32,000 nucleotides of DNA from Sulfolobus acidocaldarius DSM 639 (GTDB taxonomy: Archaea > Thermoproteota > Thermoprotei_A > Sulfolobales > Sulfolobaceae). Positions 1 through 32,000 of this stretch are shown one piece after another. The translations under genes and the position numbers were made by a program. The first letter of the stretch is position 1. Each line of letters starts with the position of its first letter. The stretch lies in NCBI RefSeq assembly GCF_000012285.1, contig NC_007181.1, positions 1,230,001 through 1,262,000 of the forward strand. Reading direction: 5' to 3'. The notes under the pieces are model-generated. The model was not told where the DNA came from and ran no database searches. It worked only from the letters and a program-made list of their open reading frames with translations.

Positions 1-1354
1 CTATCATTTGATTATTTTCCTTTAGTCTACCTTCTCTAACACCCTTAATTAATACGGGATCTGAGAAATCAGAGAAGAAGAAAAAAGGATTCGTCTCATA
101 ATATTCCTCGCCCATAAATATTAGCGGTATATACGGTGAGAGTATATATAGTGTGGCTGCCATAAGGTATGTCGTTTTATCGGTTAATATGGAAAGTCTT
201 TCCCCATTTCCTCTATTTCCTACTTGATCGTGATTTTGTATGAAGACTACAAATTTACGTGGTGGAAGATCACCTACAGGAGCACCATGAGTTCTTCCTC
301 TGTATCTAGAATACTTTCCATCATAAACAAAAACATCTTTAAAAGTTTTCTCTATATCTTCTATCCTTCCAAAATCCTGGTAATAATAATCTTTTTCTTT
401 TGTTATGAATGCATGAACTGCGTGGTGGAAATCGTCAACCCATTGAGCATCTATTTTATATCCACAATCATCTTTTACTATTTTTGGATCATTTAAATCA
501 CTTTCAGCAATAACAAATTTTCCTAATTGATGGGCTTTTTCAGCTATCTCTTGGAGGATATGCTTAGGCGAATTATCAAAAATTGCATGAACTGCATCCA
601 GTCTCAGACCATCGATTTTAAAGGTCTTAAACCAATACTCGACATTTTCTAAAATGAATTTTCTAACTTGATCACATCCCCTATCATCAAAATTAAATGT
701 TAATCCCCATGGAGTTTTATATCTGTCTGAAAAATAAGGACCTAATCCTAAAAGGTAATTTCCCTCAGGACCTATATGATTATATACAACATCCAAAATT
801 ACGGCTATTCCCCTTTTATGTGCCTCGTTTACTAGCTTAGCCAATTCCCATGGTCCGCCATAAGTATTTTGAACTGCGTATAGAAAAACACCATCGTATC
901 CCCAATCTCTATTCCCTGGAAATTGTGCCACAGGCATCAGTTCAATTCCTGTGATTCCTAGATCCTTGAGGTAATCTAACTTTTCTATTACTCCTTTGAA
1001 ATTTCCTTCTTGGGAAAAAGTACCAACGTGGAGTTCATATATTATTAGATCTTCTATTTTTACTTTTCCAAGGTCAAGAATCTGATAATCTGTTCTTATA
1101 AGTTGTGATTTGTCATGAACTCCTAAAGGTTGATATCGTGATGCGGGATCAGGTATCTCTCTCTTATCTTCTATAATATAAGAATAGGTTAAATTTTCCT
1201 CGATATCGTCTATTTCTACTTCGAAAAATCCCTCATCGTTTTTTTCCATTGGAATAAGTTTTTTGCTTAACTTCAGCTTAACACTATTAACATAAGGTGC
1301 CCATAACTTAAAGATACCTTTATTTTTTTCAATATTTCCACCGAACGAAAACAT
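1..1354 (-). CDS. treZ: malto-oligosyltrehalose trehalohydrolase (GH13), 5' part; C-terminus lies beyond the window start
   Basis: Absent from the ORF track because it runs off the window. The minus-strand frame is open from ATG (cat 1352-1354) to position 1. Translation [27 protein letters not shown]... carries GH13 motifs [18 protein letters not shown] and FIQNHD, and matches my recollection of Sulfolobus TreZ. Confidence 0.85.
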
Positions 1355-1559
1355 GCTGTTTAAATAGAAATTATGTCTTAATATATTTAAATGTTTTCGA
1401 GTGAAAATACTTATCAGAACTGATTAAATTCTTATTATTGTTGAGTTATTAGAGTATTTAGTATATAAGTTAAAACCATCATTTGTTCTATGAGTGGGAC
1501 TTATCTAATAGAAATACAAAATAATAAAATCATATGGTAATATAAGAATAAGGTAAGTC

Positions 1560-1708
1560 TATGGATGATATTATGTTTACTTTATCAAGAAGAGTCAAGG
1601 TGGTAAGACGAAGGAGACTTACGTTGGTGCTTTAGTTGACCTAGTAAAGACTTACCTGAAATTGTAAGATAGAAGTGGGGTATTAGGGTGTATCCCCCTA
1701 ACCTTTCA
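1560..1708 (+). pseudogene. decayed Int(N)-like fragment of an SSV-type integrase, lying outside the left att copy
   Basis: 1569-1664 reads YYVYFIKKSQGGKTKETYVGALVDLVKTYLKL, then TAA (1665-1667), then a 1-nt deletion relative to the right-hand Int(N). It is ~70% nucleotide-similar by eye to 10263-10393 and resembles the SSV1 integrase N-terminus (RYYVYK...YVGPLADVVESYLKMK) as I recall it. Confidence 0.7.
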
Positions 1709-2518
1709 AAGGTAGCCGGGCAGGGACTCGAACCCTGGTCCCAGGGGCCAAAGCCCTGGTTAGGGGAGGAATCCCCTAAAACCCCTCTTTCAAATGATGA
1801 AGAGAGTAAGGGATTTGCCCTAAACTCCCTTACTTCTAGGGAGGGCAAAAATGGTCTCACGGAAAAGGAATTAATTGAATTTTATGAATATTGTTTGAAA
1901 ATGGCCAGTGAGGAAACTTGCAGGCAGTATATCAATTATCTGAAGAAGCCCCCTAGTAATGCTAAGAACTCTATCCTAGCCTGGAAGAAGTTCTACAAGT
2001 GGAAAGGGGATCTTGAGGCATGGAAAAAGCTGAAAACGAAAAAGTCTGGTGTTGATCTTAAGGTTCCAGGAGCTGACGAGATAGGGAGGTGGTTGGAGGC
2101 TGTTAGAGGTATTGAGGTAGAGCTAGTCTTCAAGCTCCTCCTTGAGAGCGGTATAAGGCTTAGGGAGGCTGTAAAGGTTCTCAATGAGTATGACGAGAAG
2201 AACAACGTGAAAGAGGACGGCTTCTACGTATACACGCTCAACTGGACTAGAGGGCCAAAGAAAGTGTTCTATGTCTTTCACATTTCGTCTATAGCTAAGA
2301 CTGATATAACGTACAACTACGCGAAGAATTTATTGCATGAGAAAGGGATAGCGCCGAAATATGTACGCAAATTCGTGACTACTAAACTCGCGGAGCTCGG
2401 AGTTAGTGCCGAGGTAATCGATTTCATGCAGGGCAGGACGCCTTCTTCGATTCTTGGCAAGCATTATCTCAACTTATTAGCCCTCGCCAAGAAAGACTAC
2501 AGACGCTACGCCGAGTGA
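1688..2518 (+). CDS. SSV-type tyrosine integrase, C-terminal catalytic part (Int(C))
   Basis: The ORF-track protein starts inside the att repeat (VAGQGLEPWSQGPKPW is translated tRNA sequence). It contains ESGIRLREAV, YVFHIS, KYVRKFVTTKLAELGV, DFMQGR and LGKHY, collinear with the SSV1 integrase catalytic region (GVRLSE ... RKFVASKMAEL ... FIQGR ... QHY). Confidence 0.85.
   Translation: MYPPNLSKVAGQGLEPWSQGPKPWLGEESPKTPLSNDEESKGFALNSLTSREGKNGLTEKELIEFYEYCLKMASEETCRQYINYLKKPPSNAKNSILAWKKFYKWKGDLEAWKKLKTKKSGVDLKVPGADEIGRWLEAVRGIEVELVFKLLLESGIRLREAVKVLNEYDEKNNVKEDGFYVYTLNWTRGPKKVFYVFHISSIAKTDITYNYAKNLLHEKGIAPKYVRKFVTTKLAELGVSAEVIDFMQGRTPSSILGKHYLNLLALAKKDYRRYAE
1709..1759. repeat. attL: 51-bp direct repeat, a partial 3' copy of tRNA-Gln
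   Basis: aaggtagccgggcagggactcgaaccctggtcccaggggccaaagccctgg is identical to 10394-10444. Flanking bases differ on both sides. Confidence 0.95.
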
Positions 2519-2578
2519 CTCAAAACGAATTTTTCTCAGTAAACTGGGAAGTTAATTCAAAGCTAAGTTGTTTTTAAA

Positions 2579-3118
2579 GTGTTGAATTTTGAGATGAAGT
2601 TATTCAAGGTTGCGTTAAAGGACCTCAATTATAGCAAGCTTGAGCAAACGCAAGTCTTCGGCAACGTCTTCGAGTTCGTCTTTCTGGAGAGAGAAAAAGA
2701 GGTTGACTTCTTTGTAAGGACATCTGCCCAGGAGGAAATTTTGAGGAAGTACCTCATGATAAAGGAGGACAATCTAAGTTTCAACCAAGGTTTCGTAGGG
2801 GTTCTGAGCCTGAAGAAAGAGAGCGACTTCTACGAGAACATTGAGTACAGCAATCTATTGAACATCATCACGTACTGGCAGAAGGATGAACAGATCAGGT
2901 TCTGGGTTGTGTTAGAGCCCAGGCTTAATGACCTCTTTCTCAGGAAGGCTGAGGTACTAAAGAAGGAGGCCCAACGGGCCATGTTTGGCAAGAGGAAGAA
3001 AGAAGTACAAGCGTCACTGCTCGGGAGCCTTGCGAAGAAGAACATCTACTTACTACATATCATGTTTTATACTAAGGATAAACAGAGGCTCAAGCTACTT
3101 TTCGAGTACGCCAAGTAG
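2579..3118 (+). CDS. hypothetical protein (element cargo)
   Basis: 179-aa ORF with GTG/TTG-type start, coding-like composition and no recognisable motif. Confidence 0.5.
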   Translation: MLNFEMKLFKVALKDLNYSKLEQTQVFGNVFEFVFLEREKEVDFFVRTSAQEEILRKYLMIKEDNLSFNQGFVGVLSLKKESDFYENIEYSNLLNIITYWQKDEQIRFWVVLEPRLNDLFLRKAEVLKKEAQRAMFGKRKKEVQASLLGSLAKKNIYLLHIMFYTKDKQRLKLLFEYAK

Positions 3119-3265
3119 TACATACATACTCGCTCTAGAAAGCTAGCCTATATTTAACTTTAGATGGACTTGCCTGCACCTATTGCGTAATCAAGACTGG
3201 TAAGTGTGTAACAAATGCAGAAAATGTTATTAATTGCTGCCAGTAATATTAAAGAATGAGATAAA

Positions 3266-3892
3266 ATGGAAAGTAGAAGATTTTTCCTATCCATGATATC
3301 TTATTTAGTTGGGCTACTGTTACTTTACCTGTCACTCTTCCTGTCTACCCAAATACCCTATCATGGAAATCTCGTGTTAGAGTTACCAATAATAATACCA
3401 ATGGTTTTTTCTATAATTGCTATAGGCGTATCCGTTCATTTATTTTTAGGTAGTAGTTATCCGTATTTCTTTAGAACAGGGGTAATGAGTCTAGTAGCAG
3501 GGATAACACTTTTTGTTTTCGGCTTTATATCATACTCATTCAATGCAGGATCCATAGTCTGGGCGGGTTCGCTAGTTCTTGGTGTCATTTTTATTGCTGG
3601 CGCTATCTTCCGCTTGCTTGTCCAAGGTGGTTTAAGCGCTTATAGAAGGTTTAGGAGAGGTGAGACTTCAACTGTAGAAGAAACTAGTATACCTTCAACG
3701 AGATTAAGAAACAGGAAGATCTTTCTCATAACCTTTGGGGCTATTCTCTTAATCTTTAGTATTCAAGGGGTCATATCTAATATTACAGGGTCTAGGCCTT
3801 TAGCATCCTTTGGCGATATAATCTCTTTCGCTTTTATCGCAGGAGGCATATACTTCGTTGTAGAGTATGTAAGGATTAGAGACCAGTCCTAA
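3266..3892 (+). CDS. integral membrane protein, about 6 predicted TM segments
   Basis: 208-aa ORF with repeated hydrophobic stretches (LVGLLLLYLSLFL, IIIPMVFSIIAIGVSVHLFL, LVAGITLFVFGFI, LVLGVIFIAGAIF, IFLITFGAILLIF, FAFIAGGIYFVV). Confidence 0.65.
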   Translation: MESRRFFLSMISYLVGLLLLYLSLFLSTQIPYHGNLVLELPIIIPMVFSIIAIGVSVHLFLGSSYPYFFRTGVMSLVAGITLFVFGFISYSFNAGSIVWAGSLVLGVIFIAGAIFRLLVQGGLSAYRRFRRGETSTVEETSIPSTRLRNRKIFLITFGAILLIFSIQGVISNITGSRPLASFGDIISFAFIAGGIYFVVEYVRIRDQS

Positions 3893-4037
3893 ATCTCTCT
3901 AGGTTTTACATTAAAAGAGTTCTTAGCCACCAAACCTGTTGAATAATCCCTTCACTTATTTATTACGTTAAGGGAGAAGTCTTACTCTTTTCTGAATAGA
4001 GATAAAAGTCTGCACAGTCTTTTTATCGTGCAGAACA

Positions 4038-4835
4038 TGTGTTGACGACAATTTCATCTATCTCCATGAAATTCAATTTTATTCTTGCTTATACTTACAG
4101 ATTTCGAGTAAATTGCGTTTCAGACCAGGAAGAAGATTTTCAACCTCCTCATCACCGTGCTCCTGGTCGAGTTCCAGGGGAAGTGGAAATCCACGCCTGC
4201 TAGCCTATGTAAAGCTTCTGGACACCGGTTCTACTATCGTCCTCTTTCCTAAAGTTTCAATCCCGTGTTTCGCGTTGAACCAGTTGAAATCCTTGTAGAC
4301 TGACGCCTTGTCGTGTAAAAAGGTGAACCCTATCCCTCCAGTCCTCCAGTTTAATACCGTTTAGTATTACGTAAACGTGGAGACCACTCCTTAGGCTAGT
4401 TAACATGAAGAACACGACCGGCCCAGTCTCGTAGTGCCTAAATACCCACAGGTAGCAATACTCGCCCCTAACCCTCAACACCTTGGTCTCGTCAACGAGG
4501 AAAGGGCCCCCATCCTCAACGTCTAGCTTAAGCTCGTAATCAACGCTAGCTAGCTTATGAAGGTAGAAGAGCAAGGTTATGTGAGGTAATAAAGTCCTCC
4601 AACTTGATAACCCTAGCAAGTAGGAGGTCAAGGCTAGTGCAATCTCATCCAAGGTGTGGAACCTAGGCTTAACACTTATATACCTTAAAAGGGCAGAGAT
4701 TACTTGGGTGAGGACGAGGGAATCGAACCTGTTCGTCATCTCACCTCATGAAATAAACTCGTCCTGACCCTAAAAGCACTTTTCCAGATATAGAAAATCA
4801 ATTTATATCAAAACAACCAAATTGTTGTCCACACA
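4038..4835 (-). mobile_element. decayed IS element (~798 bp) with an IS6/IS240-like DDE transposase
   Basis: Terminal inverted repeats tgtgttgacgacaattt (4038-4054) and aaattgttgtccacaca (4819-4835) match 15/17 as reverse complements. They enclose a minus-strand transposase-like reading frame broken into three frames. Confidence 0.55.
4079..4739 (-). pseudogene. DDE transposase pseudogene (IS6-like), frameshifted and stop-interrupted
   Basis: ORF 4257-4739 contains FLVDETKVLRVRGEYCYLWVF (the DET..G...YLW motif). Downstream, in other frames, it continues DKASVYKDFNWFNAKHGIETLGKRTIVEPVSRSFT* and then ASRRGFPLPLE..., the expected C-terminal part. Confidence 0.5.
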
Positions 4836-6089
4836 CAGACCGTGTCCGGGACTGCTTATCTATATGCAAACTCGCAACTTCTCAATTCTCAATCTTTCGC
4901 TTATACTTTCTATCCAAGGGGAGGTAGCTATACTAACCTGCTCTCAGGGTCTGTAGTAGTACCATAGAGCGTAACATACCTCGTCTCAGGTCAATATACC
5001 ATATCTACGTATGCTGAAACGAGCTCTTCACATTCGAGACAGGGAAACTATACAATCGTCGTGACAGACCATTACCCCTCGTCACCATACATAACTACTC
5101 AAGGCAACGTGTACAACTGGTATGAATATGATGTATATCCAGCAGTTATCGTAATCGTGAACAATGGCACTAATCCAGTGACGTTATTTGCGAATAAACT
5201 GTACACGTCAAGGCAAATCACAACTACGATATCGTTCATGGACATCTGGAGCTCAAAGTCGTATCAAAACGCGACTAGTATTATCACGTATGATACATTG
5301 AATGTAGGAAACTACTCAGTAAGTAGAATATGGCACGCTGGGAATATAGTTCTTACAGCTCAGCAATATCTGCAACAATCAGGGAATACGTACAACTACT
5401 ACTTAAGTTTCAACTTGATAAAGGATGTAACGGAGCCACCGACATGGATATATCAAAAAATGCCGTACAACCCTTACGCTACGCAGGGCTGGTACTATCT
5501 TGAGCAGAACGCGACCTTGGCAAATGCTTTGATGCGGTATGTCAATCAAACGATGAACAGCACTGACGTACAGTACAAGTACTTCGAGTACTTCACACTA
5601 GCGAGCGAGTTCGCCAGCTATACTTTCAATACGACGTATAGCAAGTTTGCAAATACAATCGAGCTCGAGAGCTTCTACGACCCGTGGGTCTTAATGAACG
5701 TGCAAATACTCGACATAAGTAAACTACCAAACGCGATACAGTACTTCCCAGGCCAGCTTATGTTCTTCAATGTGTCTAGGATCCCAGCGGTATATAACGC
5801 GACTAACCTCGTGAACATCTCTGGAAACTACGAGATCTATTGGGTGGACCTGTACAATTCGTGGAACGGCCCGCCCTTCGGGAACGAGTACCAGTGGATT
5901 AACTTGGCGACGGGACAGAAGTATAACTTATACTTGTTTAACGAGACTGGGATACCGTACCCTGGCGAGATGCTTACTTTCTATAACGCTGACTTTATGC
6001 CGAGCATATACTATGCGATATTTATTTACCCTGAAGGGACAGTAGTAAAAATTGAAGCGGTTTGGAACGGGACAGCTTGGATAAGTTAG
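4836..6089 (+). pseudogene. truncated and frameshifted gene for an Asn/Tyr/Thr-rich, heavily N-glycosylatable extracellular-type protein
   Basis: ORF 5061-6089 (GTG start, no signal peptide) has 12 N-x-S/T sequons. The same kind of sequence continues upstream in-frame to 4968, and in another frame across 4836-4964 (QTVSGTAYLYANSQLLNSQSFAYTFYPRGGSYTNLLSGSVVVP*). It has no start codon and abuts the IS end. Confidence 0.55.
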
Positions 6090-6248
6090 TATATTTTTTC
6101 TTATTAATTCCCCAGATCCCAGCTTTTTAAAACATATATACCGATGAGAAAACTTTACAAATATTATTACAATCATGATATTAAAGATAATAAAGTAAAA
6201 AACGCAAGGTTTTCAAGCTCCCTATAACGACAAAGAAACGGGAATGAA

Positions 6249-6309
6249 GGCGGGTGATGAGAGGTCCACAGGCGACCGATGAGCGAGAGTCGGAGTGTTG
6301 AGCCCGCCC
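6249..6309 (+). ncRNA. candidate small structured RNA (C/D-box-like k-turn layout), GC-rich island
   Basis: ggcggg (6249-6254) pairs with cccgcc (6303-6308). Just inside are GUGAUGA (6254-6260) and UUGA (6298-6301), plus an internal CGAUGA (6277-6282). The ~60 nt are clearly GC-richer than the AT-rich surroundings. Guide spacings are 12 and 15 nt and the D' box is poor, so confidence is low. Confidence 0.3.
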
Positions 6310-6348
6310 GATATTATAGTTATCTTCTACAGTTAAAACTTTTACGAA

Positions 6349-6489
6349 TTATTTCCCACAAGGAGGTCTATGGTCGGGATTGAGCTCATAATAAGCCTCA
6401 ATAAGCATTTTCCTAAACTCCTCTAGGTCTTCGTCAGTCTCTAACTCTAGGTACCCATAACCTTTCTTATCCTTCTCAACTATTCTCAT
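6349..6489 (-). CDS. unannotated small ORF (46 aa), acidic, hypothetical
   Basis: ATG at 6489-6487 reads MRIVEKDKKGYGYLELETDEDLEEFRKMLIEAYYELNPDHRPPCGK*. A TTTTTATT box lies ~22-29 nt upstream on the minus strand (plus 6511-6520), consistent with a leaderless transcript. It is below the ORF-track size cutoff. Confidence 0.3.
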   Translation of the reverse strand: MRIVEKDKKGYGYLELETDEDLEEFRKMLIEAYYELNPDHRPPCGK

Positions 6490-6604
6490 ATGTATAATGT
6501 TGGTGAAATAGAATAAAAAGGGTTTTTTGAGTAACGAGATGATTATTTTGAATAAGTTTCAAAATTCCTAATGCGCAATTTTCAATTTTTTGTATTAGTG
6601 GAAA

Positions 6605-6713
6605 TAAGTAGGTTTAAGTAGGAACGATTCTGGGAAAAAATAGGACTTTTTGGGAACATTTGTGGGAAAAATTCCCAAAAATTCCCCACTTATTGGGGAA
6701 ATGGTGGGAACAT
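6605..6713. repeat. iteron-like array: 2x TAAGTAGG, seven TGGGAA/TTCCCA-type motifs, two palindromes
   Basis: TAAGTAGG occurs at 6605-6612 and 6615-6622. TGGGAA occurs at 6631, 6651, 6663 and 6705. There is a perfect palindrome TGGGAAAAATTCCCA (6663-6677) and a palindrome TTCCCCA-cttat-TGGGGAA (6682-6700). TGGGAACAT is repeated at 6651-6659 and 6705-6713. Confidence 0.8.
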
Positions 6714-6720
6714 AAAAGAT

Positions 6721-8265
6721 CTAGAAAAGAAGTAGAAAGATACTTACGGGAATATATACTACATTATTCTCTTTATCCAGCTTGTCCTTTGTCAGCACTA
6801 TAACTGTGTCGTTGATACTGTATTTCCCAGTCTTAGGATTACTACTATACTTTGACTCTATGTAGAACTTATACTTCGAATTGTTCTTAGTTATACACAG
6901 AATAAAATCAATCTCGCCCTGATCATCCTTTCTATACATGAGTACTTTGTCATATTCCACATGGGTGACATGTTCAAACAGATATTGAGATTGGAGCAAG
7001 TGGGAGGCTACTACGCTTTCTACCAACAACCCTTTAAATGTGTTGTCTTTAAGCATTTTTCGTGACTCTTCAAAGGGGTCATCAGAGTTATGGAAATAAC
7101 TTCTAATCGAGTGGTATAGGAAGGGGTCAAGCACATAGTTTTTAACCATGTCCTCATAGTTTGGCTTACACTCCTCACTTTCTCTATATCCAAAAAAGAA
7201 GGAGTATGTAGTTATTAGGTAGTTAAAATAGTCCTTCCAGTTAATCTTCCTCTTGGGTTTCCCGCTCTCGTCCTCACCTATGACCTCTAAATTAATGGGA
7301 TTCATTAGGTTAGAAACTGTCATTGGACCAGTTAAATATTCTAGTAACCTCTCTAAGTTAGTAGGGTCTAGCCCAGCGACTTTAGAGTCCTTTATTAATA
7401 AATCTGCAATATTGTTGTAAAAGTTCTTCGATATTCTTCCCTCCTTAAGGTATTCGTCAATAGCCTTAGGATAACCTCCGTGCAATAAATAGTTTTCAAA
7501 AGATTCTCGAAGAAACACAAAGTAAGAGTCATAGAATTTTCTTAAAATATCGTCAATGGATCCACTGCGTAGAGAATTAAGGATTCCGAATCTATAGCCA
7601 GGTCTTCTAAACTTTTTGTTAGCAATAAATTCATTAATATCTTTACGTATTGCCTTAACTACTTCTGAGAAACGTAAAGGTCTCATTACTAGGTTACCGC
7701 CTAAGTTTATCATCTTAGCCATCTCACCTTGTCTATCGCTGAGCTTACTTGCTGCTTCAGCTAAGTCCATCGAATGACTCCCAGTTGCAATAATTCTCAC
7801 CTTATAGTTTTTTATTAAACCCTCGTCATAGGCGTTCTTCAACGCTTGAGCCCAACCTCTATACATTGAAACTTCATCTAGAAAAACGTATTTCTCTTCA
7901 TTATTACTCTCTGCTATTGCCTCCAATAAGTTGATTAGGCTAATGTTGTCAACTTTAAACTGCTCGTAATCTAGTGGAATGTAAAAGATATTTGATGGAT
8001 TTATTTGTCTCTCTTTAATGAGGTGACGTATTATAAGTTTAATGAGAGTCGTCTTACCAACTCTGCGGGGTCCTCTTACAGTTACAATGCCATAAGAGCC
8101 TGAGACAAAATTATTAGTTAGATGAAAAAATAGCCTTGGTCGTTCTTTTAGTTCTGAGTTATCGAACTCCCCTAGTTCATTATCTACCTTATCCCAGTCC
8201 TTATTTTCCCACCATCTATTAAAGTTCTTTAAGAGCTCACGTAGATTGTTGGTACTTAGTTTCAT
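6721..8265 (-). CDS. AAA-type ATPase (COG1373 / AAA_14 + DUF4143-like) with a C-terminal PD-(D/E)xK nuclease-like motif
   Basis: 514 aa. Walker A is GPRRVGKTT (nt 8050-8073) and Walker B is YVFLDEV. The C-terminus GEIDFILCITKNNSKYKFYIESK gives a D...ExK arrangement (about D453, E470, K472). The start overlaps the upstream AbrB gene by 29 nt. Confidence 0.8.
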   Translation of the reverse strand: MKLSTNNLRELLKNFNRWWENKDWDKVDNELGEFDNSELKERPRLFFHLTNNFVSGSYGIVTVRGPRRVGKTTLIKLIIRHLIKERQINPSNIFYIPLDYEQFKVDNISLINLLEAIAESNNEEKYVFLDEVSMYRGWAQALKNAYDEGLIKNYKVRIIATGSHSMDLAEAASKLSDRQGEMAKMINLGGNLVMRPLRFSEVVKAIRKDINEFIANKKFRRPGYRFGILNSLRSGSIDDILRKFYDSYFVFLRESFENYLLHGGYPKAIDEYLKEGRISKNFYNNIADLLIKDSKVAGLDPTNLERLLEYLTGPMTVSNLMNPINLEVIGEDESGKPKRKINWKDYFNYLITTYSFFFGYRESEECKPNYEDMVKNYVLDPFLYHSIRSYFHNSDDPFEESRKMLKDNTFKGLLVESVVASHLLQSQYLFEHVTHVEYDKVLMYRKDDQGEIDFILCITKNNSKYKFYIESKYSSNPKTGKYSINDTVIVLTKDKLDKENNVVYIPVSIFLLLF

Positions 8266-8593
8266 CTTTACTTAACCTCCTCAAATATCTTGCAAAGTCA
8301 AATTCAAGCCTACCCAGCTCCTTTGCAAGTCGCTCGTATTTTTCCTCCAACTCTTTAACCCTCTCTTCTAATTCGCTGTTTTGAGGTAGGCCGTCCTTAG
8401 TGATTACAATCTTTTTGTCACTCGTCAAGATTAGATAAATTTCCTCACCAGGCTTGAGGTCAAGTTCTCTAATGAACGAGCTAGGAATTTTTATCCTCCC
8501 TCTGACGTCTATAGTCATTTTCTTAGTCTCTTTAATTTCCACAATAATGTTATTTTGCGTAAAGGCTAATATTATTTTCCCACTTCTTCCCAC
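8237..8593 (-). CDS. AbrB/SpoVT-family DNA-binding protein with a C-terminal coiled coil (antitoxin-like)
   Basis: MTIDVRGRIKIPSSFIRELDLKPGEEIYLILTSDKKIVITKDG is a typical swapped-hairpin AbrB/MazE/SpoVT domain. The C-terminus ELEERVKELEEKYERLAKELGRLE is coiled-coil-like. The likely true start is the internal ATG at 8518, with ATTATT ~25-30 nt upstream; the ORF-track start 8593 adds 25 non-conserved residues. Confidence 0.75.
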   Translation of the reverse strand: MGRSGKIILAFTQNNIIVEIKETKKMTIDVRGRIKIPSSFIRELDLKPGEEIYLILTSDKKIVITKDGLPQNSELEERVKELEEKYERLAKELGRLEFDFARYLRRLSKDETKYQQST

Positions 8594-8642
8594 TATTGTA
8601 AACTAGTTAGATAGTTCACTCAATTTTTACCTCACTAATGAG

Positions 8643-8704
8643 TTGACCTCCTCCAACTTTAAAGGACGAGACTTACTTATTTTGAGTTAACTCCCCAGTT
8701 TACT
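8643..8704. repeat. left repeat module flanking ORF 8806-9951
   Basis: ttgacctcctcc-N6-aaaggacgagactt (8643-8674) has an inverted copy at 9983-10015. ttgagttaactccccagtttact (8682-8704) has a direct copy at 10038-10060 (20/23) and contains the 10-bp palindrome GAGTTAACTC. taaaggacgaga is repeated again at 8731-8742. Confidence 0.8.
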
Positions 8705-8805
8705 GAGAAAAAATTCAACTATGGTCATTCTAAAGGACGAGAGCCTTACCTTTAGGTCAGTCATCTCAGTATATTTTATTAATTCAGTTTTGTAATTATA
8801 TATAT

Positions 8806-9951
8806 ATGTCTAATGAGGAATGCTCTGAAAAAGTCGATGTACTTATTTGTGAAGAGCTGAATGTGCGTCTCAAAAAATTGAAAGAACTTCTTAAAGAGGA
8901 CGTTATCTACTCTAACACTTTGAAGTCACTTGAAGAAATCAATTATGAAAATGAAGAAGCCTCTAAAAAGGCAGCAGAGAGAATAATTGAATTTCTTGAT
9001 CACCGGCACGATGAGTATGTAAGCAAGAATATTAAAAAAGATGATCTCAAAGACGAATTAACCTTTCTTAAAACTAATCTATTAGTAGATCTTTCGAATA
9101 AAAATCTATGTGATGATAATAATGTTGAACAATACGGAAACAAAATTAAGGATGCTTATAAAAGTCTGAGAAATATAGAGGGAGTTGACTCCGTTATTGC
9201 ATCGGAAATATTGCACATACTTTTCCCAAACTTCTTCTTAATCTGGGATATCGAATTAGCTAAGTATATTATAGGTAAGCCAGCAGAAGAGCTTAATGAA
9301 GACGATTACCTCTGTTTCCTTAAGATTAGGTGTAAATGTATAAATCAAAATGAAATTACTCAGGCGTATTCAGAACATACTACATCAGAGAGCAAAAGGG
9401 AGGAAATAACTTTAATGAAACCAATAGACAAGCCTAATACGGGAAAATCTGCAGAAAAAAACAATCTTGTGACATCATCACCTGTGGAAGAAGAGAGAAG
9501 ATCAACAAAATATAACTATGAGGAAATACATCAGGATTTAGACAATCACATCTCTCTTAGTGACATAATAATCATGGCGCTTAGTAGTGAACCAAATAGG
9601 CTTATCATAGGCATAGACTCTCTCATTGAGCTGGTCCGCAAAGTATATAATGAGTTAAAGGAAAGGGGATTCCAAGTAGAGGACCTAAAGTTCGTGCTCC
9701 TTGATGATCAATTATTGCGTAAGAGGGTGCGTGATAGTCTTGAAGACCTCAGTAAAAAACAATATATTTACATAGAAGGGATACGGAAAGAGCAGTTTAA
9801 ATTAACAAATAAAGGATTTGAGATGGCCTTAAAGCTGTTCAAAAAGTTTGGGATAGATTTCGAAAACTTTAAAATGCGTATACAGAGAAGGCGTGCAAAG
9901 AGCCAAGATGAAAAAGAAAATGAAAGGCGTTTAAATGAGAATATTCAGTAA
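8806..9951 (+). CDS. hypothetical protein: N-terminal region with a helix-hairpin-helix-like motif, C-terminal winged-helix-like region
   Basis: 381 aa. Residues ~123-148, NIEGVDSVIASEILHILFPNFFLIWD, resemble the HhH plus downstream Asp layout of HhH-type DNA glycosylase-like domains (weak, by eye). The C-terminus LSDIIIMALSSEPNRLIIGIDSLIELV...YIYIEGIRKEQFKLTNKG looks like a wHTH. Confidence 0.6.
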   Translation: MSNEECSEKVDVLICEELNVRLKKLKELLKEDVIYSNTLKSLEEINYENEEASKKAAERIIEFLDHRHDEYVSKNIKKDDLKDELTFLKTNLLVDLSNKNLCDDNNVEQYGNKIKDAYKSLRNIEGVDSVIASEILHILFPNFFLIWDIELAKYIIGKPAEELNEDDYLCFLKIRCKCINQNEITQAYSEHTTSESKREEITLMKPIDKPNTGKSAEKNNLVTSSPVEEERRSTKYNYEEIHQDLDNHISLSDIIIMALSSEPNRLIIGIDSLIELVRKVYNELKERGFQVEDLKFVLLDDQLLRKRVRDSLEDLSKKQYIYIEGIRKEQFKLTNKGFEMALKLFKKFGIDFENFKMRIQRRRAKSQDEKENERRLNENIQ

Positions 9952-9982
9952 TGTCTCTCAGTGAAGGTGATTAAAACGAGGA

Positions 9983-10060
9983 AAGTCTCGCCCTTTATGG
10001 CGGGGAGGAGGTCAAAGAGTTTTTGGGAATGAAATGTTTGAATTAACTCCTCAGTTAACT
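9983..10060. repeat. right repeat module flanking ORF 8806-9951
   Basis: The reverse complement of 9983-10015 is ttgacctcctcc-N7-aaagggcgagactt, matching 12/12 and 13/14 against 8643-8674. 10038-10060, ttgaattaactcctcagttaact, is a direct copy of 8682-8704. Confidence 0.8.
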
Positions 10061-10202
10061 TAATAAAAATTGTAATTATAGTAATATTATTTTATTAGTA
10101 TTACTGATGAGGAATTTTTGCCCTGTTCTTTCAACTTTAGATTTGATTAAGGCAATTACCATCGATATTTAAGCTTTAATTATTTGAAGAGGGCAGAGTT
10201 AA

Positions 10203-10400
10203 TATACGGGTTATAGGACTTTCGTTGCCGGGCAGTATAAGATTCGTCAGAGAGGGAATAAGTATTATGTTTACTCCATAGAGAAGGGTCAAGACGGTAA
10301 GGTAAAGGAACATTATATTGATCCTTTAGCTGACGTGATTGAAACATATGTTAAATTGAAAGATAGTAATGTGGGTATCAGGAGTACCCCAATAAGGTAG
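10203..10400 (+). pseudogene. Int(N): N-terminal part of the partitioned SSV-type integrase, decayed
   Basis: Reads YTGYRTFVAGQYKIRQRGNKYYVYSIEKGQDGKVKEHYIDPLADVIETYVKLKDSNVGIRSTPIR* and is collinear with the SSV1 integrase N-terminus. The frame opens directly after TAA 10200-10202 with no start codon. It is 1 nt out of register with the frame that Int(C) uses through the att sequence. Confidence 0.75.
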
Positions 10401-10444
10401 CCGGGCAGGGACTCGAACCCTGGTCCCAGGGGCCAAAGCCCTGG
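10394..10444. repeat. attR: 51-bp direct repeat inside the intact tRNA-Gln
   Basis: Identical to 1709-1759. It covers tRNA positions ~26 to the 3' end plus 4 nt downstream. Confidence 0.95.
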
Positions 10445-10470
10445 ATCCTTGACCGCTAGACGACCCGGCT
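10398..10470 (-). tRNA. tRNA-Gln (anticodon UUG)
   Basis: The minus strand reads AGCCGGGTCGTCTAGCGGTCAAGGATCCAGGGCTTTGGCCCCTGGGACCAGGGTTCGAGTCCCTGCCCGGCTA. Acceptor stem is AGCCGGG/CCCGGCT, anticodon arm is CAGGG-CTTTGGC-CCCTG, T arm is CAGGG-TTCGAGT-CCCTG. Length 73 nt, no encoded CCA. Confidence 0.9.
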
Positions 10471-10566
10471 AAGTATACTTTGTCATATTTTAACTAAAAA
10501 GCTTTCTTTCCATTTAGTATCATGTAGTCAATACAGTATTAATTTTAAGAGTATAATCACCCTCTT

Positions 10567-10923
10567 TTACATATAGGTCTGTGGCTTTATTTCAACTTTT
10601 CCTTTCAGTACTGATTCTCTTATCAGGAAGTTATTTTCACTTAGTTTAATAACCAGAATGGAAATTAAGAGCTTAATCTTCCTCTTTCTATATTCGTTTA
10701 GCTCCTTAATTGTTTGTTTTAGTTGGTCTACTAATTCAGGAATGGAAAATCTAAGTAACTCGTCTTCCTCTTTTAAATTTCTAATTTCTTTCTCTAATTC
10801 ATAAGCTAATTTTAATAGATCTTCCTTTTGTGTATCTTTCAATAGTTTCAATAATTTGTCTGCAGCTTCAACAATTTTCTCTTCATTCATATCATGTATA
10901 ATGTCAAGTAAAGGTGCAAACAC
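10567..10923 (-). CDS. hypothetical coiled-coil protein
   Basis: 118-aa ORF (GTG start; alternative ATG at MNEEKIVE), Glu/Lys/Leu-rich, lying between two tRNA genes. No recognisable motif. Confidence 0.45.
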   Translation of the reverse strand: MFAPLLDIIHDMNEEKIVEAADKLLKLLKDTQKEDLLKLAYELEKEIRNLKEEDELLRFSIPELVDQLKQTIKELNEYRKRKIKLLISILVIKLSENNFLIRESVLKGKVEIKPQTYM

Positions 10924-10953
10924 AGTTTACATTTCATTAAACTAAATTAAAAG

Positions 10954-11050
<97 letters not shown>

Positions 11051-11077
11051 ATGATAATATATTCGCCAGGTTAAGAA

Positions 11078-11713
11078 TTAAAGATTTTCCTTATAAAAGG
11101 AAAATGTTGTATCAAGCCCGCTATCTTTTATGAATTTTGCTAAAAGATTGTATATCTGCCTTGCCCTGTTCAAAACCAAAAAGTCATTTGTGCATATTAC
11201 ATTATTACTCAAAATTAATTCTAAGTCCGTCTTTCTAACAGTTTTAGCATATATACCCCTATATCTAAGTTTACCTGCGAGCTCTCCGCTCCTACTTATC
11301 TGTGAATCTAAAATGATTTCGAATTTTATCTTATTCTGATCTAAATATTCTGAGAGAAGGACTAACATATCAAAGATTTCTTCTGAATTATTTTTTCTCT
11401 TGCCTAGTCCTAAGTCTCTATAAAAACCATCGTCACAAAGAAAGATTTCATCACCATAAATTAAAGAGAGTAATGTTAGTGCTAAATTGTAACCGTCTAG
11501 TATTACATAGGTTACACTTTTCACGCTTTTACTTCTTATATGTTGAATCTCTTCGTCACTATGGATACATCTATATAATAACAATCTTGATTTTTTATCT
11601 AAATTGTATCTTGAACTAATTAGATCTAAAGCCGGTTTTCTGTTATATCCTCTGTTTAAAAGGTACTTATAATCTTCATACGCCATTAGTAATTGCTGAC
11701 CTAATTGTATCAA
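11078..11713 (-). CDS. conserved archaeal hypothetical protein (DUF434-like N-terminus)
   Basis: 211-aa ORF immediately downstream of, and overlapping, alaS. The N-terminus [39 protein letters not shown] resembles the DUF434 signature as I recall it. The likely start is the internal ATG at 11686. Confidence 0.6.
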
Positions 11714-14399
11714 TTATCTTTTCCTCTTCAACAGTTATTGAAACACTTCCATATGTTCCTTTTCCTCCCCCTCTTCCACCAATTTTCCTTAATTCATCCA
11801 CGATTTTATCGACCTTTATGTCCTTTGATGTCGCAATTTCAACGTTCTTTGTATCTTTGCCTCTGATACTAATTACAATATTTTGATTGTTAGATGTGAT
11901 CTTCCTCATTACTTCTTTTATAAGCTGTTCATCTATAAAGTCTCTCAATATATATATAGTAATTCCATTGACGCTTATTCTCTCTGCAATCTCCTGTATT
12001 CTATCCAATACAATTTTACGATATTTGTCCAACAAATTCTGTAAGTTCTCATATTCTTCTAAATGTTTTTTGAGTCTTACATTAATCTGGGATACAGGCG
12101 AATTTAGCAACTTTGAGATTTCATTTAATTTCTCGTCCTGTTGTCTTGCATAATTGGATACCATATCACCAGCTACATATTCTAGTCTTATTACACCGTC
12201 TTGAAGTTTTTCGACGTTCACTATTTTAACTCCTCCAATTTCTCCGGTGTTTATGAGATGGGTTCCTCCGCATCCCTCTATATCCCAATTTTCTATTTCT
12301 ATTAGTCTTATCTCAGACCCTTCAGGTATTCCTCCAGCATATATAGAAACTCCATATTTCATTTCAGCTTCAGTTCTCTCAATATATAGTGGTCTAACTT
12401 TTCTGCGATCATTAATTATATAGTTAGCAAAATCTTCTATTTTCCTTATCTCTTCTTCTGTAGGCAACTTATAGTGAGTTACGTCAAGTCTTCCTTTATA
12501 TTCTGTTTTCTCAGCCCCTGCTTGCCATGCATGTTCTCCTAATACTCTTCTTGTGGCTGATAAAATCACGTGCGTAACCGTGTGGTGTTTCATAATTCTA
12601 TATCTTCTTTGCCAGTCTATTTCACCATATACTTGCTCTCCTTGAATGAAGGGAGAATCTTTGTCAAGTATATGCACAATTACTCCCTTATACTTTTGGG
12701 TATCAATTACTTTGGCCTGCTTATTACCCTCAATTGATCTTATAATTCCCGTATCACCTATTTGACCTCCACCCTCAGGATAGAATGTCGTTTGATCTAG
12801 GACTAGGAAATTTTTATAATTTAATAACACTTTTGCATTGAATGTCCTCAGATACTGATCTTTATAGTAGAGAGGAACAGTTGGCTCTATTTTTTTATTG
12901 TTTATTTCATCAATAACTTCTTTGGGAATTTTATCCTTCCTATTTTCTCTCACTAGAGCATTTTGATGTTTCTTTGCTACAATGGAGTAGAAGTTATGAG
13001 GGATTTCAACGTTAATATTTATATTCCTTTTTCTCGCTTCATCTAATATTAGATCTGGGGAAATACCATTAGAATCGTATATGTTAATTAGTTCATCTAA
13101 GTCAACTTTGCTCTTTTTAGATAACGTTGAGAGTATGGAAGGAATTTTGCTTATTGTATCATTATACTTCTCCTCCTCATTTATTACTGCATCAACTATA
13201 TAGTCTTTATTCTTTAACATCTGTGGAAAATCTTCTTTCCAATAATCAATCTGATCCTTTATTAGTTCATGTAGCTTGACATCACTACCTAATAATCTAA
13301 GGACTCTGAGAGCTCTTCTAATTAATAACCTCCCTAGATATCCCTCGCCTGAGTTAGAGGGTACAAGTCCATCTGCTAACATGAGAGCAATTGTTTTTGT
13401 GTGATCAAGTACCTGAAATACTCTGGCAGCTCTTGTAAGTTCCTCATTTACATACTTCAAATCAAGACCTAATTGTTTTGCTAAATGCTCCCTATGGGCA
13501 GTTATAGTCTCTTTTATGTCAGGATCTATTCTACCTGCGTATATAGCAGCAGCTTTAAGTAACTCATTATTTACTTCACCAACGCCAATCTTTTTGTAGA
13601 ACGAGCTCACTAAATTACCATAAATCGCATGGAAGGCTGTTGGGGTTCTCTGTGTAAACCATGCAATTCTTTCAACACCATATCCTGTATCTACAATCTT
13701 AAGTTTTAAGGGTACGTAATCTTGTCCCCTAATTTCGTATTGCATAAATACCAATGTAGCTAATTCTAAGCCTCCTACTGTTACTTCGAAACACGGTCCT
13801 GCATTACCTCCACCCTCCCACCATGATTCTTTAAAGTTTAACTGATCTTCAGGGATCCCTAGTTCTTCTGTAAAGAACTCCTTAGCAAATGCTACTGTTT
13901 CGTCTTTCCAATAAATTTGTTTATCAGGATAATTGAATGCATGATGAGCAGCCATTTCAAATGTGGTCAAATGCCTTCCAAATGTTATTCCTACGTTATC
14001 CACATCTTCTAGTCTTATACATGGCTGAGAAACTACCAGTGGATTTGCAGGCGGTTTAGCTAATCCGCTCGTTACAAATGGTTGAAAGTCAACTATACTA
14101 GCTATAGTAAGATAAAGATCATCTCTCCACTTGGCAACTACAGGTTTAGGTGGAACTATGGTGTGTCCTCTCTTTTCAAAGAATCTTAGAAATTTTTCTC
14201 TTGATTCTCTCACTGTTAATGGGGGAGATTTAATCTTGATATCAAAGAAGTAATAGTCAGTACAAGGAACATCTGAACAATTTTCCTTTGACTTATCTAA
14301 AGTCCAAAATGGGGTAGAACAGGATCTACAAATTTTTCTTTCATATCCTCTTGACAGAAAAAAGTTTAACCTGTACTCGTTCTCGTTTGCTTTGACCAT
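11676..14399 (-). CDS. alaS: alanyl-tRNA synthetase
   Basis: 907 aa. Archaeal AlaRS features include the N-terminal Zn-like CRSC...[11 protein letters not shown], the GPCFEV class II core, the editing-domain HHTVTH...CGGTH motifs, and a C-terminal DHHA1-like region with GGRGGGKG. Confidence 0.95.
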
Positions 14400-14439
14400 G
14401 GTAAAAATGATATTTGAAATGGTAAAAAAGACTTTCTTA

Positions 14440-14757
<318 letters not shown>

Positions 14758-14798
14758 ATATAATCACCTTAAAATACATAAAGAGGTGATATTTAAAC

Positions 14799-15802
<1,004 letters not shown>

Positions 15803-15806
<4 letters not shown>

Positions 15807-16468
15807 GCTCTTTTAACTTTTACAGCTTTACCCATTGTTGTTTTAACATAAATATTTCTTAGATTAGTTTCTACCTTTGCTTTATTCTCTATTGCATTTA
15901 ATACGGCTATCGCATTCTCAGCTAAGTCTTCAGGCTTCATGTCCTCAGTTCCTATGAATACTTGAACTTGTGGCTGATCCTTGGTCTTTACTAGAACTGA
16001 TCTCTTGAATCTATTAATATATTCACTGATATCAGCTGTATTGGGTAGAGGTGTAGGAAACTTACCTCTAGGTCCTAAGGCGGGTCCTAATATCCTTCCT
16101 GCCAGTGCCATAGATTCCTGGTTAATTAAAAACCACTCATTTTGTCTAGCTAATTTTTTCACTGGTCTTTTTTGTCCTTGTAATTTTTGTAATTCTTCTC
16201 TAGTTATCACAACATTGGGAGATGCTTTTTTAGCATATTCGAGTTGTTCGAAGGATGGAACAACAAGAACCCTCTTTGCTTTAGATGGCTGTTTTGGTAA
16301 GGGAACTATTTCTCTAAGTTTAAGGTCACCTTTCTTCATATCAATTCCTTTAAACGTAAGTATAATTTCCACACTTTGTGTAAAGTTCCTTTTTACATTA
16401 TACTCCGTACTAAGTGCCAGTTTTAAGGCTTCTATCAACGATTCTTTATCCGCTAACACTTTCTTCAC
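15803..16468 (-). CDS. rpl1: 50S ribosomal protein L1
   Basis: 221 aa in the conserved L11-L1-P0-L12 cluster. There is a 4-nt overlap with rplP0. Confidence 0.9.
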
Positions 16469-16977
16469 CCTTCTGCTTCATTCCATTTTTGCTCATAATT
16501 AGTTAATAAGTCATTGTATTTTCCTTGATCAATCTCTTTTATTACATCTTTAGGATCTTTTCCTTCAACAGTTATACCTATTGACCTTGCAGTTCCTAGT
16601 AAACTCTTTATTGCAGCTGTTAGAGTTTTTGCGCTAAGTTGAGGCTTTTTCTTAATCGCTATGTCAGCAATTTGTTCTAAGTCTAAATTGCCTATCTTCT
16701 TGTGGGCTGGATCTCCTGAGGGCTCTTGAGCGTTTATTGCTTTAAGTAATAGTGATGTTGTTGTAGGTACTCCAACTTTTATATCATATTTTTTAGTTGA
16801 ACTATCGATCTCAATTGTGACTGGTACTGACATTCCTTTAAATTGTGCTGTAACATCATTTATTTTTTTAACAACTTCCTGAACATTAAGTCCTAATTGT
16901 GATAGGGTAGGTCCCAATGGTGGACCTGGTTTAGCACTACCTCCTTCTACCATTATTTTTATTGTCTTAGTAGGCAA
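16465..16977 (-). CDS. rpl11: 50S ribosomal protein L11
   Basis: [27 protein letters not shown] is the canonical uL11 N-terminal motif. Confidence 0.95.
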
Positions 16978-16984
16978 TTATCTG

Positions 16985-17452
16985 TCACCTCTTAACAGGT
17001 TTAACTTGTTCCAAAGGAACTGTAACCTGAACAGGATATGAGGATTCTAAAATATTTAAAACTACTTCATTTTTTGTTGATTCTACTCTCACAACTTGAG
17101 CCTGCATACCTCTAAATGGACCACTAATTACCTCTACTAAGTCTCCTTCTTTCACAGCGGGTAATGCAACTGACTTAGAAACAAATTTTGTAACATCTTC
17201 TTTCTGAATTAGTCCATGAGCTACTCCTTTAACGTGTCTTATTCCTGATGAAATTAATTTTACTACATGAGGTCCGGTAGCTTCAAGTATCACATAACCC
17301 TTTATATTAGGTGGGACTACTACAGAAAAGATTTCATTTATATTATTTGTTTTTATTCTTTCTTCTAAAATAAGAGCCACGTTAATTTCTTGTCCTCCTG
17401 TAACTCTTAACACGTAATAATTTCTGTACTTGAAGTCCTCCATTGATAGCAC
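16985..17452 (-). CDS. spt5: transcription elongation factor Spt5 (NusG)
   Basis: NGN domain (YYVLRVTGGQE) plus KOW motif (GDLVEVISGPFRGMQAQVVRV). It sits between secE and rpl11 as in other archaea. Confidence 0.9.
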   Translation of the reverse strand: MLSMEDFKYRNYYVLRVTGGQEINVALILEERIKTNNINEIFSVVVPPNIKGYVILEATGPHVVKLISSGIRHVKGVAHGLIQKEDVTKFVSKSVALPAVKEGDLVEVISGPFRGMQAQVVRVESTKNEVVLNILESSYPVQVTVPLEQVKPVKR

Positions 17453-17456
17453 CTTT

Positions 17457-17654
17457 TTACCTTATTATCAGTGATGTAGTTAACTGTACAATGTAAGCGA
17501 TGAGACCAACTACAGCCATAACTAAAAGTGTAAGCCTAATACTGTAATTAAATGAATCTTTGTCTGGTTTCTTGGCTACACTAATTATTCTCTTCCAGTC
17601 TTCTCGTAGCCTTTTGATAATGTCAGAAATTTTCATTATACTAAAAACTTTCAT
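17457..17654 (-). CDS. secE: protein translocase subunit SecE (Sec61 gamma)
   Basis: 65 aa with a basic N-terminus and a single C-terminal TM segment ([18 protein letters not shown]). It sits in the conserved position upstream of spt5. Confidence 0.8.
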
Positions 17655-17669
17655 TTACGAATTTTAACT

Positions 17670-18779
17670 TTAACTACTGAATATCCTTTCTACAAACCAG
17701 TCTGGTGAGAAGGGAATTAAATCATCATAATTCTGTCCTACTCCCATATATACTACAGGTTTTTTCAATTCATACGCTAATGAAAGAGCTATTCCACCTT
17801 TAGCATCTGCATCTACTTTGGTAAGAATTACTGCATCATATCCAACATTATTTTCAAAATGTCTAGCCTGTTCTAATGCATCACTTCCTGCTAGCGAGTC
17901 TAATATTAAGATCCTAAAATCAGGTTTTGCTATCCTTAAAACCCTCTTAAGTTCTTCAACTAAATCAGAGTCTATATGCATTCTCCCAGCTGTATCAATA
18001 AGTACTACATCTATATTTCTACTCTTAGCAAAACTTATGGCATCGAATGCTACCGACGCTGGATCAGCACCATATTTTCCTCTTATTAGTTGAACCTCTA
18101 ATTTTGATGCATGATAAGCTAGTTGCTCTTGTGCAGCAGCTCTAAATGTATCTGAGGCTGCAATAATTGTAGATAAGTTATTTTTCTTCAGCATATTTAC
18201 TACTTTTGCTATAGTAGTAGTTTTACCTACTCCATTAACTCCAAAGAATATTATTACAAATGGCTTCTTTCCACTACTTCTTATTTTTTCTATCAAATCT
18301 GTTTTTTGATTTTTTGTTAAAATCTCTGTTATAGATTTTTTTAGAGTATTTATTACTATTTCCTCAACTTCCTCTCTTCTACTAACCTTTTTCCCTATCA
18401 GATTATTTTTGAGATCTTCTAGTATTTTTTCCGTAACTTCATAAGATACATCAGAATCAAGAAGTTGAAATCTGAGTTCTTCTATAACGTCATTAAGATC
18501 GTCCTCTTTTATCGTTTTATACTTCAGGAAATCAAAGAAGGATCGTTTATTCTCCTGCTTATTTTCTTGACCTGTTTGAACTGAAATTTTTTCCTGTTTT
18601 TGCTCAATTTTATTTTCCGCTTGTGGTTGTTGTACATTTTGCTGTTGTTGTATAGTCTCTTCTTTTTTACTTTCTAGTTGATCTGTTTGTCTAGTTTCAG
18701 GTTCCTTTTTGTTCTCTTCTCCACTAATTTTATCTAAAAAATTTGAGAATGCTTTTTTTAATCTATCAAAACAAATTAT
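17670..18779 (-). CDS. ftsY: signal recognition particle receptor FtsY; 5' end lacks a canonical in-frame start (see findings)
   Basis: The NG domain is in ORF 17670-18296 ([23 protein letters not shown]). The N-domain and a Gln/Glu/Lys-rich A-region continue in the same frame upstream to 18779 (..[19 protein letters not shown]...). The ORF-track TTG at 18296 would delete the N-domain. Confidence 0.85.
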
Positions 18780-19225
18780 TCACCTTTTTTACCTTGCACT
18801 TGGGAAAGAATTTCTGCAATTTGATTATAAGCGTCTATTGACTTAGATAATTCACCTTGTATATTTTTAGATACTTCAGCCAACTGTTGCTCTCTATCAT
18901 CCAGAATTTTCTTAGCTGCTTGTGGATCAACTTCTGCGTAATAATTTAATCCTAAGTGTATTAGAACCTTATTTTTATCTACACTGTTTACCTTGAATAC
19001 TATATTGCCCTTTCTGTCGCCAAATAACAAGTATTCCTGGTTTTCCTTACCTATCTCGTCTACGGCACTTTTTGATGCTCTTACTGCTTCTAAGGATTCT
19101 AGTACCTCTGCCAGGTTCTTCTGAAGGGTATCTATATATTGTCTTAGTGCTGATGCTTGATCATATAGGTATGCTATATATTCTGCCGCTTGTTGTTGCT
19201 CTGCCTCTTCACTCATTTCTATCAC
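18776..19225 (-). CDS. pfdA: prefoldin alpha subunit
   Basis: 149 aa with two coiled-coil arms flanking a beta-hairpin region ([27 protein letters not shown]). It sits in the conserved LX-pfdA-ftsY order. Confidence 0.85.
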
Positions 19226-19491
19226 ATTATAATTTTATCTAGCTTTGCTAAATCTCTTATTGTCTTGTCAGTGATTTCATCTTCCTTAACTTCTTTGATC
19301 TCTTGTATGTGTATGTTGTATCGTTTAATTTTATTTTTTCCACCAAGTTGACTATAAATGTATTCGATTGCTTGTTTTTCATTTAAAGCTCTAACATATT
19401 TTGTGAATTTTTGACTTGTAGGAAATCTTGACGCACTAAATATGGCAGTTCCTCTGACCATGAAAATTTTTACTTCAGCCATACTAATCAC
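19222..19491 (-). CDS. rplX: 50S ribosomal protein LX (L18Ae/eL20)
   Basis: [54 protein letters not shown] matches my recollection of Sulfolobus LX. Confidence 0.9.
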
Positions 19492-20155
19492 TAAATGCTC
19501 TTTGGATTCTTAAAATCTCTGCTCCCGTTGTTGAGGAACCTACTAGAACTCCATTTCTGTTAGCCACTAATCCGCTCCTTATAAAGACGCTCCCAAAATT
19601 TACAGTTCCAGAATCTAACTTTACTTTAAATAATTCACTCAATTTTTTCAACTCTTCTTCAGTTGCGTCAATATGTACTAAACCAGCCTTGTCTGTAATT
19701 ACTGCCACTGATCCTACTGTAATTATATTTGCTATTGTACCCTTAATTGCAGTATCAATCTGCAATGCTTTCTTTACCTTATTTATTTCCGCCTCAGAAA
19801 GATCTTGGTAAATAAGTGCACCATGCGTGTTGGATAATATGATATTTCCTAAAGCAGTAGGTCTAATATCCACAACCTCGACTCTAACGTCTTTAGCCTG
19901 TTCCTTTATGACCTTTATTTCATCTGCCAGAGCTGTTCTAGGTAGGAGAATTACATCATTATTTCCTGTAACCAGAATACCTACTAGCACGCTCTTAGAT
20001 ATGGTAGTCTGTATTATTTCTGTTTTCAGTATTCCTTGAATTTTCTCTATTACTTCTTTGTCGTCTATTTTAGGTATAATTGTATATTTATCATTAGTAA
20101 ATATATAAATACCTATATTGTCTGTACCAAAAATTGATAACTTATCTAAGATCAT
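19484..20155 (-). CDS. eif6: translation initiation factor 6 (aIF6)
   Basis: 223 aa with pentein-fold repeats carrying recurrent G(T/N)xxIG/NxxG motifs ([61 protein letters not shown]). Confidence 0.9.
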
Positions 20156-20541
20156 TCACTCTTAATTGCAAGTCTAGCTAAATATGTTTTTTCTCCGATT
20201 CTTTTGACAGCTATCCTTACTCTTCTTACTATTTTATCCCTACCATTCATGGTTATTGCCTTTGCTAATAGTGGATCAATAATTACTTTTTCCGCTCCAA
20301 AATGTCTCTTTACCATATATCTCACATACTTTATGGCTCTTTTAGTTCTGGTAGTTTTTCTTCCCATTATTACTCTTCTAAAGTTTATAACCATTTCAAA
20401 GTTCTCTTTCTCTGGCTTAGTTTTCTTTTCCTCTTTCGTTGTAGTTGTTGCCTGTTGCGGTTTTTGTTCCTCTTTCTTCTGTTGTTGTAGCTCTGATGTT
20501 TTTTGCTCTTCTTGTTTAGTAGCAGTAGTTTCCTGGCTCAT
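20152..20541 (-). CDS. rpl31e: 50S ribosomal protein L31e with a ~45-aa low-complexity N-terminal extension
   Basis: The C-terminal 80 aa ([49 protein letters not shown]...) form the eL31 core. The ATG at 20541 is preceded by GGTG (20552-20549) 7 nt upstream. Confidence 0.85.
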
Positions 20542-20545
20542 TTAT

Positions 20546-20701
20546 TCACACCTTTAAATTATTTCTTCTCCAATTTCTTCTTAGTGGATTAAACCTTATC
20601 TCAGCTTGAGTTTTTATTATGACCCAAGCAGGAATAGGAGAGTTTCTTTTTAACGCTTTACCTAGTCTCAATTTTTTGCCTAAGGACTTATGCTTGCTCA
20701 T
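20546..20701 (-). CDS. rpl39e: 50S ribosomal protein L39e
   Basis: Below the ORF-track cutoff. ATG 20701-20699 reads [51 protein letters not shown] (51 aa), a classic eL39 sequence. There is an ATGA overlap with the upstream gene. Confidence 0.9.
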
Positions 20702-21045
20702 TTCCATCCTCTCTCTTTAATCGTAATCTTATAATCTTTTCTGGTTTGAGAGTTAAGTTGAGCTAATATTTGTTTTAGTTCATCATCAGTTATTTGTGCT
20801 TGAATTCTGCCGGATTGTGCTAACGCAATAAGCTGATTTTCTATTGCTTCTGCTAATTCAGGTCTGACTAGTTTTACATTAGTAAGTCTTTGCCTAGCCT
20901 CAGGCGTTAAGATGGTTCTTAAGATAGCATCCTTTTGGGCTTCAATTTCAGCTTTTCTCTGTCTTTCTTCTAATTGTCTTCTTTGCATCTCTGTTGCTCT
21001 TTTTTTCAGAAGTTCATCTAACTCTTCATCATATTCTCCACTTAT
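20698..21045 (-). CDS. PDCD5/TFAR19-family dsDNA-binding protein; the upstream 19 codons have no canonical start (see findings)
   Basis: [37 protein letters not shown] is the PDCD5-family core. The ORF-track start is ATG 20988. The frame stays open upstream to ATA 21045 and encodes [18 protein letters not shown]. Confidence 0.8.
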
Positions 21046-21057
21046 AATAGATCACCC

Positions 21058-21522
21058 CTACTGTAAGTATTTCTTCAAATCTTGTTTTTTCTCAGCCAAC
21101 TCTTTAAACATTTCGTATGCTAATTTATCTAAAAGGGATCTGCCCTTTGGTGACAAAATCCTTCCTCTCCTAGTTTTAGTTACAAGACCCGCTTTTTCTA
21201 ATTGTTGAAGTATTGTTCTTATAGAATGAGTCGGAGCTTTAACGGATCTAGGCGGTTTAGTACCCCTTCTCTTTGAACCACTATATAATTTTCTTGTTTT
21301 TTGTAAACCAATAGGTTCTTTGTAGATGTAGAGGTGTCTTAATAGGGAGGCTGCTCTTATGTACCACCAATTTTCTATATCGTCAGGCACTCTTTCCTTG
21401 AAAGACGCTGTCTTCGCAAAGTAAACCCAATTTGGTGGATTCAATTCTTTAACATTATTCTTTAGATATTCTGCAAGCTTAGGGATTAAAATATCAGCTG
21501 GAACCATCTGTACTGTTATCAT
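21058..21522 (-). CDS. rps19e: 30S ribosomal protein S19e
   Basis: 154 aa. [17 protein letters not shown]...[14 protein letters not shown]...GSKRRG is the typical eS19 sequence. Confidence 0.9.
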
Positions 21523-21551
21523 GATCTTCCAATCTATTCCGTGATTAAAGG

Positions 21552-21558
21552 TTTAAAA
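21552..21558 (+). promoter_or_regulatory. putative TATA/box A for the NAPRTase gene
   Basis: TTTAAAA lies ~30 nt upstream of the TTG/ATG start (21586/21589) in the divergent intergenic region. GAGGT at 21581-21585 may act as an SD. Confidence 0.35.
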
Positions 21559-21585
21559 GTTATCTGGTTTTACTAAAGTTGAGGT

Positions 21586-22761
21586 TTGATGAGATTCTAC
21601 ATAGCCAACGAGAGGGATATACTTGATGGGAAGATGACTGATATATATTTCGATAGAACTATAAGGACTCTTGAACATTTAGGAATAAAAGATCTCAAAG
21701 TTAGGATGGAGGTCCATTCATATGGCTTACCAGAAGGATATAGTTGGGCAATTTTTTCTGGTCTGGAGGAAGTTTTGAAACTACTTGAAGGAAAAGAGGT
21801 TACGGTTTATGCGATGCCAGAAGGTACTGTGTTTAAGGAAGTAGAGCCAGTCATGATAATTGAAGGTAACTATTTAGATTTTGGTGTTTTTGAAACGGCT
21901 TTTTTAGGTATATTAAGGCACTATTCTAGTATTTCAACTAAAGCAGCTAGAATTAAGAAATTGGCATTAGATAAAACAGTTCTATTTTTTGGGCTAAGGG
22001 CACTACATCCCGCAATAGCTCCTATGGTTGATAGAGCGGCTTATATAGGTGGTTGCGATGGTGTCTCTGGGGCATTCAATCAAGAAACAATAGGTGCAGA
22101 GCCTACAGGTACTATGCCTCATGCACTGATGTTATCAGTCGGGGATAATGTAAAGGCTTGGAAAGCTTTTGACGAGGCTATGCCTTCTAATGTACCAAGA
22201 ATAATATTAGCAGACACATTTGAGGATGAGAGAACGGAAGTTCTCAAAGCTGCTGAGCTTTTGAAAGACAAATTATATGGGGTAAGACTCGATACTCCAT
22301 CAAGTAGAAGGGGAAACTTCAGGAAGATTGTTCAAGAGATCAGATGGACGCTAAATATACATGGATATGGCCATATTAAGATCTTCGTAAGTGGTGGGAT
22401 AGATGAAGACGATGTGGTTAAATTAAGGGATGTGGTAGACGGTTTTGGTGTGGGGACTAGTATATCTTTTCCACAGAGTGTCGATTTTAGTGCTGATATT
22501 GTTGAAAAGTACGTGAATGGACAATGGATTCCGTTTACTAAGAGAGGTAAATGGCCTGGAGCTAAACAGGTATACAGATGTGGTGATTCACCAGATGGCG
22601 ATATTATTACCCTATTAGATGACTATCCACCCGCTAATTTGAACTGTAAACCCTTGCTGGTAAAGTATATCGAGAACGGGAAAATAATAAGGGATATACC
22701 TACGGCTAAGGAGATAAGGGAGTATGTTATATCGCAACTTAAAAAGTTACCTAATCTATAA
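21586..22761 (+). CDS. nicotinate phosphoribosyltransferase family protein
   Basis: 391 aa. The N-terminus [15 protein letters not shown] and GTMPHALM, plus the DTF..E and [12 protein letters not shown] motifs, are typical of archaeal NAPRTase-type (type II PRTase) enzymes. Confidence 0.8.
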
Positions 22762-23812
22762 GAATTTCCTTTATATTTTCTAGACTTCTATTGAATGCAA
22801 TTTCCACTATTGGTTCCATTCTCCTTATAGCATTATATAATCTTAGATGAAGTGATCTAACAACTATTGAAACTCTGTAATTCTTCGTATTTTTACTATT
22901 TGTTGTTTCAAAATTAGTTGACTCTGTTATTAGGACTCTCCTTAATGTTCTTAGTTCCTCCATTGTCTCATTTATTATCTTCATATCTTCTTTGCTTAAC
23001 GCTCTTGTCGCATGGTCAATCAGAACTATGGCTTGTTCTATTAAATCATATGTTTTATTCCAATTATCCTTCACTTCTTCAAGTTCTTGTGGAGTCAGAG
23101 AAAGTAGATCGTTTACGGCTTCACTTACCTCATCTGCAGCCTCTTCTATAGCTTTTATTAAAATTCTATTTCCGATAAGCTGTATTCTCTTGACACCTAT
23201 CATATAAGCCAAGCTTCTGTTAGTTTGAGATAGTAACAATTGTCTTAATGCAAGGTAATATAATCTGTCTATTTCTTTCTCTAATTCTACTGTTTCCTGC
23301 AGAAAAGTTCTACTTGCCTCTTTTATTCCTAAATTAAGGTAATGTAGCATTTGCTTTAAGTTAGTTGCTAACCTATTGAGAAGACTTGTCATGGTATATT
23401 TGGTTGGATCAAGGAAAGACTGTATTTGAACGTAATCTATGGTTTGGGTGGTTATTTCATATCCTATTAAACTTCTAACAGCTTCCTTTATTTTCCTTAG
23501 CAAATCTTCACTAAACGCCTTCTCTTTACTTTCTATGTCAATCTTGTCAAAACCTAATATATATAAGCCATATATAATTCTAGTAATAATTTCAGGCATT
23601 ACTGTGTTAGATATGGAAACTTTCATTTCTCTACTTACGTTTTGTACTTTCATATTTGGTGGATATACTTTCAAGCTTCCATCTTCATCCACTTCAAGAT
23701 ATACACTTTCACCTGAGGATAAACCTACTTCTTTAACCCATTCTGCTGGAAGAGATATCATTAGTGTAGATTTTCCAAATTTTTGAACTCTTCTAACTTC
23801 CATGTTAACCAC
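22751..23812 (-). CDS. phosphate-uptake-regulator-like protein: N-terminal AbrB/SpoVT domain fused to PhoU-like repeats
   Basis: The N-terminus [44 protein letters not shown] is an AbrB fold. The rest is a helical repeat with E..D motifs, as in PhoU (COG0704-type archaeal proteins). Confidence 0.7.
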
Positions 23813-23864
23813 TTTTACATGTTATATACACTTCAATATCTTATAAAAGTAGTTTAAATATGTT

Positions 23865-24854
23865 TCAGAGTGTTTTAATCTCTGGTATTCTACCATAATC
23901 TTTCAGGTAAACATAACCACTATCTGTTGATGGTATAAGCCTAACTCCATAGGGTCTTCTTTTAACAATCTGTAAAGCCATTGAATCCTTTAGAATTTTT
24001 CTTATTAAATCATAATCTTTCTTTACGACCACCATATCTATACCTGCAACACACACAGATGTAAGAAGAAAAAGTCCTTGCAACGTTAAAGTTCCCTCAT
24101 TAACTCTTTCTATTAGAACGTTGTCTTCAGCAACTGGTAACATTACTTCCGAAAATCCTATGGGAGTAATTTTCAACTTCCATGCTATTTCAAAAATTTC
24201 CTTATTTATTTCAGCCACAGTAGACATATTTCCGAAGGAAAATAATTTTCCGCTCCTCTTCTCTATTATTTCAGCAACACTTTCTTCCTTCCAAGGTGAT
24301 AGAGAGACATCGATACCTAGATATTTTAGCTTAAGCTGTGTAGCAATTTTTTTAGCATATTCATCGGCAACAGAAAGCGCTTTTTGTGCATTACCATCTA
24401 AGAATTCCCTTGGATAGATTAATGAGATAGCCATTGAGTCTATCAATGTGTTTGCACTGCCTACAGGAAAATATGGGGTAGTAAGAAAGTCATCGTAAAT
24501 TAAAACGGCTACTCGCGTAGCAAGCTGAGGTTCTAGGTCATAAATAAATTTTGATACATTATCTACGTAAGAAGGGTTATTAAGTAGAATTGATCCGTAG
24601 AAGTTCTCATTTACGGATAAGATATCTTTTATTAATGACAGATTATCTTTTTGAGATAAGTGAATAATAGAATATATTATGTCTTTGTTTTCTGGTATTT
24701 TTCCTATAATTTTTTCATTTAATGATTTAGGCGGAAACGCAATTCGCTTAGACCAAATCAAGCTATCATTTATACTAGATAGCTGGTTAGCATAGTTTTC
24801 TATTTTATCTTTATCTATATTTGAAGCAAATATAGTTAATGCTCTTATTTTCAT
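23865..24854 (-). CDS. conserved hypothetical protein (possibly DUF711/UPF0210-like)
   Basis: 329-aa ORF. The N-terminus MKIRALTIF resembles the start of UPF0210-family proteins; this assignment is weak. Confidence 0.55.
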   Translation of the reverse strand: MKIRALTIFASNIDKDKIENYANQLSSINDSLIWSKRIAFPPKSLNEKIIGKIPENKDIIYSIIHLSQKDNLSLIKDILSVNENFYGSILLNNPSYVDNVSKFIYDLEPQLATRVAVLIYDDFLTTPYFPVGSANTLIDSMAISLIYPREFLDGNAQKALSVADEYAKKIATQLKLKYLGIDVSLSPWKEESVAEIIEKRSGKLFSFGNMSTVAEINKEIFEIAWKLKITPIGFSEVMLPVAEDNVLIERVNEGTLTLQGLFLLTSVCVAGIDMVVVKKDYDLIRKILKDSMALQIVKRRPYGVRLIPSTDSGYVYLKDYGRIPEIKTL

Positions 24855-24907
24855 TGTTAATCTTAGACTGACTAAAGTATTTTAGTTTTAATGAGGATTT
24901 AGATAAC

Positions 24908-25303
24908 GTGGCAAAATTAACGATATTAGTTTCGAACAATAGCCTTGACTCACTTTATCACGCATTAGCATTGGCATTATCAGCAAGAGCTCTGAGCTGG
25001 GAAGTAAAGGTTTTTGTAGTGTCGCAAGCAGTCACATTATTTTTAAAATCAAGTAAGAAGGCTTTTTCGTTACCTTTTTTCGCAAGATTTTTTGTAAGAA
25101 GGCAGATGAAAAGGCTTAATTTACCTGAGATAGAGAAAATGATTAATGAAGCGATTAAAGAGGGAGTAGAATTTTACGTGGACGAGATAGGTATTAAAAT
25201 GTTAAATGCTAGTCCAGAAGATTTATATGATGGAGTAAAATTATCTGGAAGTATTTCCTTCCTAAAAGATGCTAAGGAATCAGAGGTGGTGATTTCGCTT
25301 TGA
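24908..25303 (+). CDS. DsrE/DsrF-like (COG2210-type) sulfur-relay family protein
   Basis: 131 aa. KLTILVSNNSLDSLYHALALALSARALSWEVKVFVVSQAV matches the DsrE2-like pattern (ls.iv.sg.ldk.y.al.lA..A.a.g.eV.vF). Its stop overlaps the start of the TusA-like gene. Confidence 0.65.
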   Translation: MAKLTILVSNNSLDSLYHALALALSARALSWEVKVFVVSQAVTLFLKSSKKAFSLPFFARFFVRRQMKRLNLPEIEKMINEAIKEGVEFYVDEIGIKMLNASPEDLYDGVKLSGSISFLKDAKESEVVISL

Positions 25304-25524
25304 TGACAATAGATTCAGATGATATATGCCCTGTTATTTTACTCAAAGTCTTAAGAGCATTTAAAGAGGCTAAGGATAAGGACGAAATTATAGTTAAAAG
25401 TAAATGGCAGGCTGTGGTTCAGGAACTAGATAAATGGTGTAGGGAGACTGGAAATGAGTATCTGGGATGGAATAAGGATGGAGAAAAATATGTGGTAAGA
25501 ATCAGGGTCAATAAAGGAGAGTAA
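25300..25524 (+). CDS. TusA/SirA-like sulfur carrier protein
   Basis: 74 aa. The motif D-x-C-P-V near the N-terminus (DDICPVILLKVLRAFKEAK) followed by a two-layer alpha/beta pattern is typical of TusA. It is translationally coupled to the DsrE-like gene. Confidence 0.6.
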   Translation: MMTIDSDDICPVILLKVLRAFKEAKDKDEIIVKSKWQAVVQELDKWCRETGNEYLGWNKDGEKYVVRIRVNKGE

Positions 25525-25571
25525 TTTTTAAAACCAATAGTAAGCATAGTGTATAAAGGCGATCAATATTT

Positions 25572-26459
25572 GTGTCCCAAAAGGAGTTCCACATTTTTGA
25601 AAATACTATAGATTTAATGGAAGGGATGTGGCCTACTCCTCTGCTAAGGTTAAATATAGGAGAAAATGTATGGGGGAAATTGGAATTTTATAATCCATTC
25701 AGTAGGAGTATAAAAGATAGAACAGCGCTATTCTTGTTTAAGCAGGCATTAAGGGAAAAAACAGAGAATATCGTAGAGGCTACATCAGGGAATATGGGGA
25801 TTGCTATGGCTGCTCTATCCTCTATATTTAACATTAAGTTTACAGTATTTGTCCCAACCACTTCACCTGAAGTTTTTAAGGTTATGATTAAGTTATTGGG
25901 TTCTGAAGTAATTACCGCAGGTACTTCAACGACTGAGATCTTGCCTTTAGTAAAAAAGATGAGTCAACTAGGAAGTTATAAACATTTAGATCAATTTCAT
26001 AATGAAGTAAACGTTATTGCTCATTATGAAACCACTGCCAAAGAACTTGATCTGCAAGCTAATGCTGCAGGTATTAAAATAAGGCGAATTATCGCAAGCA
26101 TGGGTACAGCTGGTCATATAGTCGGTATATCTAAATACTTTAAGGAAAAATACGGTGATGAAGTTGAAATTGTAGGTGTGGAGCCAAGTGAAGGAGAGAG
26201 AATACCAGGGATTAAAAGGGTTACGGAAGATAATAACTTCGTTAAAATTGCTAAAATAGACTCCGTAATTGATGTTGGTTTTAAAGATGCTTTAGAAGGG
26301 GTAAAAGAAGTTGCTAGGAAGTCAGGAATTTTAGTAGGGTTAAGCTCAGGGGCTACAGTTGCTGCTTATAAAAAATTGGGCGATACTAAAGGAGCTACTA
26401 TACTTATATTCCCTGACGACGCTTTCAAATACGTAGAGGAACTAAAAGATGGTTTGTAA
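25572..26459 (+). CDS. PLP-dependent cysteine synthase family protein (CysK/CysM/CBS-like)
   Basis: 295 aa. It has the PLP-lysine motif FSRSIKDRTA, SGNMGIA, the glycine loop MGTAGHIVG, and LSSGA near the C-terminus. Confidence 0.8.
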   Translation: MSQKEFHIFENTIDLMEGMWPTPLLRLNIGENVWGKLEFYNPFSRSIKDRTALFLFKQALREKTENIVEATSGNMGIAMAALSSIFNIKFTVFVPTTSPEVFKVMIKLLGSEVITAGTSTTEILPLVKKMSQLGSYKHLDQFHNEVNVIAHYETTAKELDLQANAAGIKIRRIIASMGTAGHIVGISKYFKEKYGDEVEIVGVEPSEGERIPGIKRVTEDNNFVKIAKIDSVIDVGFKDALEGVKEVARKSGILVGLSSGATVAAYKKLGDTKGATILIFPDDAFKYVEELKDGL

Positions 26460-26496
26460 ATAATTTTTTAAGGTATTACGATACAACTATTATTTC

Positions 26497-26652
26497 GTGA
26501 CTGAAGTTATATTAATTTTGAATAAAAAAGGAGATATATTGGATTTTTCTCCAAGAAATGTAGATGTAAGAAATATATTAAATGATATTAAACAAGAAGA
26601 AATATATGATGACGGTGAATTAATTAGGGTTAGAGGTATAGTTAATAAATAA
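26497..26652 (+). CDS. possible small ORF (51 aa) coupled to the downstream kinase-like gene
   Basis: GTG 26497 reads VTEVILILNKKGDILDFSPRNVDVRNILNDIKQEEIYDDGELIRVRGIVNK* and ends 1 nt before ATG 26654. It is below the ORF-track cutoff and has no known motif. Confidence 0.3.
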   Translation: MTEVILILNKKGDILDFSPRNVDVRNILNDIKQEEIYDDGELIRVRGIVNK

Positions 26653-26653
26653 A

Positions 26654-27328
26654 ATGAAGATAGAGGATTTTTTCAGAAATATATACGTACAAACAAAAGT
26701 AGTGGATAGTGGAGATAGGAAAATAGTACTAAAATGTTACAATTCCTCTACTAGTTTCAAGTGGTATTTTATATCTCCCGCCTTTAGGAGTTATCCGTAT
26801 ACTTCTAGTCCTCTAGAGAGAATGAGCAGAGAAATAAACTTTTTCACGTATAAGTGGACGAATATAATAGTACCTAAAATTATAGATTTTGATTTGGATT
26901 CTATGTGTTTATATAGAGAATATTTAGAAGGTAGAGAAGTTAGTAAAAGTGAAGATTATTTTGAATTAGGACATTCTTTAAAGTATATTCACTCAAAGGG
27001 ATTTGCACTAGGAGACACAAAAGTTGAAAATTTTCTTATACCTCCAGACAATAAAATAATAACTGTAATAGATGCTGAACAGTCAATAGAGACCGATTCT
27101 GTATCTCACTTTGCTTGGGATTTATTAGTCACAATTTTTTCGATATCTTACAAGTTCATTAAAAACCCTCAGCTCTTTTATGAAGTTATAAATTCCTTTT
27201 TAGATGGCTATGACCCTATAAAAGAGGAGGCGAAGGAGATATTCGATATAAAATATATTTCACTAATTAGCCTTATTCCACTATTTAATTATTCTTACCT
27301 TAGAAAAGCCATCGAGAGATTCTTATAA
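26654..27328 (+). CDS. atypical protein-kinase-like protein (Bud32/RIO/Kdo-kinase-like fold)
   Basis: 224 aa. It has a catalytic-loop-like HSKGFALGDTKVENFLI and a DFG-equivalent VIDAEQS, an N-lobe-like KIVLKCY, and a hinge LYREYLEG. Confidence 0.6.
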   Translation: MKIEDFFRNIYVQTKVVDSGDRKIVLKCYNSSTSFKWYFISPAFRSYPYTSSPLERMSREINFFTYKWTNIIVPKIIDFDLDSMCLYREYLEGREVSKSEDYFELGHSLKYIHSKGFALGDTKVENFLIPPDNKIITVIDAEQSIETDSVSHFAWDLLVTIFSISYKFIKNPQLFYEVINSFLDGYDPIKEEAKEIFDIKYISLISLIPLFNYSYLRKAIERFL

Positions 27329-27503
27329 GTAACTCGTTATTTTCTGACTTTGATACTGTTATTAGTTCATCATTAATTCTGGTTCCACATGCAGGACACC
27401 TGTAAAAGTATCTGATCAGCCTTTTTCCATCACTTGTATTCTCAGCTTCCACTATGAAATCCATTTTAATGTTGCATCTTGGGCAGAGTAATTCTCTCAT
27501 CAA
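27300..27503 (-). CDS. zinc-ribbon protein
   Basis: 67 aa with two CxxC pairs (CPRC ... CPAC). It is convergent with the kinase-like gene and overlaps its 3' end by 29 nt. Confidence 0.55.
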   Translation of the reverse strand: MMRELLCPRCNIKMDFIVEAENTSDGKRLIRYFYRCPACGTRINDELITVSKSENNELLIRISRWLF

Positions 27504-27536
27504 TTTATTAGGGTCTAAAACGAAGTTAAAAATGTA

Positions 27537-28478
27537 ATGAAAGACGTTTATGGTAGGGAATTAGAAGATTTAAGAATTACACTTACTCATGCTTGCAATT
27601 TCACTTGCTTCTTTTGCCATATGGAAGGAGAAAATGATGGTGATAGTCTGTTAAGTGCGGACCAAATTAGCCTAGTTGCCCAGATAGGAATGGAATTCGG
27701 AATAAGGACTGTGAAACTGACAGGCGGAGAACCTACATTAAGAAGAGATTTACCCGAAATAATATCTAAATTGAAAGAGGTCGGTATAAAAGAGGTCTCC
27801 ATGACCACTAATGGATATTTGTTAAAGGAATTGGCAGGTAAATTAAAGGACGCAGGGTTAGATAGAGTTAATATTAGTCTGCATTCTATAGATCCAGTTA
27901 TTTTTAAAGAGGTAACAGGAGTTAATGTTCTAAGTAAAGTTGTCGAAGGAATAGAAGAGGCTAAGAAAGTAGGGTTAAGACCATTAAAACTAAATTACGT
28001 TGTGACAAGAAAGAATGCTAAAGGTATATTTGAGTTTATTAATTTTGCAAGTAGCAGTAATATAGACGAAATTCACCTAATAGAGCTACATCCAGTAGGT
28101 TTAGGTAAAGAGGCTTTCTATACTCACGTTGATATGTCAGATATTGAAGGTCGCTTGAACGAGGATTGTACTTTGGTAGAGATCAGAAATAAACACAAGA
28201 GACCAAGATATAAATGTGGAAATCTTGTAGTTGAAGTTGTTAAACCTTACGCCAATCCTATATTTTGTAGTGGTTGTAACAGAATAAGGCTTACAGTAGA
28301 CGGAAAATTAAAAACATGCTTATACAGAGATGATAAGATTATAGATATTAGTGACATCATTAAAAGTAGTTACAGCACAGAAGAAAAGGAAGAGTTATTA
28401 AGGGAGGCATATAGATTAGCAATTCTAATAAGGGAGCCAAACTTTAGATTTAGGTATGAGACTTCAAAAACTGGATAG
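27537..28478 (+). CDS. moaA: GTP 3',8-cyclase MoaA (radical SAM, molybdopterin biosynthesis)
   Basis: It has the CNFTCFFCH radical-SAM cluster motif, [10 protein letters not shown], and the C-terminal second cluster [18 protein letters not shown]. Confidence 0.9.
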
Positions 28479-29553
28479 AATTTTGGAGGAACGAGATGTA
28501 AAAAATGCTATTATTATTGGTGGCGCAAATATATTTTATTTAACTGGTTACGATTACATATCAACAGATTTTGCAAATGCCGTAGCCTTAATTTATAATG
28601 ATAGTGTTCCTATTCTTGTAGTTCCAGTTCTAGAGAAAAATAGAGCACAATCTAAGGTAGGAGATAAGATAGAAGTAGTTGCATACAGTTCTTATCAAGT
28701 TTCTGATGACGTAATTAGGGGTAGTTTAGTAGATATCATTTCAAAGTATATAGAGGCTAACAGAAGGATTGCGATAGACATGCTATATTCAGGTTCAATG
28801 TTTTATCTTTCCTTATCTAAGAAAATTAGTAGTGAAAATCTTGTAGATGTATCTAAAGATTTTTACATCATAAGAGCTAAGAAAGAGCCTGAAGAACTTG
28901 AACTTATAAAGAAAGCAGGAGACATTACGAGTTCGGCTATGAAAATCTCCTCTGAGAAAATTCATGAAGAATATGTTTCAGAGAAACAGTTAGCAGGATT
29001 AATAGATATGACAATGAGGAATGAAGGAGCTGAAGAATATGCATTCTCCTCTATTGTTGCTTTTGCCGAGAATTCCGCTTTTCCACATCATATTCCAACA
29101 GATAGAGTTATCAAGAATGGGGAAAATGCGGTAATAGATATTGGTGCAAGATACAATAATTATTGCTTTGATAGTACTAGAACTTTCGTTAAGAGTAACA
29201 ATGATGAGGTAAAGAAAGTCTATGAAATAGTCCTTCAAGCCCAAGAAGAAGCAATAGATGCAGTGCGAGATGGAACAAGAGCATCAGAAATTGATAGGAT
29301 AGCTAGAAATGTAATAGAGAAGGCGGGATATGGTAAATACTTCGTTCATTCAACTGGTCATGGTGTAGGAATAGAGATTCATGAGTATCCTTCCATTTCA
29401 TTGAGTTCTGATGCTATACTTGAAGAGGATATGGTAATTACAGTAGAGCCAGGTATTTACCTTAAAGGAAAGTTCGGAATTAGAATTGAAGATACAATAA
29501 TTGTCACAAAGAAGAAACCCATCGTACTTGAGACTATTTATAAGTATCTATAA
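28456..29553 (+). CDS. M24B family Xaa-Pro peptidase
   Basis: It has a pita-bread fold with metal ligands ([43 protein letters not shown]) and a creatinase-like N-domain. Confidence 0.85.
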
Positions 29554-29619
29554 AAAGACCAATCAAAATTTTTAGCATTAACATTTTAATAATGTCATCG
29601 CACAACTATATTACTTGGT

Positions 29620-30249
29620 ATGGAACAGGAAAGTTTAAATCAAGAAAGACTCGTTGAGGAAATTGCAAAGAGAGTTAAGGAGATTCTACAGCTTATTGGA
29701 GAAGATACTGAAAGAGAGGGACTTAAGGAAACACCAGAGAGAGTAGCAAAGGCTTTACTTGAAATGACGTCAGCTTTGAGATCTCCTCAACCCTATATAA
29801 AGGTATTTTCCTTAGCAGAAAATGAAAACTCCAGTGTAGAAGATCAAATAGTTCTAGTAAAGGACATTTCGTTCTCGTCATTATGTGAACATCATTTACT
29901 GCCAATAATAGGAAAGGTCCATGTTGCATATGTTGTTGGTAAGAGCGGAAAGGTAGCTGGCTTAAGTAAAATAATAAGGCTTGTAAATTATTATGCCTCA
30001 AGACCACAGATCCAGGAAAGACTAGTGGAACAAATTGCAGAAGCCATTATGAAGAGTGATATTCAACCGAAAGGAGTTATGGTAATTGGAGACGCATTGC
30101 ATATGTGCACTTATGTTAGAGGGGTAAAGGATAGGGAAGCTAGCTTAATATCATTATCCACTAGAGGAATATTCAGTACGAAGCCTTCCTTGAAGAGTCA
30201 GGTATTTAGGCTGATTAACACGTCTAAGAAGTCATCAACTTTTTTATGA
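29620..30249 (+). CDS. folE: GTP cyclohydrolase I (FolE type)
   Basis: [26 protein letters not shown] and HMC are FolE signatures. Confidence 0.85.
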
Positions 30250-30272
30250 GCTAGTGCGATATATAATTTGAA

Positions 30273-31175
30273 TTGAGTGATTCGAAAAATAAAATAATTA
30301 ATATCCTAAAAAATTACGGTGAGTTATCACAATCAGATTTAGTGAAACTTAGTCAAATGTCTAAGAGTAGAGTATCAGAGATATTATCAGAATTGGAGAA
30401 AGACGGTATAATTGAAAGAAGAAGACTAATAGGAAAGAACTTAGCAATTAGATTATCTTCTAGCAAATTTTTGAGTATTGGTATAATAAAGGCTGCTGAA
30501 TATCCTTTTGTGGTTCCTTTCGTAAGGTCTTTGAAAGATAAGGGATTCATTGTTGATGTGAAAATTTACAATAATGGTTTAGATCTAACCAGAGACTTAG
30601 CTACAGGAAAAATAGATATGGGTTTCTCGCCCTTGGTTACTCAATTAATATTTCAAAAAATTTTCAATGATTTTAAGATAATTGCAGGAGGAGCAAGGGG
30701 TGGAGGTGCAATAGTAGGAAATAGCCTGGACAGTTACATAGGCTCTACAGCATTATCTAGCATGGAATTATGGACAATGCTCTTTGACCCTCATCTAGAT
30801 ATTGTAGAGTATGAGAGTCCTGAACATTTAATTATGTCGTTAAATACCAAAAGAACTAATGCCATAAGTATATGGGAGCCCTATCCCACCATACTTACGA
30901 GAAATGGATATAAGATTCTTCATAGATTTGATGAGCATAATTGTTGTACATTAGCTGTTAATAGTAGGTTAGATTCAGAATTTTTACTGGAAATATACTA
31001 CGATAGTTTTCAGAAGTTTCTATCACAAAAGGATAGATGGATACAGGATTATTCAAACCTTGTTGGAATAGAGTATAATATTTTAAAAGAAGCTACAAAT
31101 AATTATATTTTTGATCCGATTATAGATTTAGAGTATATTAAAAAGAATCTTAGAAGAAATAATGTTTTGGTGTAG
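30273..31175 (+). CDS. transcriptional regulator: N-terminal winged helix fused to a periplasmic-binding-protein-like (NMT1/SsuA-like) domain
   Basis: TTG start. The N-terminus ILKNYGELSQSDLVKLSQMSKSRVSEILSELEKDGIIERR is a MarR/TrmB-like wHTH. The rest (LSIGIIKAAEYPFVVPF...GLDLTRDLATGKIDMGFSP) resembles type-2 solute-binding folds. Confidence 0.6.
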   Translation: MSDSKNKIINILKNYGELSQSDLVKLSQMSKSRVSEILSELEKDGIIERRRLIGKNLAIRLSSSKFLSIGIIKAAEYPFVVPFVRSLKDKGFIVDVKIYNNGLDLTRDLATGKIDMGFSPLVTQLIFQKIFNDFKIIAGGARGGGAIVGNSLDSYIGSTALSSMELWTMLFDPHLDIVEYESPEHLIMSLNTKRTNAISIWEPYPTILTRNGYKILHRFDEHNCCTLAVNSRLDSEFLLEIYYDSFQKFLSQKDRWIQDYSNLVGIEYNILKEATNNYIFDPIIDLEYIKKNLRRNNVLV

Positions 31176-31178
31176 TTT

Positions 31179-32000
31179 TTAAGAATCTAGATACTGATAT
31201 ATTTCCATAGGATGTGGATATAGTTGCATCATTTTTGCTTCTTCTTTCTTTAGGTCTAGATATGCTTGTAATATTGAAGAGTTGAATACTGGCTTCAGGA
31301 ATTCATTATCACTCTCTAACTCATTCAAAGCTTCATCTAATGATCCTGGTAATTCTCTTATTTTCAGGCTCCTTTTCTTCTCTTCACTCATATGATATAT
31401 GTTTTCGTCCACTGGATCACCTGGGTCTAGTTTTCTTCTGATTCCATCTAAACCTGCCATAAGTATTGCAGAGAATACAAGGTAGGGATTAGATGAAGGG
31501 TCAGGTGGTCTGTATTCTAACCTTTTAGCTTTTTCCATTCCCTTGTAATAGGCTGGAATTCTTATTGCAGCACTTCTGTTAGATTTACTCCAAACCAAGT
31601 ATACAGGGGCTTCATACCCTGGCACTAAACGTCTATAACTATTAGTGGTTGGTGCGACTATTGCGCTTAATGCTCTGCCATGTTCTAAGAGACCGCCTAT
31701 AATGTATCTACCTATTTGGCTTAATTCTGCATATTCATCATTAGGATCATACATTAGATTTTTCCCATCTTTTGTCCACAAACTAAAGTGAGTATGCATA
31801 CCACTACCGTTGTCTCCGAAGAATGGTTTTGGCATAAATGTCGCTATCATACCACGTTTACTTGCAATGTTCTTTGTTACATATTTAAGAACCTGTACTT
31901 TATCTGCAGTATCAGCTAATGTGGAGAATCTGAAATCTATCTCACCTTGACCTGCTGTTGCTACTTCATGATGAGCTGCTTCTATTGTAAACCCAAAGTA
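31179..32000 (-). CDS. glnA: glutamine synthetase type I, 3' part; N-terminus lies beyond the window end
   Basis: [34 protein letters not shown] and RSAAIRIP are GS signatures. The frame stays open on the minus strand from 31850 to the window edge. Confidence 0.9.

Follow-up and report, generated by a model that had tools for sequence, protein, structure and literature searches.

In the SSV1 provirus, in pXQ1-type elements and in SA1–SA4 of Sulfolobus acidocaldarius DSM 639, attP lies within the integrase gene and the flanking repeat corresponds to the 3′ part of a tRNA gene. Int(C) is found at the opposite end from Int(N), which extends over the intact tRNA, and the captured DNA degenerates thereafter. 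SA1–SA4 are the four integrated elements named for DSM 639 (PMC5554439, citing Chen et al. 2005). Earlier work has described how such elements integrate, that intN is retained and that a single tRNA can be the site of serial integration (PMC3119797, PMC8371274). Here we analyzed an 8.7-kb element at tRNA-Gln in a window of 32,000 nucleotides of the DSM 639 chromosome (NC_007181.1, positions 1,230,001–1,262,000); coordinates below are those of the window unless given in kb of the genome. The element is almost certainly one of SA1–SA4, by indirect identification. It does not differ from these systems in kind; what sets this copy apart is that its Int(N) is damaged, its cargo is non-viral and an older Int(N) footprint lies beside it. 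As a feature of a model genome it is of a well-known kind, and it involves no new mechanism.

The closest viral relatives of its Int(C) are the integrases of SSV11 (MK054237, Norris Geyser Basin), SSV5 and SSV6, with 58–63% amino acid identity. The SSV11 int is intact and reads in frame through a tRNA-Gln-type attP (KVAGQGFEPWSQGPKPY), whose 42 nt contain one mismatch to the att of the element. In contrast to these viruses, the element has no other fusellovirus gene, and the DNA similarity is restricted to the 5′ end of int and the region upstream. Conjugative plasmids of the pARN/pNOB8 family (pARN3, pARN4, pAH1, pYN01 and pTC) encode a TraG-like ATPase and a secreted protein of ~667 aa that are homologous to two cargo ORFs (36–49% amino acid identity). 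The element, however, keeps only truncated fragments of these genes, together with a 144-bp stretch that matches pNOB8, and the integrases of this plasmid family gave no match to Int(C) in the plasmid search. pXZ1 and pSSVi are likewise small and non-viral with an SSV-type integrase, but their integrases are just 42% and 34% identical to Int(C). No DNA similarity to pRN-family plasmids was seen in the plasmid search, and the cargo matched no replication-protein family.

The att repeats and the two integrase parts

An earlier note, made from the sequence alone, had reported a perfect 51-bp direct repeat equal to the 3′ two-thirds of tRNA-Gln. This was borne out at 51 of 51 nucleotides. The two copies, attL at 1709–1759 and attR at 10394–10444, are 100% identical and are spaced by 8,685 bp. 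attR makes up the 3′ part of an intact tRNA-Gln(TTG) gene on the minus strand (10396–10470), which was identified by ARAGORN and by Rfam (RF00005, 54.5 bits) and is the integration target. A second ARAGORN “tRNA” at 1711–1788 is the att copy only. It scored 25.8 bits, under the 29-bit Rfam threshold, and nothing further was matched when the element was scanned with Rfam. Within the window there are exactly two occurrences of a 23-nt core of the repeat; 100 shuffles gave an expectation of 0.

Int(C), the catalytic part of an SSV-type tyrosine integrase, is an intact ORF of 276 aa (1688–2518, plus strand). It matched PF16795 (E = 7.5e-42), the phrog_5127 integrase (1.3e-95) and the catalytic domain of the SSV1 integrase (3UXU, 2e-33; the PDB entries 3UXU, 3VCF and 4DKS are all at about 1e-33). 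In the 3UXU alignment, the motifs ESGIRL, KYVRKF and GKHY of Int(C) align with ESGVRL, KYFRKF and TQHY of SSV1 Int. The Arg...Lys-x-x-Arg...His-Tyr catalytic positions are conserved, as expected from the intact R..R..HY region noticed before. We take the aligned motifs to have the roles of the SSV1 Int catalytic residues R211, R281 and Y314. Int(C) shares 59.5% amino acid identity with the SSV11 int, and no homologue above 64% identity was found in the search. It had been claimed that Int(C) starts in the left repeat. The ORF in fact opens with a GTG at 1688, which precedes the repeat by 21 nt, whereas the integrase homology does begin with the residues encoded by att (KVAGQGLEPWSQGPKPW). All three Int(C) genes of this genome are open frames, and all three are partitioned.

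At the other end lies Int(N)_B, the element's own N-terminal integrase part (10206–10400, plus strand), whose 52-aa product matches PF07935. Its reading frame, from about 10206 to 10397, terminates at a TAG inside attR. It is preceded by the int upstream leader or promoter region (10039–10205, plus strand), which matches SSV genomes, as well as further Int(N) relics in this genome, at 76–86% nucleotide identity. At 10206–10208, where an ATG is expected from the paralogous relics (499 kb and 799 kb), the sequence is ACG, and the frame is offset by 1 nt on entering att. When excision across att was modelled, the longest open frame was 277 aa and no intact int was regenerated. The same procedure regenerated a 350-aa int from the positive control, the neighbouring 5.7-kb element E3 at tRNA-Arg(GCG). 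Thus the earlier claims that Int(N) ends at the right repeat, and that the rejoined int would lack a start codon and be 1 nt out of frame, were both correct. We also agree that the element is probably trapped, because Int(N) carries two lesions, replication and virion genes are missing, and the same copy is present in all strains read.

Both Int(N) copies at this locus enter att in the same stop-containing frame, and a programmed −1 frameshift was considered. It was rejected: there is no slippery heptamer, and the reading frame continues through att in two related sequences, the sister-species orthologue of the older copy and the relic at tRNA-Gln(CTG). The two copies therefore acquired their lesions independently.

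Cargo and base composition

Int(C) is followed by a relic of a TraG/VirD4-like conjugation ATPase (2579–3118, plus strand), in which the N-terminal ~175 aa remain of about 1025 aa. By tblastn it is 36–45% identical to proteins of pARN3/4, pAH1, pTC and pYN01, and it maps to pARN4 9617–10102, within the CDS 9533–12610. The next gene, ORF208 (3266–3892, plus strand), is an orphan of lower GC without a match in Pfam, PHROG, NCBIfam, PADLOC, the plasmids or 46 other Sulfolobaceae genomes. A decayed ISC774-like insertion sequence of the IS6 family occupies 4038–4835 (minus strand), with 17-nt terminal inverted repeats that agree at 15 of 17 positions. Its transposase is truncated, covering 124 of 195 positions of NF033588 (1e-38) with a score under the family cut-off. 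In a sister species (genome G039) there are several near-full copies, whose matches begin at window positions 4038–4044 and end at 4834–4839. Judged from its sequence, the IS is a relic that has kept the inverted repeats and lost an intact DDE transposase.

On the other side of the IS lie the C-terminal ~424 aa of the ~667-aa secreted protein of Sulfolobales conjugative plasmids (4836–6089, plus strand). This relic is truncated by the IS boundary and contains a single internal stop. In tblastn, full-length 667-aa homologues cover 4830–6086 only, corresponding to residues ~243–666, and the identity to pARN3/4, pAH1 and pYN01 is 44–49%. The 144-bp segment at 6354–6497 (plus strand) is 80% identical to pNOB8 beside its TnpB gene, and stretches adjoining it recur in a 32-kb element at 415–418 kb.

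The AAA_14 + DUF4143 ATPase gene (6721–8265, minus strand; PF13173 1e-25, PF13635 8e-14) is intact, and its product matches the PADLOC candidate defence family PDC-S01 (4e-26). Its start is overlapped by the gene for a predicted small DNA-binding protein of the AbrB/MazE fold (8237–8593, minus strand; PF04014 9.5e-7, TIGR01439 8e-7). ORF381 (8806–9951, plus strand) has the locus tag Saci_1449 (supplement of PMC5554439). The N-terminal half of ORF381 has a 47% paralogue in the 32-kb integrated element at 413 kb, and the gene is frameshifted in one strain. Scans of viral contigs with ORF179 and ORF381 returned no relatives.

Genes of the virion (such as VP1/VP3) and of replication (such as a DnaA-like ATPase) were looked for and not found. 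Only int matched a PHROG with a function, and it stands without the virion or replication genes that would mark a Fuselloviridae provirus. In blastn against phages, the 5′ region of int with its upstream sequence was the sole match. The element likewise lacks a complete conjugative transfer region, for which full-length ATPases of the TraG-like and TrbE-like types would be expected. The cargo comparison proposed in the earlier note thus turned up relics of conjugative plasmids and confined the viral DNA similarity to the 5′ region of int.

Two segments that had been picked out by eye as GC-richer proved to be so. The GC content is 43.6% at 1760–3118 and 44.0% at 4038–6089, in the top 2.0% and 1.3%, respectively, of genome windows of equal length, compared with 35.4% at 6090–10393 and 36.7% for the genome. 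GC3 falls into a high class of 0.53–0.66 (Int(C) at 0.53, the TraG relic at 0.66, the IS and the 667-aa protein relic; 0.55–0.66 for plasmid and IS relics) and a low class of 0.33–0.41 (ORF208, the ATPase, the AbrB protein, ORF381 and Int(N)_B), with host flanking genes at 0.24–0.27. High and low GC segments alternate along the element in the order H-L-H-L. Composition and homology both support the suggestion that the cargo is a mosaic of at least two sources.

An older integrase relic and the empty site

The DNA to the left of attL is not plain host sequence. It is a decayed N-terminal integrase relic, Int(N)_A (1510–1708, plus strand), which lies outside the 8.7-kb element and stems from an earlier integration. 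Int(N)_A shares about 70% nucleotide identity with the right Int(N), carries three in-frame stops and a 1-nt deletion, and matches PF07935 weakly. In the sister species, its orthologue directly adjoins tRNA-Gln. Int(N)_A stands there alone beside the tRNA, and the idea that Int(N)_A and Int(C) are halves of one gene was rejected.

The sister-species locus (L033) has treZ, then Int(N)_A, then an intact tRNA-Gln. Positions 1–1759 and 10262–12160 of the window align to one unbroken stretch of it with a single att/tRNA-Gln. The flanks are ~94% identical in nucleotide sequence, and colinearity is broken exactly at the att boundaries. The cargo is absent from the sister species, except for unrelated IS copies and Int(N) paralogues. 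This empty site identifies the element as a true site-specific insertion beside an earlier footprint, although the site could in principle reflect precise excision and not the ancestral state.

Within S. acidocaldarius, the same gene neighbourhood was present in all 23 contigs read, and the eight assemblies returned were 100% identical to the window (eight places). An apparent length variation among strains in Int(C) and a 342-aa ORF, which resembled hypervariable regions, came from Nextera adapter and N at draft scaffold gaps. The earlier note had proposed that an empty site in relatives would have the treZ side abutting tRNA-Gln. Such a site was found in the sister species, with Int(N)_A between, but not within the species, where none of the 23 contigs read has an empty allele. 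The note had also named the case that would speak against it, in which every relative carries the 8.7 kb and the repeat is unrelated to integrase genes; instead, the site in the sister species is empty.

Proposed history, alternatives and significance

That an integrated element with a partitioned SSV-type integrase lies at tRNA-Gln is confirmed. The partitioned-integrase model put forward earlier agrees with the repeat, the geometry of Int(C) and Int(N), the SSV11 attP and the empty site. Our main reading, to which we give a probability of roughly 85%, is that a circular element with an SSV-type integrase entered tRNA-Gln(TTG), then decayed and is now immobile. Recombination by its partitioning, or “suicidal”, tyrosine integrase would have joined an internal attP to the 3′ part of tRNA-Gln(TTG) in the S. 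acidocaldarius lineage after the split from the sister species, at a site that already carried the Int(N) relic of an earlier integration. The recombination would have divided int, leaving Int(C) at the distant end, on the treZ side, and Int(N) next to the tRNA that was regenerated; a 51-bp att copy would mark each junction. Int(N) has since been deprived of its ATG and runs into att out of frame. The genes from conjugative plasmids are truncated, the inner IS6-family element is dead, and there is no replication or virion module left. The anatomy, the lesions, the empty site and the homologies of the cargo were observed directly, whereas we infer the order of these events and the loss of mobility.

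The two integrase parts might instead derive from different elements. An internal deletion would then have removed a middle att together with the Int(N) of a first element and the Int(C) of a second, and Int(C) and Int(N)_B would not be halves of one gene. Redder et al. 2009 proposed such recombination between elements, according to PMC3119797 and PMC8371274. The two sharp GC3 classes, with Int(C) in the high one and Int(N)_B in the low one, would fit this origin, as would two disabling lesions in about 190 nt of Int(N)_B against none in 759 nt of Int(C). Int(C) is closest to SSV11, SSV5 and SSV6 and Int(N)_B to SSVK1, SSV1 and SSV17, and swapping of N and C modules at att is already seen in known integrases (pXZ1 vs SSV4). 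However, the N and C parts differ in GC by +0.06, inside the range of intact int genes (−0.07 to +0.06), and identity rankings from an Int(N) of only about 60 codons are weak. No third att and no further Int fragment were found inside the element, and its H-L-H-L alternation is not that of two blocks. We consider such a double origin unlikely, though not far-fetched. A repeat arising by chance, or as a generic duplicated tRNA fragment with no part in integration, is by comparison virtually impossible. It could appeal to a third copy of a 32-nt core elsewhere in the genome, but that copy is the paralogous tRNA-Gln(CTG) gene. This identity and the empty site refute the idea; in addition, Int(C) and Int(N) flank the repeat exactly, and what is missing from the sister species is precisely the DNA that separates the two copies.

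Continued mobility with outside help is conceivable, since the att copies are perfect and the Int(C) ORF is intact. A superinfecting tRNA-Gln-specific fusellovirus of the SSV11 kind could provide integrase in trans and excise the element across att. The 51/51 identity of the att copies and the single difference in 42 bases of the SSV11 attP would permit it, Yellowstone is the source of SSV11, and PMC8371274 considers excision driven by a complete integrase of external origin. Against this, an identical element sits at the same site in every strain read, and an excised circle would have no recognizable replication or packaging genes. Nor does the chromosome supply a full-length SSV-type int, given its partitioned Int(C) genes. 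We regard helper-driven excision as improbable, and immobility after decay as the better account. It is more doubtful still, and in our view very improbable, that Int(C), an open frame in all three instances in this genome, is preserved by selection or that the many tRNA-linked Int(N) relics are kept because they interfere with incoming integrases. If either were true, captured SSV-type integrase parts would have been domesticated by the host, beyond mere decay.

The locus offers a clean and thoroughly documented archaeal case of “gene capture”: an empty site, an earlier footprint, the insertion itself and its later decay are all seen together in a model organism. It shows foreign material entering, and becoming fixed in, a genome known for its stability. 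The material fixed in this way includes fragments of conjugative plasmids, a candidate defence ATPase and an IS from a family that is otherwise inactive in the species.

The tRNA-Gln target, the empty site and an older relic

Only one family of long direct repeats was found in the window, a perfect 51-nt pair at 1709–1759 (attL) and 10394–10444 (attR) with a spacing of 8,685 bp. The 23-nt core of the repeat occurs exactly twice in the window, with 0 occurrences expected from shuffles. An intact tRNA-Gln(TTG) gene spans 10396–10470 on the minus strand (ARAGORN, Rfam), so that attR corresponds to its 3′ part. The repeat search, ARAGORN and Rfam thus bear out the perfect 51-bp repeat matching the 3′ part of tRNA-Gln that was described in the earlier note. 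ARAGORN also called a "tRNA-Gln" at 1711–1788, which was rejected as an att copy only, with a score under the Rfam threshold. Another tRNA gene with an intron-like insert lies at 10958–11050 on the minus strand (Rfam, 58 bits; ARAGORN without a determined anticodon) and is conserved in G039, the genome of a sister species.

The int gene of the virus SSV11 reads in a single frame through a 42-nt stretch with 1 mismatch to the window att. The residues encoded by att are KVAGQGFEPWSQGPKPY in SSV11 int and KVAGQGLEPWSQGPKPW in the window Int(C). This read-through of nearly identical sequence identifies the 51-nt repeat, as judged from the alignment, as a genuine attP/attB core of the SSV11/Int(C) integrase family.

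An empty site had been predicted in relatives, and G039 (same genus, 2.06 Mb) provides one. Its flanks are about 94% identical to the window and the site is unoccupied: window positions 1–1759 and 10262–12160 align to a single continuous stretch with one att, within an intact tRNA-Gln(TTG). The rest of the 8.7 kb is absent from G039 save for unrelated IS copies, Int(N) paralogues and a short dispersed repeat. Within S. acidocaldarius (23 contigs, found via the neighboring 118-aa gene), the element neighborhood is present at the same site throughout, and at the eight places listed the element is 100% identical (NCBI assemblies, including Yellowstone 2012 strains). Apparent strain gaps at about 2070–2230, 4900–5170 and 5800–5960 were rejected as artefacts, consisting of Nextera adapter and N at scaffold joins. 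Adapter plus a single N was seen inside the element at such joins in five loci (L012–L016) of S. acidocaldarius assemblies at NCBI, both draft and "complete" ones, always in its GC-richer stretches. Public annotations consequently contain spurious, truncated integrase and ORF models, such as a 258-aa "integrase".

The DNA to the left of attL (about 1510–1708) is an Int(N) relic rather than plain host DNA. This second, decayed copy, Int(N)_A, is about 70% identical to the right Int(N). Because its G039 orthologue directly adjoins tRNA-Gln, the relic is older than the 8.7-kb insertion, which would have moved it 8,685 bp off the tRNA. The last ~50 codons of the G039 copy are in frame through att. 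The lesions differ between the species, with three stops and a 1-nt deletion in the DSM 639 Int(N)_A and others in the G039 copy; each copy has thus decayed on its own after the two species diverged. At the tRNA-Gln(CTG) of G039, another Int(N) relic is 89.7% identical to Int(N)_A (window 1537–1759), and the relics of the two tRNA-Gln loci within DSM 639 are only about 73% alike. These identities suggest an exchange between the two loci, by gene conversion or by replacement of a relic.

The split integrase and modelled excision

The Int(C) ORF (1688–2518, 276 aa) encodes the C-terminal part of an SSV-type integrase. It matches PF16795 (E 7.5e-42), phrog_5127 (1.3e-95) and the catalytic-domain structures of SSV1 integrase 3UXU, 3VCF and 4DKS (about 1e-33). 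Its Arg, Lys-x-x-Arg and His-Tyr motifs align with these structures, which agrees with the intact R..R..HY region noticed before. Int(C) was also said to start inside the left repeat, which is not so: the GTG of the ORF sits 21 nt upstream of it. The nearest intact integrases are viral, those of SSV11 from Norris Geyser Basin (59.5% identity) and of SSV5 and SSV6 (57.8%).

Int(N)_B, the N-terminal part carried by the element, lies directly left of the right repeat, as had been read from the sequence, and terminates at a TAG within it. Together with its upstream region (10039–10363), it resembles fusellovirus DNA and other relics. Excision was modelled by fusing Int(N)_B plus att with the DNA that follows attL. 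The product has no intact int and its longest open frame is 277 aa. The frame of Int(N)_B at att entry is 1 nt off that of Int(C) and then stops at the TAG. Paralogous relics at 499 kb and 799 kb have ATG as the codon that reads ACG here (10206–10208). The rejoined int thus lacks a start codon and is out of frame by 1 nt, as proposed, and the element is probably trapped. As a positive control, identical modelling on the 5.7-kb element at tRNA-Arg(GCG) (genome 1,300,374–1,306,072; 44-bp repeat) restored an intact 350-aa SSV-type integrase, so this element may still be excision-competent. A programmed frameshift in Int(N) was rejected because in-frame relatives exist and a slippery site is absent. 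All SSV-type Int(C) genes of the chromosome are partitioned, so the chromosome has no gene for the complete enzyme while the elements are integrated. Given that the two att copies are perfect, an SSV11-like virus acting as helper could in principle drive excision.

Cargo and origin of the element

No recognizable replication or virion gene was found in the cargo by Pfam and PHROG searches or by blastn against phages and plasmids. At 2579–3118 lies a TraG/VirD4-like ATPase relic, the N-terminal ~175 aa of a ~1025-aa protein of Sulfolobales conjugative plasmids. ORF208 (3266–3892) is an orphan without relatives in plasmids or in 46 other Sulfolobaceae genomes. A dead ISC774-like IS6 element (4038–4835; inverted repeats 15/17) carries a truncated transposase (NF033588, 1e-38). 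The next relic (4830–6086), cut at the IS boundary and interrupted by one internal stop, retains ~424 C-terminal residues of a signal-peptide protein of ~667 aa that is conserved on pARN3/4, pAH1 and pYN01. An intact AAA_14/DUF4143 ATPase with an overlapping AbrB-fold gene (6721–8593) matches the PADLOC candidate PDC-S01 (4e-26). The ORF at 8806–9951, whose N-terminal half has a paralogue in a 32-kb element, is Saci_1449, since a supplementary table of PMC5554439 places a deletion at 1,239,461 at nucleotide 656 of this 1,146-nt gene, which fits exactly in position and gene length. It has a frameshift in one strain.

The cargo falls into two composition classes. Int(C), the TraG relic, the IS and the 667-aa relic have a GC of 44% and a GC3 of 0.53–0.66; among genome windows of equal length, the two GC-rich segments rank in the top 2% and 1.3%. 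ORF208, the ATPase, AbrB, Saci_1449 and Int(N)_B have a GC3 of 0.33–0.41, and the host flanks 0.24–0.27. The mosaic, decayed cargo suspected in the earlier note is supported on two counts, composition and homology (plasmid fragments, IS6 relic).

Two composition classes would also be expected if two elements had integrated in tandem and an internal deletion had then fused them into a chimera, in which Int(C) and Int(N)_B would not be cognate. Int(N)_B has two lesions and Int(C) none, and their best matches differ, as such a history would have it. However, the N and C parts differ in GC no more than those of intact int genes do, Int(N) is so short that its matches cannot be ranked firmly, the GC classes alternate along the element and no internal att is left in it. 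We consider a chimera unlikely, at roughly one chance in four; if it were true, the element would have a different history but still be the same kind of element.

Several sequences of the element occur elsewhere. G039 has at least six near-full-length ISC774-like IS6 copies (e.g. G039:C1:1643730–1644478); in S. acidocaldarius the dead copy is the only one. Window 6160–6497 and 8679–9325 are 72–82% identical to parts of the 32-kb element (413–418 kb), which indicates that the integrated elements of this genome share modules. A 144-bp piece is 80% identical to pNOB8, beside the pNOB8 TnpB gene. The 42-nt GC-rich hairpin-like motif at 9973–10014 has few diverged copies in DSM 639 and more than 20 in G039 (83–95% identity), and may be a small dispersed repeat or MITE end.

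Related elements and standing of the finding

The DSM 639 genome has 14 SSV-type Int(N) footprints versus only 3 strong Int(C) genes. Two footprints are in the window (1510–1708 and 10206–10400), and the others are at 395, 440, 442, 499, 542, 594, 648, 694, 799, 1083, 1189 and 1300 kb. By tblastn, 12 of the 13 Int(N) pieces besides Int(N)_A overlap a tRNA 3′ end and one lies 18 nt away; over all footprints, 13/14 overlap or directly abut a tRNA 3′ end and 1/14 is at 18 nt. Several keep the start codon and in-frame reading through the tRNA-derived att. Lone Int(N) relics are abundant because, according to PMC3119797 and PMC3718332, intN overlapping a tRNA is generally kept after captured elements degenerate; successive integrations at one tRNA are also described there as possible.

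Each of the 3 Int(C) genes has a partner Int(N) and a repeat derived from a tRNA, including that of the element at tRNA-Ser(CGA) (genome 395,182–427,658; 37-bp repeat). As cited in PMC5554439, Chen et al. 2005 named four integrated elements, SA1–SA4, in their account of the DSM 639 genome. Of the 50 strains examined in PMC5554439, all have SA1 and SA3, and all except one have SA4. As there are only three such Int(C) genes, each with its Int(N) and repeat, the tRNA-Gln(TTG) element is almost certainly among SA1–SA4.

This kind of feature is already known, and the host is the best-studied Sulfolobus genome. The present analysis adds the unoccupied site of G039, the chronology with respect to the older Int(N) relic, two specific Int(N) lesions, the IS6 relic, and the recognition that two "hypothetical" cargo ORFs are fragments of conjugative-plasmid genes. 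These results will not surprise specialists. By its mechanism and its anatomy, the element is a textbook case of one with a partitioned SSV-type integrase, which has been captured and is degenerating.

What the first reader, a model, noticed from the sequence alone, without database searches (positions are those of the whole stretch)
6721..8593. AbrB/SpoVT gene overlapping an AAA-ATPase with a PD-(D/E)xK-like tail, carried on the integrated element: candidate toxin-antitoxin or defence module
Seen in sequence: a small AbrB/SpoVT swapped-hairpin protein with a coiled-coil tail overlaps by 29 nt the start of a 514-aa protein. That protein has Walker A GPRRVGKTT, Walker B VFLDEV and a C-terminal EIDF...IESK motif, the D...ExK layout of restriction-endonuclease-fold nucleases. 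Established knowledge: AbrB/MazE-fold proteins are the standard antitoxin/repressor partners of type II TA and abortive-infection loci. COG1373-type (AAA_14 + DUF4143) ATPases are multi-copy in Sulfolobales and have no assigned function. Inference: this could be an antitoxin-like regulator coupled to an NTP-driven nuclease effector, sitting in horizontally acquired DNA next to other orphan genes. As far as I know this pairing has not been characterised as a system.
Basis: partly seen in the sequence, partly recalled or inferred. Interest (0 to 1): 0.72.

Follow-up and report, generated by a model that had tools for sequence, protein, structure and literature searches.

The report
DNA-binding zipper protein plus ATPase-nuclease operon
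On a small element integrated into a Sulfolobus acidocaldarius tRNA gene sits a two-gene operon, a small DNA-binding protein with a leucine-zipper tail and a large ATP-driven nuclease from a very common but untested "candidate antiviral" family; the small partner proves to be a one-off domain swap of a partner found upstream of every close relative examined, which makes the pair look like a toxin-antitoxin-style regulated nuclease.

Summary
A 514-aa AAA_14+DUF4143 ATPase (6721-8265, minus strand) is overlapped by 29 nt by an AbrB/MazE-fold gene (8237-8593). Both lie inside an 8.7-kb SSV-type integrated element in tRNA-Gln of Sulfolobus acidocaldarius.

The ATPase family is already catalogued as PADLOC candidate defence gene PDC-S01. 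DUF4143 has been listed as a PD-(D/E)xK nuclease family since 2012. "AbrB + COG1373" is not a general pairing.

The conserved pairing is different. In 63 of 63 loci whose ATPase is at least 45% identical and that have enough upstream DNA, the upstream overlapping gene encodes a ribbon-helix-helix (RHH) domain plus a roughly 40-aa leucine-zipper tail. In 81 of 81 loci at or below 30% identity it is absent. The S. acidocaldarius protein keeps that tail (50 bits, E 4e-15) but has AbrB in place of RHH. No other such chimera exists among 1.84 billion representative proteins.

Swapping the DNA-binding head on a conserved tail is typical of type II antitoxins. My best reading (about 0.4) is an autoregulated, partner-restrained ATPase-nuclease serving element addiction or exclusion of invaders. 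The main rival (about 0.3) is that the partner is only a repressor and the zipper only oligomerises it. No toxicity, binding or defence activity has been shown.

The parts
6721..8265 (-). 514-aa AAA+ ATPase fused to a PD-(D/E)xK nuclease domain (AAA_14 + DUF4143; PADLOC PDC-S01). Identical to S. acidocaldarius AAY80771.1 / Q4J8W0.
   Evidence: AF2 model has pLDDT 92.6. The ATPase part resembles SSO1545, ORC/Cdc6, RFC and Avs4.
7660..8091 (-). AAA_14 P-loop core (aa 59-202). Walker A is GPRRVGKTT (K71); Walker B is FLDE (D130, E131). GSHS (162-165) and R178 are also invariant.
6850..7044 (-). PD-(D/E)xK core (aa 408-472). A helix carries E416, followed by three strands carrying D453, E470 and K472.
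   Evidence: Invariance; secondary structure; sequence. Family listed as PD-(D/E)xK in PMC3424549. Foldseek result is weak.
8237..8593 (-). Partner gene: AbrB/MazE swapped-hairpin head plus leucine-zipper tail. Annotated as 118 aa from GTG 8593 (AAY80772.1). A 93-aa form from ATG 8518 is possible.
8393..8518 (-). AbrB/MazE DNA-binding domain of the partner.
   Evidence: PF04014 9.5e-7 and TIGR01439 8.1e-7.
8261..8374 (-). Leucine-zipper tail ELEERVKELEEKYERLAKELGRLEFDFARYLRRLSKDE. It is homologous to the tail of the RHH partners in the ATPase's close clade. Its 3' end overlaps the ATPase start.
   Evidence: A tail HMM built without the window scores 50 bits, E 3.7e-15; the next best window segment has E = 3. 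BLASTP gives 41% identity over 51 aa. Heptad analysis; translation.
8275..8280 (-). GGAGGT Shine-Dalgarno-like motif 9 nt upstream of the ATPase ATG, inside the partner's coding sequence.
   Evidence: Read.
8594..8805 (.). Divergent intergenic region and likely promoter/operator. It holds a perfect 12-bp direct repeat TAAAGGACGAGA at 8660-8671 and 8731-8742, and a TAAAAATT TATA-like box at 8622-8629.
   Evidence: Repeat. The TATA-like box was read by eye. No function has been tested.
1709..1759 (.). Left att repeat (51 nt), a partial copy of tRNA-Gln.
10394..10444 (.). Right att repeat (51 nt) inside the intact tRNA-Gln (10396-10470, minus strand).
1688..2518 (+). C-terminal part of the split SSV-type integrase.
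   Evidence: Phage_integr_3, 7.5e-42.
10242..10400 (+). N-terminal part of the split SSV-type integrase.
   Evidence: SSV1_ORF_D-335, 9.7e-20; also seen.

Best explanation
This is the S. acidocaldarius version of a two-gene operon conserved in hyperthermophilic Thermoproteota. The upstream gene encodes a small dimeric DNA-binding protein with a leucine-zipper tail. The downstream, translationally overlapping gene encodes an AAA+ ATPase of the ORC/Cdc6/STAND-like kind fused to a PD-(D/E)xK nuclease.

In every relative examined the DNA-binding head is a ribbon-helix-helix. Here it has been replaced by an AbrB/MazE swapped-hairpin, and the zipper has been kept.

Inferred mechanism:
1. The partner binds an operator in 8594-8805 and represses the operon.
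2. Through the conserved exposed face of its zipper (E-Q...E-x-G-R) it also holds the ATPase-nuclease inactive.
3. When the partner is lost, titrated or degraded, for example after loss of the element or on invasion, the ATPase binds ATP, assembles and cuts DNA.
4. The result is element addiction and/or exclusion of competing viruses and plasmids.

Shown: gene architecture, domain identities, conservation of catalytic residues, strict partner-ATPase co-occurrence, the head swap, and the mobile-element context.

Inferred: repression, partner-ATPase contact, toxicity, and the trigger.
For: Architecture. The overlap is 29 nt, with an SD-like motif ahead of the ATPase start.

Co-occurrence. 63/63 loci with an ATPase at least 45% identical and at least 250 nt of upstream DNA carry an RHH+tail ORF immediately upstream on the same strand, overlapping by 4-37 nt or lying within about 25 nt. 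The count is 0/81 at 30% identity or below, and 6/11 in the 31-35% class have an RHH head. The partners are RHH_7/CopG-like (30.5-34.9 bits against a cutoff of 27).

Tail homology. A profile built without the window gives 50 bits, E 3.7e-15. The RHH profile finds nothing in the window.

Uniqueness. The AbrB-tail chimera is unique among 1.84 billion representatives and in the word-indexed search.

Tail surface. Two of the three invariant tail positions (E21, heptad position g; R24, position c) lie outside the a/d core, and Q17 (position c) and G23 (position b) are nearly invariant. Core 'a' positions vary more. This suggests a binding surface beyond self-association.

Established knowledge. Type II antitoxins are modular, with a DNA-binding head (RHH, AbrB, HTH or Phd) and a C-terminal toxin-binding segment, and heads are exchanged between families.

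Intact catalytic residues. Walker A/B and the E416/D453/E470/K472 residues are conserved.

Context. Relatives sit in mobile or defence-like regions:
- S. tokodaii, in a conjugative-plasmid-like region.
- T. pendens, between SF1 and Schlafen-like helicases, with a MazE gene next door.
- Loci with Fic, NucS, RHH/PIN or a DUF1156 methylase.

The pair is intact and invariant in the 9 S. acidocaldarius loci compared, while the neighbouring orf342 varies and the 381-aa ORF carries a 1-nt indel that splits it in one strain.
Against: - No experiment shows toxicity, neutralisation, DNA binding or defence.
- The 'toxin' is 514 aa, far larger than classical type II toxins.
- Most of the family (30% identity or below) has no such partner, so the nuclease is evidently tolerated without one.
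- The tail is a textbook GCN4-like zipper. It could simply oligomerise the repressor.
- Homologous zippers occur in small virus- or plasmid-like ORFs with no ATPase nearby.
- The one PDC-S01 gene tested in E. coli did not protect against T7, T5 or T4.
- S. acidocaldarius strains are so alike that the invariance of the pair says little about selection.
- No complex prediction could be run.
Confidence: 0.4

Rival explanations
1. Regulator only. The partner is just an autorepressor of the operon. Its zipper serves only to dimerise or tetramerise the DNA-binding heads, as the C-terminal domain of B. subtilis AbrB does. The ATPase-nuclease is a self-contained effector, as in the partner-less PDC-S01 genes, and is controlled only at the level of transcription.
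For: - The tail has perfect a/d heptads and matches GCN4 zippers.
- Homologous zippers occur on TM-anchored or bare small proteins in virus/plasmid-like contigs without any AAA_14 gene, as expected of a generic association module.
- Most of the family works without a partner.
- RHH and AbrB are both obligate-dimer DNA binders, so either head fits on a zipper.
Against: - The link between this particular tail and one ATPase clade held in every locus examined (63/63 against 0/81).
- The tail was retained through a head swap.
- Exposed b/c/g positions are invariant while core 'a' positions vary. That is more than a simple zipper needs.
- These points remain compatible with co-inheritance.
Confidence: 0.3
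2. Element replication or maintenance module. Like CopG(ORF56)-RepA of pRN-type Sulfolobus plasmids, a small RHH/AbrB copy-control repressor overlaps the gene of a large initiator-like NTPase that acts at the element's origin, using its winged-helix and nuclease domains.
For: - The ATPase fold is closest to ORC/Cdc6, RFC and Hda.
- RHH partners also hit NikA-like mobilisation RHH proteins.
- The locus lies on an integrase-bearing element, and in S. tokodaii on a conjugative-plasmid-like region.
Against: - The family is a very abundant chromosomal gene across bacteria and archaea (9,986 archaeal and 29,494 bacterial instances), mostly not on replicons of its own.
- No primase, helicase or Rep motifs are detected.
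- PHROGs shows no viral relatives of the ATPase.
- PD-(D/E)xK domains are not known replication-initiator nickases in archaeal plasmids (my knowledge).
Confidence: 0.08
3. Inert cargo. The pair is a decaying remnant on a defective, immobilised element and has no current function.
For: - The integrase is split by integration.
- A neighbouring gene varies in length, and one is broken in a single strain (orf342 56-375 aa; orf381 split in L005).
- The element has few recognisable genes.
Against: - Both ORFs are full length with every catalytic and motif residue intact.
- They are identical in all strains sampled.
- Splitting of an SSV-type integrase is the normal integrated state (established knowledge), not decay.
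Confidence: 0.07

Closest known systems
PADLOC PDC-S01 (AAA_14 + DUF4143 / COG1373 'predicted AAA+ ATPase'), a single-gene phage-defence candidate
   Same: Same two Pfam domains above threshold, and the best PADLOC hit (4.4e-26). It is an ATPase fused to a PD-(D/E)xK nuclease, abundant in archaea.
   Different: PDC-S01 is defined as a single gene. This clade has an obligatory upstream DNA-binding zipper partner (63/63). Antiviral activity of PDC-S01 is unproven, and one representative failed against T7, T5 and T4.
Type II toxin-antitoxin operons with RHH or AbrB/MazE antitoxins (e.g. MazEF, VapBC, ParDE, CcdAB)
   Same: - The upstream small gene overlaps the downstream effector.
- The small protein has an N-terminal DNA-binding head and a C-terminal extension.
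- Heads are exchanged (RHH to AbrB) on a constant tail.
- The locus sits on mobile DNA.
   Different: The effector is a 514-aa ATPase-nuclease, not a small toxin of about 100 aa. The tail is a long canonical zipper rather than a disordered toxin-wrapping segment. Neither toxicity nor neutralisation has been shown.
STAND/AAA+ NTPase-nuclease immune proteins (Avs4 and relatives; also OLD/Gabija-type ATPase-nucleases)
   Same: A P-loop NTPase of the ORC/STAND-like kind is coupled to a restriction-endonuclease-fold effector. Avs4 is among the structural matches.
   Different: There is no large sensor (TPR-like) domain. The nuclease is C-terminal. The protein is much smaller. Foldseek similarity is confined to the NTPase module.
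SSO1545-type archaeal ATPases (PF01637, PDB 2fna)
   Same: Best structural match to the ATPase module (E 5e-7), with a weak Pfam ATPase_2 hit. It is also a multi-copy Sulfolobales family of unknown function.
   Different: Only 16% identity. SSO1545 (352 residues in the 2fna chain) is too short to include a DUF4143-type C-terminal domain.
CopG(ORF56)-RepA operon of pRN1-type Sulfolobus plasmids
   Same: A small RHH repressor gene overlaps a large NTPase gene on a crenarchaeal mobile element.
   Different: RepA is a primase-polymerase/SF3 helicase. No such domains are present here, and the ATPase family is mostly chromosomal and stand-alone.

Membership tests
AAA_14-DUF4143 / COG1373 / PADLOC PDC-S01 | AAA_14 P-loop domain above Pfam gathering score | tested here: met
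   90.5 bits against 27. Walker A and B residues invariant.
AAA_14-DUF4143 / COG1373 / PADLOC PDC-S01 | C-terminal DUF4143 domain above gathering score | tested here: met
   52.1 bits against 28.1, aa 300-474.
AAA_14-DUF4143 / COG1373 / PADLOC PDC-S01 | Match to PADLOC PDC-S01 profiles | tested here: met
   PDLC04787 4.4e-26, covering aa 57-477; six further PDC-S01 profiles also hit.
AAA_14-DUF4143 / COG1373 / PADLOC PDC-S01 | Single-gene system | tested here: not met
   A conserved overlapping partner gene is present in 63/63 close-clade loci and in the window.
AAA_14-DUF4143 / COG1373 / PADLOC PDC-S01 | Antiviral activity | not testable with these tools
   The literature records no validation. 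One representative was negative in E. coli.
PD-(D/E)xK nuclease superfamily | Conserved acidic/Lys signature (E...D...(D/E)xK) on a helix-strand-strand-strand core | tested here: met
   E416, D453 and E470 are invariant and K472 is at least 90% conserved. They sit on H408-423, E450-460 and E463-471 of the model. DUF4143 is listed as a PD-(D/E)xK family in PMC3424549.
PD-(D/E)xK nuclease superfamily | Significant structural similarity to solved restriction-endonuclease-fold proteins | tested here: inconclusive
PD-(D/E)xK nuclease superfamily | Metal-dependent nuclease activity | not testable with these tools
   Needs biochemistry.
AbrB/MazE/SpoVT swapped-hairpin DNA-binding domain | Profile match above the curated threshold | tested here: met
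   PF04014 29.1 against 24.7; TIGR01439 28.7 against 28.3. The margins are small.
Type II toxin-antitoxin system | Adjacent co-oriented overlapping genes with the small DNA-binding protein first | tested here: met
   29-nt overlap here; a 4-37 nt overlap or a gap of at most about 25 nt in relatives.
Type II toxin-antitoxin system | Modular antitoxin: exchangeable DNA-binding head plus conserved C-terminal partner-binding segment | tested here: inconclusive
   The head swap with a conserved tail is shown. That the tail binds the ATPase is not shown.
Type II toxin-antitoxin system | Toxicity of the downstream protein and its neutralisation by the upstream protein | not testable with these tools
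   Needs expression experiments.
SSV-type integrated element | Direct att repeats within a tRNA gene and an integrase gene split into N and C parts at the two ends | tested here: met

The most novel reading that the evidence does not exclude
The zipper tail is the specific handle by which the partner clamps the ATPase-nuclease. That would make this clade the first regulated, two-component form of PDC-S01, described as the fourth most common defence system or candidate across prokaryotes. The small virus- and plasmid-borne proteins that carry the same zipper (bare, or anchored by a TM helix) would then be decoys. They would either mimic the partner to silence the nuclease (anti-defence) or sequester the partner and so act as the trigger. 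If so, S. acidocaldarius, a genetically tractable archaeon, would offer a direct experimental entry into the function of this family.
Probability: 0.15. Interest if true: 0.8.

Novelty: new variant of a known kind. Interest (0 to 1): 0.55.

Why it matters
AAA_14-DUF4143 (PDC-S01) proteins are among the most abundant uncharacterised genes counted as candidate immunity in bacteria and archaea. No function has been shown, and the only test found in the literature was negative.

A clade in which the gene is always coupled to a small DNA-binding partner of antitoxin-like architecture implies that the ATPase-nuclease is dangerous enough to need dedicated control. It also supplies an obvious experimental handle: delete or deplete the partner, mutate K71 or D453/E470/K472, or express the tail alone.

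The S. acidocaldarius head swap is a natural experiment. It shows that the tail, not the DNA-binding specificity, is the constrained part. The locus sits in a model archaeon with good genetics and on an element whose stability can be measured.

Tried and rejected
- AbrB as the general partner: rejected. An AbrB profile found hits within 2.5 kb in only 2 of 75 genome loci, neither in the upstream co-oriented position.
- Sequence search of the PDB with the ATPase: nothing meaningful.
- PHROGs: no viral family for the ATPase or the partner.
- Metagenome scan with the single protein: no relatives. It was repeated with the clade alignment.
- Word-indexed search with the 93-aa partner: only itself.
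- Foldseek of the isolated nuclease domain: not significant.
- Literature look-ups by accession or locus name: no paper. Searches for the S. acidocaldarius element: nothing specific. The 'embedded defences' preprint does not name PDC-S01 in its main text.
- Strain comparison as a test of selection: uninformative, because the strains are nearly identical outside two hot spots.
- Start codon of the partner (GTG 8593 or ATG 8518): could not be settled from sequence. A TATA-like box fits the GTG; the domain boundary fits the ATG.
- A partner-ATPase complex could not be predicted.
Full report
**What is there**

The window is Sulfolobus acidocaldarius DNA. The 514-aa protein is identical to AAY80771.1/Q4J8W0, and the small protein to AAY80772.1, annotated as 'AbrB/MazE/SpoVT family'. 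The same arrangement is found in many sequenced strains.

One search confirms the two minus-strand ORFs, 6721-8265 (514 aa) and 8237-8593 (118 aa from GTG), and their 29-nt overlap.

Pfam places the large protein in AAA_14 (1.1e-25) plus DUF4143 (8.1e-14). It places the small one in MazE_antitoxin/AbrB (9.5e-7, above threshold). NCBIfam TIGR01439 agrees. The AbrB domain starts at residue 26 of the annotated protein, so an ATG at 8518 (93 aa) is an alternative start.

A GGAGGT motif 9 nt before the ATPase ATG lies inside the partner's coding sequence. This fits co-transcription with separate translation initiation.

**The element**

A perfect 51-nt direct repeat (1709-1759 and 10394-10444) lies within tRNA-Gln. 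An SSV-type integrase is split into a C-part at the left end (Phage_integr_3, 7.5e-42) and an N-part at the right end (SSV1_ORF_D-335, 9.7e-20). This is the normal integrated state of such elements.

The 8.7-kb element otherwise carries orphan ORFs. A 46-aa ORF just downstream of the ATPase matches an archaeal-virus PHROG (1.3e-15). To the right of the element lie core genes: AlaRS, ribosomal proteins L10 and L1, and an Spt5/NusG homolog.

**What was already known about the ATPase**

- DUF4143/COG1373 is family 100 in the 2012 census of PD-(D/E)xK nucleases (PMC3424549).
- The protein's best PADLOC match is PDC-S01 (4.4e-26).
- A 2026 survey describes PDC-S01 as an ATPase fused to a PD-(D/E)xK domain. 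It ranks fourth in abundance among defence systems and candidates across prokaryotes, has 9,986 archaeal instances, and awaits validation (PMC12988326).
- In the one test I found, a PDC-S01 gene gave no protection against T7, T5 or T4 in E. coli.

**Structure and catalytic residues**

In a 33-sequence alignment reaching 25% identity, K71 (Walker A), D130/E131 (Walker B), D380, E416, D453 and E470 are invariant, and K472 is nearly so.

The AlphaFold model is confident (pLDDT 92.6). Its NTPase module resembles the Sulfolobus ATPase SSO1545 (2fna), ORC/Cdc6, clamp-loader subunits and STAND proteins such as Avs4.

The C-terminal 143 residues, modelled alone (pLDDT 86.5), show the helix-then-three-strands core that carries E416, D453 and E470-x-K472. 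Foldseek against the PDB was not significant (best E 0.1). Its top hits were mostly restriction-endonuclease-fold enzymes. I count the fold test as inconclusive but consistent, and the motif test as met.

**The partner: the main new result**

I collected loci encoding relatives of the ATPase from species-representative genomes and from metagenomes. I then examined the DNA upstream of each.

| ATPase identity to the window protein | Loci with enough upstream DNA | Upstream partner found |
|---|---|---|
| 45% or more | 63 | RHH + tail in all 63 |
| 31-35% | 11 | RHH head in 6 |
| 30% or less | 81 | none |

(48 distinct partner sequences.)

An AbrB profile found an AbrB-like ORF within 2.5 kb in only 2 of 75 genome loci, neither in the upstream co-oriented position. 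The close relatives instead carry a same-strand gene of about 85-100 aa that overlaps the ATPase start by 4-37 nt or lies within about 25 nt of it.

The N-terminal half of these partners is a CopG-like ribbon-helix-helix (RHH_7, 30.5-34.9 bits against a cutoff of 27). The C-terminal half is a helix with the motif LE-KYEQLA[KR]E[VL]GR[IV]E-DL.

S. tokodaii STK_13230 and the Thermofilum pendens homolog show the same arrangement.

The S. acidocaldarius protein has no RHH, but its tail is homologous to these tails.
- BLASTP gives 41% identity over 51 residues, confined to the tail.
- A tail profile built without the window scores 50 bits (E 3.7e-15) on this ORF. The next best of 410 six-frame segments has E = 3.
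- The RHH profile finds nothing in the window.

An exhaustive HMMER search of 1.84 billion representative proteins with the 93-aa protein returned only itself, two unrelated AbrB-domain proteins and one tail match. The AbrB-zipper protein is therefore a lineage-specific chimera: the DNA-binding head was exchanged and the tail kept.

A plausible source exists. In T. pendens a separate MazE/AbrB gene lies directly upstream of the RHH-zipper gene.

**Nature of the tail**

It has uninterrupted a/d heptads over about five repeats and resembles GCN4 zippers.

The three invariant positions are one core Leu, plus E21 (heptad position g) and R24 (position c). Q17 (position c) and G23 (position b) are nearly invariant, while the core 'a' positions vary. 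Conservation of exposed positions suggests a binding surface beyond self-association. This is an inference.

Against a dedicated ATPase-binding role, the tail profile also retrieved small proteins (49-70 aa) that consist of the zipper alone or of a TM helix plus the zipper. These sit in virus- or plasmid-like contigs with a TFIIB-like gene or a protein-primed PolB and many small ORFs. No AAA_14 gene is nearby.

**Interpretation**

The architecture matches type II toxin-antitoxin operons in three respects. A small DNA-binding protein comes first. It overlaps a larger effector. Its DNA-binding head is exchangeable on a conserved C-terminal segment. The locus also lies on mobile or variable DNA.

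I therefore favour, at about 0.4, an autorepressed module in which the partner also restrains the ATPase-nuclease through its zipper. The module would serve element addiction and/or exclusion of invaders.

The chief rival, at about 0.3, is that the partner is only a repressor whose zipper oligomerises it. The generic zipper character, the zipper's use elsewhere, and the many partner-less relatives all favour this reading. A CopG-Rep-like replication role and inert cargo are less likely (0.08 and 0.07).

Nothing here demonstrates toxicity, binding, nuclease activity or defence.

**Contexts of relatives (qualitative)**

- S. tokodaii: a conjugative-plasmid-like region with a DUF87/TrwB-like ATPase, ParA, PLD and Fic.
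- T. pendens: between an SF1 helicase and a Schlafen-group helicase.
- A Desulfurococcales MAG: next to a DUF1156 methylase-like gene and a MazE gene.
- Another MAG: NucS, Fic, RHH/PIN and a second AAA_14 gene.

I did not test enrichment against a background.

**Upstream region in the window**

The 212-bp divergent intergenic region holds a perfect 12-bp direct repeat, TAAAGGACGAGA, at 8660-8671 and 8731-8742. I read a TATA-like TAAAAATT about 33 nt upstream of the GTG by eye. These are candidate operator and promoter elements only.

**Verdict**

The ATPase-nuclease is a member of a known, catalogued but uncharacterised family, and its nuclease fold assignment is not new. What appears new is the obligatory RHH-zipper partner of a Thermoproteota clade and its unique AbrB-headed version in S. 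acidocaldarius. No paper in the searched library mentions it. I rate this as a new variant of a known kind, of moderate interest, and readily testable in a model archaeon.

Noticed in passing
window 5061-6089 (+), with flanks at about 5000-5250 and 5750-6000: The 342-aa N/Y/T-rich orphan ORF on the element is a hot spot of substitutions and indels among S. acidocaldarius strains. Called products range from 56 to 375 aa. Apart from a second hot spot outside the element at 14500-14593, the rest of the 12-kb region is nearly invariant.
   Followed up: partly
L172-L179 (proteins P0129-P0131, P0138-P0152): Small virus- or plasmid-like ORFs carry the same zipper motif (KEVGRIE-DL). Some are bare; others follow a TM helix. 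Their contigs have a TFIIB-like gene or a protein-primed PolB and no AAA_14 gene. They could be a generic zipper module, or mimics of the partner tail.
   Followed up: partly
L165 and L168 (upstream of the ATPase match, 125-nt gap): The same 60-aa MazE/AbrB-fold gene (PF04014, 5.9e-6), without a zipper tail, lies upstream of a 28%-identical AAA_14-DUF4143 gene in both loci. This may be an independent AbrB pairing in a distant subfamily.
   Followed up: partly
L157-L161 and L164 (about 80-95 nt upstream of the ATPase match): Another subfamily of distant ATPases (27-29% identity) has a conserved upstream gene, 64-67 aa in most of these loci. It has weak MarR/FeoC-like winged-helix matches (...REIAEEIDVLDDMLSALVE...EEWEKRI...). 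Different clades therefore seem to have recruited different small DNA-binding neighbours.
   Followed up: no
L180 7250-7495 (Thermofilum pendens): A separate 81-aa MazE/AbrB gene sits directly upstream of the RHH-zipper partner and ATPase. Such an arrangement could yield an AbrB-zipper fusion by deletion.
   Followed up: partly
window 8660-8671 and 8731-8742: A perfect 12-bp direct repeat, TAAAGGACGAGA, spaced 71 bp apart in the divergent intergenic region upstream of the partner gene. It is a candidate operator.
   Followed up: no
window 6349-6489 (-): A 46-aa ORF just downstream of the ATPase matches phrog_30262 (unknown function), E 1.3e-15. It is the element's clearest match to a PHROGs virus protein family among the ORFs scanned.
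   Followed up: no
window 10958-11050 (-): ARAGORN reports a 93-nt tRNA with an undetermined anticodon just outside the element. It may be an intron-containing archaeal tRNA.
   Followed up: no
window 14500-14593: A second cluster of differences between strains, outside the element, in or near the gene whose product hits the acidic ribosomal stalk protein family (Ribosomal_60s).
   Followed up: no

Follow-up and report, generated by a model that had tools for sequence, protein, structure and literature searches.

The window analysed here is a whole stretch of 32,000 nt from Sulfolobus acidocaldarius DSM 639 (NC_007181.1, 1,230,001 to 1,262,000), and all coordinates are positions within it. The original prediction singled out one gene, ORF381, enclosed by repeats and divergent from an AbrB-type gene. 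We recovered this arrangement and found ORF381 to be the sole long ORF between the repeats (Table 1); the interpretation placed on it holds only in part. The whole locus lies inside an 8.5-kb element, most likely a decayed plasmid remnant, that is integrated at tRNA-Gln.

Borders and content of the element

The borders of the element are evident from the repetition of the tRNA region, as window positions 1569-1759 match 10263-10444 and ARAGORN reports a tRNA-Gln-like gene at 1711-1788. In a sister species (genome G039) the site is empty, with the equivalent of window positions 1-1759 joined directly to that of 10262-14000. At the tRNA-derived att repeats the integrase gene is divided, giving Int(N) and Int(C), and in both this split and the existence of a relative with an empty site the element resembles those with SSV-type ("suicidal") integrases in Sulfolobales.

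It differs from SSV-type elements in its cargo, which is plasmid-like rather than fuselloviral. In tblastn searches ORF179 matched the N-termini of two plasmid ORFs of 1014 aa and 1032 aa (contigs G027:C2 and G028:C2), which contain a TraG-D_C domain, at 36% and 27% identity, and a plasmid gene shares 49% identity with ORF342. A further difference lies in its state of preservation: an IS6 relic interrupts the element, and the Int(N) remnant has no usable 5' start codon and no plus-strand ORF of at least 50 aa listed at its position.

Table 1 Features of the element, in window coordinates
Feature	Position	Strand	Basis or remark
Int(C), C-terminal catalytic part of partitioned SSV-type integrase	1688-2518	+	PF16795 'Archaeal phage integrase', E=7.5e-42
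attL, direct repeat of tRNA-Gln 3' part	1709-1759	-	Left border; alignment with tRNA-Gln region
Third 23-mer, core 2540-2555, 1 mismatch	2538-2560	-	19 nt past Int(C) stop, 18 nt before ORF179
ORF179, N-terminal fragment of TraG-like conjugation protein	2579-3118	+	tblastn to plasmid ORFs
AbrB/MazE-type gene and AAA_14/DUF4143 ATPase	6721-8593	-	Pfam; PADLOC PDC-S01
Upstream hairpin copy, degenerate	8643-8674	-	5' arm and AGGAGGTCA tail kept, 3' stem arm lost
Tract ~96% identical to paralogue locus (genome 413.8 kb)	8679-8860	+	Motif, promoter, first ~50 nt of ORF
23-mer with 16-bp dyad TTAACTCCCCAGTTTA (8687-8702), 0 core mismatches	8682-8704	+	Head of ORF381 module
Partial hairpin 5' arm (CTCTCGTCCTTTA)	8731-8743	-	Within small palindrome 8701-8771
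ORF381, 381 aa, ATG start	8806-9951	+	N-domain ~aa 1-212, disordered linker aa 195-245, C-domain aa ~227-381
A7 homopolymer at domain junction	9455-9461	+	Without one A, ORFs of 221 aa and 160 aa that overlap at GTGA (stop/start)
Downstream hairpin copy, well preserved	9973-10015	+	21 nt past ORF381 stop, then T5 (10020-10024)
23-mer, core 10043-10058, 1 mismatch	10038-10060	+	Head of integrase module
Int(N) remnant running into attR	10203-10399	+	Sequence; resembles Int(N) fragments elsewhere in genome
tRNA-Gln(UUG), integration target, overlapped by attR	10396-10470	-	tRNA/Rfam search

Repeats flanking ORF381

Both repeat pairs noted earlier around ORF381 are present where they had been placed, far above the chance expectation of zero pattern matches. 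The 32-nt module at 8643-8674 (plus strand) recurs inverted at 9983-10015 with one mismatch in 26 specified bases (0 expected by chance). This inverted pair is real, but the spacer had been given as 6 nt and is 7 nt in the inverted copy: the N6 pattern matches only itself, and the N7 pattern retrieves the copy at 9983-10015. The 23-mer at 8682-8704 has a direct copy at 10038-10060 that differs at three positions, and the direct similarity around the two spans 35 nt (8681-8715 against 10037-10071, 83%). The short sequence TTGTAATTATA is also common to both sides, at 8790 and 10070. A third copy of the 23-mer, which had been overlooked, lies inverted at 2538-2560 with two mismatches (0 expected). 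Chance origin of the repeats was ruled out by these pattern searches, where 0 matches were expected. Inside the repeats we found no tRNA or Rfam RNA, the only matches in the window being tRNAs at 10398-10470 and 10959-11050.

The neighbouring 32-nt and 23-nt stretches had been read as one composite module of ~60 bp. They belong instead to two unrelated families, the 23-mer to a plasmid dyad motif and the 32-mer to the end hairpin of an IS200/IS605-type element. A check for further copies, which the original prediction had proposed, showed both modules to be multi-copy, with the MITE-like distribution of mobile-DNA repeats and not that of a unique site.

The ~42-nt hairpin repeat

Judged by its sequence, the 32-mer belongs to a ~42-nt hairpin repeat, of which it is a degenerate copy. 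This repeat, CCTCGCCC-TTTA-GGGCGGGG-AGGAGGTCA, has exactly the sequence found at the right end of a TnpB (IS200/IS605-type) element. The repeat is dispersed and intergenic, occurs in 17 copies in the S. acidocaldarius genome (control 0) and in up to ~70 in relatives, and is present in 39 of 47 Sulfolobaceae genomes; we flag it as abundant across the family. It forms the 3' end of the gene for a 450-aa OrfB_IS605/TNB protein and also ends ~350-nt elements that lack TnpB, which match HgcC and sot0042 below threshold.

Compared with the 29-nt hairpin core, the upstream copy carries six substitutions and one deletion. The downstream copy matches the 16-nt tail exactly and shows few changes in the core. 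In their intergenic, dispersed occurrence and their identity to the TnpB-element terminus, these repeats resemble the right-end hairpins of the IS200/IS605 family and their PATE/MITE-like derivatives. Unlike IS200/IS605 elements, however, each copy in the window stands alone as a ~42-nt unit that lacks a partner end; one of them is stemless, and no TnpA is present. Searches for the Y1 transposase (Y1_Tnp, PF01797) gave no match in this genome, so both hairpin copies are expected to be immobile, and the 32-bp modules would be relics of the hairpin repeat. No TnpA was found beside the hairpin at 404.7 kb, and no extra hairpin copy downstream of the ATPase gene.

In principle, the inverted modules could bound a small transposable cassette with ORF381 inside it, of MITE/PATE-like or composite type. 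The hairpin does come from a dispersed multi-copy family, the upstream and downstream copies have two private variants in common (GTCTCG and GGTCAA), and a downstream hairpin in the same orientation accompanies three Sulfolobaceae members of the gene family, including the paralogue ORF194 and a homologue in genome G013. We nevertheless consider such a cassette extremely unlikely. In IS200/IS605 transposition the left and right ends lie on the same strand and are not inverted, as the window copies are. In addition, the genome has no Y1 transposase to move it, the upstream copy is without its 3' stem arm, and the folding of both copies is no better than that of shuffled sequences (z = -0.06 and -0.78). 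The paralogue locus has no upstream hairpin copy, and we found no second copy of the whole unit. The description of the locus as a cassette-like unit is fair as to its layout, with the 23-mer family marking the junctions of modules, but does not extend to a self-contained mobile cassette.

The private variants hint at a local inverted duplication, which the plasmid-remnant explanation given below does not account for. Its presence behind three members of the gene family may mean that the downstream hairpin is functional for the DUF6308-like gene rather than a relic, and the ORF381 transcript probably has it, with the T5 run that follows, at its 3' end.

The 16-bp dyad motif

The 23-mer contains a 16-bp dyad, TWAACT-CCCC-AGTTWA, whose symmetry is 6-4-6 (TAAACT-CCCC-AGTTTA); the consensus tested was TWAACTCCCCAGTTWA. 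The 16-mer was found in 39 of 47 Sulfolobaceae genomes, its reversed control giving 0, and the TraG-encoding plasmid contigs G027:C2 and G028:C2 hold 16 copies each at no more than one mismatch. In this genome we examined two mobile-element regions, 394-428 kb and the window element, which hold 11 copies, ten of them intergenic. From such junctions the dyad heads modules, standing before the DUF6308-like gene, the integrase gene and traG. Three elements were examined for traG, and in each the dyad precedes its start by 24-72 nt.

The points at which homology breaks off coincide with the edges of the motif (8679, 10032/10039 and 2561). The left edge of the tract with 96% identity to the paralogue locus falls at the 23-mer 8682-8704, similarity to the genome locus at 1305 kb stops at 2561, and homology to the leaders of other integrases begins at 10032 or 10039. 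The right-hand 23-mer, previously taken as a boundary of ORF381, belongs instead to this conserved integrase-gene leader. In the comparison of the two plasmids with each other, 11 of 38 HSP ends lay within 25 bp of a motif against ~1 expected, and 0 of 5000 circular shifts reached 11; this count is inflated where short HSPs are anchored on the motif. Homology that ends at a conserved motif could also reflect selection on a regulatory site.

The distributed recombination motif of the Sulfolobus conjugative plasmids (pING/pNOB8 family) is reportedly TAAACTGGGGAGTTTA. The reverse complement of the window dyad is TAAACTGGGGAGTTTA-like, and we take the dyad to be this motif on the opposite strand. 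Its likeness to the motif consists of the same 16-bp core read on the other strand, the many copies on TraG-encoding plasmid contigs, the intergenic placement and the position at the ends of homology blocks. The window copies depart from the pING/pNOB8-family motif in their setting, a chromosomal remnant that is small and has a partitioned SSV-type integrase, and in their sequence, being TTAAC/TTTAC variants of which two have a single mismatch in the core. Exact-string literature searches for the motif sequence returned nothing relevant.

A regulatory role of the dyad has to be weighed against these observations. It would then serve a dimeric DNA-binding protein as its operator or upstream activating site, co-regulating the promoters of ORF381, int and traG, and homology would end there because the dyad is the outermost constrained element. 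The dyad symmetry fits such a site, as do the strongly intergenic placement, usually upstream of starts, the occurrence in a leader common to several integrase genes, and the position before traG in three elements. The divergent AbrB-type gene adjoins the dyad, and candidate binders would be its product, the C-domain of ORF381 or a plasmid regulator. On the other hand, the distance to the start codon varies from 24 to ~145 nt with the dyad in both orientations, several copies adjoin stop codons, and no locus-encoded protein co-occurs with the dyad across elements. Moreover, a 127-bp non-coding stretch is 96% identical, against ~70% for the adjoining coding sequence, which a conversion tract fits better than selection. 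Overall, we regard the operator as an unlikely explanation of the pattern. It is compatible with the plasmid-remnant explanation and does not exclude it.

The explanation that we favor, and consider likely, is that ORF381 and its repeats form part of a mosaic plasmid remnant in decay at tRNA-Gln, where they represent two successive modules, each headed by the motif, and no self-mobile cassette. The 23-bp repeats would be copies of the 16-bp dyad of Sulfolobaceae conjugative plasmids and would mark where blocks of homology start and end. If the direct copies at 8682 and 10038 recombined, a step that we infer, the 1356-bp ORF381 segment would be deleted or transferred. Plasmid variants with deletions and rearrangements have been described to arise via recombination between characteristic motifs, and degenerate plasmids to sit at tRNA genes (PMC4390879, PMC4872121).

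A more far-reaching model would make the dyad a site-specific exchange site that delimits swappable, integron-like cassettes in Sulfolobaceae plasmids and their remnants, with the ORF381 unit (motif, promoter, gene, hairpin/terminator) as one such cassette and its protein acting on DNA at or near the sites; this we consider improbable.

Read as a plasmid remnant, what appeared to be a private cassette becomes a readable example of how such remnants are constructed in Sulfolobaceae, and modules headed by a common 16-bp dyad, at which similarity to other loci starts and stops, offer a testable handle on the reshuffling of archaeal plasmids. Little of this will surprise a specialist.

ORF381 and its relatives

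The N-domain of ORF381 is rare and DUF6308-like, with a weak HhH-GPD-like signature. ORF381 itself had no significant match in Pfam, NCBIfam or PADLOC. The gathering cut-off of DUF6308 (PF19827) is 27.3 bits; the paralogue reached 22.7 bits (E=1e-4), ORF381 gave no hit, and 17 of 21 relatives matched at E<=0.01, the best at 6.5e-8. ORF381 also differs from these DUF6308-like relatives by the absence of their DEYNW motif. Beyond the nearly identical tract at its start, the rest of the ORF381 gene is ~70% identical to the paralogue.

Sequence comparison gave a weak signal for the HhH-like segment proposed earlier for ORF381. When the family profile was compared by hhalign with 14 Sulfolobaceae EndoIII-like proteins, it aligned with the EndoIII-type HhH hairpin (P=0.0039, probability 8.6%), placing GVGpTsASKIL on GIGeKTADVVL, WD on PVD(THI) and the invariant Asp over the catalytic Asp. 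In this alignment the GxG hairpin and helix of the family, and an invariant Asp ~21 residues further on, lie over the HhH and the Asp of PVDTH in EndoIII-like proteins. The family departs from the HhH-GPD glycosylases (EndoIII/OGG1/MutY) in that no catalytic Lys aligns and ORF381 itself has GVD for GxG. Structural comparison brought no significant match in PDB or BFVD. The N-domain was modelled at a pLDDT of 89.3 and its best PDB E-value in Foldseek was 1.3; OGG1, EndoIII and MutY appeared only at E 3-6 with TM scores of 0.12-0.32. Whether the full-length model was compared with PDB or the model of the N-domain with PDB and BFVD, Foldseek produced no hit below E=0.9, and a sequence search of solved structures with ORF381 returned nothing. 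We flag this as a rare small protein family with a confidently predicted but unmatched N-domain fold and a glycosylase-like signature.

The wHTH-like C-terminus that had been suggested was not confirmed, as it gave no Pfam or PDB sequence hit. AF2 predicts helices for the C-domain with a pLDDT of 45-84, falling below 50 in the region presumed to be the wing, and a search among 5.8 billion proteins found no homologues of this domain.

It had also been proposed that ORF381 supplies the AbrB/ATPase module with a third component, a sensor or DNA-modifying partner; the repeats would then be joint control sites. The genes are indeed adjacent and divergent with one intergenic region between them, the ATPase matches the PADLOC candidate system PDC-S01, and some ORF381 homologues adjoin nucleic-acid enzymes (ResIII helicase, NurA, HSDR_N). 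The predicted linkage, however, failed to appear: none of the eight homologue loci has a homologue of either AbrB or the AAA_14/DUF4143 ATPase as a neighbor (phmmer E<=1e-3), nor does the paralogue locus. At one of the eight, locus L024, a neighbor matches another archaeal ATPase family, PF01637, below the cut-off. ORF381 also lacks a PADLOC hit, and its family occurs sporadically, in 12 of 301 class genomes, next to variable neighbors. We therefore judge a third component to be very improbable. No linkage of integrases to ORF381 homologues was seen in the eight loci either. ORF381 is most likely cargo with a DNA-related function.

ORF381 would join the DUF6308-like N-domain to an orphan helical C-domain across the A7 run. 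The 221-aa and 160-aa ORFs that arise from one A fewer match exactly two proteins on record for one other assembly, and the length of this homopolymer decides between one protein and two genes.

Repeats around ORF381

Pattern searches recovered both repeat pairs of the original prediction, with none expected by chance: a 32-nt module upstream of ORF381 that recurs inverted downstream with one mismatch, and a 23-mer that recurs in direct orientation with three mismatches. ORF381 is the only long ORF that they enclose. The spacer within the 32-nt module is 7 nt and not the 6 nt originally given, which is why an N6 pattern matches only itself, while an N7 pattern picks up the inverted copy. A third, inverted copy of the 23-mer was found at 2538-2560 (none expected by chance). 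The direct similarity around the 23-mers reaches 35 nt at 83%, plus a separate short block, TTGTAATTATA. The suggested check for further copies showed both modules to be multi-copy in the genome and in the family. The repeats exist, but for mobile DNA of Sulfolobaceae they are nothing unusual. The best reading of the locus is a mosaic plasmid remnant holding two modules, each headed by a motif, together with transposon-end hairpin relics.

At 8701-8771 lies a palindromic segment of ~70 nt (TACTGAGA…TCTCAGTA, inner stem CTAAAGG/CCTTTAG). It is missing from the otherwise similar leader at 10061-10070 and present at the locus of the paralogue, ORF194; it may be a small insertion with a partial hairpin arm.

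Features of the locus and of related loci (window coordinates unless stated otherwise)
Feature	Coordinates	Remarks
Int(C), catalytic part of archaeal SSV-type integrase	1688-2518	PF16795, E=7.5e-42; starts within left repeat
Duplicated tRNA-Gln 3' part	about 1709-1759	~51 bp
23-mer, third copy	2538-2560	inverted
ORF179, TraG-like conjugation protein	2579-3118	N-terminal fragment
ORF342	5061-6089	49% identity to a gene on G027:C2, a plasmid contig
ORF160		IS6 transposase relic
32-nt module, upstream copy	8643-8674	
23-mer, left copy	8682-8704	
Palindromic segment	8701-8771	
ORF381	8806-9951	381 aa
A7 run	9455-9461	domain junction of ORF381
32-nt module, inverted copy	9983-10015	within hairpin copy 9973-10015
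23-mer, right copy	10038-10060	
tRNA-Gln(UUG)	10396-10470	integration target
Further hairpin copies (examples)	genome 421551-421591; 2151210-2151250; 409517-409557	
Three-motif cluster, own genome	genome 403417-403809	(+,+,-)
Three-motif cluster, plasmid contig	G027:C2 13030-13425	(+,+,-), as in own genome
Three-motif cluster, plasmid contig	G028:C2 8972-9369	(-,+,-), unlike the other two
ORF194, paralogue	L005:584-1168 (-); genome 413083-413667	
Truncated TnpB gene, locus L001 (genome 417000-421000)	genome 417900-418895 (+)	
TnpB-less element, locus L001	genome 418875-419228	opposite strand; ~350 nt

A decaying plasmid remnant integrated at tRNA-Gln

In the sister species G039, a genome of the same genus with flanks about 95% identical, window 1-1759 is joined directly to 10262-14000, showing that the intervening roughly 8.5 kb is an insertion. 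ORF381 and both repeat pairs lie entirely within it. An Int(N)-like frame that has no start codon enters the right repeat. Judged by its genes, the cargo is plasmid-like: ORF179 matches the N-terminus of TraG-domain proteins of ~1014-1032 aa on two plasmid contigs, and ORF342 also has a plasmid counterpart. On these two matches, the element is a conjugative-plasmid remnant joined to an SSV-type integrase.

The empty site of G039 (G039:C1:1198593-1198784, compared with window 1569-1759) keeps an Int(N)-like fragment beside tRNA-Gln, left behind when an element integrated at this tRNA on an earlier occasion.

The dyad motif, probable head of exchangeable modules

The core of the 23-mer is a 16-bp dyad, TWAACT-CCCC-AGTTWA, with nine exact copies in the own genome and about 20 at ≤1 mismatch. 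It is present in 39 of the 47 family genomes, the reversed control pattern in none. When the own genome was searched with the 23-mer (≤4 mismatches), copies came up in the regions 395-427 kb and 1303-1305 kb and, three in number, in the window element; 588 kb and 1658 kb have one copy each. The motif is densest on small contigs encoding a TraG domain, the plasmids G027:C2 and G028:C2 (16 copies each at ≤1 mismatch), one of which exists as an integrated copy too. Ten of 11 copies were intergenic in the two mobile-element regions of the own genome that were examined, as were about half of the plasmid copies, at a coding density of 85% and with crude ORF calling. Orientation and distance to genes vary; in one conserved arrangement, common to the two plasmids and the window, traG starts 24-72 nt downstream of a motif. 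The motif of the original plasmid papers is reportedly TAAACTGGGGAGTTTA, which is the present consensus read on the opposite strand.

Stretches of homology end where the motif lies. The block shared with the paralogue begins at 8679, at the motif edge, those common to other integrase leaders start at 10032 or 10039, and one common to another Int(C) end terminates at 2561. Of the two direct copies, the right one is therefore part of the integrase module and the left one part of the ORF381 module, and the apparent bracketing of ORF381 is that of two consecutive motif-headed modules. Between the two plasmids, 11 of 38 HSP ends fell ≤25 bp from a motif against about one expected, a value attained by none of 5000 circular shifts, with the proviso that the conserved motif itself can anchor short HSPs. 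According to two papers, these plasmids give rise to variants when motifs described as characteristic, distributed or direct-repeat recombine with one another (PMC4390879, PMC4872121).

The paralogue locus (genome 413.0-413.8 kb) is about 96% identical to the window from the motif edge to about 8860, a tract spanning motif, promoter and the first ~50 nt of ORF381. Beyond it, identity drops to about 70% (47% at the protein level), and left of the motif the two loci are unrelated. Non-coding DNA is thus more conserved than the adjoining coding DNA, a sign that the tract was recombined or converted recently and that the event had one of its ends at the motif. The motif family would mark segments open to exchange, with the ORF381 and int modules standing one after the other inside the integrated plasmid remnant. 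The proposed cassette-like unit holds in this weak sense, but in no stronger one; active mobility, a role as operator and a partnership between ORF381 and the adjacent AbrB/ATPase pair lack support or are conjectural.

In both plasmids and in the 395-427-kb region of the own genome, a non-coding stretch carries a conserved cluster of three motifs, two of them 57-67 bp apart and one more at a distance of about 310-325 bp. The cluster may serve as an origin or a control region.

The hairpin repeat is a transposon end

The 32-mer derives from a unit of ~42 nt, ...GAGGAAAGCCTCGCCC-TTTA-GGGCGGGG-AGGAGGTCAG, found 17 times in the own genome (≤2 mismatches; control 0), always intergenic. Of the 47 family genomes, 39 contain the unit, some of them in as many as ~70 copies. 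Several copies in the sister species G039 are 83-95% identical to window 9973-10014. The gene region that codes for a 450-aa OrfB_IS605/Cas12f-like-TNB protein (a TnpB) finishes with the same sequence, as do ~350-nt TnpB-less elements, which have a similar hairpin at the opposite end and match Rfam HgcC and sot0042 below threshold. The repeat therefore represents the hairpin at the right end of an IS200/IS605-type element and stands here in solo form. The genome contains five or six TnpB genes and no Y1 transposase.

The downstream window copy is well preserved and lies 21 nt past the ORF381 stop, followed by T5; the upstream copy retains the 5' arm and tail, its 3' arm being gone. In folding, both copies do no better than shuffled sequence. 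Both carry the GTCTCG and GGTCAA variants, rare in the family, which suggests local duplication. A hairpin also lies downstream, in the same orientation, of ORF194 and of the homologue in genome G013, and may have a role at the 3' end of these transcripts.

Solo hairpins measure ~42-47 nt (…TGAGGAAAGCCTCGCCCTTTAGGGCGGGGAGGARGTCAG), many preceded by TTAC/TTA-like bases. At L001, the truncated TnpB gene abuts a TnpB-less element, which suggests that IS200/IS605-type elements inserted into one another within the mobile region at 395-427 kb.

ORF381 joins a sporadic family domain to an orphan domain

ORF381 had no match in Pfam, NCBIfam or PADLOC. Its N-terminal ~185 residues are 47% identical to ORF194, and only 20 relatives, mostly of about 200-245 aa, emerged when 1.8 billion representative proteins were scanned in full. 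Of the 21 sequences aligned (the ORF381 N-terminus and these relatives), 17 matched DUF6308 at E≤0.01 (best 6.5e-8); the match of the paralogue, at 22.7 bits, is below the Pfam cut-off. The family is sporadic (12 of the 301 genomes in the class), and its neighbours vary (ResIII helicase, NurA, HSDR_N, DUF3782). At the eight homologue loci examined they include no integrase and no homologue of the window AbrB or AAA_14/DUF4143 ATPase, contrary to the predicted linkage; one neighbour, at locus L024, matches PF01637, an archaeal ATPase family, below the cut-off.

The N-domain model is confident and all-helical (pLDDT 89.3, pTM 0.87). It had no significant match in PDB or BFVD, OGG1, EndoIII and MutY recurring at E 3-6 only. 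When the family profile was compared, as planned, with that of 14 EndoIII-like proteins from Sulfolobaceae (P=0.0039, probability 8.6%), the family GxGxTxxSKIL was set against their HhH hairpin, and the invariant Asp (D148 in ORF381) against the catalytic Asp of the PVDTH motif. The alignment is suggestive, though no proof, of an HhH-GPD-like kinship of the family. ORF381 itself has GVD in place of GxG and has lost the C-terminal DEYNW motif of the family.

Disorder is predicted for residues 195-245. Among 5.8 billion proteins no homologue of the C-terminal 146 residues turned up, nor did they give a profile or structure match, leaving the wHTH-like call with its sequence pattern only. The 381-aa protein is recorded from 56 contigs; one assembly has proteins of 221 and 155/160 aa instead. 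One A fewer in the A7 run yields exactly the 221-aa and 160-aa proteins, their genes joined by a GTGA stop/start overlap. Since 221 aa is a typical length for the family, a slip of one base may have fused two genes into ORF381 or, in the opposite direction, split a fused gene in two.

ORF194 meets a TGA stop just before the conserved DEYNW motif, which follows in another frame (…TITKLADEYNWPK); the paralogue is therefore frameshifted or truncated at its C-terminus.
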